NCBI GenBank assembly: GCA_003990765.1 | Contig: RBNJ01000157.1 | Coordinates: forward strand, 1-38,730 | Direction of reading: 5' to 3' | Source: Jimgerdemannia flammicorona | Taxonomy: Eukaryota | Length of the DNA stretch: 38,730 bases | Shown here: in pieces, positions 1-38,730 of the stretch | How the letters are laid out: every line of letters begins with the position of its first letter | Position numbering within the stretch: position 1 is the first letter of the stretch | Notes under the pieces: generated by a model | Seen by the model: only the letters and a program-made list of their open reading frames with translations | Told to the model about the DNA's origin: nothing | Database searches by the model: none | Program-made: the position numbers and the translations under genes

Positions 1-86
1 TTTTTGTTCATTTGTACTTGGTAACGTCCGGCGATGGGCCCTTGAGATTCTCACGTTCCCATATGACCCACTCCACCCACCCCCAG

Positions 87-2712
87 CTTCTCGCCTTCAT
101 CGTCGGCCCCTTCGAGTACATCGAAGCTTACACCTCCGGCGAACACAATGGCTCGCCCGTGCAAGTGCGCGTTTACACTCTTCCGGGTGCCGTCGAACAG
201 GGCCGATATGCTCTGGGGGTGTGCACGCAAGCACTCGAGTACTTCGCCAAGGTGTTTGGAATCCCCTATCCGCTGCCCAAGATGGACTTGGTGGCGATCC
301 CGGACTTCGAGGCTGGCGCCATGGAGAACTGGGGCCTGGTCACCTATCGCACCATCGCCCTGTTGTTCGATGAGAAATATTCCTCTATCGCGTTCAAGAA
401 ACAGGTCACATATACCGTCTGCCATGAACTTGCCCATCAGTGGTTCGGGAATCTTGTTACTATGGAGTGGTGGGACCATTTGTGGTTGAATGAGGGATTC
501 GCTACTTGGTAGGATTAGGAAAGGGGTTATAGTGTATAAAATTGCTCGGGTTTGCCTACCTGTGGTTATGTTGTTTATTGTGTGCGATTTTCACTAATTG
601 TACTTTAATACATCTCGGAAAATCATGCAGGGTCGGCTGGTTGGCTGCTGACAACCTCAACCCCGATTGGGACGTCTGGACCGCGTAAGTCTCAATTCCC
701 ACCTATATATTTTCGTCTTTGGCACTCGCATCTAAGCTTTCAATGCTTCCTTTTCTTTCTCCTCATCCTAGCTTCGTCGACGGTGACATGCCGCGCGCGT
801 TAGTCCTAGACTCGCTCCGCTCCTCCCATCCGATTGAGGTGGCCGTGTGCGACCCATCCGAGATCAACCAGATCTTCGACGCCATTTCGTACCACAAGGG
901 TGCGAGTGTCATCCGTATGCTGAGTTCCTGGCTCGGTGTCGACGTCTTCCTCGCAGGCGTCCGCAGGTACCTCCACCGCCACAAGTATGGAAATGCCTCC
1001 ACCGGCGACCTGTGGAACGCTCTCGGCGAGGAGGCCGGCATCGATGTCGGCCGGTTCATGCAACTTTGGACTAAGGAGATTGGGGTGAATATATATATAT
1101 ATATATACATATATATATGTGAGAAGGAAATTCAAGGTCGATTTTTTACAGGATGTATTGACGATTGAATCATGTTATCCTGAACGTTGTCTTCCATCCA
1201 TTCATCCTCACCTTTAGTATCCCGTTTTGAACATTGCTACCTCTGACAGCGGCGAGGTGCACATCTCGCAATCGCGCTACCTCTCCACGGGCGACCTAGA
1301 GTCGCACGAGGACGAGGTCAACTGGTGGGTCCCTCTCTCCGTGATGACCCACAACTCCTCGGCGGTCGAACCGCTGACGCTGACGAACAAGTCGCAGTCC
1401 TTCAATCTTCCCGCCGACGGCCTCTTCAAGCTAAACGCAGGTCAGACCGGCGTCTACCGTGTCAATTACCCGCGCGAGACTCTACTCAGGCTCGGCGAGG
1501 AGTGTAAGAAGGGAAAGAATGGGTTGTTTAAAAACACGAGCGATCGCGTCGGGCTTGTGGCGGATGCGGGAAGTCTGTCTGTGAGCGGGGAGCAGAAGAC
1601 CAGCGCGTTCTTGGAGCTCGTGATTCAGTTTGAGAATGAAGATCAATACTTGTATGTTTTATTGTTTTTATGTGCATCGAAATCCCCTACAAAATCGTTT
1701 CATTATACTCAAGCCATTACCTAAACCGCACCACCTCCAGCGTCTGGTCCCAAATCTCTGGCCATCTCTCGAGTATCATTTCAGCCTGGTATGAGCAACC
1801 TGGGCACGTCCTCTCAGCCTTCAAGGCCCTCCGCCGGCACCTCTTCTCCCCACTGGCGCACAAACTAGGCTGGGAATTTCCGGCGAGCGAGGAATACCTA
1901 ACGGCAATGCTGCGCATTGTCGTCATCCCGAACGCCGGCTACGGCGCCGACAAGCGCATCGTCGCAGAGGCTCAGGACAGGTTCTGGCGGTTTGTCCGTG
2001 ATAGTGACGCCACTGCCGTGCATCCGAACTTGAGGGGAATCGTGTACGAGATCGTCCTCCAGCATGCTAAGGACGAGGCTGAGGAGACCGGTGTGTGGGA
2101 GGCCATTCTCAGGGTGTTTAAGGATACCAGCCTGCCTACTGATCAGAGGTACATTGCGTTGTCCAAGCTGGGGGATACTAAGAGCCAGGCGCTTGTGGAG
2201 AGGTTGTTGGGTATGACGTTGGATTCGGAGCAGATCAGGCAGCAGGATGTCATTTATGCGTTCCGATCGTGAGTAGGAATTTTCTTTTCTGAGCGTACTC
2301 GGCCGTTGCGAATCTGGTTTAGAGTTCGGCAAGCTCTGCTTCTGCTCGATATCTGATTTAATCACGTTCTTTCGTCCTTTCAACTCTCCGCTCCCCCCTT
2401 AGCCTGGGCTCGAACATGCACGCACGCACGTATCTCTGGAGCTTTTTCTCGCGCAACTTTGACTTCTTTCACGAACGCTTCGTCAATTCCATGAAGCTGT
2501 TCGACATCTTAATCAAGTCCTCCATCGACGGTTTCTCGGACGACGCGCGCATCAACGAGGTCGAGGCCTTCTTCGTCGGCAAGGACACCAAAGAGTACGA
2601 CAGATCTCTCAGGCAGGCTATTGAGGCTGCCCGTGTTAACGCTAAATGGGTCGCTAGAGATAGAGCCGACGTCGAGGCTTGGGCTGAGAAGATCAATGCT
2701 CTGGGGTGGTAG
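87..2712 (+). CDS. M1 family zinc aminopeptidase (Ape2/puromycin-sensitive type), 5'-partial; exons 87-508, 631-684, 772-1084, 1218-1651, 1741-2268, 2403-2712
   Basis: GAMENWG motif, HELAH plus downstream NEGFA (HExxH-x18-E), YHKGASV, GYPVL and an ERAP1-C-like tail. All five introns are GT..AG and join in frame. Stop TAG at 2710-2712. Bases 1-86 are intron ending in CAG. Confidence 0.95.
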
Positions 2713-2949
2713 GCCTCTGCCACTGGTAGGGTACATTGCGATTTTTGATTTTTCTTGGAAGTGGTGACATGGAGAATTTAAACGAAAAAATGTATATCAA
2801 TAGAAAATGGAGGGTGATTGTGGACGTGAGTCTGCGTTGCGTGTGAATGTTGTTTATTGGGTGTTTCGGGGCAGGAGCTCCGGATCGTATGTAAGTTTTA
2901 CGTGGAGTCAGTTGTCGTAACAGTTCTGGGATACAAATTTTGCGTAGCT

Positions 2950-3955
2950 GCTTTCATGCCATTTGCTTGATTTATCAATCCCCTGCAATGTTGATCTCGA
3001 GCTCGCCATTGCTCACCCGATAGATCTCTCCAGTTTCATCACCAGTGTTGTCAAACTTCTAGTGCTTAATGATATCTCAACTGGCGACATTGCTTGCAAC
3101 ATCATTACCACCAGCATTATAAGTGACAATGGATTTGTTGAGGTGGACCTGTATAATATATGGCCATGTCCCAATGATGTCTATGCTACTGTCAGGTGTA
3201 AATATTAAATTCCTAATTTTACAGATAGTAATCAATTATCATCAATTTCTGTTAAAACAGTAGGGTAGATCTTAAACATATTTATTATAGCAGATCTTAT
3301 GACAAAGATTGCCTTTGATAATATTATATTTTTGTTAGCAATAGATTTAGATTCTTATAATTATAGTAAACTTCTTACAATGTATTTTAAAAAGGAGGCT
3401 AATATTTCCTCATACTACTTTTAGTAGATATGTAAGGATTTATTTTTATAAACTTTTTAAGAAATATTTTAATAAAACCTACTTAAGGATAATATATAAG
3501 CTGGTACAATTTCTATAATCAAAAAGAGTTCTTAAATCAAGGTAGTTTAATAAGTAGTATTTATTACTCTAAAATTTATTAATTATAAATTCTGTCTACT
3601 TATTAGTAGTCTTATTATATAATTAGAATATATAGTTTTTAGATTTATATTTATTATATTTTAAGTATATAATTATCTAGCAAATATAAACTATACTAAT
3701 GATATTTTATTTTAGTAAAGTAGTTCTTATTAGCTAACCAAATTATAATTATTTATTGTTATAAAGATTAATTTTCTGATTTTTTACTATTCAGTAAGTC
3801 TGTCTTTTTTTTTTTAACGGATTCAGTAAGTCTGTCTATATAGATATCAGCCAGTCAACTTAAGTATATAACTGGATTATTTATTGATTAGATAACTATT
3901 TAAATTTTATTTTAGCTAGCTAAAATCTAATTTTAGTAATTATATATTTATAATC
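2950..3955. mobile_element. Degenerate AT-rich transposon-like relic between the aminopeptidase and MET3
   Basis: Abrupt loss of CpG and excess TA, the same texture as the 21-38 kb TE block. A minus-strand coding-like frame is broken by TGA/TAG stops. Family not recognised; ends approximate. Confidence 0.5.
3789..3837 (-). repeat. 17-bp direct repeat (ATTCAGTAAGTCTGTCT) flanking a 15-bp insert with a poly(T) run; TSD-like micro-insertion
   Basis: Copies at 3789-3805 and 3821-3837. The insert reads CCGTT-A10 on the minus strand. Confidence 0.75.
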
Positions 3956-4041
3956 ATCAATTCCATGTCGACAGAGGACTACCAATCAAGATGTCGAACA
4001 GATTGCGTGCTCGATCGCGACTGCCATGCGCGCAACTATAA

Positions 4042-4051
4042 ATGACGTCAT
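4042..4051. promoter_or_regulatory. Palindrome ATGACGTCAT, a bZIP (CRE or CYS3/MetR-type ATGRYRYCAT) site upstream of MET3
   Basis: Perfect 10-bp palindrome about 120 bp upstream of the MET3 ATG, overlapping TATAAA at 4037-4042. Confidence 0.5.
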
Positions 4052-4060
4052 CGTCGATAA

Positions 4061-6180
<2,120 letters not shown>

Positions 6181-6742
6181 GTGGGAATCTGTGGAGATGG
6201 GGTGGTTGGTGATAATACCCTCAAGAGAAAAGGCTTGTATGTGATTAGATGGATTTTGACCCCGATGGCGTTATGTACATTTCGTAATTTACTATCTAAT
6301 TCGGTCGCCTTGGCCTTGTTTTTGTATACATTTTCTCGGACGTCTCACGGCATGTCATAAAGTTATAACTCATCGGCAGATCGTTAAAAAGAAACATAAG
6401 TCTCCATTACGACATTAAGCGTTATAAATGATTTCACAACGTTGCGCGCTAAGTGTTTTCGCCGACGCTGGCAGCCGCCTAACGCGCTTGGGGCCAGTTC
6501 ATTTTTCTTAGGGATGGGTTTCCAGGGAAGAGATGTCTGAGCCCCTTCGACGTAAAATCCGACACCGTGTGACCATGGGAGCTTCATTTTTCGTCGGAAT
6601 ATTTGCAACTAATAATAATTGCAATCTAAGTATCATGGATTTATATACTACAGGTGGAAACCTAAGTTTTACAAAAGTGACAAAATACTTTGGTTCCGTC
6701 TCCAGCATGCGAGGCAACTCCCAAAATGATATATGAGCCTTC

Positions 6743-7557
6743 TCACAGCAGATCGAAATCGTCGAGCTGTCGATGCGTGCATGGAAGAGAAACCCGTCAG
6801 GATCATAATCCGTGCAGCGGCAGCCCCAAACCTGGCTACGGCTCCACACAACATACCGCGGCCAAAAGAAATAATTGAGGAACGCACCTTATCATTATAT
6901 TTGAGTATCTTCCTCCTAATCTTGCTGGTGTCCACCCAGGTCACGAAGTCCTCCATGTTCCTGTTGACGAGGAACGCCGGGTCGGTGATGGTCTCTGGTC
7001 CGACGCGGATGTGGCCCTGCTCGACGAAGGTGACGGCCTCTCGGACCGTCTCGGCCATCTTGAGTCGGCACATGACGATGGGCAACCGCCGCCGGCAGAA
7101 GGCCGACACTGTGATCTTGTCGGCATCAGAGAATTTCTTGGCCGACGTCACGAGACCCATCCCATATAGCTTGTCCAGAAGCTGCGTCTCCCGCTGTGCT
7201 CGAATAGGGTCACGTGGGTTCAGCAAAGAGATGCGGTTTGCGAGCTTCTTGACCTGCCCGCAGAGCTTGTTGTATCTGGAAGGGGGTTTGTGTCAGTTGT
7301 ATTTGGAGATGAATTCACCGAGGAACTAGGTTGTGTTGGGGACTTACTTGATGTAGTCCTCTCGCTTCTGGATGTGATACCTCCGCATTACCTTGATCTC
7401 TCGGACATTGTCATACTTCCACTGCGGTGAGGTCAAGCAAGTGTTCAGTGTACATTTGGGAGCAACAATGCAAGGATACGACGATAACAAAAATATTTAC
7501 CTGGAGGAAGTCGACCTTCTTCAACAGCTTCTGCTCGTGGAATTTCAACTGTCTCAT
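6743..7557 (-). CDS. IMP3: U3 snoRNP protein Imp3 (S4 domain); exons 7557-7501, 7421-7348, 7275-6888, 6766-6743
   Basis: MRQLKFHEQKLLKKVDFL, YHIQKREDY.KYN, VSAFCRRRLP, EQGHIRVGP..ITDPAFLV.RNMEDFVTWVD and a C-terminal LDDFDLL*. Canonical splice sites. Confidence 0.96.
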
Positions 7558-7677
7558 TATGAACGCTATAGACAGAATCCACAGCCGATACAAAAAATAA
7601 ACAGGAAGAAACCACGTGATCACAAGCCACATAAATTGCGTGGGAATCGGCCCAACCTTAATACCACACCACCAAAC

Positions 7678-8877
7678 ATGGTCTCCAAAACCTGGAAGCA
7701 ATCCCTGGACGAGGAAGGCTACGTCGTCGTCGATGGACTCATCCGCCCCGACCTGCTCGAGCCCCTGCGCGAGGCCTGCGAGCGGGCTATAGCCAAGGCG
7801 AGGAAGAATGAGTGGCCATATAGGTGCGTAATGGGCGAGTTTTCGATGTGTTTTGGCATGGATACGAAATGGCCCCCTGTTGCTTACCTCTATTAACCTT
7901 TTTTTTTTTTTTTCTCTTTTTTGTACCAAAATAATATAATGTAAAAGGCGTCTCGTTGGCACGCAGTTCCCGCCGTGGGATAAGGGGGATGACGTCTGGG
8001 GCGTTCAGGTATGTCGGCCAACATTGAATGTCCCCTTTGGGTTTATTGGTTATGTGTTCTTTAGTGTCATAATGTATTCAAGCCTGCTTTTATTAAAAAA
8101 TAACGGCGATCAACCTTTGATTCTATCAGCATGTTATGAACCCCGATCTCAATGAACCAGTCTTCGCCCAATGGTACGGCTCTCCCCAGCTCATGCACGC
8201 CGTCTGCGAGATTCTGAATGTGAAGGAAAACGAGCTCCAGCTCGGTAAGTCACTACATCGGCTGTCGCCAACCTAATGTTGCATCAACACGCTGACCACT
8301 TACCCGCAAGCCACACTTTCTTACCACCCCCCCATCTGCAGAGCTCTTCAACCTCCTCATCAACCCCCTCGAATCAGACTACGAGCTGACGTGGCACCGC
8401 GACGCAATTTCACCCGAGACCTCCGATGCCGAGGAAATAGAGAGGCTCAAGATCCCGCACTACGGAACGCAATGGAATACGGCTTTATACGACGAATCCT
8501 GCCTGTTGGTGGTCCCGCGCTCGCACAACCGGGTGCGCACGGCCGAGGAGCGCCGCATCACCGAGCATGACCCGCTGAGCCAGCAGATGCCCGGTCAGCT
8601 GCGTGTGCACCTGTGCGCGGGACAGACAGTCTTCTACAACAATAACATCCTGCATCGCGCTGCCTACAGTAAGGATTCGAAGCGCGCTACACTTCATGCT
8701 TGCATCGGCACCACCACCGGTGGCCATCATCGCGCTGAGAATATTTTCCAGCATGGTCTTGAGTGGATGAGGGAGGAGAAATTTAGGAGGACTCTGCCGG
8801 AGAGTATGTTTGGGCCATATGATAATTTGATTAGGTTGGCGGATCAGGAGAAGGCGAAGGCGGCCGAGGCGCATTAG
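7678..8877 (+). CDS. PhyH-like Fe(II)/2-oxoglutarate dioxygenase; exons 7678-7823, 7948-8008, 8130-8244, 8342-8877
   Basis: LDEEGYVVVDG N-terminal motif, ELFNLLINP..YELTWHRD (HxD), CLLVVPRSH, ILHRAAY (distal His) and R.TLH. Spliced product is in frame. Confidence 0.85.
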
Positions 8878-10165
8878 GCGCATTAGGCGTGGGGTAACGG
8901 GTTGATGCTGTTGTGGCCTTTTCGTTGGTAAGTGTCAAAGGGTGTTTTATATTAATGGAGGAAAGTCGAACTGTATCTCTGTAACTTTGGAGACGGGGCA
9001 ATGCTTGTGACAATATCCGATTATTTGATTGAGAATATATTATAATTTTCGCAAGACTAACCAACGAAGCATTGATAAACAAGAGCGCTCGCCATATTTC
9101 TGTTCGCTGGTTGTTCTACACAAAACGGTGCCTAGGGAGCCCAACCTTCTGTGGGGTACTTAAGCTCCCAAACAGAGAAATGAGCTCGTTGACTCCGGTT
9201 CCGCCCACTGTAACTTTTTGCTGCTGCTATTATGACAATCTTGGAAGCCCCGAGACTCAGGCGTGTATCGAAGCCATATTCTATGATTGCCCTTTGTGAG
9301 AAGGGAGGACATCCAAAGATAGCCATGTGCACTACACACATTAAACCCGCCTTCCACAGACCCTAACTCTTCCCCCTGCACCCTTCCGGTGGTGGAACTG
9401 CCGCATACAAACCAAGGGGAGGAGATCATGATCCCAACCTCTGCTGACGCGAGTACCAGAACCGCAAAGATGAACACGAGCAGAGTCCGGTATCTCGAGT
9501 AATATCTCCGGGACAGATCATTTTTCGGACCAATGGACGTCCGAAAAGTTCTAAGGTTGTCTGGATTTTGATGATTATAGCAAAGGTGGTCGTGCCAAGG
9601 ATGGAATGGATCGCTACGGACGAAAAGATCCCGACGAAGAGGGTGTTCCTAGAAGAGATGGGCGAACGAGCTACATCGGTTGTCGCCGAATAACAGTGAC
9701 CTAAGGATGGTGATGGTGTCGCAGCTAAAATGGATGGGTCCATGAGAAAGGTCCAAATCTCGATCCCGACCCCCGCCGCGTCGCCGCCCCCTGCTTTGGA
9801 GGATGCTTGTGTTCATATTGCCGTTAGGACCAAGCAGAAGAGGCTGATTGACATGGAATTATATGGAACGGAGGATTTGGTAAATGGCATGATGTTGGGG
9901 TTAGGTGGCGAGGAGGTCGTGGTATTGTATTTTGGGTCGGCACGAGACTGCGGAGGATGCGGTGGAGCCATGGTTTATTCGAGGTGCATGATTTGTTTTC
10001 GAGGGTTTTGGTGGATTTTGAGGTCAGAGAGTTTCTGAAGTGTTGATGTTTATGGTGGGTTTAATTACTTACGACAAATGGATGTGACTGTGTAATAGAC
10101 GCGAGTGACGTCAGCCCAAATTCTTTTGCGATAAACAACACCTCTATTCTGTTACCAAACCTATA

Positions 10166-12020
10166 ATGCTGCCATCAAGAATAATTGCTCGCCGAGCAAC
10201 AAAGCTCATACCATCAACATCGGTAGCTCGTCTTGTTCAGACCGCGCGACGATCCATTGCAACAGTTGCCGCGCAGGATTCGGCATCGCCAGCAATAAGC
10301 AGATACACCCCGCCGACACTGGGCGTGAACCCGGCGTACGACGAGGCGCTCAAGGTCATTTCCGCAGACAGGACCGCGCGGCTGGAGCGGTTGAAGGAGG
10401 TCGAGGCAGAGATTGCGAGGGCCATCAAAGGTGGGCTCGAGTTTCTCGTTCTCCTTGGAAACCTCTGGACTGCAGATTTTCATAAATGTCTTCCAAAATG
10501 TAGCGACCAATTCGCCAACACAGGCTGAACAGCTCTCGGTGCTACGGAAGCTCAAGTTTGATCTCCAGGTCAAGGCGGAACTTAATAATCCAGAAGTTCA
10601 GTGGAATTTCAAACATGGTTATGGTATGAACCACCAACCTTGCTCCTCCCTACCGCCTCTTATCCGAAACTGATCTGATCTGACGCGAAACGCCCTATGC
10701 CTCATAGTGGATATGTCCCATCCCGTATACCGGTACATGCAACAGAAGCATTTTTTGCGCAAGCCTTTCCTCACACTGGTAATTCTACAACGTTTCATCC
10801 GATCCCCCCTTTATCTTCTGAAATCTCATTCCGCACCACCTTTCCGCAGATGCAACGAATTACACAGATGTACGTCATCCCGGACCTACTCCCGCCTTCC
10901 GCCGTGCCCAGCGTGGACGTGACGCTCGATTTTGGGAGTGATATTGGCGTGATCGAACCCGGCGTGTTCGTAAAGCCCGCGAATGTACGTCGTATGATTG
11001 TGTATCCTGCGAGAACCATTGGGTCCAGATAATGATGCCAGAAGTATGACTTACGCTCGTTCGTTCTTCCGGCTTCCTAGTCGATCCGACCACCCATCCT
11101 GAAGGTGGCCAACTTTCACGAGGATACAAGGCTGTACACGGTGCTGATGGTCGATCCTGGTGAGTCTGGTCGGACACTTGTCCTTTGCGCGTAGGATCCC
11201 AAGTTTTGTTTTACTCACTCGTTACCACATGTCTGCACCTGTAGATCTACCCGACCCAGAGCGCATGACCTACCAGCAGCACTGTCACTGGCTTATGTAC
11301 GTGATTGAAAAGTCGTTACGCTCTCGTTGTATGCGCTCTTAAAAGCCAAAGCAATACCAACCTTTACTCTTCCCTCTCCCCCAACACACACTCGGATGCC
11401 ACAGAACAAACGTGGCCCTTTCCGCTACTTCCCCTATCGTCACGAATGGCGACGTTGCCCTGCCTTACATCCCGCCGCACCCGCAGCGCGGCACCAAGTA
11501 CCATCGTTACACGGTTATGGTATTGGAGCAACCGAGGGGGGGGAAGCAGAGTGTACATGTTGACGCCACGGAGAGGTTAGTGTCGAAGGTTTAACAGTCT
11601 GTGCGGTCTATGCATCGCCTCGCTCGCCTTGGTTCTTCGCCGATGGACACAACTTAACCCGCATGCATCGCGCTCACTCATTCACTCCTGATCCTTAGGG
11701 CGGGTTTCGACGCCGCCGCCTTCCGCGAGCGCCACGGTCTCGTCCCGAAGGGCGTCAGCTTCTTCCGCGGCGTGTGGGACGAGGACGTGACACGGATTTA
11801 TAACGAGATACTCGGTGAGTGTCGGGTTACGCGATCGCTCTCTCTTTGGGGTTCGGTCTCCCTTGTGTATCTGACGTCGCGCTCGCCATCCACTCACCCG
11901 CGCAACCGACCTTCGACTTTGAATATAGGCACTCGCGAACCCATCTTTGGCAAGCCGCCCAAGATCGACCCGTACATCATGGAGACGGGCCGCAAGAGGA
12001 AGAAATACCTTACTGTGTGA
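10166..12020 (+). CDS. MRPL35: Mitochondrial large ribosomal subunit protein mL38 (PEBP domain); exons 10166-10430, 10504-10623, 10708-10778, 10850-10984, 11081-11159, 11245-11296, 11405-11575, 11699-11814, 11929-12020
   Basis: Arg/Ser-rich presequence, PAYDEALKVI, NNPEVQWNF, DMSHPVYRYM, MQRITQMYVIPDLLP, YTVLMVDPD.PD, HWL.TNV, YIPPHPQRGTKYHRY and FFRGVWD. Eight GT..AG introns are in frame. Confidence 0.9.
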
Positions 12021-12427
12021 GCGTGTTGAGTTGGGTTGGGTAGTTCGCACGGGTTTGAGCTGCGTCTGCGGGACGTGTGGCGCCAAAAAAATAATAATTT
12101 GACTCTGGGCTTAAAATAAACCTATAGACGGCACATTTCATCGAGCGAATGACACTTTGTCGGTCGTGCGATCATTGACGATGCACTTTGGGTTGTGAAG
12201 AACATTGCTGGGGTGAAAGCGCACGTTGCCGCATCGACACCCGTCTGTGCGTTAAAATATCCAATGAAACCTAGCGTGTAGGGTCGCGATTTGAAATCCA
12301 ATGCAATGATCTCTATTATCTTTATTGAAGTATGAATGGCGGTACGTATGATTTTTGGTATCATACAAATGATATCATACGAAGGATACCGAAGGGAGTA
12401 CGATGCTTGAGGTAGTGTAAGGAAGGG

Positions 12428-12459
<32 letters not shown>

Positions 12460-12528
12460 CTTTCTTCGGTTAGAGGAGAACCGACGAAAAGGACGCAGAT
12501 TCATTATTTCTCTTAATTTAAAATGTCC

Positions 12529-14478
12529 TTAGAGCGCGAATCCGGCGACGACAGCAACGATGACCGCCACCACCACGCGCGCAACAACATCGCCGGTGAC
12601 GGCGAGTGAACCGGCACCGCTCTTGGTGCCGTTGCTGGGAATCACGTTGTTGAGCCAGCCCTGCTTATTGTATAGCCTGGTTGTCACGGCCGTGGTAAGC
12701 TCGAAGTCTGTTTATGGGGGAGGAGTTATGCCATTGAGGATAAGTGCTAGTACTTTGGGTTTCCGCACCGTTCACACCACCAAAAAAAAACCCCCGAACC
12801 GACCCATTGCGACACTCACCAGTAGTATCCGCGTCCATAGCCCACACGCTAATGCCACCCATACCCTTGGCCTTGAGAAAATCGACCTTAGAGTTGAAGC
12901 TGGAGGGATCGTCGTAGCCGACCCACTGGCTGGAATTGGAAGTGTAGGTCAAGTAGCTGCAGACGCCGACCGTGTCCACGGCCGCTGTGGCGTTACCGCC
13001 CGAGAGCAGCGTCTTGATCTCAAAGTAGGCCATCGTCCCGGCCTCCTTCGTGCACCAACCGACCGTGCCGGGGCCGGAGGCAGAACTACCAGGAGTGGTC
13101 TATTTGTGATGAAGTTGGGAGATTGGGTTAGTCTGGGATGAAATTCGGTGTTGTGTTCAAAGGGATCACCATACGAACCTGCGAAGTATTGAGAGTGAAG
13201 GTGTCGCCCGAGAAACTGATACCCAGATTGAATTTGGCCGGGTCCACACTCGTGGGGACCATAGACGTGAAAGCGTTGTTAACAGAGTAACCTGAGAAGG
13301 CCGTGCCGACCGCAGGATCGTAGAGCGGCGCGGCGCACTCGGCAATGCTCTCCCAGGAGCTGCGATGCGAATATAATTGGAGATATCAGCGAAATTTTCG
13401 GTGGTGTTGGATTCGTGGATAAAAAAAAGAAAATTGATAAAATCCCTTACCCGTGAAGGTTGTATGCCATGAGGTTGAACCAATCGACTGAATTTCGTGA
13501 ATGAGAAGTTTCAATAATTAGGGCAAGCGTGCTTTACAGACAAAGCTGTATCTAAATTTGCCAATGTTTTTAAATTGCAATCACCATATTGCGCCAGCTG
13601 ATCGTTCAAGAAATATTGCCCATGGTACGGCCCGCCCGGTAGTGCGATGCTGAGCGTCAGCCTCGACGTTCCATTCGTCAGAGTCTCGGCATTAACGGCC
13701 GCCCTCAGCTCCTTCATAAATAAAACCAGGTTCTGCGGGTCGGTTGCCTGGCCGCCGCGTGTGGTGTCGGACGGGTATCTGCAATTGTGTCATGGGATGG
13801 TGAATACGCTGTGTATGTGTGTGACCGATGAGATACAATGGAACAAATTAAATTACGCACTCCCAATCAAAATCGATCCCGTCGAAACCGTACTGCCGCA
13901 CGAACTTGAGTGAAGAAGCGATGAACGTTGCCCGGTTCTGCGCACTGCTGACTAGTAAGGAGTAGTAGGACATGTTCATAGACCAACCGCCTGCGATGCA
14001 ATACCAGGAAGCCAGGATTGTGAGAAGCTGCGAGACCAATCGAGCTGCAGAATTTAAAAAAGCCCGCCCAAGACACTTACCGACGACCACGGCAGTCTTC
14101 AGCTGGGTGTTTATTTTCTTCAGTGCGTTCATGCGAGCATACATAGCCTCATCCGTGCCCGGGTTCGTCACGCCCATCTGAAAGTCGTCCGTGATATTAG
14201 AAAAGGCGAAGTTGAGGTGCGTATACATGTGCGCGGGAACCAGCTCGGGCACGAAGCGCGGAATGCCCGTGCAGTTGGCCCCAGTCGCAAACTGCAAGGG
14301 ATGGGAAAGGTTATGTGTGAGTGGGCTAATTAAGTCGGAGAGATCGACAACGATGATGGATCTCTAATTCATCCAGTGATTAGGTGATGCTTACAATGCC
14401 ATAGTAACCGACCATGCGCTGGGCGGCGGCAAGGTGGGCGCTCAGTAACGTCAGGGTAAATAGACTCAACGACTTCAT
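12529..14478 (-). CDS. Secreted, probably GPI-anchored GH18 chitinase; exons 14478-14395, 14291-14081, 13990-13861, 13778-13585, 13487-13451, 13359-13179, 13099-12820, 12707-12529
   Basis: Signal peptide MKSLSLFTLTLLSAHLAAA, YTHLNFAF, VVVGGW, catalytic FDGIDFDWEYP (spans an intron), WVGYDD..S...K, GGISVWAMD. C-terminal SGA plus hydrophobic VVVAVIVAVVAGFAL*. Confidence 0.92.
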
Positions 14479-15970
14479 GACGGAGATGAAAGTGAAATTG
14501 GTGCTTCCAACTTTTGGGTTCCATCTTTTATAAGTTGGTGTCGAAAAAATAGCGAAAACAGGAAAGGGGGCGATTAAGGTTTGACAGTCACGGCGGCGCT
14601 CAGACGTTCGCATCGTCATCCTTGGATACACCAGTCTAATTTTAGTCCGATGGAGATGCCAAGAAATTTTACGTCGATCTTTGTATATCCTTTCATGTGC
14701 GTGGTGCCCGAGATTCCCCACCTATGAAGGCTTTATTAGCGTGCGAAAGATGGAATAGGCGTAGTAGCGAATATCTTGTTTTTGACAGATTTATGTCTTG
14801 TAGCGTAAAAAAACATATCAGAAGCGATTGCTCTTGATGGTTGCTACGTGACAACGGCAAGCCCCTGAACTCCTTAAATCTTTTCGAGGATTGCTTTTAA
14901 AGGAATTGACCACATTCGAAAAGTTGGTTTTTGCAAGAAGCTCACATATAATTATATTTGATTTTACAAATGCGGAACGGCCAGGAGCATCATCCCTCAG
15001 TATTTCTTTGTAAATATCAAGAACCAGGATTCATAAAGAAGCTCGGCTATTGTGACGAAGATTCACTCGCAGCTGAAATGAAATTGGATGGTCGCTAACG
15101 ATAGTTGGGCTTGCTTTGCCAAGGCAGAACGGAAGGAATATGAAGAATGGTTTTGTTGAATCCCAGCTTATCGTTCCATCTTCTGATGTAATGTTTCTCT
15201 CGAAACGGACGCACCGGCACCTCCAGGAACATGGATGCGATCCCACTTTGTTCTGCATTGGTAGCGAGATATGTCGTGACCTATAACGCTCTAGCATGGT
15301 TAGGGCATGGTTACGTAAGGACGTAAGGAAAGTTTATGATTCCATCTCGCCTGTGTAGCCTGATGGGCGCCTGATGGACGCGAAAGTCATCTTCCGCGGA
15401 CCACAACGTGGAGGCGCAAACCAGCCAAGAATAATGACGACGGTAAGTAACACTTACTAAGACCGTGATGGTTTGGACTTTGCACATTGCCTTAGGAACC
15501 TTTCTCGAATTTGATGGACGCGTGCAACATGTCCCAGTTCATTGACAAACCCAGCCAAATTTCACGGTAAGCGTTTACGATTACTTCTATCATGCCGGTA
15601 AGTTGCAATCGAGTTGTAGGACGTGGGAGGAATGCACATTGCTCATTTGATCACATTTTCGTGTGCCGATTTGTTACATGTAATTACGAAGCAGACTCCG
15701 ACAAGCGTGAGGAGTAAATACGTCAATATCATGGGTTTGTTTAACAATAGTGACCACCCCTATCTCGATGGCCTGGGACTTTTATGACGTTGACAATGCA
15801 GCTCCTTGTATATGCGTGTATGCAGATCACTATGGGTATATCACAAATGTTTATTGTTATTTTCATTCATTCACCATAGATAAAGCAGGGTACAAGCTGA
15901 AATGTTGAATGTTGAAACACTTTATAACGCCTATTATTGGTATACTATAAAATGCTCGCTCACACATGGC

Positions 15971-17161
15971 TCATAGAGAGAAAACAAAGCAAACGAAAGC
16001 AGCCGCGAAAGCAGCAATCAATGCACTAGAACCAGAAGCATTTGGCGCCGCTGCATTCTTGGACGAAGAATTAGCCGACAAACCGCCGGCGCTGATGGAG
16101 GGGGAGGCGGAGGTGATGTTGCTTGTGGACGAGGTGGTGCTGCCATTAATAGGTAACGAGTTTGGTTGCAGGGCGGTGTTATTGATGGTGGGGAAGATGA
16201 TATTTTCGGTGTACGGGTGCTGTTCGTTGGTGCAAGATGCGACGGGCATGACTTTGTACGCCTTTTGGAGGGCGGGCAAATTCTTGATTGCCTCATTGAC
16301 GGTGATGTTGTTGAGCTCATGCTGCAGGCAGATGTGACCAGTAGTGTCATTCGACACCCCGGCGATCCACTTGGCGAACGAGGCGTCCTCGGTAGCCGTG
16401 GTGACCTGGGAGCCTGCAGTGCCAATCGTCCAATCGTTGGTGTCCAGGTCCCAGATGATGGGGGTGAACCCGAGGGACTCAGCGATGAAGCGAACGCGGT
16501 CGTCGAAGTCGCCAGTGGGCGGGCGGAAGTAGCGAGGGGTGATGCCGCAAACTTCCTTGATGATGGTCGCGGTCCACATGAGTTCGGCAACAATCTGCTC
16601 ATTCGTTAGCGTGGTCAGCGGGTGATGTGACCAGGTGTGAACCCCAATCTGGTGACCCGCCGCACAGCCCTTCTGTGCGATCGACGGGTACTGCGCGACC
16701 ATGATGCCGATGTAGAAAAGCGTTGCTTTCTGGTTGCTCTGAGCCAAGAAATCGTAGAGTTTGGAGCCGTCGGGGGTCGGGCCGTCGTCGAACGTGAGGC
16801 CCCACACACCTTTGTCGGGGCATATACGCACGTCGCTGGGCCGAGAACAGGTGTCAAAACTCCAGTCGCAGTACGGGTTTTGACCAACTGCATACGGATC
16901 GATTAAGGCACTAGTTGTAGCGTTGAGCGCGATTATGGGAGCCGGGGGTATGAGTGTCTTGTTGATGCTAGCGTACCAGGCCACGACCTCAGAGCTGTTG
17001 GTAGGGGGTACAGCCCAACGTCCCAGAGAATCAAAAAGCGCAGGATAAGTTCGCTGCCAGTTGAAGTTGTTGGGGTATACGGGATACGTGGTGTTGGTCT
17101 GAGCTGATGTGCTGGCGACCAACAGCCCGATGATGCTAGCGATAGTGATTTTGGATGGCAT
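15971..17161 (-). CDS. CE4 (NodB-domain) chitin deacetylase, secreted and GPI-anchored, single exon
   Basis: All CE4 motifs: LTFDDGP, HTWSH, RYFRPPTG, WDLDTNDW, ICLQHE. Signal peptide, Ser/Thr-rich stalk and hydrophobic C-terminus ALIAAFAAAFVCFVFSL. Confidence 0.95.
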   Translation of the reverse strand: MPSKITIASIIGLLVASTSAQTNTTYPVYPNNFNWQRTYPALFDSLGRWAVPPTNSSEVVAWYASINKTLIPPAPIIALNATTSALIDPYAVGQNPYCDWSFDTCSRPSDVRICPDKGVWGLTFDDGPTPDGSKLYDFLAQSNQKATLFYIGIMVAQYPSIAQKGCAAGHQIGVHTWSHHPLTTLTNEQIVAELMWTATIIKEVCGITPRYFRPPTGDFDDRVRFIAESLGFTPIIWDLDTNDWTIGTAGSQVTTATEDASFAKWIAGVSNDTTGHICLQHELNNITVNEAIKNLPALQKAYKVMPVASCTNEQHPYTENIIFPTINNTALQPNSLPINGSTTSSTSNITSASPSISAGGLSANSSSKNAAAPNASGSSALIAAFAAAFVCFVFSL

Positions 17162-17255
17162 AGCTATTGAGAAGGATGTCCGAAAGAGATGTGTGTGATG
17201 ACGATTCGTTGTTGGTCTCCATGGAGTAGATATTTATATGTGTATTTTTTTTGAT

Positions 17256-17287
<32 letters not shown>

Positions 17288-17764
17288 GAATTAACTCGGA
17301 ATAGATTTTTAACGCCCAAAATCTACTTATGGAATGGTAGCGCAATTTTAGTTAGATTTTAGTGCTCAGGTTTGCCTACATATGCAACAAACTTTCCTTC
17401 GTCAGAAATGTAATTTTAGTTTGATATTAATATTTTCAAGCGAGACTGATCAACTTTAATGATCGGCGTAGATTGAACCCGTGTATGAGGGACACCAATC
17501 CTCAGGTTGTGAGCCTAATCCATCATGGCCGTTGTCATCGTGGCATTTCGCTCAGACAATGTTACGGAGCTTGCCCAGAGGGCCACGGTACTCGCATAAA
17601 TTTCTGCGTTGTCAAGTTCATGAAATCACGCGTACATAGTTGAGACCAGCACTTTTGGATACAAAACCCCTCTTTTACTATGACGATACATTGTGCAACA
17701 ATTTATTTATTAAAATCCCCTTTAGAAATTGTAGAAGTCACATTCTTATTCATTCTATTGGCTT

Positions 17765-17814
17765 AAGATTCACCATGCGGGTCGGGGAAGATTCACCATG
17801 CGGGTCGGGGAAGA
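17765..17814. repeat. Perfect 23-bp tandem duplication (AAGATTCACCATGCGGGTCGGGG x2, then AAGA)
   Basis: Units at 17765-17787 and 17788-17810. Confidence 0.9.
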
Positions 17815-19432
17815 AAGGGGTTAATTGGATCACACGATGTGCCGTCGCTCCGCACTCCGAAGTCGGGGGTTCGGGGGTCGGGGATAGTGGAGACACCAGT
17901 ATTGTGCAATGTAGTCACTGACGGCTTTTACCCTCTTTGATCAGCCACTCAAAGTATGCCTTACAGCAATGTAGTGGGTCAAAAAGCAGATCATCGAAAA
18001 CACTGACTTTATTTTCTCTCCTCGACTCGGATCCTTTAAAAAATCCATAACACATGAAAGAGACGACGATTCCGGGGGTTTCGCGCTTCTGTACATGGCT
18101 AAGGATGGCGTGTGAGTCGAATTTTATCTGCCGCCGAGTTTGCCTATAAGCATGCCATTCATTTGACTTCGACAGTCCGTTCCAGGCTTCAAAGCGGCTT
18201 CACCCTTTTTCTGAAGACCACCTACGTATCTCTTTCTGCACTCAATGTTCAGTGCAAGCCGTATCCACAGAGCTTTGGAGGTTCGTGTGACTGGCAAGAC
18301 TCTGCCTACTGCCGACAGGTCTCATCTGACGCTTCACATTCACAAAAGAAAGCATGCCAAGTCCACGACTGCCGTTTCAACGAGAGAGAACTATTTTTTA
18401 TTTTGTCAGGCACCAGGTCCAGTTTTTTCTTTGTTCCATCACCATCCGTGCTAGATGTATTCCTGTTCGTAGCACTCGGTTTTGTATCGCCCAGTTCGTT
18501 ACATAAAACGGAACTATGTGAATAATTCTTTTCTCTCTTTCTTTTTCCAGAATCGTCACTCCTCCATCGTTTCTATTTTGTTTCATCGTACTCACAGTTA
18601 GAGACCGGGTCGCCAAACGGCCACCAATGTCCTGATAAAAGTTTTCTGTAACGAGATTTCTTGCCTTTTGTCTCGTGTTCGAGACAAAAGCAAGAGATAT
18701 TCCTCGTGTCTCGGACAAGCCGTCAGCTGCAAGCTACACTGCACCTGTAGCTGCCACGTTACAACTTATCTTCCCAACGGACGACTTCCATCGCATAAAC
18801 ACCATGTGTGACAATGCACGTGGCGATAAACTCAAGGTCTTTTGTTTATGCACACAAAGCGATCATTTGGGCCTCGTGCCGAAGCATGTAATGCAACCGC
18901 GCAATTAAGGGGAATCCAGAATTTGACATCTTTGATAGTCACCCAGCAATCGCTGGAAGTGGTGAACGATGATCGTTTGGATAAATTTGGCAGATTCTTG
19001 TTTCGGCTAAGATGGCTTTTGAGACTCCGTAGAGACGTGAATTCGTAGAAGTGAAACATTTCTTGGAAGGAGGGGTGCGTGTGTGTACCTTACAGGTTCA
19101 TTTCCAGGAGCTGGACATCAGTCGATTATGGAAAGATAATTCCTTTAGCAATTGAAATTCTGTGGGGATTTGGGGAAGGTCAGGAAAAGAGTCAGAGTTC
19201 CGAGAATGAGCGTGTCAAAGCAGCAAAATGGAGCATGAGTCACATCACATACTTGGGGTTAGACAGATGAGACATGGTGATTGGATTGCGTGAAAAGTGA
19301 GCAGGTTTGCTAAGCAGGTATATACGCGCTGACATGTGTCTTTGGAGACTCCACACTTATCAATTTCGAATGCCAGAGTTTGTCAACCGAATTCATCTTT
19401 GCTTCTGACTCTCTATTTTCTTCCCTTCCGTA

Positions 19433-20599
19433 ATGACCCCAAACATCGAGTCCGAGCAAACCGTTACTCAGAGGAAGGTCGGCGAAAAGGTAGTATACGA
19501 GCGCGATTGGCAGCTCCCAGAGTTCACCATCAAAGAGATCAGAGACGCTATCCCCGCCCACTGCTTCAAGAGGGATACCCTGCGCTCTTTCGGCCATCTC
19601 GCCCACGACCTCGTCATCATCGCCATCCTCGCTTATGCCGCAACGTTCATCGATGCCCTCCCAGAAGCCTACCGGTATGTCCTTTGGCCCCTCTACTGGG
19701 TTGCGCAGGGCATAGTTTCCACCGGCATCTGGGTTATCGCCCATGAGTGCGGCCACCAAGCCTTCTCCCCCTCCAAATTTATCAACAACTCCGTTGGATG
19801 GGTCCTCCACTCTGCCCTCTTGGTTCCCTACCACTCGTGGCGCATCTCCCATTCCCGCCACCATAAGGCTACCGGACACTTGACCAAGGACCAAGTCTTC
19901 GTCCCGTCCACCCGCAGCAAATTAGATCTCCCACCTAAGGACCAGGACCCCGAAGACGGTATGCACCACAGCATGTTCGACGAGGCGCCCATCACGACCC
20001 TGTTAAAATTCGCGATCATGTTCTCTGGCGGCTGGCAGGCCTACCTCCTCGTCAACTCTACCGGCCAGGACTACGGCCGCTGGACCTCCCACTTCCACAC
20101 TTCTTCGCCGATTTTTGAACCACATCAATTTTGGGATGTGATCGTCTCCGTTGTTGGCATTATCGGCATGCTCTCAATCCTTGCCTACAGCTCCATCGTC
20201 TTTAGTCCCTTGGCCGTCGCGAAGTATTACATTATTCCTTACATGATGGTCAACTTCTGGTTGATCCTCATCACCTTTCTGCAGCACACCGACCCAGCCC
20301 TGCCGCACTACCGTGAGGCGGTCTGGAACTTCCAGCGCGGCGCAGCTCTGACGATTGATCGGTCGTACGGCTGGTTGCTGAACTACTTTCATCACCACAT
20401 CGCCGACACCCACGTGGCGCATCACTTCTTCTCGCAAATGCCGCATTACCACGCGGAGGAGGCGACGAGCCACATCAAGAAAGTTTTGGGCAAGGCGTAC
20501 GTCAACGACGACACGCCCATCCCAATCGCGCTGTGGAGGAGTTACACGCAGTGCAAGTTCGTGGAGGATGAAGGTGACGTCGTGTTCTTCCAGCACTAG
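19433..20599 (+). CDS. FAD2: Delta-12 (omega-6) fatty acid desaturase, single exon
   Basis: FTIKEIRDAIPAHCF N-terminus, His boxes HECGH, HSRHH and HVAHH, ITFLQHTD, and FVEDEGDVVFF C-terminus. Delta-12 versus delta-15 activity cannot be settled from sequence alone. Confidence 0.92.
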   Translation: MTPNIESEQTVTQRKVGEKVVYERDWQLPEFTIKEIRDAIPAHCFKRDTLRSFGHLAHDLVIIAILAYAATFIDALPEAYRYVLWPLYWVAQGIVSTGIWVIAHECGHQAFSPSKFINNSVGWVLHSALLVPYHSWRISHSRHHKATGHLTKDQVFVPSTRSKLDLPPKDQDPEDGMHHSMFDEAPITTLLKFAIMFSGGWQAYLLVNSTGQDYGRWTSHFHTSSPIFEPHQFWDVIVSVVGIIGMLSILAYSSIVFSPLAVAKYYIIPYMMVNFWLILITFLQHTDPALPHYREAVWNFQRGAALTIDRSYGWLLNYFHHHIADTHVAHHFFSQMPHYHAEEATSHIKKVLGKAYVNDDTPIPIALWRSYTQCKFVEDEGDVVFFQH

Positions 20600-20871
20600 A
20601 CTAAATAGATGGATGGCGGTTGTAGGGAACATGGCCTAAGTTGCTCGGCTGTTTTGGGGTCGAACAATGTTTCTTTTCTTTTACCTAAACAACGATCCGT
20701 TACCTAGCTCTAAGCATATATACACGAGATGTAACGGCAGATAGTTACTTGTGGATAATATTGAAAAATACACTGACGTAATCTGTCTTCGGCTAAAGAC
20801 GAATTTCCTAATTTGCATACCATTTTCTGAATGCCACTTTTCAAGGCGTCGTGATACATATATATATATAT

Positions 20872-21193
20872 TGTCACGTAGTGGTCGCTGAGTCCTTCAA
20901 ATATATCAGATTCTCTTCAAGGTGTATCTCTTAGACTAACTACAAGTTTGTTATAAGCAAGTTCTTATTGGAGTGCCTTCCCAAGGTCTTATAGTCCTCA
21001 AACTTCTTATCTTTAAACTGTCTTGTCATCTCTTAGATTGCTTGCATGGAATTGAGTATAAGTGAACTTGACTGACTTTATTTCAAAGGAAATAAGAGGG
21101 CTATTTATACAAAATATAATTCAATAGTTACTAAGATATAAGGCTAAATATAAATTCCAATAACCAAATAAAATACTGGAACACAGAAAACTT
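20872..21193 (-). mobile_element. 3' part of an LTR of the same family as the 22.8-31.6 kb gypsy, inverted and truncated
   Basis: Reverse complement matches about 24038-24396 (e.g. ACAGTTTAAAGATAAGAAGTTTGAGGACTATAAGACCTT and TTTCCTTTGAAATAAAGTCAGT). Ends ...CTACGTGACA next to a (TA)n run. Confidence 0.9.
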
Positions 21194-22508
21194 GTTTCAG
21201 ACATTCTTTACCACTCTACAGTATTTTGCCATCATTTTCAAGCAATGAAAAAGCTTTCCATCGACATTTGTAACCACATCATCCACTTACTGCAATCTGG
21301 TTTATCTACACACAAGATTGCCAAAGAAATCAATTTGAGTGCGATGACAGTAAACCACGTAAAAATGGTGTATTGCAACAATATTCCTTCATCAAAAGGT
21401 GGTTGTCCAGCTATGTTTTCAGCCTGGGATGAAGTATGGATCACCCACCAAGTTACAATTGGCAAAGCAGATAATGCCACCAGAGTTGTAAAAACCCTTC
21501 AAGAAAGTAGCAAAAAGGTGAGCCTTAGTATGGTAAAATGAATGCTCCAAAAGGCCAGCCTCAAAGTATACATGAAGCAAAAGAAACCACTTTTGCTACC
21601 TCACCACATAAAGGCACACTATGAATTTGCCATGAAATACAAGCATTGGATAGTTGCTGACTGGAAAATCATTGTGTTTTCTGATGAAATGAAGATTAAC
21701 TGTTTGGGCTCTAATAGACGTGAATGGATATAGCATAAATCGGGTGGTGGTGGGGAGCTTCAACCGAACCAGGTGACTGGAATGCTAAAATTCAGTAGCA
21801 GATTGTTAATGCTTTGGGAATGTATGATATATAAGGGCATTGGATATATATGCCAAATTGAAGGCCAAATGAATGCTGAATTATATACTAGTATTCTTGG
21901 TAATGAATTGCTTCGAATAATCAAGTATTACAAACTTAATCAAAAAAAGATCACCTTCTAACAGGATAATGATTCCAAACACACGTCCAAAATAGTGCGT
22001 GAATAGTTCAAAAACAACTCTATCCACATATTAGACTGGCCAGTGCAATCGCCAGACTTCAACCCCATCGAACATTTATAGTGTAAACTTAAAAAATGGT
22101 TGAATACATATGACGAACCACCTGAAGGAATACTGGAATTATAGGAGTGTGTATAGCATATATGGAATAATATTCCTAAAGATATTTATATTAAATTAAT
22201 TAAAAGTATGCCCAGGTACATTGCAGCAGTATATAAAGCCAAAGGTAGATATGTTAAATACTAAATAAAAATAAATAAGAGGTTTGGATGGCCAAGAGGG
22301 TCAAAACTATAACAATGGTAATATAACTTAAAATGGTTATATTAATGTCTATATTTATCCAAATAAAATAAAAAATATACCATTTAAAAGCTGAGATACT
22401 ATATTATTAATGGTAAAAATTTGGATTTTATTATATTTATATTGAAGCTATAATATAATTATATATAAAAAATAACTAAACATTGTTACAGTTTTGGCTG
22501 TCACTGTA
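21194..22508 (+). mobile_element. Tc1/mariner DNA transposon (DD34E); right TIR and TA present, left end lost
   Basis: Right end ...GTTACAGTTTTGGCTGTCACTG|TA at 22506-22508 (CAGT-type TIR). Contains the transposase at 21245-22264. Confidence 0.9.
21245..22264 (+). pseudogene. Tc1-like transposase pseudogene, 340 codons in one frame with several nonsense codons
   Basis: HTH N-terminus, KKPLL, IVFSDE, QDNDSKHTS, WPVQSPDFNPIEHL and SMPR..AV.KAKG. There are 34 residues between the second D and E. No frameshift; the stops are explicable by C>T or G>A changes. Confidence 0.93.
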
Positions 22509-22802
22509 TCTCTTTCTCCACTATCATACTGATCACAAGGTTTTGATAGACAATCTTCTGAGTTTCTTTTCTATAACTTATTTTCTCTCTATTTTAGATT
22601 GGTTTGTTATATCTATTGCAGAACAGTAAAAAGGAGGCAATAGTAATAAGTTGCCCCTTTATCAGTATCAAATTGATACTTTCTCTACTTTTTTATAGTT
22701 TCTGATACCTCTGGCTATATTTGAAGTATACTTATTTTGATATAACACTTTTTTTCTTTTACTATCATTAATAAGATATTATTATAGTATATTATAAACT
22801 AT
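22509..22802. repeat. Repeat X, left piece (host element split by the gypsy insertion)
   Basis: Aligns with about 37589-37880 and continues at 31644 after the gypsy element. Confidence 0.8.
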
Positions 22803-24396
22803 TATAATAGAGATCTTGGAATGGTGACATTATTACAGAAAACAGTCTTTCCTTATAAGCTACCAGATTAGAGCATAAGAAGATCATATGGTATGACTTA
22901 CTCAGACTACAAGATGAGCAATAATGACTAACTATGAGTCATAATGATCACAAGATAGATATCTCAAAGAATATAAAAGAAGGACCAGAAAACTACAGTA
23001 GTAGTAACTCTAATAAAAACTCACAAAAATCTAAAATAGTTCAAAAGACTCACTATAAATAAAATGTCTATTGCTCACCAAACTGTAAGGTCTAGGAACT
23101 ATCAAGGCTTCTCAGTCCAAGAAAGGATATTCCAAGATATCAGGAGAACTATAAGAACCCATACTAGAAGAATTCCTAGCCTCAACTTAGGCACTAGTGA
23201 TCCTTATCACTTTACTCTCTACTATTATAAAATAGAGACAAGGATCACTATTACTATTGAATATCTCTAGATGTAGCAGAAATATGAAATAAGAAATCTC
23301 CTCTACTAGAAATTCCCTCAGGTCAGTCTCTAAAAGATAAAATACTATCTCTATAGATATATATAAATTGAGAGTAGCTAAAAAGATTCATCAGATCTTT
23401 AGGTATATATATATCTTAGTCAATTCTCAACTTGAAGTATATCAGAGTCTCAGACTTTAAGGAATTATCAGCCTACTATATAGATATACTAGAAGCTATA
23501 GTGGCCACAGAAGCTCAATCTACTATTACTCTCAAAAGTGATGAGATAGAAGAGTTCTGGAATCCCATTCTCAAGAATAATCCAGATCAATTTCTGCAAG
23601 AATTAATCTCAGTATTTCAAGGCCCCAGTATTCATGTCAGACCCCCTCAAGATTCTATCTTTGTCTCCTACTTTATAGAGGAAAATATCATAGATTGAAG
23701 AGCCCCTGATCTCTTTTCTGCTGCTATTGAATATGATGATATCACTAGTGATAATATCATCTCACTAATTGACACATATGAAATAAATGAAACAGAAATA
23801 TTTGCTGACCATATTTTCTTCAAAGACATCCTGTCCCTAACCTCTAGCCTTAATGATAGTAATAAAGATAAAGTCTCCAGAATTCTGAACATTCTACTTT
23901 AATTTATTTATATAACTATTTGTTTGAACACTTGAATATTCTAGCATCCTGATCTTATATAACTGTCAGAAATTATTTCAGCATTCTGATCTTATATAAT
24001 CAATTATATAGATACTTAAATTTGTACTTACAACCTGAAGTTTTCTGTATTCAAATATCTTATTTGATTATTAGATTTTATATTTAGCTTTATATCTTAG
24101 CCATTATTGAATTACATTCTATATAAATACTCCTCTCATTTCCTTTGAAATAAAGTCAGTATTAAAATACTTAAGTATTTAAGTATCTAATTACTTAAGA
24201 GTACAAAAGTTCTAGTTCTCTACTCAATTCTATATAAGTAAATCCAAGAGACAATAGAACAGTTTAAAGATAAGAAGTTTGAGGACTATAAGACCTTAGA
24301 AAAGTACTCTAATAGAACTTGCTTATAAGAAATTTATAGTTGATCTAAGAGATATACTTTAATATATTTAGAGAACTTAGTACTTACTATGTGACA
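22803..24396 (+). repeat. 5' LTR (1594 bp)
   Basis: TATAAT(from TGTAAC)...GTGACA termini, colinear with 30074-31643. TATA box at about 24120-24129 and AATAAA at 24149-24154. Confidence 0.93.
23064..23902 (+). pseudogene. LTR-embedded ORF of unknown function, 5' LTR copy
   Basis: ATG at 23064 (MSIAHQTVRSRNYQGF...) to TAA at 23900-23902. Two small frameshifts relative to the 3' LTR copy. ORF-track pieces 23064-23270 and 23432-23698 are parts of it. Confidence 0.65.
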
Positions 24397-24449
24397 ACTT
24401 AGTATCCATTAGCTGATAATATTATTAAGATCTCTCACTTTCAAGCTGA

Positions 24450-27400
24450 ATAATGAATAACTACCTCAATAACTACTCTGACTATAAGAGTCACCTTCTG
24501 TAAGAATTTAAGATAAGATAGAAATATATCCTCCCATATTCTATAGATTTACTACTGAAGAGTTAATCTTGACCTTTATTAAAGACTTTAAATAATTTGC
24601 CACTATATAAGCTCTTAGTGTTGAAGCACAATTAGCTCTTCTACCTATCAGTCTCAGAGAACTTGCCAGAGATAAGTTCAATATAATCACCATTGCCAAC
24701 AATAGTATAGCCAAACTCACCAATATAAAGAACTTCCTCAGAACTATATACTATATTAAAGAGATCAAGTAAGCTCTTAAAGATCAACTCAATACTATCT
24801 GCCAAGGACTTAATGAAGACCCCAACTCATTTTACACTCAAATCTGCTACCAGATTGTCTTTGCTAACTATGATGACATCCTCAAGGAATAGATAGCTGA
24901 TTCAATCTTTCTAAAAAAAAGTCTACCATAAAATTACCCTAGCAATCTGATCTATTCCAGCTACTCTGACCCTTGACCAGAAAGTGGTCTTTGTACAAAG
25001 ATATTGGACTGCCAGACACTTTGTTAAATATTCAATAGAAAGGATAACTGGTATCAAGATAGAGCTATTAAAGCTAATCAATATTATACCCACTATAGCT
25101 CTTAACAGACAACTATCTCCACTTACTCCCAAGATGACCAAAGCCAATCTAGTAGAGAAACTCCCCCAGTAGTTTACCAAGATGACTGTACATCTTGGTA
25201 ATATTATTAGAGAAGTATGAAGTGCTAATAGGAGACTAGTACAGAAGTTTATAGCTACTATAGAGAAATATATCATTACATACTTCAAATATAGAGAAGA
25301 AGGCCACTATATAAAAAATTACATGACCAAAATAAGGCACAGAGTCCAATCAAGTAATACTACTAGAACTAGAGAATAAACTAATATAGTAGTCATTAAG
25401 GAGATTGGTAATACTGATAATGAAGAATACTATGATGAGTCTAAATTCTATCCTGTTACTGAAGATATCAGAACCTAGTCTAAGCCCTATAATAAGAAGG
25501 ACAATAGCAAGCCAGTTGGAAGACCAAAAAAGACCTCAACCATTACTATTCAAAGTAAGATCCAATCTGAGGAGATTGACCAAGATATAGAGTTAGATGA
25601 AGCTGCCTACCAAATTATTGAAAGCACTACTCCAGTCTCAGGAAAAAGTGAAAATAAGAAAGAATAGAAGCTGCATAAGACTAAGATCCATCAGTATGAT
25701 ATCTATAAAAACCTTAAGGAATAGAAGATCAATACTACTTTTGGACAACTAGCAGAAGTTCCTGCCTTCAGACAGCAGTTGAGAGCAGAACTTATAACCA
25801 CTGTCAAGAACTAACTGTATAAGATCATAGAAGCTCATAATGTATAAGAAGATGAATAAGAAGACTTAGGTAAAGAATTTGAAGATCAGCACAAGACCTC
25901 AGCCTATATGCAATATCAGATTTAAGATTATATCTTTAATGCTATCATTAATACTAGTGCTGAAGGATACCTTATAAGCAAAAAAGCAATTGACCACCTA
26001 GGCTGAGATATTGAAGAATTTACCAAAATAGTCTATATTACAGTAAATGGTATACAAGCTACCCCCCTAGATAAGATCTGAGAAGTTTCTATAAGATCAG
26101 AAGAGCTACCATTCTAGTAGATGTAATCATTATGAGTACTACTAACTATAATATACTCATTAGTAATCAATGGCTTTACAAGACCAAGACTATTGTTGAC
26201 CTTAATACCCAAAAGATACAGACCAACTATAGAGGAAGAAAGATATGAGTCTCTATCAATATTTACAAAAAGGTACTATCAGATATAGAAGAAGAAGATA
26301 AAGAGAATACAGAAGTCTTTATATACTCAGTATATAAGAATAAGAGCAAGACAACCAAGCTCACAGATGAGCAGTAGTATAACAAGATTATTGATAACTA
26401 TACTTCTCAAAGAAAATGCCCCCATAGTACTAGAATGTACTGCTCCAAATACCTAAATGACTACTGGTTCTGTACTAGTGAAGTTAGAAAAATCCATTAA
26501 TAAAGATATGAGTAAGAAGTAGCTGAAGTAAAAAAGAAAGTTAAAGAAGATGACCAGTCTCTAGAGCTTCAAGCTGATAGTAATAATGAGGAGGAATAAG
26601 AACCAGACATCACTCTCAAGGTTAAGAAGTTTTACCCCAAAGCTAAGATTCCAAAATACAAGACTGAAAAAGCTATAAAAATAGGCCTTACCAGCATCCA
26701 AGATGCTATCCTTAAACCACAAACCACCACTCTACTTGGTACTGAAATTGGAGTCAAGTTACCAGAAAACTATTCCAGAATTATCAAAATCAGAAGCAGT
26801 CTGGTCAAGAGCAAAATCTCAGTTAAAGGAAGAGTCATTGACCCTGATTACACTGGTGAGATCTTCCTTATAATCAGGAATCACAACTCCACCACTCCAT
26901 TCAAAGTCAAGAAATATGACAAGATTGGCCAGATACTAATCTATGAAGTTAAGAAGTTTAAGATCATTGAAGTCATTGAACTTATCAAGACTAAGAGAGA
27001 AGAACAAAGCTTTGAATTTACTGGAAGAGGAGCCTATGCTACTATCAAAATTACTGAACTCAAGTATAAGAAAGACAAGAACCAGAACAAGCACATATAT
27101 ATCATTGGAGAAAACTTTCTCCTAGAAGAACAACTTTTTAAGATCCTGTACCAGAATGAAGAAGTACTCACTACAGACTTCAGAGATATCCACAATCAAG
27201 AACCTAAGTACTACTATGAAGTTGATACTAGTGATATCAAGCCCATTTATCAGAAAGTCAGATCTATACCACCTGCTTACAGAGAATAGCTGTGAGCAGA
27301 ACTCAAGAAAATGGAAGAAGCTGGTATCATCAAGCAAGCTATTAGTCTCTGGGCTTCACCCATTATTCTTACTCCAAAGAAAGAAAGTAAGCCTGGAGAG

Positions 27401-29710
27401 TTTACTCTACAACTCTGTATTGATTATAGGAAGCTCAATGCAATTATCAAAAAGAATAGACAGCTCTTACCAAATATTCAAGAAATCCTTAATACTTTTA
27501 GAAGTGAAGCCAAATACTATACCACCTTAGATTTGTTCTCAGGCTTCTATCAGATCAGTCTCACTTAAGATATCAGTGAGAAATCAGCCTTTATTACATA
27601 TGATGCCACCTATGTCTATCTATAAATACCATTTAGAATATATAATACCCCAGTAAGTTTTCAGCAAATAATAAATAAAGTCTTCAAATGAAATTAAAAA
27701 ATGACTCTTGTCTATGTTGATAATATGATCATCTTCAGCAATACTATATGGGAATATATTAACTATATACAGCTAGCTCTCAAGAAGCTCAAAGAGTATG
27801 GCCTCTATATCAAGCTCAAAAAATATAAGTTTTCAGCTCAAGAAATTGTCTACTTAGGACATATCATCAACCAGACTGGAATTTATATAGACTCTATGAA
27901 GATTGAGGCTATTGTAGCCTATCTAAGATTTAGAACAACTACAGAAGTCTATGTCTTTCTTAGACTGGCCTCCTATTATAGAAGATTCATCAAAGAATAC
28001 TTCAATATTACAGCATCTATCTATAAGCTACTGAAGAAGAAGATCAAGTTTGAATGGACTAAGGAATGTCAAGAAATCTTTAATGAACTCAAGACTAAGT
28101 TGATCTAAATACCTATTCTCAGAAGACTAGATTGGAATCTAGAGTTCATCCTACAGACAGATGCAAGTACTATAGAACTTAGAGTAGTGTTAGCTTAGAA
28201 GAAAGATAGATATGAATATGTCATCTCCTATATATATAAGCTAAGATACCTATAGAGCAAAATAGAACTATAAGTTATATAAGCTTGAATGCTTAGCAGT
28301 AGTCTGGGCAGTAGACAAGTTTCACTACTACTTAGCTGGAAAATACTTTACTATTCAAATAGAGTATTCTGCTCTTACCTGGCTATTTCATACTCTGAAC
28401 CCCAAAGAAATATATATCAGATAGATTTACAGACTGCAAGAGTATCAACACCATCTAAAAAGAACTAATACCAATACTGATATACTCTTAAGGATACTCT
28501 GAAATACCCCCATTAAGACTATTCAACATGAATAAGGAGCTATGTATACTATAGATTAATTAGCTATCTTAAGTAGTGGAAGATATCTAATTACCTTAAA
28601 CCCTAAACTATTACTATTATTAACTAAACTTAGAAACAATTTGAACTAGATAACACCATACTCAGAAAAGGAGAAAAGCTCATTATACCTGAATATAAGA
28701 AGTATTAAGTAATGAAGGAAGTATATGAACAAAGATATTTAAAAGGAATCAATATATACAATAAGGCAAAAAGAATCATGTAATGGTCTAAGATAGAAGA
28801 AAACCTATACCAATTTATCAAAAAGTGTAACAAGTACTAAAAACAGAAATAAGATCAGTAAGACCAGATACCCAGATTATCAAGAATCAAACCTATTTTC
28901 TTCTACCACATTATAATAGATATTATTGGATCACTACTAGTAACTCTATTAGAAAACTGCTATATTATAGTTATTGTAGATCTCTTTACTAAATAAATAG
29001 AAGTAGGAGTATTACAAAAAGCTAATACTCTCTCTATTACTAACTTCCTGTACCAAGAAATCATCTGCTACTATAAGACACCAAATTACTACAGACTGTA
29101 GTACAGAATTTGTCAACAGATTCCATAAGATAATATATCAGAAATATAAGATTTAGTATATCAAAACTACTATATATCACTCTCAAGAAAATAGACAGAT
29201 AGAAAGAACAAATAAGACCCTTAAGAACATCCTGGCCAAGATCTCAGACACATATGAGAATTGAGATAATTATCTCTCAACTACTCTCTTCATCCAATAA
29301 GATATATAGTTACAGAGTATACACTTTACCCTATCTTCAGAGAAGAAAATTCTGATAGAATCTTAGCCACAAATCAAGACCTACTTAGTAATAAATTGAC
29401 TCAGAAATCTGAAAACTATACCAAATCAGAAAAAAGGTAGAATATTATATCACTAAGTCACAAGTGTTAATAAAAAAGAATGCAGAAAAGAATCATAAAA
29501 CTTTAGAACCCATTCAAATTGGAGAAAAGGTCCTACTTTATCAAAATATAATAGAAGTCTTATAGTTATAAAAACTGAAGCCCAAATAGGAAAGACTCTT
29601 TTATATACAAGATATCAAAAGAACTACCTTCTGGTTTAGAAAACTCTCAAACCATACTACTTACTATAGTATATAGGAATAGACTCAAGAAATACCATGA
29701 ATCTATATAA
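24450..29710 (+). pseudogene. gag-pol pseudogene
   Basis: Gag QGLNEDPNSFY; zinc knuckle YFKYREEGHYIKNY (from CxxCx4Hx4C) at about 25280; protease AIINTSA (from DTGA) at 25941; RT WASPIILTPKK, LCIDYRKLN, LDLFSGFYQI, YVDN (from YVDD); RNase H ILQTDAS; integrase IVDLFTK, YHSQENRQIERTN, IGEKVLLY and RNRLKKY. Ends approximate. Confidence 0.92.
26600..27025 (+). pseudogene. Trimeric dUTPase domain within pol, between protease and RT
   Basis: LKVKKFYPKAKIPKY, IRSSL (motif II), RVIDPDYTGEI (III), YDKIGQIL (IV) and TKREEQSFEFTG (motif V, from RGxxGFGSTG). Stop-free and in frame with RT (27311-26600 = 711). Missed by the ORF track. Confidence 0.92.
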
Positions 29711-30073
29711 GAGAAGTAAAATATAATGACCATCTATAAAGCTAGTCTATAAATCATAACAGCATATTCTATAACTAGTAGATAATCTGTCAGAACTATT
29801 CTCTAAGAGATATGATACTAGCAACTACTCATTTATAAGACTTTCAAAGCCAGAGGAGTTCAAACCATCAACTAATTAGTCAAGATCAGAATCAGGCCCT
29901 TGTTCTATATAAAGAGAGCTACTCTTCACCATTATGCCAAAATATATAAGGAAGATACTAGTTCATAAATACCACTTTTTGACCCTCTGCCAGAGGTTAT
30001 GGGATCAGAAAATTTTTCAGACTGAATCAATAAATAAGAACATTCAAGAGAAGATTCTTATTTAGAAGAAAGA

Positions 30074-31643
30074 TGTAACAGTAATCTCAGAATGGTGACA
30101 TTATCACAGAAGACAGCCTTTCTTATAAGTCACTAGATCAGAGTATAAGAAGATTATATAGCATAACTTACTCAGACTACAAGATGAGTAATAATAACCA
30201 ATTATGAGTTATGATAACTATAAGATAGATATCTTAAGAAATATAAAAGAAGGACCAAAAAACCATAGTAGTAGTAACTCCAATAAAGACTTACAAAAAC
30301 CTAAAATAGTTCAAAAGACTCACTATAAACAAAATATCTATTACTTACTAAACTGCAAGATTCAGGAATTACCAAGGCTTCTTAGTCTAAGAAAGGATAT
30401 TCCAAGATATCAAGAGAGCTATAAGAACTTGTACTAGAAGGATCTCTAGCCTCAACTTGGGCACTGGTAACTCTTACTACTTTATCCTCTACTGCTATGA
30501 AATGGAGATAAAAATTACTACTACTACTGAATGCCTCTGGATATAGCAGAAATACAAAATAGGAAATCTCCTCTACTAGAAATTTCCTCAGACCAGTCTC
30601 TAAGAGATATAAGATACCACCTCTATAGATATATATAAATTGAGAGTAGCCAAAAAGATCTATCAGATCTTCAGGTATATACCTTAGTCAATTCCCAACT
30701 TAGAGTATACCAGAGTCTCAGACTTTAAGAAATTGTCAGCCTGCTGTATAGATACACTAGAAGCTATGGTGGTCACAAAAAGTATCACTCTCAAAAGTGA
30801 TGAGATAGAAGAGTTCTGGAATCTTATTCTTGAGGACAATTCAGATCAATTTCTATAAGGATTAATCTCAGTATTCCAAGGCCCCAGTATTCAGATCAGA
30901 CCCTCTCAAGATCTCACCTTTGTCTTCTATTTTGTAGAGGAAAATATCATAGATTGGAGAGCTCTTGATCTCCTTTCTACTACTATTAAATATGATGATG
31001 TTATTAGTGATAATGTCATTTCACTAATTAATATATATGAAATGAATGAAACAGAAATATTTGCTGACCTTATTTTCTTTGAAGACATCCTATCTCCAAT
31101 CTTTAGTCTTGATGATAGCAATGAAAATGAAGTCTCCAGAATTCTGAACATTTTACTCTAATTTGTTTATATAGCTATTTATTTGAACACTTGAATATTC
31201 TAGTATTCTGATCTTATATAACTATTAGAAATTATTCCAGCATTCTGATCTTATGCAACTAATTATATAGATACTTAAATTTATACTTACAATCTGAAGT
31301 TTCTTGTATTCAAATATCTTATTTGATTATTGAATTTTATATTTTAGCAATTATTGAATTATATTCTATATAAATATCCCTCTCATTTCCTTTGAAATAA
31401 AGTTAGTATTAAAATACTCAAACATTTAAGTATCTAACTACTCAAGAGTAGCCCTCTACTCAATTTCATACAAGTAAATTTAAGAGATAATAGAATAGTT
31501 TAAAGATAAGAAGTTTGAGAACTATAAGATCTTAGAAAGATACTCTAATAGAACTTACTTATAAGAAACTTATAGTTAATCTAAAAGATATATCTTGAAG
31601 AGAATCTGACATACTTGGAGAACTTAGTACTCACTATATGATA
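30074..31643 (+). repeat. 3' LTR (1570 bp)
   Basis: Starts TGTAACA directly after the PPT, ends ATGATA (from GTGACA), followed by the TSD CTAT. Confidence 0.93.
30334..31161 (+). pseudogene. LTR-embedded ORF of unknown function, 3' LTR copy (276 codons, single frame)
   Basis: ATA (from ATG) at 30334 to TAA at 31159-31161 with no frameshift. Internal stops are TAA/TAG only, and several are CAA in the other LTR. Confidence 0.7.
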
Positions 31644-32150
31644 CTATATAGGAAGTCAGTCAATCTTTAGTATCAAGTACTAGTATAGATTATCTGCAGG
31701 TTGTCAGTACCTATAATAGAGCTCTCTAAACTTTGGCAAGCTTCTCAGTAAGCATAGTTCTGATATAGATAATTGTTTTTCAGATAGTATTAGAATAAAA
31801 GAGAAGGTAGCTATCACAGATAGGAAGAAGAGTAATAATAGTGAGCTAGTCAGATATTAGGCTGAGGGTAGTCATTAGAGTTAGAATAGGTATTATCTCA
31901 GTAAGGCCCTTTGATTGGCTGGCAGATAGTGGGGTAGTATTGTAGCTAATATTTTTGCTATATTTAATTAGAACTAGAAGCTGACATAGTAATATAATTG
32001 AGGTCCACAGGTTTGAGAAGTGAGACCTTCCTTATTTAGCAGTACCTGACTAGAACTAAGAGCTGATATAATAATATAATTAAGATCTATAAACTCAAAA
32101 AGTAGAATTGGAGTCTTTTTAGATCTTAGTCTATATATCAGTCTTTTTGA
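31644..32150. repeat. Repeat X, right piece
   Basis: Aligns with about 37877-38362 and includes the same ~80-bp internal tandem duplication. Confidence 0.8.
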
Positions 32151-32449
32151 GGAGATCTTATACATATATATAGTATACAGTACTTATACTCAATCTTTTG
32201 ATTATAACTTTATATTATATATAATAAAAATAAAATAAAAATTATAAATTGATATAAAATTTCATTAAGTTTAATCAAATAGAGAGTTTTTTTTTATCAT
32301 CATTTTTTATATTTGCATTAAGATTAGTCATAATTTCAGCCTTAAATCTAAAGCTGAAAAGTTAAAATTTAGTATTAATTATAAGTCAGTCTTAAGCAAA
32401 ATTTAACTTTAAAAATAAGTCAGTCTAAAGTAAAATTCAATACTATCAC

Positions 32450-33356
32450 TCTGATACTCTGGCAAAATAGAACTAATTACCAAGAGATCAAACTTATCTC
32501 TATTATCCAAATAAAGAGACTATCTTATAAAAAGAGAAATATCTACTATATCTATATAGTAGAAGAGATAGTAAAAGCTTCAACTAGCTTAGTCCCATCA
32601 GAAGCTCAGAAACTCTTTAAGAAATTCTAAGATATTTTCCAGAAATCTACAGATATTTTACTCAAGCATCAAATTTAACATAAGATTGATCTTATTCTAA
32701 GAGCAAAACTCTCATATGGTCTAGTCTAAGCTCAAAGTCCTTTAGATCTTTAAAATTAAGGTATTCTTTTTGCTAGATTTATGAAATAGATATTACCAGA
32801 TTCTTATTGATGAGAAGAATATAGAGAAAACAGTCTTCAGAATATAGTTTAGATACTACCAATTCTAAGTTATATCTTTTGATCTAATCAATACTCCTGT
32901 AATCTTATATCTCTTATTCTGTAATATGATTTAGTCAAATTTAACTTTAAATTTTTAAATTTTTTTTTTTGACTTGATATTTATTATAAAATTATAAATA
33001 TATATATATGAAATAAGTTAGAAAAGTTGAAAAAAATAATTGAATTTTTTTATTTATAATTTAATTTTTATTTTTATTTTTATAATATTTTTATATTAGT
33101 TTTTTTTTTTTTTTTTTTATAGCCAAATTTGGCTGTATTGTATAAGGGATATATCTTAGTATATATTGATGATATTATAATTTATAGTGAAATAGTTAAG
33201 TTGTATTATACTTATCTATAAAATATACTAATTTTACTATAAGAACACTAGTTCTATATCAAGATGAGCAAGTGTAAATTCTACTAAGACCAGATTAAAT
33301 ATCTAAGATATATCATCTCAGCTGATGGTATCAATATAGATCTCTGAAAGATATTA
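32450..33356 (+). mobile_element. Relic reverse transcriptase of a second Ty3/gypsy family, internally deleted and interrupted
   Basis: F*DIF..HKIDLI.RAK..YG, LDL*NRYYQILIDEKNIEKTVFR, VISFDLINTP (from MSFGLTNAP), LVYIDDIIIYS, KMSKCKF and YLRYIISADGI. Confidence 0.85.
32906..33153. mobile_element. MITE-like insertion with degenerate terminal inverted repeats inside the RT relic
   Basis: TATATCTCTTAT...AGTCAAATTTAACT on the left versus AGCCAAATTTGGCT...ATAAGGGATATA on the right. AT-rich non-coding core that splits the RT motifs. Confidence 0.55.
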
Positions 33357-33359
33357 GTT

Positions 33360-36300
33360 CTATAGGATATTTTTATCTCTACTATTCTTAAGCTTCTTTA
33401 ATAATAACTTAGCAATATATAATCCAATTTTAATGATCTTAATATCATTAGAAAGGCCTTATTAAGGGCTTTCAAATGATTAAATTTAGATGATTATTTA
33501 TCAAATTATTGATATAAACATTTAATTGTCTAATTTGGAAATTAAAATAATGATTGATTCAAATCAATCTGAATCCAATTTAGATTAAATTGACTCATTA
33601 AGAGTACTATATATCATTATTAATATATTATAGTATATTTATTTATTTATATTTCTTTATCTTTTATATAGAGACAAAGAATTGCATATATAATAAAGAT
33701 ATGTTGAATATATGTCAGGTAGAATACAAATTATCTTAATATTGAATTTCTGTAAAACCCATTAAGCTAGTAGTAAGTTTCACTCAATAATTTTAATTTT
33801 GATAGCTTATTCAATTTGAACTAATATAATCTCTATTACCTAAAGAAATATAACTATTTCATTTATATTATAATAATTATATAAAGTATATATCCAGTTT
33901 ATACTTATTTGAACTAGAAATACTATTGTGGTAATTTATCAGATATACTTTTTACCAAAGTCAATAAGTATAATTATATCTATATATATAATCCTTTGCT
34001 TTACTCTATATTCAAGGGCCAATTTAAGAGTAATTTATATAATATAAGTTATACAAAGTAATATTTTTATAGTACTTATTCTTTTTAAAGAGATGGATAT
34101 CAGTATTAGTATTATTATATAACTCCAAAATGAGATATTTGATAGTTGTATATTTGGAGCAGATAGAGTATTGAGTTTGATAGTTTAACTATTATATAGT
34201 ATAATTAGCTCAAATGATATATATTATACTTCTAAAGATCTTTATACAAAACCTTACAAACTATATACTGATAATATTAAAGAATCTTCTTTTTAAATAA
34301 ATATATTTGTAGATTATAACAATAAGTAATTTTTATTTAAAGTTGATAGAAATCAGCTAAATATACTAATAAGTAGCTAATTTATATAAGCTAATAAATA
34401 GCTTATTTCTACTAATTTTTACCATTAATTATATTTATTTGGATAAGATGATGAAGATTGAAATTTAAAATTATCATTTAGAAGTATGTATTTGAACTAT
34501 AATATTATTATTTATATTTCTCATTAAGCTTTCAAAACTTAGAGAGAACTTAATTATTTATATATATACTATTATTTATATTTTTTCAGAAATTAGAGAA
34601 AACTTAATTATTTAAAACTATATAAGCTATCAATTATTTATATGAAGTTTATTTTAATAAATATAATATATAAATATACTTATGATCTTCTTCATTTAGA
34701 TATATCTCTTTACTATTTTCAAACTTCTCTTATTTCTTCATTATAGTAGTCTAGATAATATTTAGTTACTGATATATTTCTGGTAAGCTAACTATACTAA
34801 TTATCCTGAGAATATTATTTATTGGGATTTCTATAACAATTCCTCAAATTTGATTTTAGTGATGACTATATAAATTTAATATATATAATTAGATTCTATA
34901 ATATATAAGTAAAAAATACTCTCATTATGTAAACTTACTAAATACTAATATTCTCTAATCTAGTATCTTCAATTGGTACAATTGAATCAAACTAAATAAT
35001 ATCTTTGATCTGTAATATAGTCTGTAATTTGAATGTATGAAGACTAGTCAAATAATCTCTTCAAATATATATTAGTACAGATTTTATTGACTATATAGTT
35101 CTTAAACTTTGTTTATTGCATAATATTGAAGTTGAAAGTTTTGTTGACTAGATCTCCTAGAAGACTAAACTTGGTACTATGTTGTTTATAGATAAGAAAT
35201 ATCTTATCAGAATTAAATATTAATTATTTATACTGGTGGTCTTTATTAAGGTTATAAATATTCCAAAGAACAGAAGTGAGCTCAGAAATAAGACCAGTCT
35301 TAATAGCATTAAGAACTTGTCTCCTTATATTGCTTAGCCAATAGATTATCTATAAATAAAAGATAATTAGAAAAAATCAAATATATATAAAAAAGAGAAA
35401 TATATATAAATATAAATATACTTTTAAATATTTCACAGTTTAATCCTTAGTAATTAATATATTGATATTAAAATCCATATTGTTAGATATTTTTTTCTAT
35501 TGGGCTATATATTGATAATAACTATATATCTAAGTAACTTAAGCTTAGTAGTATATTTTTGATCAAAATATATATCTTTGGTTTCATCTTATATTTTTCA
35601 AGAAGTTTCAAATAGCAGAGTATTGTAGGAGAATTTTGAGCTTGAATAATAATAGATGATATTAGATAGAGAGAACTTCAGTAGAGAAGATATTGGTAGA
35701 AGAGAGATAAAATGATGATTGATAGATAATTTGACTTATACATTATATAGACAAGTATGAGAGAGGTAGAAAAGAAGAAAAGAGATAATGAGAGAAAGTA
35801 AGAAGAGTGGGAGAGATATGTTAAAAGACTGTACTTTTATATTATTAATAAGAATAAAAATTGCTTATACATATAATAACTAGCATATATTGACTAGCCC
35901 ATATATTAGCCAGCCTATTAATAAGAGTATATATTGGCCAGCTTATCAACAAGAGCATAATATATTAATTAGTCCATCAATAAGAGTATATATTAGCTAG
36001 TATATATATTAACTAGCCTATTAATAAGAGCATATATTAGCTGATCTATTAATAAGAGTATAATACATTGGCTAGTCTATTAATGAGAGTATATATTGAC
36101 CAGTATATATTAATAAGCTTAGCATATATAATCAGTCACCACTAATATATATTGATAAATATATTGGTTAATATATACTAATTATTATACAAGTAATTCT
36201 CATTAATAATATATAATATATACTTATTAACTAGTATATATTAGATAGTATTATATATTGATTTAGTATATATTAATAAGCTTTCAGTATATATAACATA

Positions 36301-37300
36301 CATATATACTAAGTCTCTTAAGCTTAAATTATATTATTAATCAATTATATTGAACTTTTTGATAGATCTCAAGCTTCTTAAACTATTATAAATTATTATC
36401 TAAAGTAGTAATAATTAGAAATTAGCATATTTCAATCTTTTAAGGAGTATTTATATATATTCTTGCTAAATTCTATAGATTTTTCTATATAATGAACTTA
36501 TAAAGATATTATGATATAAAAATATAACTGGGTTTTGTATATATATATATATTATCAGTAAATAGCATAATTACTATATAACTATTATTGATTTTTACTA
36601 AAATTTTTACTATTTATAAAAAATATTATTATAATATAATTCTTCTATAAATCTATATTAAACTATTAATATAACTATTATCTTAGGAGTATGAAAATGT
36701 TCTCAATATATTTATTTTCATTTATATGGATTTTTGATTATAAAAATAATAATAGAAGTCAGTATATCCCAGATATATATCTCAGTGAAAAATAATTCTA
36801 TATGACTCTTACTGAGATATCCTTAACCTACTTAGATATAAATTTTCTTAATATCTTAAGATCTATAAAACCTGCTCATTTTTATTGAGATTTTATATTT
36901 TTTCTTTAATATGAGGGGTGGGGTTCTGTATTTTTTCTATATAGAAGTGACTATTTTTCCTTATCAGCAAATTTGCTTACTTGATCTGATTGACTAGCTG
37001 CTCAACTTAATTGGCTAACTATAGTCAGCTTATTGATCTCTAATTTATTATATTCAGTCTATACTCAGGACTATATATTTCACTATAAAATAATCTTAAA
37101 TTAAAATAAGAATTTGATTCAATTTAAAGTTCAATTTAAATTTAGTATAATAAAAAATATTAAATTTAGATATATTATTTTATTAAGTTATTATATTCTA
37201 AATTAAGATAAATTTAAATTAAATTATATTTTTAATTTAATTTAAATTAACTCTAATTTAATTTAATTTAAATTGATTTAATTTATTTGAAAGTACTAGC
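33360..37300. mobile_element. Heavily decayed DNA-transposon debris; family not identified
   Basis: CpG-free and very AT-rich. Minus-strand coding-like and intron-like remnants at about 33650-35740, a tandem array, and two similar ends (...AGTACTA at about 33608 and 37298) preceded by AATTT/AAATT short repeats. Confidence 0.45.
35880..36300. repeat. Degenerate tandem array, unit about 28 bp (approx. AGYATATATTRRCYAGYCYATYAAYAAG)
   Basis: Repeated AAGAGYATATATT..C.AG motifs with C/T and G/A variants. Confidence 0.75.
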
Positions 37301-37586
37301 TAAAAATATTATTATAATATATAGATTTATTATCTAATTAATAATCATTATTATAAACCTATATAGTTAAATGAGAACTATTGAGTTATTCTTCTATATA
37401 TTAGAGTTCTCTATACAGAGAATAATCAGATAAAGACAATACTATATTTATCTCAAACTATATATACTATATATGTGATTATACTTTTATAGATATTATA
37501 ACTATCTCTATTATAGCCTAGATATATCTAAGATATTCTGCTGTCCAGTATATTAGAGCTTGACAGAGATATCAATAGTACTAATA

Positions 37587-38362
37587 TATCTCTTTCTCTG
37601 CTACTTTACTGGTTATAAGATTTGGTAGGTAACCTTTCAAGTCTCCTTTCTCCTATTATTACCTCCTTTATCTTAGATTAGTTTGTTATACTTATATAAG
37701 CATAGTGGAAGAAGGACAATAGTGAGGAGTTGTCTCTTTATCAGTATCAAATCAGTGTCTTCTTTACTTTTTCATAATTTCTAATACCTCTAGCTATATC
37801 TAGAGTATACTTATTTTAGTACAGCATCTTTGTTCTTTTGCTATTATCAATAAGATATCATCTCAGTATATCATGAGCTGCATAGGATATCAGCTAACCT
37901 TGGACATCAAGTGCTAGTATAGGTTATCTGCAGGTTATTCAGTATCTGTGATGGGGTTTCTAATAAGTATAGCACTAGTATAGGTGACTGTTTTTTTATA
38001 TATTATCAGAATGAGAGAGGAGATGGCTGTCATAGATAAGAGGAAAGATAATTATAATAAATCAGTAGGGTACTAGGCTGGGGACAGTTGTCAGAGTTGA
38101 GGCAAATATTATCTTAGTAGGGCTTTCTGATTGGCTGATAGAGAGTGGAGTGGTATAGGAGCTGGTATTCTGGCTATATTCAACTGAAACTGAGAGCTGA
38201 TATAGTAATATGATTGAGGTCTATAGGCTTAGAGAGTGAGATCTTTCTTATTTAGCAGTATCTGACTGGAATCAGGAGCTGATATAGCAATATAATCAAG
38301 GCCTGTAGGCTCAGAGAGTGAGAGTAGGGTCTTTTCTAGTCCTAGCCCATATATAAGTCCTT
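37587..38362. repeat. Repeat X, second uninterrupted copy (possibly part of an LTR; may extend further on both sides)
   Basis: Contiguous homolog of 22507-22802 plus 31648-32150. Differences are mostly transitions. Confidence 0.8.
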
Positions 38363-38730
38363 TACTTACTCACTTTGAATCTACTTTGCTTTCTGTTGAT
38401 TGATTGGGGGGTTTTTCTTTATCTCAGACTTTCTTTTGGAGTTTGGAGGGCTATTCTTTATTCAGTCCTAGCACTGCTAGATCTAATGCATAGATGTGCT
38501 CTTGTGTGTAGTCATGATGATCTAGCCCTGGTGAGTAGACAAGTCTGGTCTATGTCATGGGGGTCAGTATAGCTGGTGTTTGACAGGCATAGCTAGAGTG
38601 ATGGGACTGCCGAACAATTTAGTAATCTAGGTTAATAGGGAGATAATGTTTGGTGGGTGGTGGGGGAGGGTTTTGGCCTATATAGTCTAGGTTCCCTTCC
38701 AATAAAAATCTGCAGGACTATGAGTCTATA

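Follow-up and report, generated by a model that had tools for sequence, protein, structure and literature searches.

Does a fungus outside the Dikarya hypermutate its transposons by C>T change and, if so, is the process RIP? The question is raised by a 38,730-nt stretch (the window) in which a gene part, at positions 1-20600, is followed by 17.9 kb of nested dead transposons. RIP-like mutagenesis is regarded as an ascomycete trait, with a TpCpG variant in relatives of the rusts and smuts; the TpCpG hypermutation of Pucciniomycotina was reportedly described by Hood in 2005. A kingdom-wide screen from 2025 describes ascomycetes as unique in such signatures, and its table labels both Jimgerdemannia flammicorona and Endogone sp. 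'no_rip' (PMC12543289); according to PMC8647823, no RIP signatures were detected in Mucoromycotina. In our literature search, no paper turned up that reports C>T-hypermutated repeats for Endogonales or for any other Mucoromycotina.

The initial annotation took the organism to be non-Dikarya, and homology searching agrees. The delta-12 desaturase ORF at 19433-20599 has its best match, at 99% identity, in a J. flammicorona protein; identity is 81% to Endogone sp., 69% to Bifiguratus and 62-67% to Mucorales. Judged from these protein matches, the source is a Jimgerdemannia-like fungus of the Endogonales (Mucoromycotina), an early-diverging lineage. An ascomycete with canonical RIP is ruled out by the same best match.

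The right-hand transposons have undergone heavy C>T hypermutation that is confined to transposons. Its polarity (C>T/G>A) is found on retrotransposons and DNA transposons alike and stops sharply at the transposon edge. Over positions 1-20600 the observed/expected (o/e) ratio of CpG is 1.06, so that the adjacent genes, earlier called CpG-rich, are not CpG-depleted; CpG continues at expected counts until ~20,850, some 20 nt short of the first transposon edge, and neighbouring intergenic DNA retains CpGs. The window holds 1366 CpGs, 27 of them at or after 20600. A continuous tract of 16,496 nt (22115..38610; GC 27.9%) contains none, with 321.8 expected, and is ended by a single CpG at 38611; GpC in the same tract is normal (318, o/e 0.99). 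Zero against 322 cannot be chance, and it matches the earlier statement that CpG is essentially absent from about 22.2 kb on. Such depletion of transposons relative to genes is what passive deamination of 5mC predicts. The remaining cytosines are mainly in CpT (53-60% in transposons vs 23% in genes). At the one boundary looked at, hypermutation is limited to repeats and the adjacent single-copy genes are spared; the affected sequences recur elsewhere, both within the window and among public sequencing runs.

The nest shows successive stages of decay: a Tc1 element comes first, then the window end, then repeat X, an LTR element and finally an AT-rich core. The Tc1/mariner transposase pseudogene (21245..22264, plus strand) is a partly mutated stage, with 12 CpGs left and a GC content of 36%. 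Its 340 codons include seven internal stops and the terminal stop but no frameshift, as measured against 338-aa homologues, which bears out the earlier report of several nonsense codons without frameshift in 1020 nt. Of six homologues that align at 37-47% identity and bear PF01498 and PF13358, four are full length (338 aa); the window copy itself gives weak Pfam matches to HTH_SB and HTH_Tnp_Tc3_2, under cut-off, and its assignment is based on full-length alignment to DDE_3 transposases carrying N-terminal HTH domains. A search for terminal inverted repeats of this element found none. At 87 conserved columns we counted 52 forward changes (C>T/G>A), 6 reverse and 29 neither, and the conversions of conserved residues that had been noted (C>Y, H>Y, D>N, G>S/R/E) are all found, together with R>C/H/Q/stop and W>stop. 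Adjoining the desaturase gene is a ~322-nt fragment of the 3' end of the LTR family (20871..21193, minus strand; edge TGTCACG...), recognized by self-BLAST and alignment. This fragment carries fewer mutations than do the full LTRs (GC 32% vs 24%) and keeps two CpGs in three-way counts. A degenerate 37-nt purine/pyrimidine pattern matches all three LTR copies of the window, and 0 stretches of the JGI metagenome contigs.

The LTR element, of Ty3/gypsy type, has a 1594-nt 5' LTR (22803..24396, plus strand; now TATAATAG...GTGACA; GC 29.9%) and a 1570-nt 3' LTR (30074..31643, plus strand; TGTAACAG...TATGATA; GC 29.7%), both without CpG and delimited by self-BLAST and alignment. The internal region (24397..30073, plus strand; GC 32.3%) likewise has no CpG and carries many in-frame stops. 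On its plus strand it holds a dUTPase (about 26639-27019; Pfam 3.1e-16), a reverse transcriptase (about 27407-27868; RVT_1 8.2e-21) and an RNase H with one frameshift (about 28055-28445; RT_RNaseH_2 1.1e-10, RT_RNaseH 9.9e-13), and it ends in a polypurine tract (AGAAGAAAGA, 30064-30073, plus strand). The class assignment follows from two LTRs with TG..CA ends, a CTAT/CTAT duplication, the polypurine tract and the order reverse transcriptase then RNase H; no integrase was matched in the element by Pfam at E 0.001. Homologues of pol found by homology search share the domain order, and at 103 conserved columns 50 changes are forward (C>T/G>A), 7 reverse and 46 neither.

The dUTPase-bearing element has inserted into repeat X. 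The left part of repeat X copy 1 (22507..22802, plus strand) ends in the target-site duplication CTAT (22799-22802), and the right part (31644..32147, plus strand) starts with the second CTAT. Copy 2 (37587..38363, plus strand; GC 35.6%, no CpG) is uninterrupted, with the empty target site GAG-CTGC-ATAGG, and differs from copy 1 by 210 transitions and 52 transversions. Contigs from a public run connect 22801 directly to 31671; thus, copies of repeat X without the LTR-element insertion exist. The AT-rich core between the two copies (32150..37580; GC 20.4%, no CpG) contains at least one badly decayed retroelement and is the furthest stage of the same decay; scanned in its plus-strand frames only, it yielded a faint reverse-transcriptase relic at ~33144-33311 (RVT_1 E 5.5e-05, under the Pfam cut-off).

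Sister LTRs are identical at the time of insertion, and the differences between the two copies record what has happened since. Over 1557 aligned sites we found 213 transitions, five transversions and seven indel events in 50 columns; transitions thus make up 213 of 218 substitutions (P = 1e-30 under a 2:1 expectation). The dominance of transitions noted at the outset therefore stands, but the divergence had been put too high, at one site in five: it is 14.0% overall (transitions 13.7%, transversions 0.32%) and 16.4% over the first 300 columns, or one site in six or seven, and the single transversion noticed in the first part becomes five over the full LTR. On the plus strand, 131 changes are C>T and 82 G>A, and the inferred hits are shared equally by the two copies (105 and 108).

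Sorted by the following base, the differing sites give 10/10 for CpG, 106/188 for CpA, 60/114 for CpC and 35/252 for CpT. CpA exceeds CpT (P = 3e-21) and does not differ significantly from CpC, so the context order is CpG (all) >> CpA = CpC > CpT. The excess is not confined to CpG, because CpA, CpC and CpT have changed as well; such confinement, named initially as a finding that would speak against a RIP-like reading, is absent, with 201 of 211 classified transition differences at non-CpG cytosines. Nor are transitions limited to CpG with other changes neutral, as passive 5mC deamination leads one to expect, given those 201 sites and only five transversions. The pairs CA/TA (60) and TG/TA (46) are as frequent as had been described. 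A process acting on CpG alone was rejected, since it would yield CA/TG pairs, of which there are only five against 106 CA/TA or TG/TA; producing the latter by direct CG>TA double hits would, by arithmetic, require ~400 CpGs per 1.6-kb LTR. A CHG-type context was also dropped, CAG (21/51) being not above CAA (37/62). CpA sites preceded by T have changed less often than the other CpA sites (31/79 vs 75/109, P = 1e-4). Since insertion, conversions per site per copy amount to ~0.39 for CpA, ~0.36 for CpC and 0.07 for CpT; by calculation, a CpA site has taken ~0.5 hits and a CpG site at least 3, compared with 0.0016 transversions per site per copy. Strand-clustered mutations, suggested at the outset as a feature to look for, are found neither in the LTRs (56 runs vs 51.5 +/- 4.8) nor in Tc1 (33 vs 27.8 +/- 3.6) nor in pol (27 vs 25.7 +/- 3.3), which fits independent single-site events.

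Related copies outside the window differ in a like manner. Contigs of three independent public runs span the junction of genes and transposons (869 nt, 20023-20891) with one difference, and they include many family copies whose departures from the window are mostly transitions (in run X3, 1063 transitions and 92 transversions). Among the 40 best-supported differences, the window has T or A against C or G in 36, the reverse in three and a transversion in one. Parts of the tract are without contig cover in runs X1 and X2, which is not read as a sign of silence; runs X4 and X5, which contain small shares only, were left out of the contig comparison. The composition indices that the initial annotation proposed are borderline. 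RIP is recognized at a TpA/ApT of at least 0.89 and a (CpA+TpG)/(ApC+GpT) of at most 1.03; here the first ratio, at 1.10, lies above its threshold, and so does the second, the substrate index, at 1.08, with a composite index of 0.01.

The pattern is RIP-like, as was proposed, but the two mechanisms offered for it, a repeat-targeted mutator or methylation followed by deamination, are not cleanly separated. The missing strand clusters lean towards site-by-site, methylation-linked deamination; the extent to which C>T changes outnumber transversions leans towards an enzyme-driven process. Passive decay of 5mC in mammals and plants proceeds at rates far below the C>T load seen here; a load so far above them calls for an active enzymatic step, which blurs the line with RIP. 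With moderate confidence, we regard as most likely a methylation-linked, enzyme-assisted deamination of cytosines that is aimed at transposon chromatin and resembles RIP by its outcome. Transposon chromatin would carry cytosine methylation in all sequence contexts, placed at CpG by a DNMT1-type enzyme and elsewhere by a DIM-2-type member of the DNMT1 superfamily. Methylated or enzyme-engaged cytosines would then be deaminated singly, probably across many nuclear cycles, and targeting would proceed through the heterochromatin or methylation mark, not through pairing of duplicates; stop codons, AT enrichment and TpA gain would follow as in RIP. A source citing Bewick 2019 says that Mucoromycota outside the AM fungi keep DNMT1 and DIM-2 and have lost DNMT5 and RID; in methylated repeats, according to a review, C>T change is promoted by DIM-2 activity. 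Only 0.34% 5mC is reported for a relative in the Mucorales, which counts against the methylation-linked reading.

A true RIP-type defence, with homology recognized premeiotically (in the zygosporangium), mutation in bursts by an enzyme of the DNMT family or of another kind, and the novel preference CpG > CpA = CpC > CpT, is possible but doubtful. The transition excess of 213:5, the equal loads in two linked LTRs, the coincidence of the mutation edge with the transposon boundary, the involvement of both element classes, a rate far over passive deamination and the TpA/ApT value all agree with it. So does the lighter mutation of the 322-nt LTR fragment, which a length threshold of the RIP kind also predicts and which counts against methylation-linked deamination. 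However, single rounds of RIP in Neurospora leave one-strand runs, and clustering is absent here even in the lightly mutated Tc1. The substrate and composite indices also speak against it, as do the presence, among the public-run contigs, of a desaturase paralogue at ~86% nucleotide identity (matching protein P0055 is on record) and the loss of RID reported for Mucoromycota outside the AM fungi. The J. flammicorona genome, moreover, is reported at ~240 Mb with >77% repeats, so any such defence fails to contain transposons.

The spectrum, consisting only of C>T, would also suit an AID/APOBEC-like deaminase of single-stranded DNA, or the editing of cDNA while the retroelement is reverse-transcribed, and the retroelement bears a dUTPase, which reduces the amount of uracil built into DNA. 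Yet on the plus strand C>T (131) is accompanied by G>A (82), without runs, the DNA transposon Tc1 has the same polarity, and cDNA editing, which precedes integration, would have left the CpGs of the flanking repeat X in place. Tc1 and repeat X already indicate that mutation goes on after insertion in sequence that is not retroelement-derived; we consider this origin very improbable. Neutral decay of old transposons under an AT mutational bias, with no special process behind it, accords with the old, unalignable AT-rich core and with the 52 transversions among the differences of the repeat X copies (210 transitions). It is scarcely credible for sister LTRs with 0.32% transversions vs 13.7% transitions, for a tract where CpG is erased and GpC normal, or beside intergenic DNA that still has its CpGs. 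The chance that converted reads or a chimeric contig have produced the pattern is negligible: nothing was found in its favour, and contigs of three independent runs span the junction and include related copies.

Methylation-linked deamination can be set beside the known fungal systems. Neurospora RIP follows the order CpA >> CpT > CpG > CpC. The locus shares with canonical RIP of the Pezizomycotina (Neurospora crassa; linked to RID and DIM-2) the confinement of C:G>T:A transitions to repeats with genes spared, the many nonsense codons without frameshifts, the AT enrichment and the TpA gain. In contrast, CpA is not the preferred target: CpG is hit first and completely, CpC equals CpA, and CpT is least affected. 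The borderline indices, the lack of strand runs, the taxon outside the Dikarya, the reported absence of RID and the repeat-rich host genome are further differences. The TpCpG hypermutation of Pucciniomycotina, as described by Horns et al. 2012 (PMC3318451), is similar in being a CpG-centred C>T change of transposons without canonical RIP; unlike there, the window has no visible requirement for a 5' T and its non-CpG cytosines are heavily changed. The MIP-like decay of Tuber melanosporum and Agaricomycotina is a loss of CpG to TpG/CpA restricted to transposons, which Amselem et al. 2015 (PMC4352252) ascribe to methylation of the DNMT1 class and subsequent deamination; in the window, however, the loss is total (0 of 322 expected), and CpA and CpC sites have in addition undergone ~0.4 conversions each per copy. 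The favoured model is Dim2 of Zymoseptoria tritici, a DNMT1-superfamily methyltransferase described as raising C>T change in methylated repeats (Moeller et al. 2021, PMC8016269), although it belongs to another phylum and the top target in the window is CpG.

The sister-LTR alignment documents, in an Endogonales genome, a C>T excess of ~40 to 1 together with total erasure of CpG. That the Endogonales possess a genuine RIP-type, repeat-directed mutator, with a non-RID enzyme and a new preference for CpG and then CpA/CpC, and that the 'no_rip' label is a false negative, we regard as unlikely and advance only tentatively. Such a false negative might arise because conversion of CpG to TpG/CpA replenishes the CpA+TpG pool counted by the indices, or because repeats make up 77% of the genome and the repeat compartment almost coincides with the non-coding one. 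If the RIP-type reading were true, transposon-directed hypermutation would either be older than the divergence of Dikarya and Mucoromycota or have arisen independently. If the finding is general, composition indices and k-mer screens can overlook such processes, and a cytosine-modifying enzyme outside the RID family would be indicated. It would then also mean that early-diverging fungi have a mutational genome defence, and would account for the AT-rich, hard-to-annotate repeat compartments of their 100-240 Mb genomes.

The 16,496 nt between positions 22115 and 38610 contain no CpG dinucleotide against 322 expected, while GpC, with 318 occurrences, stands at expectation; the absence of CpG proposed in the initial annotation is therefore confirmed. 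The tract lies within a nest of transposons (20,871-38,730), whose layout is based on self-comparison, alignment and Pfam scans. The nest opens with a truncated inverted copy of an LTR 3' end (20871-21193) and a Tc1/mariner transposase pseudogene (21245-22264). A repeat, X, follows as a copy split into two parts (22507-22802 and 31644-32147) by the insertion of an LTR retrotransposon (22803-31643; LTRs of 1594 and 1570 nt), and then come an AT-rich core (32150-37580), which encloses a faint reverse-transcriptase (RT) relic, and a second, uninterrupted copy of X (37587-38363). Within the core, positions 35882-36146 hold tandem-like direct repeats of 103 nt in three copies that are 61-76% alike.

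The LTR retrotransposon also carries a polypurine tract and dUTPase, RT and RNase H domains, and is flanked on each side by a 4-bp target-site duplication, CTAT (22799-22802 and 31644-31647). At the empty site, the second X copy has CTGC, so both duplicates may have undergone parallel mutation at these two positions. A contig from a public run connects position 22801 directly to 31671; copies of X without the retrotransposon therefore exist. The dUTPase domain (26639-27019, plus strand; Pfam E 3e-16) lies just upstream of the RT, and intact metagenome relatives share this domain order and have an aspartyl-protease domain preceding the dUTPase. dUTPase prevents uracil from entering DNA, which makes it an odd passenger in an element exposed to cytosine deamination.

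Positions 1-20,600 hold ordinary genes at about 50% GC, with a CpG observed/expected ratio of 1.06. They encode an M1 aminopeptidase, an ATP sulfurylase that includes an APS-kinase domain, a polysaccharide (chitin) deacetylase and a delta-12 fatty-acid desaturase (ORF 19433-20599). In a homology search, the desaturase matches a Jimgerdemannia flammicorona protein at 99% identity along its entire length; the next matches are Endogone sp. (81%) and Bifiguratus (69%), and identity to Mucorales, Umbelopsis and Mortierellaceae is approximately 60-67%. By this sequence match the host is J. flammicorona or something very closely related to it (Endogonales, Mucoromycotina) and lies outside the Dikarya, in agreement with the initial proposal. 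Contigs of two public runs (labeled X1 and X2) contain, at high depth, a second desaturase-like sequence corresponding to 20023-20601 and showing 80-82 differences plus 4 gaps in 579 nt, and an 82% identical protein (P0055) is on record for J. flammicorona, indicating that a diverged gene duplicate persists intact. Between the aminopeptidase and ATP sulfurylase genes there is a 600-nt AT-rich island (3200-3800; 14-23% GC) with no CpG against about 5 expected, a TpA/ApT ratio of 1.22 and a composite RIP index of 0.56. Its likeness to the AT-rich core is weak (60-64% over low-complexity sequence). The island may represent a small relic of a transposon that has undergone the same decay amid gene-rich DNA.

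The elements of the nest form a series of decay stages. Tc1 (36% GC) retains 12 CpGs and the last 367 nt of the window (38364-38730; 42% GC) retain one; the second X copy (36%), the LTR element (30-32%) and the AT-rich core (20%) retain none. In 38364-38730, CpG seems to have been lost in advance of other cytosines. The boundary with the genes is sharp, CpG counts remaining at expectation until about 20 nt short of the first transposon edge. The 322-nt LTR fragment adjoining the gene has a lighter mutation load than the full LTRs. At 23 sites it has kept a C or G that is T or A in both LTRs, and eight sites show the opposite.

The two LTRs of a retrotransposon are identical at the time of insertion. 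In this pair, 218 of 1557 aligned sites differ, by 213 transitions and five transversions, in addition to seven indel events. The predominance of transitions noted initially thus stands, with the rate corrected from one site in five to 14-16% and the transversions from one to five. As also anticipated, the Tc1 frame (340 codons) has seven internal stops and no frameshift relative to 338-aa homologues. The complete loss of CpG, the LTR spectrum and the Tc1 frame cannot be due to chance.

Taking the copy bearing C or G as unmutated, we found that the LTRs differ at 10 of 10 CpG sites, 106 of 188 CpA sites, 60 of 114 CpC sites and 35 of 252 CpT sites. Conversions per site per copy amount to approximately 0.39 for CpA, 0.36 for CpC and 0.07 for CpT, against 0.0016 for transversions. 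A 5' T reduces the CpA rate (31/79 versus 75/109), and the LTR-pair counts contain no CHG signal. Most surviving cytosines in the transposons are in CpT (53-60%, versus 23% in genes). Were the process confined to CpG, former CpGs would now read TG or CA, giving CA/TG pairs between the LTRs; there are five such pairs, versus 106 CA/TA or TG/TA pairs, and about 400 CpGs per 1.6-kb LTR would be required if the latter arose by direct double hits at CpG. We therefore conclude that the non-CpG hypermutation is real.

The polarity of change was assessed at alignment columns in which the window departs from a residue shared by the homologues. Among 87 such columns in Tc1, C>T or G>A alone explains 52, the reverse alone six and neither 29; the corresponding numbers for the 103 columns of the dUTPase-RT-RNase H region are 50, seven and 46. 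Every Tc1 stop at a position where homologues have W, Q or R is a single C>T or G>A step away. Related copies in contigs of three public runs show mainly transitions relative to the window (1063, with 92 transversions, in run X3), and among the 40 best-supported differences the window has T or A against C or G elsewhere in 36, with three reversed and one transversion.

In the CpG-free tract the classical RIP indices give borderline values (TpA/ApT 1.10; (CpA+TpG)/(ApC+GpT) 1.08; composite index 0.01), probably because decayed CpGs add to the CpA+TpG pool. Composition-based surveys may overlook the process for this reason. A 2025 study by Badet and Croll (PMC12543289) concluded that ascomycetes are unique in RIP-like signatures; its table gives J. 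flammicorona 23 k-mers that are enriched in non-coding DNA and none that are enriched in repeats over non-coding DNA, and labels it 'no_rip', as it does Endogone sp. Dallaire et al. (2021; PMC8647823), citing Venice et al. 2020, state that no RIP signatures were detected in Mucoromycotina. The nearest patterns described are TpCpG hypermutation in Pucciniomycotina (PMC3318451), CpG decay attributed to MIP-like methylation (PMC4352252) and Dim2-linked mutation in Zymoseptoria (PMC8016269), from all of which the pattern here differs in its complete CpG erasure and its strong, equal conversion of CpA and CpC. We found no literature report of such hypermutation for the Endogonales or other Mucoromycotina.

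Two readings remain, as the initial annotation had framed them: a repeat-targeted mutator, or CpG plus non-CpG methylation followed by deamination. Strand-coordinated runs are absent from either LTR (56 runs observed versus 51.5 +/- 4.8 expected in each), Tc1 (33 versus 27.8 +/- 3.6) and the dUTPase-RT-RNase H region (27 versus 25.7 +/- 3.3), which supports a site-by-site process and counts against homology-triggered RIP proper. An active mutator is favored by the C>T excess over transversions, several hundred-fold at CpA and greater at CpG; passive decay of 5-methylcytosine in mammals or plants is far slower. A homology- and length-dependent process would also be consistent with the sharpness of the boundary at the transposon edge and with the lighter mutation load of the short LTR fragment. 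We give small weight to a single-strand deaminase or cDNA editing, to neutral ageing and to artefact.

Mucoromycota outside the AM fungi are reported to have kept the DNA methyltransferases DNMT1 and DIM-2 and lost RID and DNMT5, which fits a site-by-site process and weakens the case for RIP proper, and a review links DIM-2 activity to C>T mutation in methylated repeats. The reported J. flammicorona genome, approximately 240 Mb with more than 77% repeats, likewise speaks against efficient RIP, and we rank homology-triggered RIP proper second, as a less likely explanation. The site-by-site evidence, together with the size of the C>T excess, leads us to favor, with roughly even confidence, methylation-linked, enzyme-assisted deamination aimed at transposon chromatin, in which cytosines would be converted one site at a time. 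The hypermutation is real at this one locus; it is a previously undescribed form of a known general kind of process, in a lineage from which such a process has been reported absent.

Follow-up and report, generated by a model that had tools for sequence, protein, structure and literature searches.

The 38,730-nt stretch of contig RBNJ01000157.1 of Jimgerdemannia flammicorona analyzed here (the window) contains an 8.8-kb Ty3/Gypsy LTR retrotransposon at positions 22803–31643, all features of which are located on the forward strand. Its 1.6-kb LTRs, which have TG..CA ends read by hand, extend from 22803 to 24396 (5' LTR, starting with TATAATAG, the counterpart of TGTAACAG in the 3' LTR, and ending with TGACA) and from 30074 to 31643 (3' LTR); blastn pairs positions 22813–24359 with 30084–31596 at 84.6% identity. 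The ends of the element are fixed by an empty paralogous site: comparison by eye with the uninterrupted site near 37878–37881 reveals the 5' copy of a 4-bp target-site duplication (CTAT, 22799–22802), and the flank starting at 31648, just past the 3' copy (CTAT, 31644–31647), matches position 37882 onward. A polypurine tract, read from the sequence as AGAAGAAAGA, occupies 30064–30073, directly 5' of the 3' LTR. The assignment to Ty3/Gypsy rests on the LTR pair, the target-site duplication, the polypurine tract, the RVT_1-type reverse transcriptase (RT), and the order protease (PR), RT, RNase H, integrase (IN), with the caveat that the IN matches are weak.

The gag remnant (24533–25400) was recovered by tblastn matches to residues 7–141 and from residue 138 onward of the intact relative P0003, whose zf-CCHC domain is at residues 262–277; in the window translation, the three Cys residues of the zinc-knuckle remnant (25281–25322) read Tyr. 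The aspartic protease remnant (about 25884–26359) matches the PR region of P0003 in two frames, with 44% and 33% identity, a frameshift near 26105, and the active-site triad DTG changed to NTS (25950–25958). It is followed by a Cys/His motif (C-P-H-x..Y-C..C, 26417–26473), the dUTPase region (26600–27025), the RT (RVT_1, 27407–27868, 76.1 bits in Pfam), RNase H (28055–28496, RT_RNaseH_2, 42.8 bits), and a remnant of the IN core (28907–29246), for the last of which tblastn gave weak hits, in P0008 (E = 3e-8) and in P0010 (E = 1.8e-4). RNase H is also frameshifted, near 28235, with residues 1396–1487 of P0003 matched by tblastn in another frame. The Cys/His motif had been picked out in an earlier, sequence-only reading of this DNA, and alignment with seven relatives (P0003, P0004, P0006, P0146, P0123, P0178, and P0126) shows that it is conserved in the lineage at this place between PR and dUTPase.

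Pfam searches of six translations covering gag, PR, IN, and LTR of the window returned no families at E ≤ 0.01, so that gag, PR, and IN are known here solely from tblastn with relatives. Likewise, no chromodomain (PF00385) was found at E ≤ 0.01 in 29097–30083, a heavily mutated region, and the ORFs of the intact relatives stop before IN. An open frame is present inside the LTR and has no Pfam match. The same reading had described the element as a "complex," retrovirus-like one; this label is unsupported, as no env-sized ORF was found between IN and the 3' LTR, the longest stop-free run in six frames of 29250–30073 being 56 codons.

The translation of 26600–27025 matches the dUTPase profile (PF00692) with 66.3 bits and E = 3e-18, far above the curated cutoff of 22 bits. 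The match, at nucleotides 26639–27019, covers residues 14–140 of the translation and 2–127 of the 129 profile positions; the intact relatives score higher (85.9–115.1 bits). The best matches among solved structures are all dUTPases, and 67 dUTPase sequences from PDB were matched at E ≤ 0.001. The best cellular-type chain has E = 1.6e-14 versus about 1e-5 for 1duc and 1dut, which we take to be retroviral dUTPases, so the retroviral enzymes appear far less similar to the window domain. A reading as dCTP deaminase was rejected, as the DCD profile scores lower (42.8 bits) and matches only partially. An ESM Atlas search with the dUTPase domain of P0003 returned generic dUTPase clusters alone, mostly phage-labelled, and was uninformative on origin.

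The fusion proposed earlier, with the dUTPase in frame between PR and RT, stands. In the read-through translation (P0002), Pfam places dUTPase at residues 180–306, RVT_1 at 436–589, and RT_RNaseH_2 at 652–711, all in one frame, and a single uninterrupted tblastn high-scoring pair with intact P0003 (548 amino acids, 26609–28240) runs through dUTPase, RT, and RNase H, with the PR remnant lying upstream. The domain was also correctly described as stop-free and sharing the RT frame: the ORF at 26600–27289, which spans the dUTPase and the linker to the RT, has 229 codons and is the longest in the element. A host dut gene split by a transposon was discarded as a candidate, given that dUTPase and RT are contiguous in that tblastn match. 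Judged by its sequence, then, the region 26600–27025 is a trimeric dUTPase-family domain in the pol polyprotein of a Ty3/Gypsy element.

The same order of PR, dUTPase, RT, and RNase H is found in P0003, P0004, P0006, and P0146. In the RT-RNase H tree, these four intact members and the window element form one clade (SH-aLRT 98.4), separate from P0051 and from 33 Gypsy rows that lack a dUTPase, and all five carry the dUTPase. This grouping comes from a model-based tree (LG+G4) of 39 of the 122 rows, from a set that did not include P0194 (matched stretch shorter than 250 residues); in the 122-row FastTree, the window RT lies on a long branch outside the family, and only the model-based tree joined them. 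Among the 150 best dUTPase representatives, BLASTP found family-specific flanks in six (P0123, P0126, P0130, P0146, P0178, and P0232). Three short fragments group with the family as well. For P0131 and P0158, both the tree and the flanks say so; for P0129, the grouping comes from visual inspection and the 273-row FastTree only.

The dUTPase trees are less decisive. The 273-row FastTree has little resolution, and P0006 falls outside the family group in the free trees. The quick IQ-TREE analysis used 63 of the 273 rows (all retroelement, nearest, and named rows, plus every seventh free row) and left out P0129, a 105-aa fragment. When 11 family rows were constrained together, a group that P0178, P0131, and P0158 joined after the tree had been seen, the resulting tree gained 29 lnL units over the free one (p-AU 0.82), and a single family clade of dUTPases is thus compatible with the data. 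These comparisons argue that the dUTPase characterizes the element's lineage as a whole.

In retroviruses, the dUTPase is encoded between RNase H and IN (lentiviruses) or N-terminal to PR (betaretroviruses). According to Hizi and Herzig (2015), these dUTPases, from non-primate lentiviruses and betaretroviruses, belong to the same family and lie within gag-pro-pol. The order PR-dUTPase-RT itself is not new to the literature, which describes it in Tmt1, PosPlaTy3-5, and elements of rotifers and planarians. Tmt1 of the truffle Tuber melanosporum had been named as a precedent, rightly so: papers citing Riccioni et al. (2008) describe it, like the window element, as a fungal Ty3/Gypsy LTR retrotransposon with a dUTPase between PR and RT. 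By those descriptions, Tmt1 resides in an ascomycete and belongs to a chromodomain-bearing chromovirus clade, whereas the window element has a host in Mucoromycota, a lineage-conserved Cys/His motif before the dUTPase, and, in this degraded copy, no detected chromodomain. The same placement in fungal Gypsy elements of basidiomycetes is reported by Novikova et al. (2010) for PosPlaTy3-5 of Postia placenta, along with dUTPase-bearing elements of Phanerochaete chrysosporium. The bdelloid rotifer elements Juno, Vesta, and TelKA, as presented by Rodriguez et al. (2017), also have the order PR-dUTPase-RT, in animal hosts, but Juno has an extra Zn knuckle after the dUTPase and the lineage described here has its Cys/His motif before it. 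Our literature search on dUTPase found no report of dUTPase-bearing elements in Mucoromycota, the nearest being a mention that PF00692 and retroviral families are jointly enriched in Entomophthora muscae. With the present element, the fungal hosts of dUTPase-bearing Gypsy elements include a member of Mucoromycota in addition to Dikarya, and the domain proves to be a stable character of its lineage that goes with a conserved Cys/His motif. The domain itself establishes no new principle, given that its arrangement and its proposed role have both been published.

The joint explanation that we favor, and consider very probably correct, is that the domain is the dUTPase of a Ty3/Gypsy pol, inherited within the lineage and dUTP-hydrolysing in its intact members, and that the window copy is a hypermutated fossil. 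The element is inserted where a Jimgerdemannia-like genome (Endogonales, Mucoromycota) is hypermutated and rich in repeats. A single long ORF of the lineage encodes gag, PR, the Cys/His motif, dUTPase, RT, and RNase H; the dUTPase was thus gained before the lineage diversified and then inherited together with the RT. Intact members most likely use the domain to hydrolyse dUTP close to the particle in which reverse transcription proceeds, and this would prevent uracil from entering the cDNA under low host dUTPase levels, as in the non-primate lentiviruses, in which, according to Hizi and Herzig (2015), the dUTPase is needed in non-dividing cells and its loss raises the number of G-to-A changes. 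It is from this analogy that we infer uracil avoidance as the role of the dUTPase in intact members, which now provide defined, intact natural sequences in which the idea could be tested. C-to-T/G-to-A hypermutation after insertion would then have wrecked the frames and motifs I, IV, and V of the window copy.

As to where the dUTPase came from, it is possible, if doubtful, that the element stands for an old Gypsy lineage of its own among early-diverging fungi, whose IN has an ORF to itself. On this view, the dUTPase would have entered the lineage together with a zinc-binding Cys/His module, by an acquisition independent of those in the Dikarya chromoviruses and Copia elements, and its donor would lie outside the eukaryote-type clade. 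If true, uracil control by a retroelement would here have been tried out independently. A single ancient acquisition for all retroelement dUTPases, shared with Tmt1-like chromoviruses, Copia, and perhaps retroviruses and leaving no separate capture here, appears improbable. The AU test rejects neither one clade of all 17 retroelement rows (p-AU 0.10) nor the family joined with the eukaryote-type clade of P0194, P0138, P0271, and P0238 (p-AU 0.35), but the tree constrained to one retroelement clade is 46.6 lnL units worse, the dUTPase position in pol differs among the groups, and P0051 (dUT-RT) groups with chromodomain elements in another RT clade (support 100). Novikova et al. (2010) also report other dUTPase positions and infer independent captures.

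The window copy itself shows extensive damage. Each of the five dUTPase motifs has a consensus string. With the five-motif list given in section 7 of Hizi and Herzig (2015), all five motifs are kept in P0003, P0130, and P0146. The sequence-only reading had regarded motif I as degenerate and motifs II to V as clear. This holds for motif I, which has lost its Gly and Asp, and for motifs II and III, which are recognizable in the alignment, with the catalytic Asp of motif III kept (VIDPDY in the window, VIDADY in P0003), but not for the remaining two: motif IV reads YDKIGQ versus GDRIAQ, with three of six residues changed, and motif V reads REEQSFEFTG versus R-x3-GFGSTG, with the loss of three Gly residues and a Ser. 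At 14 of the 38 conserved columns (those with at least 80% consensus among seven intact relatives), the window copy differs, trimer and active-site glycines included. The departures had been described as mostly G>A, and codon analysis agrees, C>T/G>A alone explaining 11 of the 14 (versus 0.15 for random missense changes).

The pol frame has 32 stops in 998 codons. A working enzyme in this copy is contradicted by these stops and by the substitutions in motifs I, IV, and V; as hypermutation has destroyed both the reading frames and these motifs, the copy is taken to be a dead pseudogene without an active enzyme, while the lineage itself qualifies as having a trimeric dUTPase. Comparison of the two LTRs gives 213 transitions to 5 transversions; the observed/expected CpG ratio is 0.00. 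The classical RIP indices are 1.14 for TpA/ApT and 1.08 for (CpA+TpG)/(ApC+GpT). For the latter, the threshold for RIP is a value below 1.03, so that this second index does not indicate RIP. As a side observation, RIP-like hypermutation in a genome outside Dikarya is more surprising than the dUTPase itself.

The stop-free state of 26600–27289 amid this decay is most likely due to chance, with some room left for selection by the probability of a 229-codon run under uniform stop placement (P = 0.0068). Such selection could have kept the stretch for a non-catalytic role, as a trimerisation scaffold or a domesticated protein, while the rest decayed. Moonlighting dUTPases do occur in phages and herpesviruses, and the GC content of the run (0.366) is slightly above that of RT and RNase H (0.30–0.33). 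Counting the remaining stop-prone codons, however, the difference in stops is not significant (1 stop to 9 remaining inside the run, 31 to 41 outside; Fisher p = 0.08), and the altered columns include the very glycines of trimer and active site, making retention by selection very unlikely.

It is hardly credible that a dut gene of host or endobacterial origin was captured by this copy alone, in a family that as such lacks a dUTPase: PF00692 was found in only 4 among the 120 Gypsy relatives listed, and captures happen repeatedly, because retroelement dUTPases sit at several positions (PR-dUT-RT, dUT-PR, IN-chromo-dUT, and Copia IN-dUT-RT), but every row of the window's RT clade has the domain at the same place, the six further representatives share its flanks, and the family dUTPases are compatible with one clade. 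Neither outcome that the sequence-only reading had named as refuting its case, absence of a dUTPase HMM hit or absence of the domain from other family copies, was observed: the hit is present, and other family members carry the domain. The host, a Mucoromycota fungus and not one of Dikarya, is identified as J. flammicorona or a close relative by a delta-12 desaturase ORF, which is 99% identical to a J. flammicorona protein, the next match being Endogone sp. at 81%.

The dUTPase domain at positions 26600 to 27025 (+ strand) is a genuine one and lies within a dead copy of a Ty3/Gypsy LTR retrotransposon (22803 to 31643, + strand). Translated, this stretch matches the Pfam family dUTPase (PF00692) at 66.3 bits (E = 3e-18; profile positions 2 to 127 of 129), the curated cutoff being 22 bits; this was the HMM check proposed in the sequence-only reading. 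A dCTP-deaminase-like profile scored only 42.8 bits on the same translation, below the dUTPase score. At E ≤ 0.001, the domain matches 67 distinct chains of solved structures, and each of the 60 rows listed is either unnamed or called a dUTPase; among those listed, 3lqw is the top match (1.6e-14), and 1duc and 1dut, which we take to be retroviral enzymes, reach only ~1e-5. The placement of the domain in the reverse transcriptase (RT) frame also held: when stops are replaced by X, a single frame contains the Pfam domains dUTPase (residues 180 to 306), RVT_1 (436 to 589), and RT_RNaseH_2 (652 to 711), and the intact relative P0003 aligns to the window in one tblastn HSP (548 residues, 39% identity, 26609 to 28240) with no frame change.

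The element has LTRs of ~1.6 kb at 22803 to 24396 and 30074 to 31643 (both + strand), which are 84.6% identical by blastn. The LTR starts are TGTAACAG, or TATAATAG for the 5' LTR, and the ends are TGACA/TGATA; a polypurine tract, AGAAGAAAGA, lies immediately 5' of the 3' LTR, and the target duplication CTAT is found at both element ends. These ends are fixed because the flanks (about 22507 to 22800 and 31648 to 32147) both match a single unbroken paralogous stretch, 37587 to 38363, which acts as an empty site. Comparison with the relatives by tblastn places, all on the + strand, a gag remnant at 24533 to ~25400 (including a knuckle remnant with three Cys changed to Tyr), a protease (PR) remnant at ~25884 to 26359 (DTG reads NTS; frameshift near 26105), the dUTPase-RT-RNase H segment at 26609 to 28496 (frameshift near 28235), and an integrase (IN) remnant, with weak matches only, at 28907 to 29246. 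Run by itself on six translations of this copy, Pfam matched 0 families, missing gag, PR, and IN alike. Both LTRs carry a common frame of ~157 codons with an identical end stop (~23420 to 23900 and ~30685 to 31161) and one internal stop each. Because these single stops fall at different places, the ancestral LTR probably contained an uninterrupted frame encoding an acidic protein; the translation matched no Pfam family. The earlier label of a complex, retrovirus-like element is unsupported, as there is no env-sized ORF in it.

The pol frame of the window copy contains 32 stops among its 998 codons. At the 38 dUTPase columns conserved among seven intact relatives (consensus of at least 80%), this copy agrees in 24 and differs in 14. 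C>T/G>A changes alone account for 11 of the 14 departures, versus a fraction of 0.15 for random missense changes, which bears out the G>A bias noticed earlier; a glycine is replaced in eight. The sequence-only reading was right that motif I is degenerate (its Gly and Asp are gone) and that motifs II and III are retained, catalytic Asp included, but motifs IV (YDKIGQ) and V (REEQSFEFTG), which it had called clear, are altered as well. Judged from its sequence, this copy is unable to specify a working enzyme. The dUTPase stretch forms the start of the longest stop-free run of the region (26600 to 27289, 229 codons), which is nominally unusual under uniform stop placement (P = 0.0068); counts of stop-prone codons (1 stop and 9 remaining in the run, 31 stops and 41 remaining outside) give a Fisher p of 0.08, and we put the run down to chance while granting selection a small probability.

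The dUTPase is a stable trait of the element's lineage, that is, the RT-defined clade of the window element and the intact proteins P0003, P0004, P0006, and P0146, plus dUTPase relatives joined by flanks or tree. The intact members of this clade carry the domain, and a one-off capture would have left them without it. Searching a word index with the segment from dUTPase to RNase H retrieved 304 proteins at E ≤ 1e-5, and PF00692 is present in 4 of the 120 listed; among these, the top three full-length matches, P0003, P0004, and P0006 (31 to 39% identity, 98 to 99% coverage), all have it, each in a single ORF of 1437 to 1499 residues with the order gag, PR, dUTPase, RT, RNase H. At E ≤ 0.001, the window dUTPase domain retrieved 7702 proteins in an exhaustive search; the closest of those listed are P0123 (50% identity), P0126, and P0129. 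Family-specific flanks were detected by BLASTP in 6 of the 150 matches listed, upstream in P0123, P0126, and P0178 and downstream in P0130, P0146, and P0232. The short fragments P0131 and P0158 join the family by tree and flanks, and P0129, also short, only in a 273-row FastTree and by eye. Between PR and dUTPase, the Cys/His motif C-P-H/C-G-x3-Y/F-C-x-E-H-x2-D-C-x2-C is found in P0003, P0004, P0006, P0146, P0123, and P0178 (starting at residues 693, 520, 637, 343, 61, and 58, respectively) and in the window (26417 to 26473, + strand), where two Cys positions read Tyr. This conserved motif, whose region matched no Pfam family at the thresholds used, is possibly zinc-binding. In all four intact relatives, the long ORF stops 10 to 30 residues past the RNase H domain, corresponding to ~28496 to 28560 in the window, and tblastn finds the window integrase remnant in frames other than that of dUTPase-RT; the integrase of this lineage may be a separate ORF.

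In a 122-row FastTree of RT-RNase H, the four intact members group together (support 97), and the window RT, with its long branch and odd composition, falls elsewhere without support. A quick IQ-TREE search on 39 of these rows (LG+G4) unites the window and the four members (SH-aLRT 98.4) and leaves out 33 dUTPase-less rows and P0051, a dUTPase-RT protein that the 122-row tree places apart with chromodomain-bearing elements (support 100). The dUTPase alignment has 142 usable columns only; a quick tree of 63 of its 273 rows puts seven of the eight pre-labelled family rows inside a 13-row group (SH-aLRT 91), the P0006 domain lying outside on a long branch, and places P0194, P0138, P0271, and P0238 among eukaryote-type proteins with tandem domains in a different clade (support 97). 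Relative to the free tree, lnL was 29 better with 11 family rows held as one clade (p-AU 0.82; 3 of the 11 had been joined on flank evidence after tree inspection), 11 worse with the family and the eukaryote-type clade held together (p-AU 0.35), and 46.6 worse with all 17 retroelement rows held as one clade (p-AU 0.10). A single dUTPase acquisition within the lineage fits both genes, and separate acquisitions are favoured for the other retroelements. The nearest free-standing proteins to the P0003 domain among the matches listed show 41 to 49% identity. The 120 listed are mostly unnamed, and the named organisms are bacterial or archaeal, with no eukaryote names; given the preponderance of prokaryotes in the database, this does not count as evidence for a prokaryotic origin. 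Arrangements in other retroelements include Copia-type IN-dUTPase-RT (P0186, P0234, and P0238), PR-dUTPase-RT (P0194), dUTPase before protease (P0138), and dUTPase following the SH3 domain and chromodomain of an integrase (P0271). Three tandem dUTPase domains per chain occur in 7 of the 150 best matches (P0124, P0125, P0127, P0128, P0139, P0149, and P0160), comparable with the trimer-mimicking dUTPase monomer of C. elegans (Hizi and Herzig 2015).

In trimeric dUTPases, five motifs build three shared active sites, and the motif-3 Asp places the attacking water; non-primate lentiviruses are described as requiring the viral enzyme when the host cell is not dividing and has little dUTPase of its own, loss of the viral enzyme leading to more uracil and G-to-A changes in viral DNA (Hizi and Herzig 2015). 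By analogy, intact members of the lineage would reduce dUTP at the site of reverse transcription.

The PR-dUTPase-RT layout itself is already known from other elements. Novikova et al. (2010) report dUTPases at three positions, the PR-RT interval included, in Gypsy elements of Postia placenta, suggest independent acquisitions, and refer to previous accounts of dUTPases in Phanerochaete chrysosporium and Tuber melanosporum (Tmt1); the layout is also described in planarian, fungal, and rotifer elements (Arkhipova and Yushenova 2019) and in three rotifer lineages (Rodriguez et al. 2017). Tmt1, a chromovirus clade of truffles according to the citing literature, had been named as a precedent in the sequence-only reading, and the citing papers agree; the likeness, with Tmt1 compared by description only, is a dUTPase between PR and RT of a fungal Gypsy element. 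A literature search on dUTPase found no report of dUTPase-bearing Gypsy elements in Mucoromycota, the nearest parallel being the reported enrichment of PF00692 alongside retroviral families in Entomophthora muscae. What is new is the phylum of the host, the Cys/His motif coupled to the domain, and the ORFs ending just past RNase H, as seen in all four intact members.

Where its GC content is normal, the window contains fungal genes, including a delta-12 desaturase ORF (19409 to 20599) with 99% identity to a Jimgerdemannia flammicorona protein at NCBI (next, Endogone sp., 81%), and by sequence the host belongs to Endogonales, Mucoromycota, as J. flammicorona or a close relative. One review puts repeats at >77% of the J. 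flammicorona genome and describes Ty3/Gypsy elements as predominant in zygomycete genomes. The most surprising feature of the window lies outside the dUTPase domain: it is the RIP-like, strongly directed C-to-T mutation of the repeats, here in a genome of Mucoromycota. Of the 1557 aligned sites of the LTR pair, 218 are different, comprising 213 transitions and 5 transversions; C/T differences for which the following base is known fall at CpA (106), CpC (37), and CpT (34); the CpG observed/expected ratio is 0.00 in the element, 0.01 in 31648 to 38730, and 1.06 in neighbouring genes. RIP-like hypermutation was also noted between the element flanks (22507 to 22798 and 31648 to 32147) and their paralogous stretch. 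According to the review literature, RIP is not described in Mucoromycota, and a 2026 review gives RID as confined to Ascomycota; literature searches for RIP or deamination in Jimgerdemannia or Endogone listed no paper that deals with either genus. Just upstream of the element lies a decayed Tc1/mariner-type transposase (21002 to 22300, + strand; DDE_3, 41.2 bits; HTH_Tnp_Tc3_2, 31.5 bits). An inverted 194-bp blastn match (81%) to the LTR 3' end (31457 to 31650) at 20865 to 21058 probably represents part of a solo LTR from the element's family, and another Gypsy RT remnant, in a more advanced state of decay, is found at 32764 to 33383 (+ strand; tblastn E = 2e-7 and 1e-4) in very AT-rich sequence (GC ~0.19 to 0.24).

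Follow-up and report, generated by a model that had tools for sequence, protein, structure and literature searches.

A decayed, very probably genuine gene inside both LTRs of a Ty3/gypsy-type element in the fungus Jimgerdemannia flammicorona

The stretch of DNA analysed here, which we call the window, consists of the 38,730 nucleotides of contig RBNJ01000157.1 from the Jimgerdemannia flammicorona assembly GCA_003990765.1, and it falls into two parts. Positions 1-21000 are gene-rich, with a GC content that lies mostly between 0.43 and 0.58; from about 21000 to the end the DNA is AT-rich (GC 0.19-0.36). Comparison of the window with itself by BLAST found in the AT-rich part a direct repeat pair, 22805-24394 and 30076-31641, with 83.5% identity over 1603 aligned columns. 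Once their limits had been set by pairwise alignment and from their ends and flanks, the two repeats emerged as the LTRs of a retrotransposon (Table 1), and their lengths bear out the figure of about 1.6 kb given in an earlier note on this DNA. The 5' LTR ends in GTGACA, and a third, partial copy that lies inverted in the window ends identically, which confirms the LTR boundary. The sequences that flank the LTR pair, when joined, are collinear in the self-comparison with an uninterrupted repeat at 37587-38363.

Table 1. Positions of the element, its LTRs and the features associated with the LTR-borne frame, numbered from the first letter of the window.
Feature	Position	Strand	Remarks
Third LTR copy, inverted, partial	20865-21193	-	Last ~350 nt only, no ORF part
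Target-site duplication CTAT, 4 bp	22799-22802 and 31644-31647	.	The paralogous repeat near 37870, which is uninterrupted, reads CTGC
5' LTR	22803-24396, 1594 nt	+	Starts TA (decayed TG), ends CA; self-BLAST, pairwise alignment, ends and flanks
LTR gene relic, 5' copy	23064-23902	+	ATG kept, 7 internal stops, two frameshifting indels
Internal gag-pol region, heavily decayed	24397-30073	+	Pfam matches
dUTPase	~26639-27019	+	Pfam 3.1e-16
RT (RVT_1)	~27407-27868	+	Pfam 8.2e-21
RNase H		+	After RT; Pfam RT_RNaseH_2 1.1e-10, RT_RNaseH 9.9e-13
Polypurine tract AGAAGAAAGA	30064-30073	+	Abuts the 3' LTR directly
3' LTR	30074-31643, 1570 nt	+	Starts TG, ends TA (decayed CA); same basis as 5' LTR
Candidate LTR-gene promoter TATAAAAG	30242-30249 (5' LTR: 22972-22979)	+	Precedes the start codon by 92 nt in each LTR
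LTR gene relic, 3' copy	30334-31161, 828 nt	+	Frame intact, 276 codons, 8 internal stops, ATG changed to ATA
Candidate LTR promoter TATAAATA, presumed U3/R area	31369-31376 (5' LTR: 24122)	+	Putative function
Candidate poly(A) signal AATAAA	31396-31401 (5' LTR: 24149)	+	27 nt after the start of TATAAATA; putative function

Direct LTRs with TG...CA ends, a target-site duplication and a polypurine tract, by which a Ty3/gypsy element is recognised, are all present, and within pol the RT is followed by an RNase H of Ty3 type, the order expected of this group. Because of its LTR ends, polypurine tract and target duplication and its matches to dUTPase, RVT_1 and RNase H, the carrier is, as judged from these sequence features, a Ty3/gypsy-type, dUTPase-bearing element of 8841 nt (22803-31643) that was inserted into an older repeat. 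The protease is represented by weak Pfam matches only; no rve match for an integrase was obtained in three frames of 28300-30073, even at E ≤ 1, and the internal region gave no Pfam match to gag. An integrase placed after RNase H is what sets the gypsy order apart from that of copia, and a CCHC zinc knuckle is a mark of gag; in the read-through translation of the internal region an integrase-like string, called by no tool, can be seen by eye, as can a knuckle-like string in which Y replaces C, a replacement that would fit G-to-A decay.

Each LTR carries one copy of a sense frame that occupies positions 261-1088 of the 3' LTR. The earlier note had described this frame in the 3' LTR as running for 828 nt, or 276 codons, without a frameshift, and we were able to reproduce it; the eight internal stops that had been read there, all TAA or TAG, are five TAA and three TAG, followed by a terminal TAA. 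A column-by-column comparison of the two copies agreed with the note in finding CAA in the 5' copy at three of these stops (codons 6, 19 and 175) and TGG in the 3' copy at two 5'-copy stops (codons 69 and 208); a further five stops are common to both copies (codons 71, 82, 90, 93 and 118). The ATG said to be kept in the 5' copy is indeed present, at 23064, and the final stop-free stretch, previously put at about 100 codons, was measured as an open run of 100. The 3' copy has an in-frame deletion of 9 nt. The 5' copy has lost 2 nt near 23337 and gained 4 nt in a TA repeat near 23404, and as a result of these two frameshifting indels the homology there runs through three frames.

The frame at 30334-31161 contains far fewer stops than shuffled DNA of the same dinucleotide composition, with eight as against 22.8 ± 4.3 in 5000 dinucleotide-preserving shuffles; only one shuffle in the 5000 had eight stops or fewer, and an open run of at least 98 codons arose in 12 of them (the observed run being 100). 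The density of stops is 0.029 per codon in the frame and 0.091-0.094 in all six frames of the remaining LTR. A consensus of the two copies in which C is preferred over T and G over A opens, in addition, a stretch of 92-101 codons on the minus strand, and the raw minus frame of the LTR has an open run of 101 codons. These minus-strand stretches were rejected as a gene because their position differs between the window and L001, the DNA of an intact relative described below, and because no database protein matches them.

Of the differences between the two LTRs, counted over the aligned stretch with some 25 nt of flank at either end, 223 are transitions and 25 transversions. Among the 135 C/T differences the commonest context is CpA (67), followed by CpT (35) and CpC (33), and CpG does not occur (0). 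The TA/AT ratio is 1.06-1.13 in the repeats as against 0.68 in the genes. The (CA+TG)/(AC+GT) ratio, at 1.08-1.12, is not depressed as the classical RIP index requires, and for that reason the decay of the LTRs is best described as RIP-like rather than as RIP. When the copies are aligned with the best protein relative, P0001, all eight internal stops of the 3' copy lie opposite Q or W, and so do all seven of the 5' copy; the two stops found in the 5' copy only, at codons 69 and 208, are both opposite W. At codon 82 three other relatives have R. The placement of the stops at positions where relatives have Q or W fits C-to-T/G-to-A decay of CAA, CAG and TGG codons.

Relatives of the frame were sought among 5.8 billion proteins with a query in which the window frame was read through with X at the stops. 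The direct search matched five clusters, and the best relative, P0001, is a protein of 271 aa with 62% identity over 98% of the query (E 1.6e-92). In the reverse direction, tblastn of P0001 against the 3' copy stayed within one frame and gave an E value of 1.4e-94. With a profile as the query, 1.84 billion representatives (50% clustering) yielded five proteins at E ≤ 0.001, the longest of 342 aa, and no longer fused form of the family was among these five. When the profile was applied to 90% clusters, at least 12 clusters were found among the best 8000 candidates scored; all of those listed come from ENA or JGI sources, from environmental contigs of 567-4848 nt, the one of 4848 nt being that of P0010, and none is from NCBI or UniRef, has a Pfam domain or bears a name beyond 'hypothetical protein'.

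The relatives form four subfamilies (P0001-like; L001/P0009/P0012; P0010; and P0013-like) with 26-50% identity among them, and intact ORFs of 271, 291, 325 and 342 aa occur across the four. Six sequences, drawn from all four subfamilies, share an MP..R start, and the subfamilies have in common such blocks as W-x-EYEI, AKK-x-HQ-x-FRH, NP-x-LQDNPDQ and F-x-GP-x-I. Some pairs of relatives differ in a one-directional manner. From P0013 to P0014, 27 of 45 residue differences fit a single C>T/G>A change and 5 the reverse, and from P0013 to P0016 the figures are 11 of 16 as against 2 in reverse; for P0001 and P0002 they are symmetric (10 against 11). The one-directional differences in P0014 and P0016 are an indirect sign that some members of the family are decaying as fungal repeats do.

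The DNA of one intact relative came from a metagenome scan. A first scan with the family alignment gave no confirmed locus, and viral contigs and genome contigs scanned for related loci gave none; a second metagenome scan, with P0010 as the query, gave one, L001. This is a contig of 1535 nt with 47% GC and an intact ORF of 291 codons at 376-1251. Compared with the window by tblastx it matches both copies (E 2.9e-31 for the 5' copy and 1.0e-24 for the 3' copy), with significance over the ORF only. Its flanks of 375 nt and 284 nt are closed in all frames and have no match to the gag or pol of the element. Upstream of the ORF, the score of the DNA alignment between L001 and the window was reached by 35-40 of 500 shuffles and is not significant by itself. 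Identity at codon positions 1, 2 and 3 is 48, 64 and 36%, a pattern that is partly circular because the alignment was guided by the protein. The open frame has been kept across diverged members and the similarity of the proteins exceeds that of the flanking DNA; conservation of the protein without conservation of the flanks, in several intact lineages, is the pattern to be expected of a gene under purifying selection.

Since relatives exist, and L001 among them has an intact ORF, the frame is, on this comparative evidence, the pseudogenised copy of a genuine, conserved protein-coding gene, with one copy in each LTR of a gypsy-type element, and we are highly confident that a real LTR-borne gene underlies it. 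The contrary reading, that the frame is open by chance or reflects nothing more than the preference for C over T and for G over A in comparing two decayed copies, takes some colour from the minus-strand stretches that are opened by the same preference, or that are open in the raw sequence. But independent intact proteins match the plus frame with E values down to 1e-92, none of the protein relatives matches the minus frame, and the shuffle test gave one case in 5000; we attach virtually no probability to this reading, and the intact relatives that came from database, tblastn, profile and metagenome searches refute it. A different objection is that this lineage took up a gene of cellular or foreign origin into its LTR on a single occasion, that the relatives are ordinary stand-alone genes, and that such a passenger has no role for the element. 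Residence in an LTR is seen in this window only; the relatives are known as proteins and from a single 1.5-kb contig on which LTR ends, gag and pol are not in view, and the flanks of L001 align with the window LTR no further than blocks of about 25 nt, as would suit a gene captured once. Against it, several lineages, diverged and intact, are already found among the closest relatives, some members show the one-directional C>T/G>A decay that is typical of repeats, and the at least 12 clusters, all on contigs of no more than 4848 nt, include none from NCBI or UniRef and none with an informative name, so that we regard a passenger as highly improbable. The part of the earlier note's interpretation that has stood is thus a decayed but real gene lying wholly inside both LTRs, given its intact relatives and the eight of eight stops at Q or W; the spliced or subgenomic RNA that the note invoked for its expression has fared less well, as the signals around the ORF indicate.

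Two sets of candidate signals are found around the ORF. Downstream of it, the TATAAATA-AATAAA pair is present in three of three LTR copies, a layout that is normal where U3 meets a short R; it would plausibly place the ORF in U3. Upstream of it lies the TATA-like TATAAAAG. Strings of this kind are common in DNA as AT-rich as this, and the two LTRs hold 8 and 15 of them. L001 has a single match to TATA[AT]A[AT] in its 1535 nt, within a loosely similar block and 80 nt ahead of the ATG; L001 and the window are alike, too, in the 20 nt that precede the ATG. Neither a TATA[AT]A[AT] nor an AATAAA or ATTAAA follows the ORF of L001, which does not agree with a conserved second promoter. The presence of the upstream TATA in both the window and L001 points to an ORF-proximal promoter rather than to splicing, and it is quite conceivable, although short of probable, that the LTR gene has a promoter of its own in this TATA some 80-92 nt before the ATG. 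The part of PMC3601003 available to us states that exact LTR boundaries (U3/R) need RNA data.

These signals bear differently on the ways in which the gene might be expressed. An ORF in U3 might be translated from a spliced or subgenomic RNA of the LTR promoter, in the manner of MMTV sag or HIV nef, and have no promoter of its own. Its position upstream of a TATAAATA-AATAAA pair that all three copies retain, and the roughly 240 nt that this layout leaves for R-U5, a common enough length among LTR elements, are in keeping with such a scheme; the TATA that precedes the ATG by 80-92 nt in the window and L001 is not, for a purely spliced mRNA would not need it, and we think the scheme unlikely. 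If instead the upstream TATA were the main promoter of the LTR, the ORF would lie in R/U5 and would be the first cistron, a leader ORF before gag, of the full-length RNA. The solitary TATA of L001, placed as it is before the ATG with none downstream, speaks for this arrangement. Yet most transcripts would stop short of gag at the AATAAA of position 24149, which precedes the end of the 5' LTR by 247 nt, the start of gag would lie about 1.5 kb from the cap and behind an ORF of 276 codons, and R would be about 1.1 kb long; an arrangement with these consequences seems to us distinctly improbable.

The account that we prefer is one in which each LTR of an intact element would be a nested transcription unit. 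Transcription from the TATA about 80-92 nt upstream of the ATG would yield an mRNA of about 1.1-1.2 kb, terminated by the poly(A) signal of the LTR itself, and the genomic RNA of the element would have its start downstream of the ORF, at the TATAAATA box that shortly precedes this signal. The ORF would then lie in U3, and either LTR of an element, or a solo LTR, could nevertheless express it with no need for splicing. Three observations tell against this account: the similarity to L001 upstream of the ORF is not significant by itself, TATA-like strings are frequent in this AT-rich DNA, and L001 has neither a TATA nor an AATAAA after its ORF. In the window both LTR copies were struck after insertion by C-to-T/G-to-A decay of a RIP-like kind, through which codons for Q and W became stops.

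The protein itself has a consistent layout across the family: its N-terminus is basic, its core, which holds the conserved blocks, is predicted to be helical, and its C-terminal third is acidic. Residues 1-60 of P0001 together carry a net charge of +8 and residues 151-270 one of -23; three further subfamily members are polar in much the same way. The acidic tail holds hydrophobic and aromatic residues, with a recurring D-L-I-x-F and a terminal L-N-F-L. Searches for a known family gave little. Pfam assigned the window frame to no family at E ≤ 0.01, and for ten family members at E ≤ 1 its sole match was to ATG5_HBR (0.088, in two of the ten); PDB sequences compared with the family gave no match at E ≤ 10, and a profile comparison of the LTR ORF with the element's own gag showed the two to be unrelated. 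AlphaFold2 models from 7 and 9 sequences, mostly helical over the first two thirds, had mean pLDDT values of 36.2 and 45.8. The earlier note had looked to AlphaFold and Foldseek for an identification of the product, and with models of this quality none was forthcoming: Foldseek of the second model against the PDB gave no match at E ≤ 0.001, a result of little weight given the low confidence of that model, and in the ESM Atlas the best feature score, 0.83, was at chance level with all TM-scores below 0.5.

Because the structure models are poor, any function has to be read from composition. The charge polarity bears a resemblance, and no more than that, to nuclear activators. With composition as the sole basis, the protein would most likely be nuclear and would regulate the expression or silencing of its own element; that the LTR-borne protein is a regulator is nevertheless a suggestion we make with considerable doubt. 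Taken together, a dead LTR gene of an unnamed family of 271-342 aa proteins, expressed from a nested unit and encoding a nuclear regulator, is the best explanation overall, and one to which we lean slightly. A bolder extension, which we offer only tentatively, is that the element belongs to a 'complex' fungal Ty3/gypsy lineage in which every LTR is a complete gene nested in U3, with promoter, terminator and an ORF of 270-340 codons for a new nuclear regulator, basic at its N-terminus and with an acidic tail like that of an activator, that boosts transcription of the element or counters silencing by the host. Were this so, the gene, because it sits in the LTR, would be doubled in each element and would survive in solo LTRs, which could supply the factor in trans after the body of the element had been lost.

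LTRs are treated as non-coding control regions and are masked in genome annotation, and to our knowledge coding capacity inside an LTR is a textbook matter only for a few retroviruses. The sag gene of MMTV, which encodes a superantigen, lies in the U3 of a retroviral LTR, and the frame described here resembles it in being a sense ORF of several hundred codons that lies wholly inside a long LTR (>1 kb) and upstream of the LTR TATA. The two differ in that there is no sequence relation between them (no Pfam family for the frame at E ≤ 0.01 or for its relatives at E ≤ 1) and in that the host here is a fungus and the carrier a Ty3/gypsy element without env; membership of the Sag or Nef families was found for the LTR ORF neither by Pfam nor by PDB sequence search. 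HIV/SIV nef and foamy-virus tas/bel are 3' accessory genes that overlap U3, and Tas of the foamy viruses is a nuclear transactivator of about 300 aa with an acidic C-terminal activation domain and an internal promoter. The charge polarity of the LTR ORF family and its ORF-proximal TATA may recall Tas, a speculation at the level of composition. In contrast to nef and tas, which only overlap U3, the ORF here is entirely inside the LTR and so occurs twice per element, and neither gene has a sequence or fold match to the family.

Accessory genes embedded in LTRs are already known as a kind, and the protein family to which this one belongs is, as far as sequence searches can tell, a new one. A conserved sense ORF in a fungal gypsy LTR would add a layer of accessory genes to the biology of fungal retrotransposons, would define a protein family without known relatives and would turn solo LTRs into possible carriers of a trans-acting factor.

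In the literature, the portion of PMC11998498 available to us has Mtv proviruses as its subject. Judged by titles and the starts of abstracts, none of the matches listed has as its subject a fungal retrotransposon with a sense ORF within its LTR, and the phrase 'ORFs within the LTRs' in the accessible part of PMC6673714 refers to ORFs between the LTRs. A parallel by description is brtn, an antisense additional gene of the Boty/BcGypsy1 retrotransposons of Botrytis cinerea (Zhao et al. 2011, cited in PMC8365987): here too a fungal Ty3/gypsy element has an additional ORF whose function is unknown, but the title of that paper gives brtn as antisense and the accessible text does not place it inside the LTR, whereas the ORF of the window is sense and internal to the LTR. 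Novikova et al. (PMC2864245), in the part of the article available, place a dUTPase in fungal gypsy elements, namely PosPlaTy3-5 of Postia placenta, elements of Phanerochaete chrysosporium and Tmt1 of Tuber melanosporum, and mention an 'add. ORF' in a figure legend only, with neither place nor sequence. The dUTPase of PosPlaTy3-5 lies between the protease region and RT (PMC2864245), as it does in the element that carries the LTR gene.

The older repeat split by the gypsy element, a decayed Ty3/gypsy-type retrotransposon, is the target into which the element inserted; further along the window, an uninterrupted paralog of this repeat shows what the empty site looks like. Within pol of the element, Pfam places a dUTPase between the protease region and the reverse transcriptase (RT), an arrangement also reported for a few fungal gypsy elements (PMC2864245).

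Features located in the window and in L001, an environmental contig with an intact relative of the LTR ORF
Feature	Sequence	Position	Details
Older repeat, split by the gypsy element	window	22507-22795 + 31630-32147	paralog 37587-38363
Decayed Tc1/mariner-type transposase	window	21200-22801	+ strand; DDE_3 3.1e-10, HTH_Tnp_Tc3_2 3.3e-7
dUTPase domain	window	26639-27019	pol of gypsy element; Pfam 3.1e-16
Direct repeat, imperfect	L001	170-197 + 1481-1508	28 nt, 86%
String common to both	L001; window	~1441-1452; 31367-31380	9 nt
Extremely AT-rich debris	window	31644-38730	GC 0.19-0.24
Isolated AT-rich island in gene-rich part	window	3001-4000	GC 0.25, TA/AT 1.10

The 9-nt string common to L001 and the window lies about 192 nt past the stop codon in L001 and 206 nt past the stop in the window, where it comes after the downstream TATA box; by our estimate the string alone is not significant, yet the positions agree. 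The two copies of the 28-nt repeat in L001 are 1311 nt apart, near both contig ends, with the ORF between them. In P0005, another protein of the family, the match ends at a D-L-I-S-F-E block and is followed by about 48 unrelated residues; a frameshift, a junction or a chimeric contig might account for this divergent C-terminus.

The sole coding trace in the AT-rich debris is a weak RVT_1 match (~33147-33312, 8.2e-5), which is under the Pfam cut-off. The AT-rich island may be another decayed repeat. The Tc1/mariner-type relic is directly flanked by the gene-rich part on one side and the gypsy element on the other. Reading of ORF translations by eye in window 1-21000 gave four candidate host genes: a fragment of an M1-type aminopeptidase and three ORFs, one resembling an APS kinase, one a secreted polysaccharide/chitin deacetylase (this ORF has a Ser/Thr-rich tail) and one a fatty-acid desaturase.
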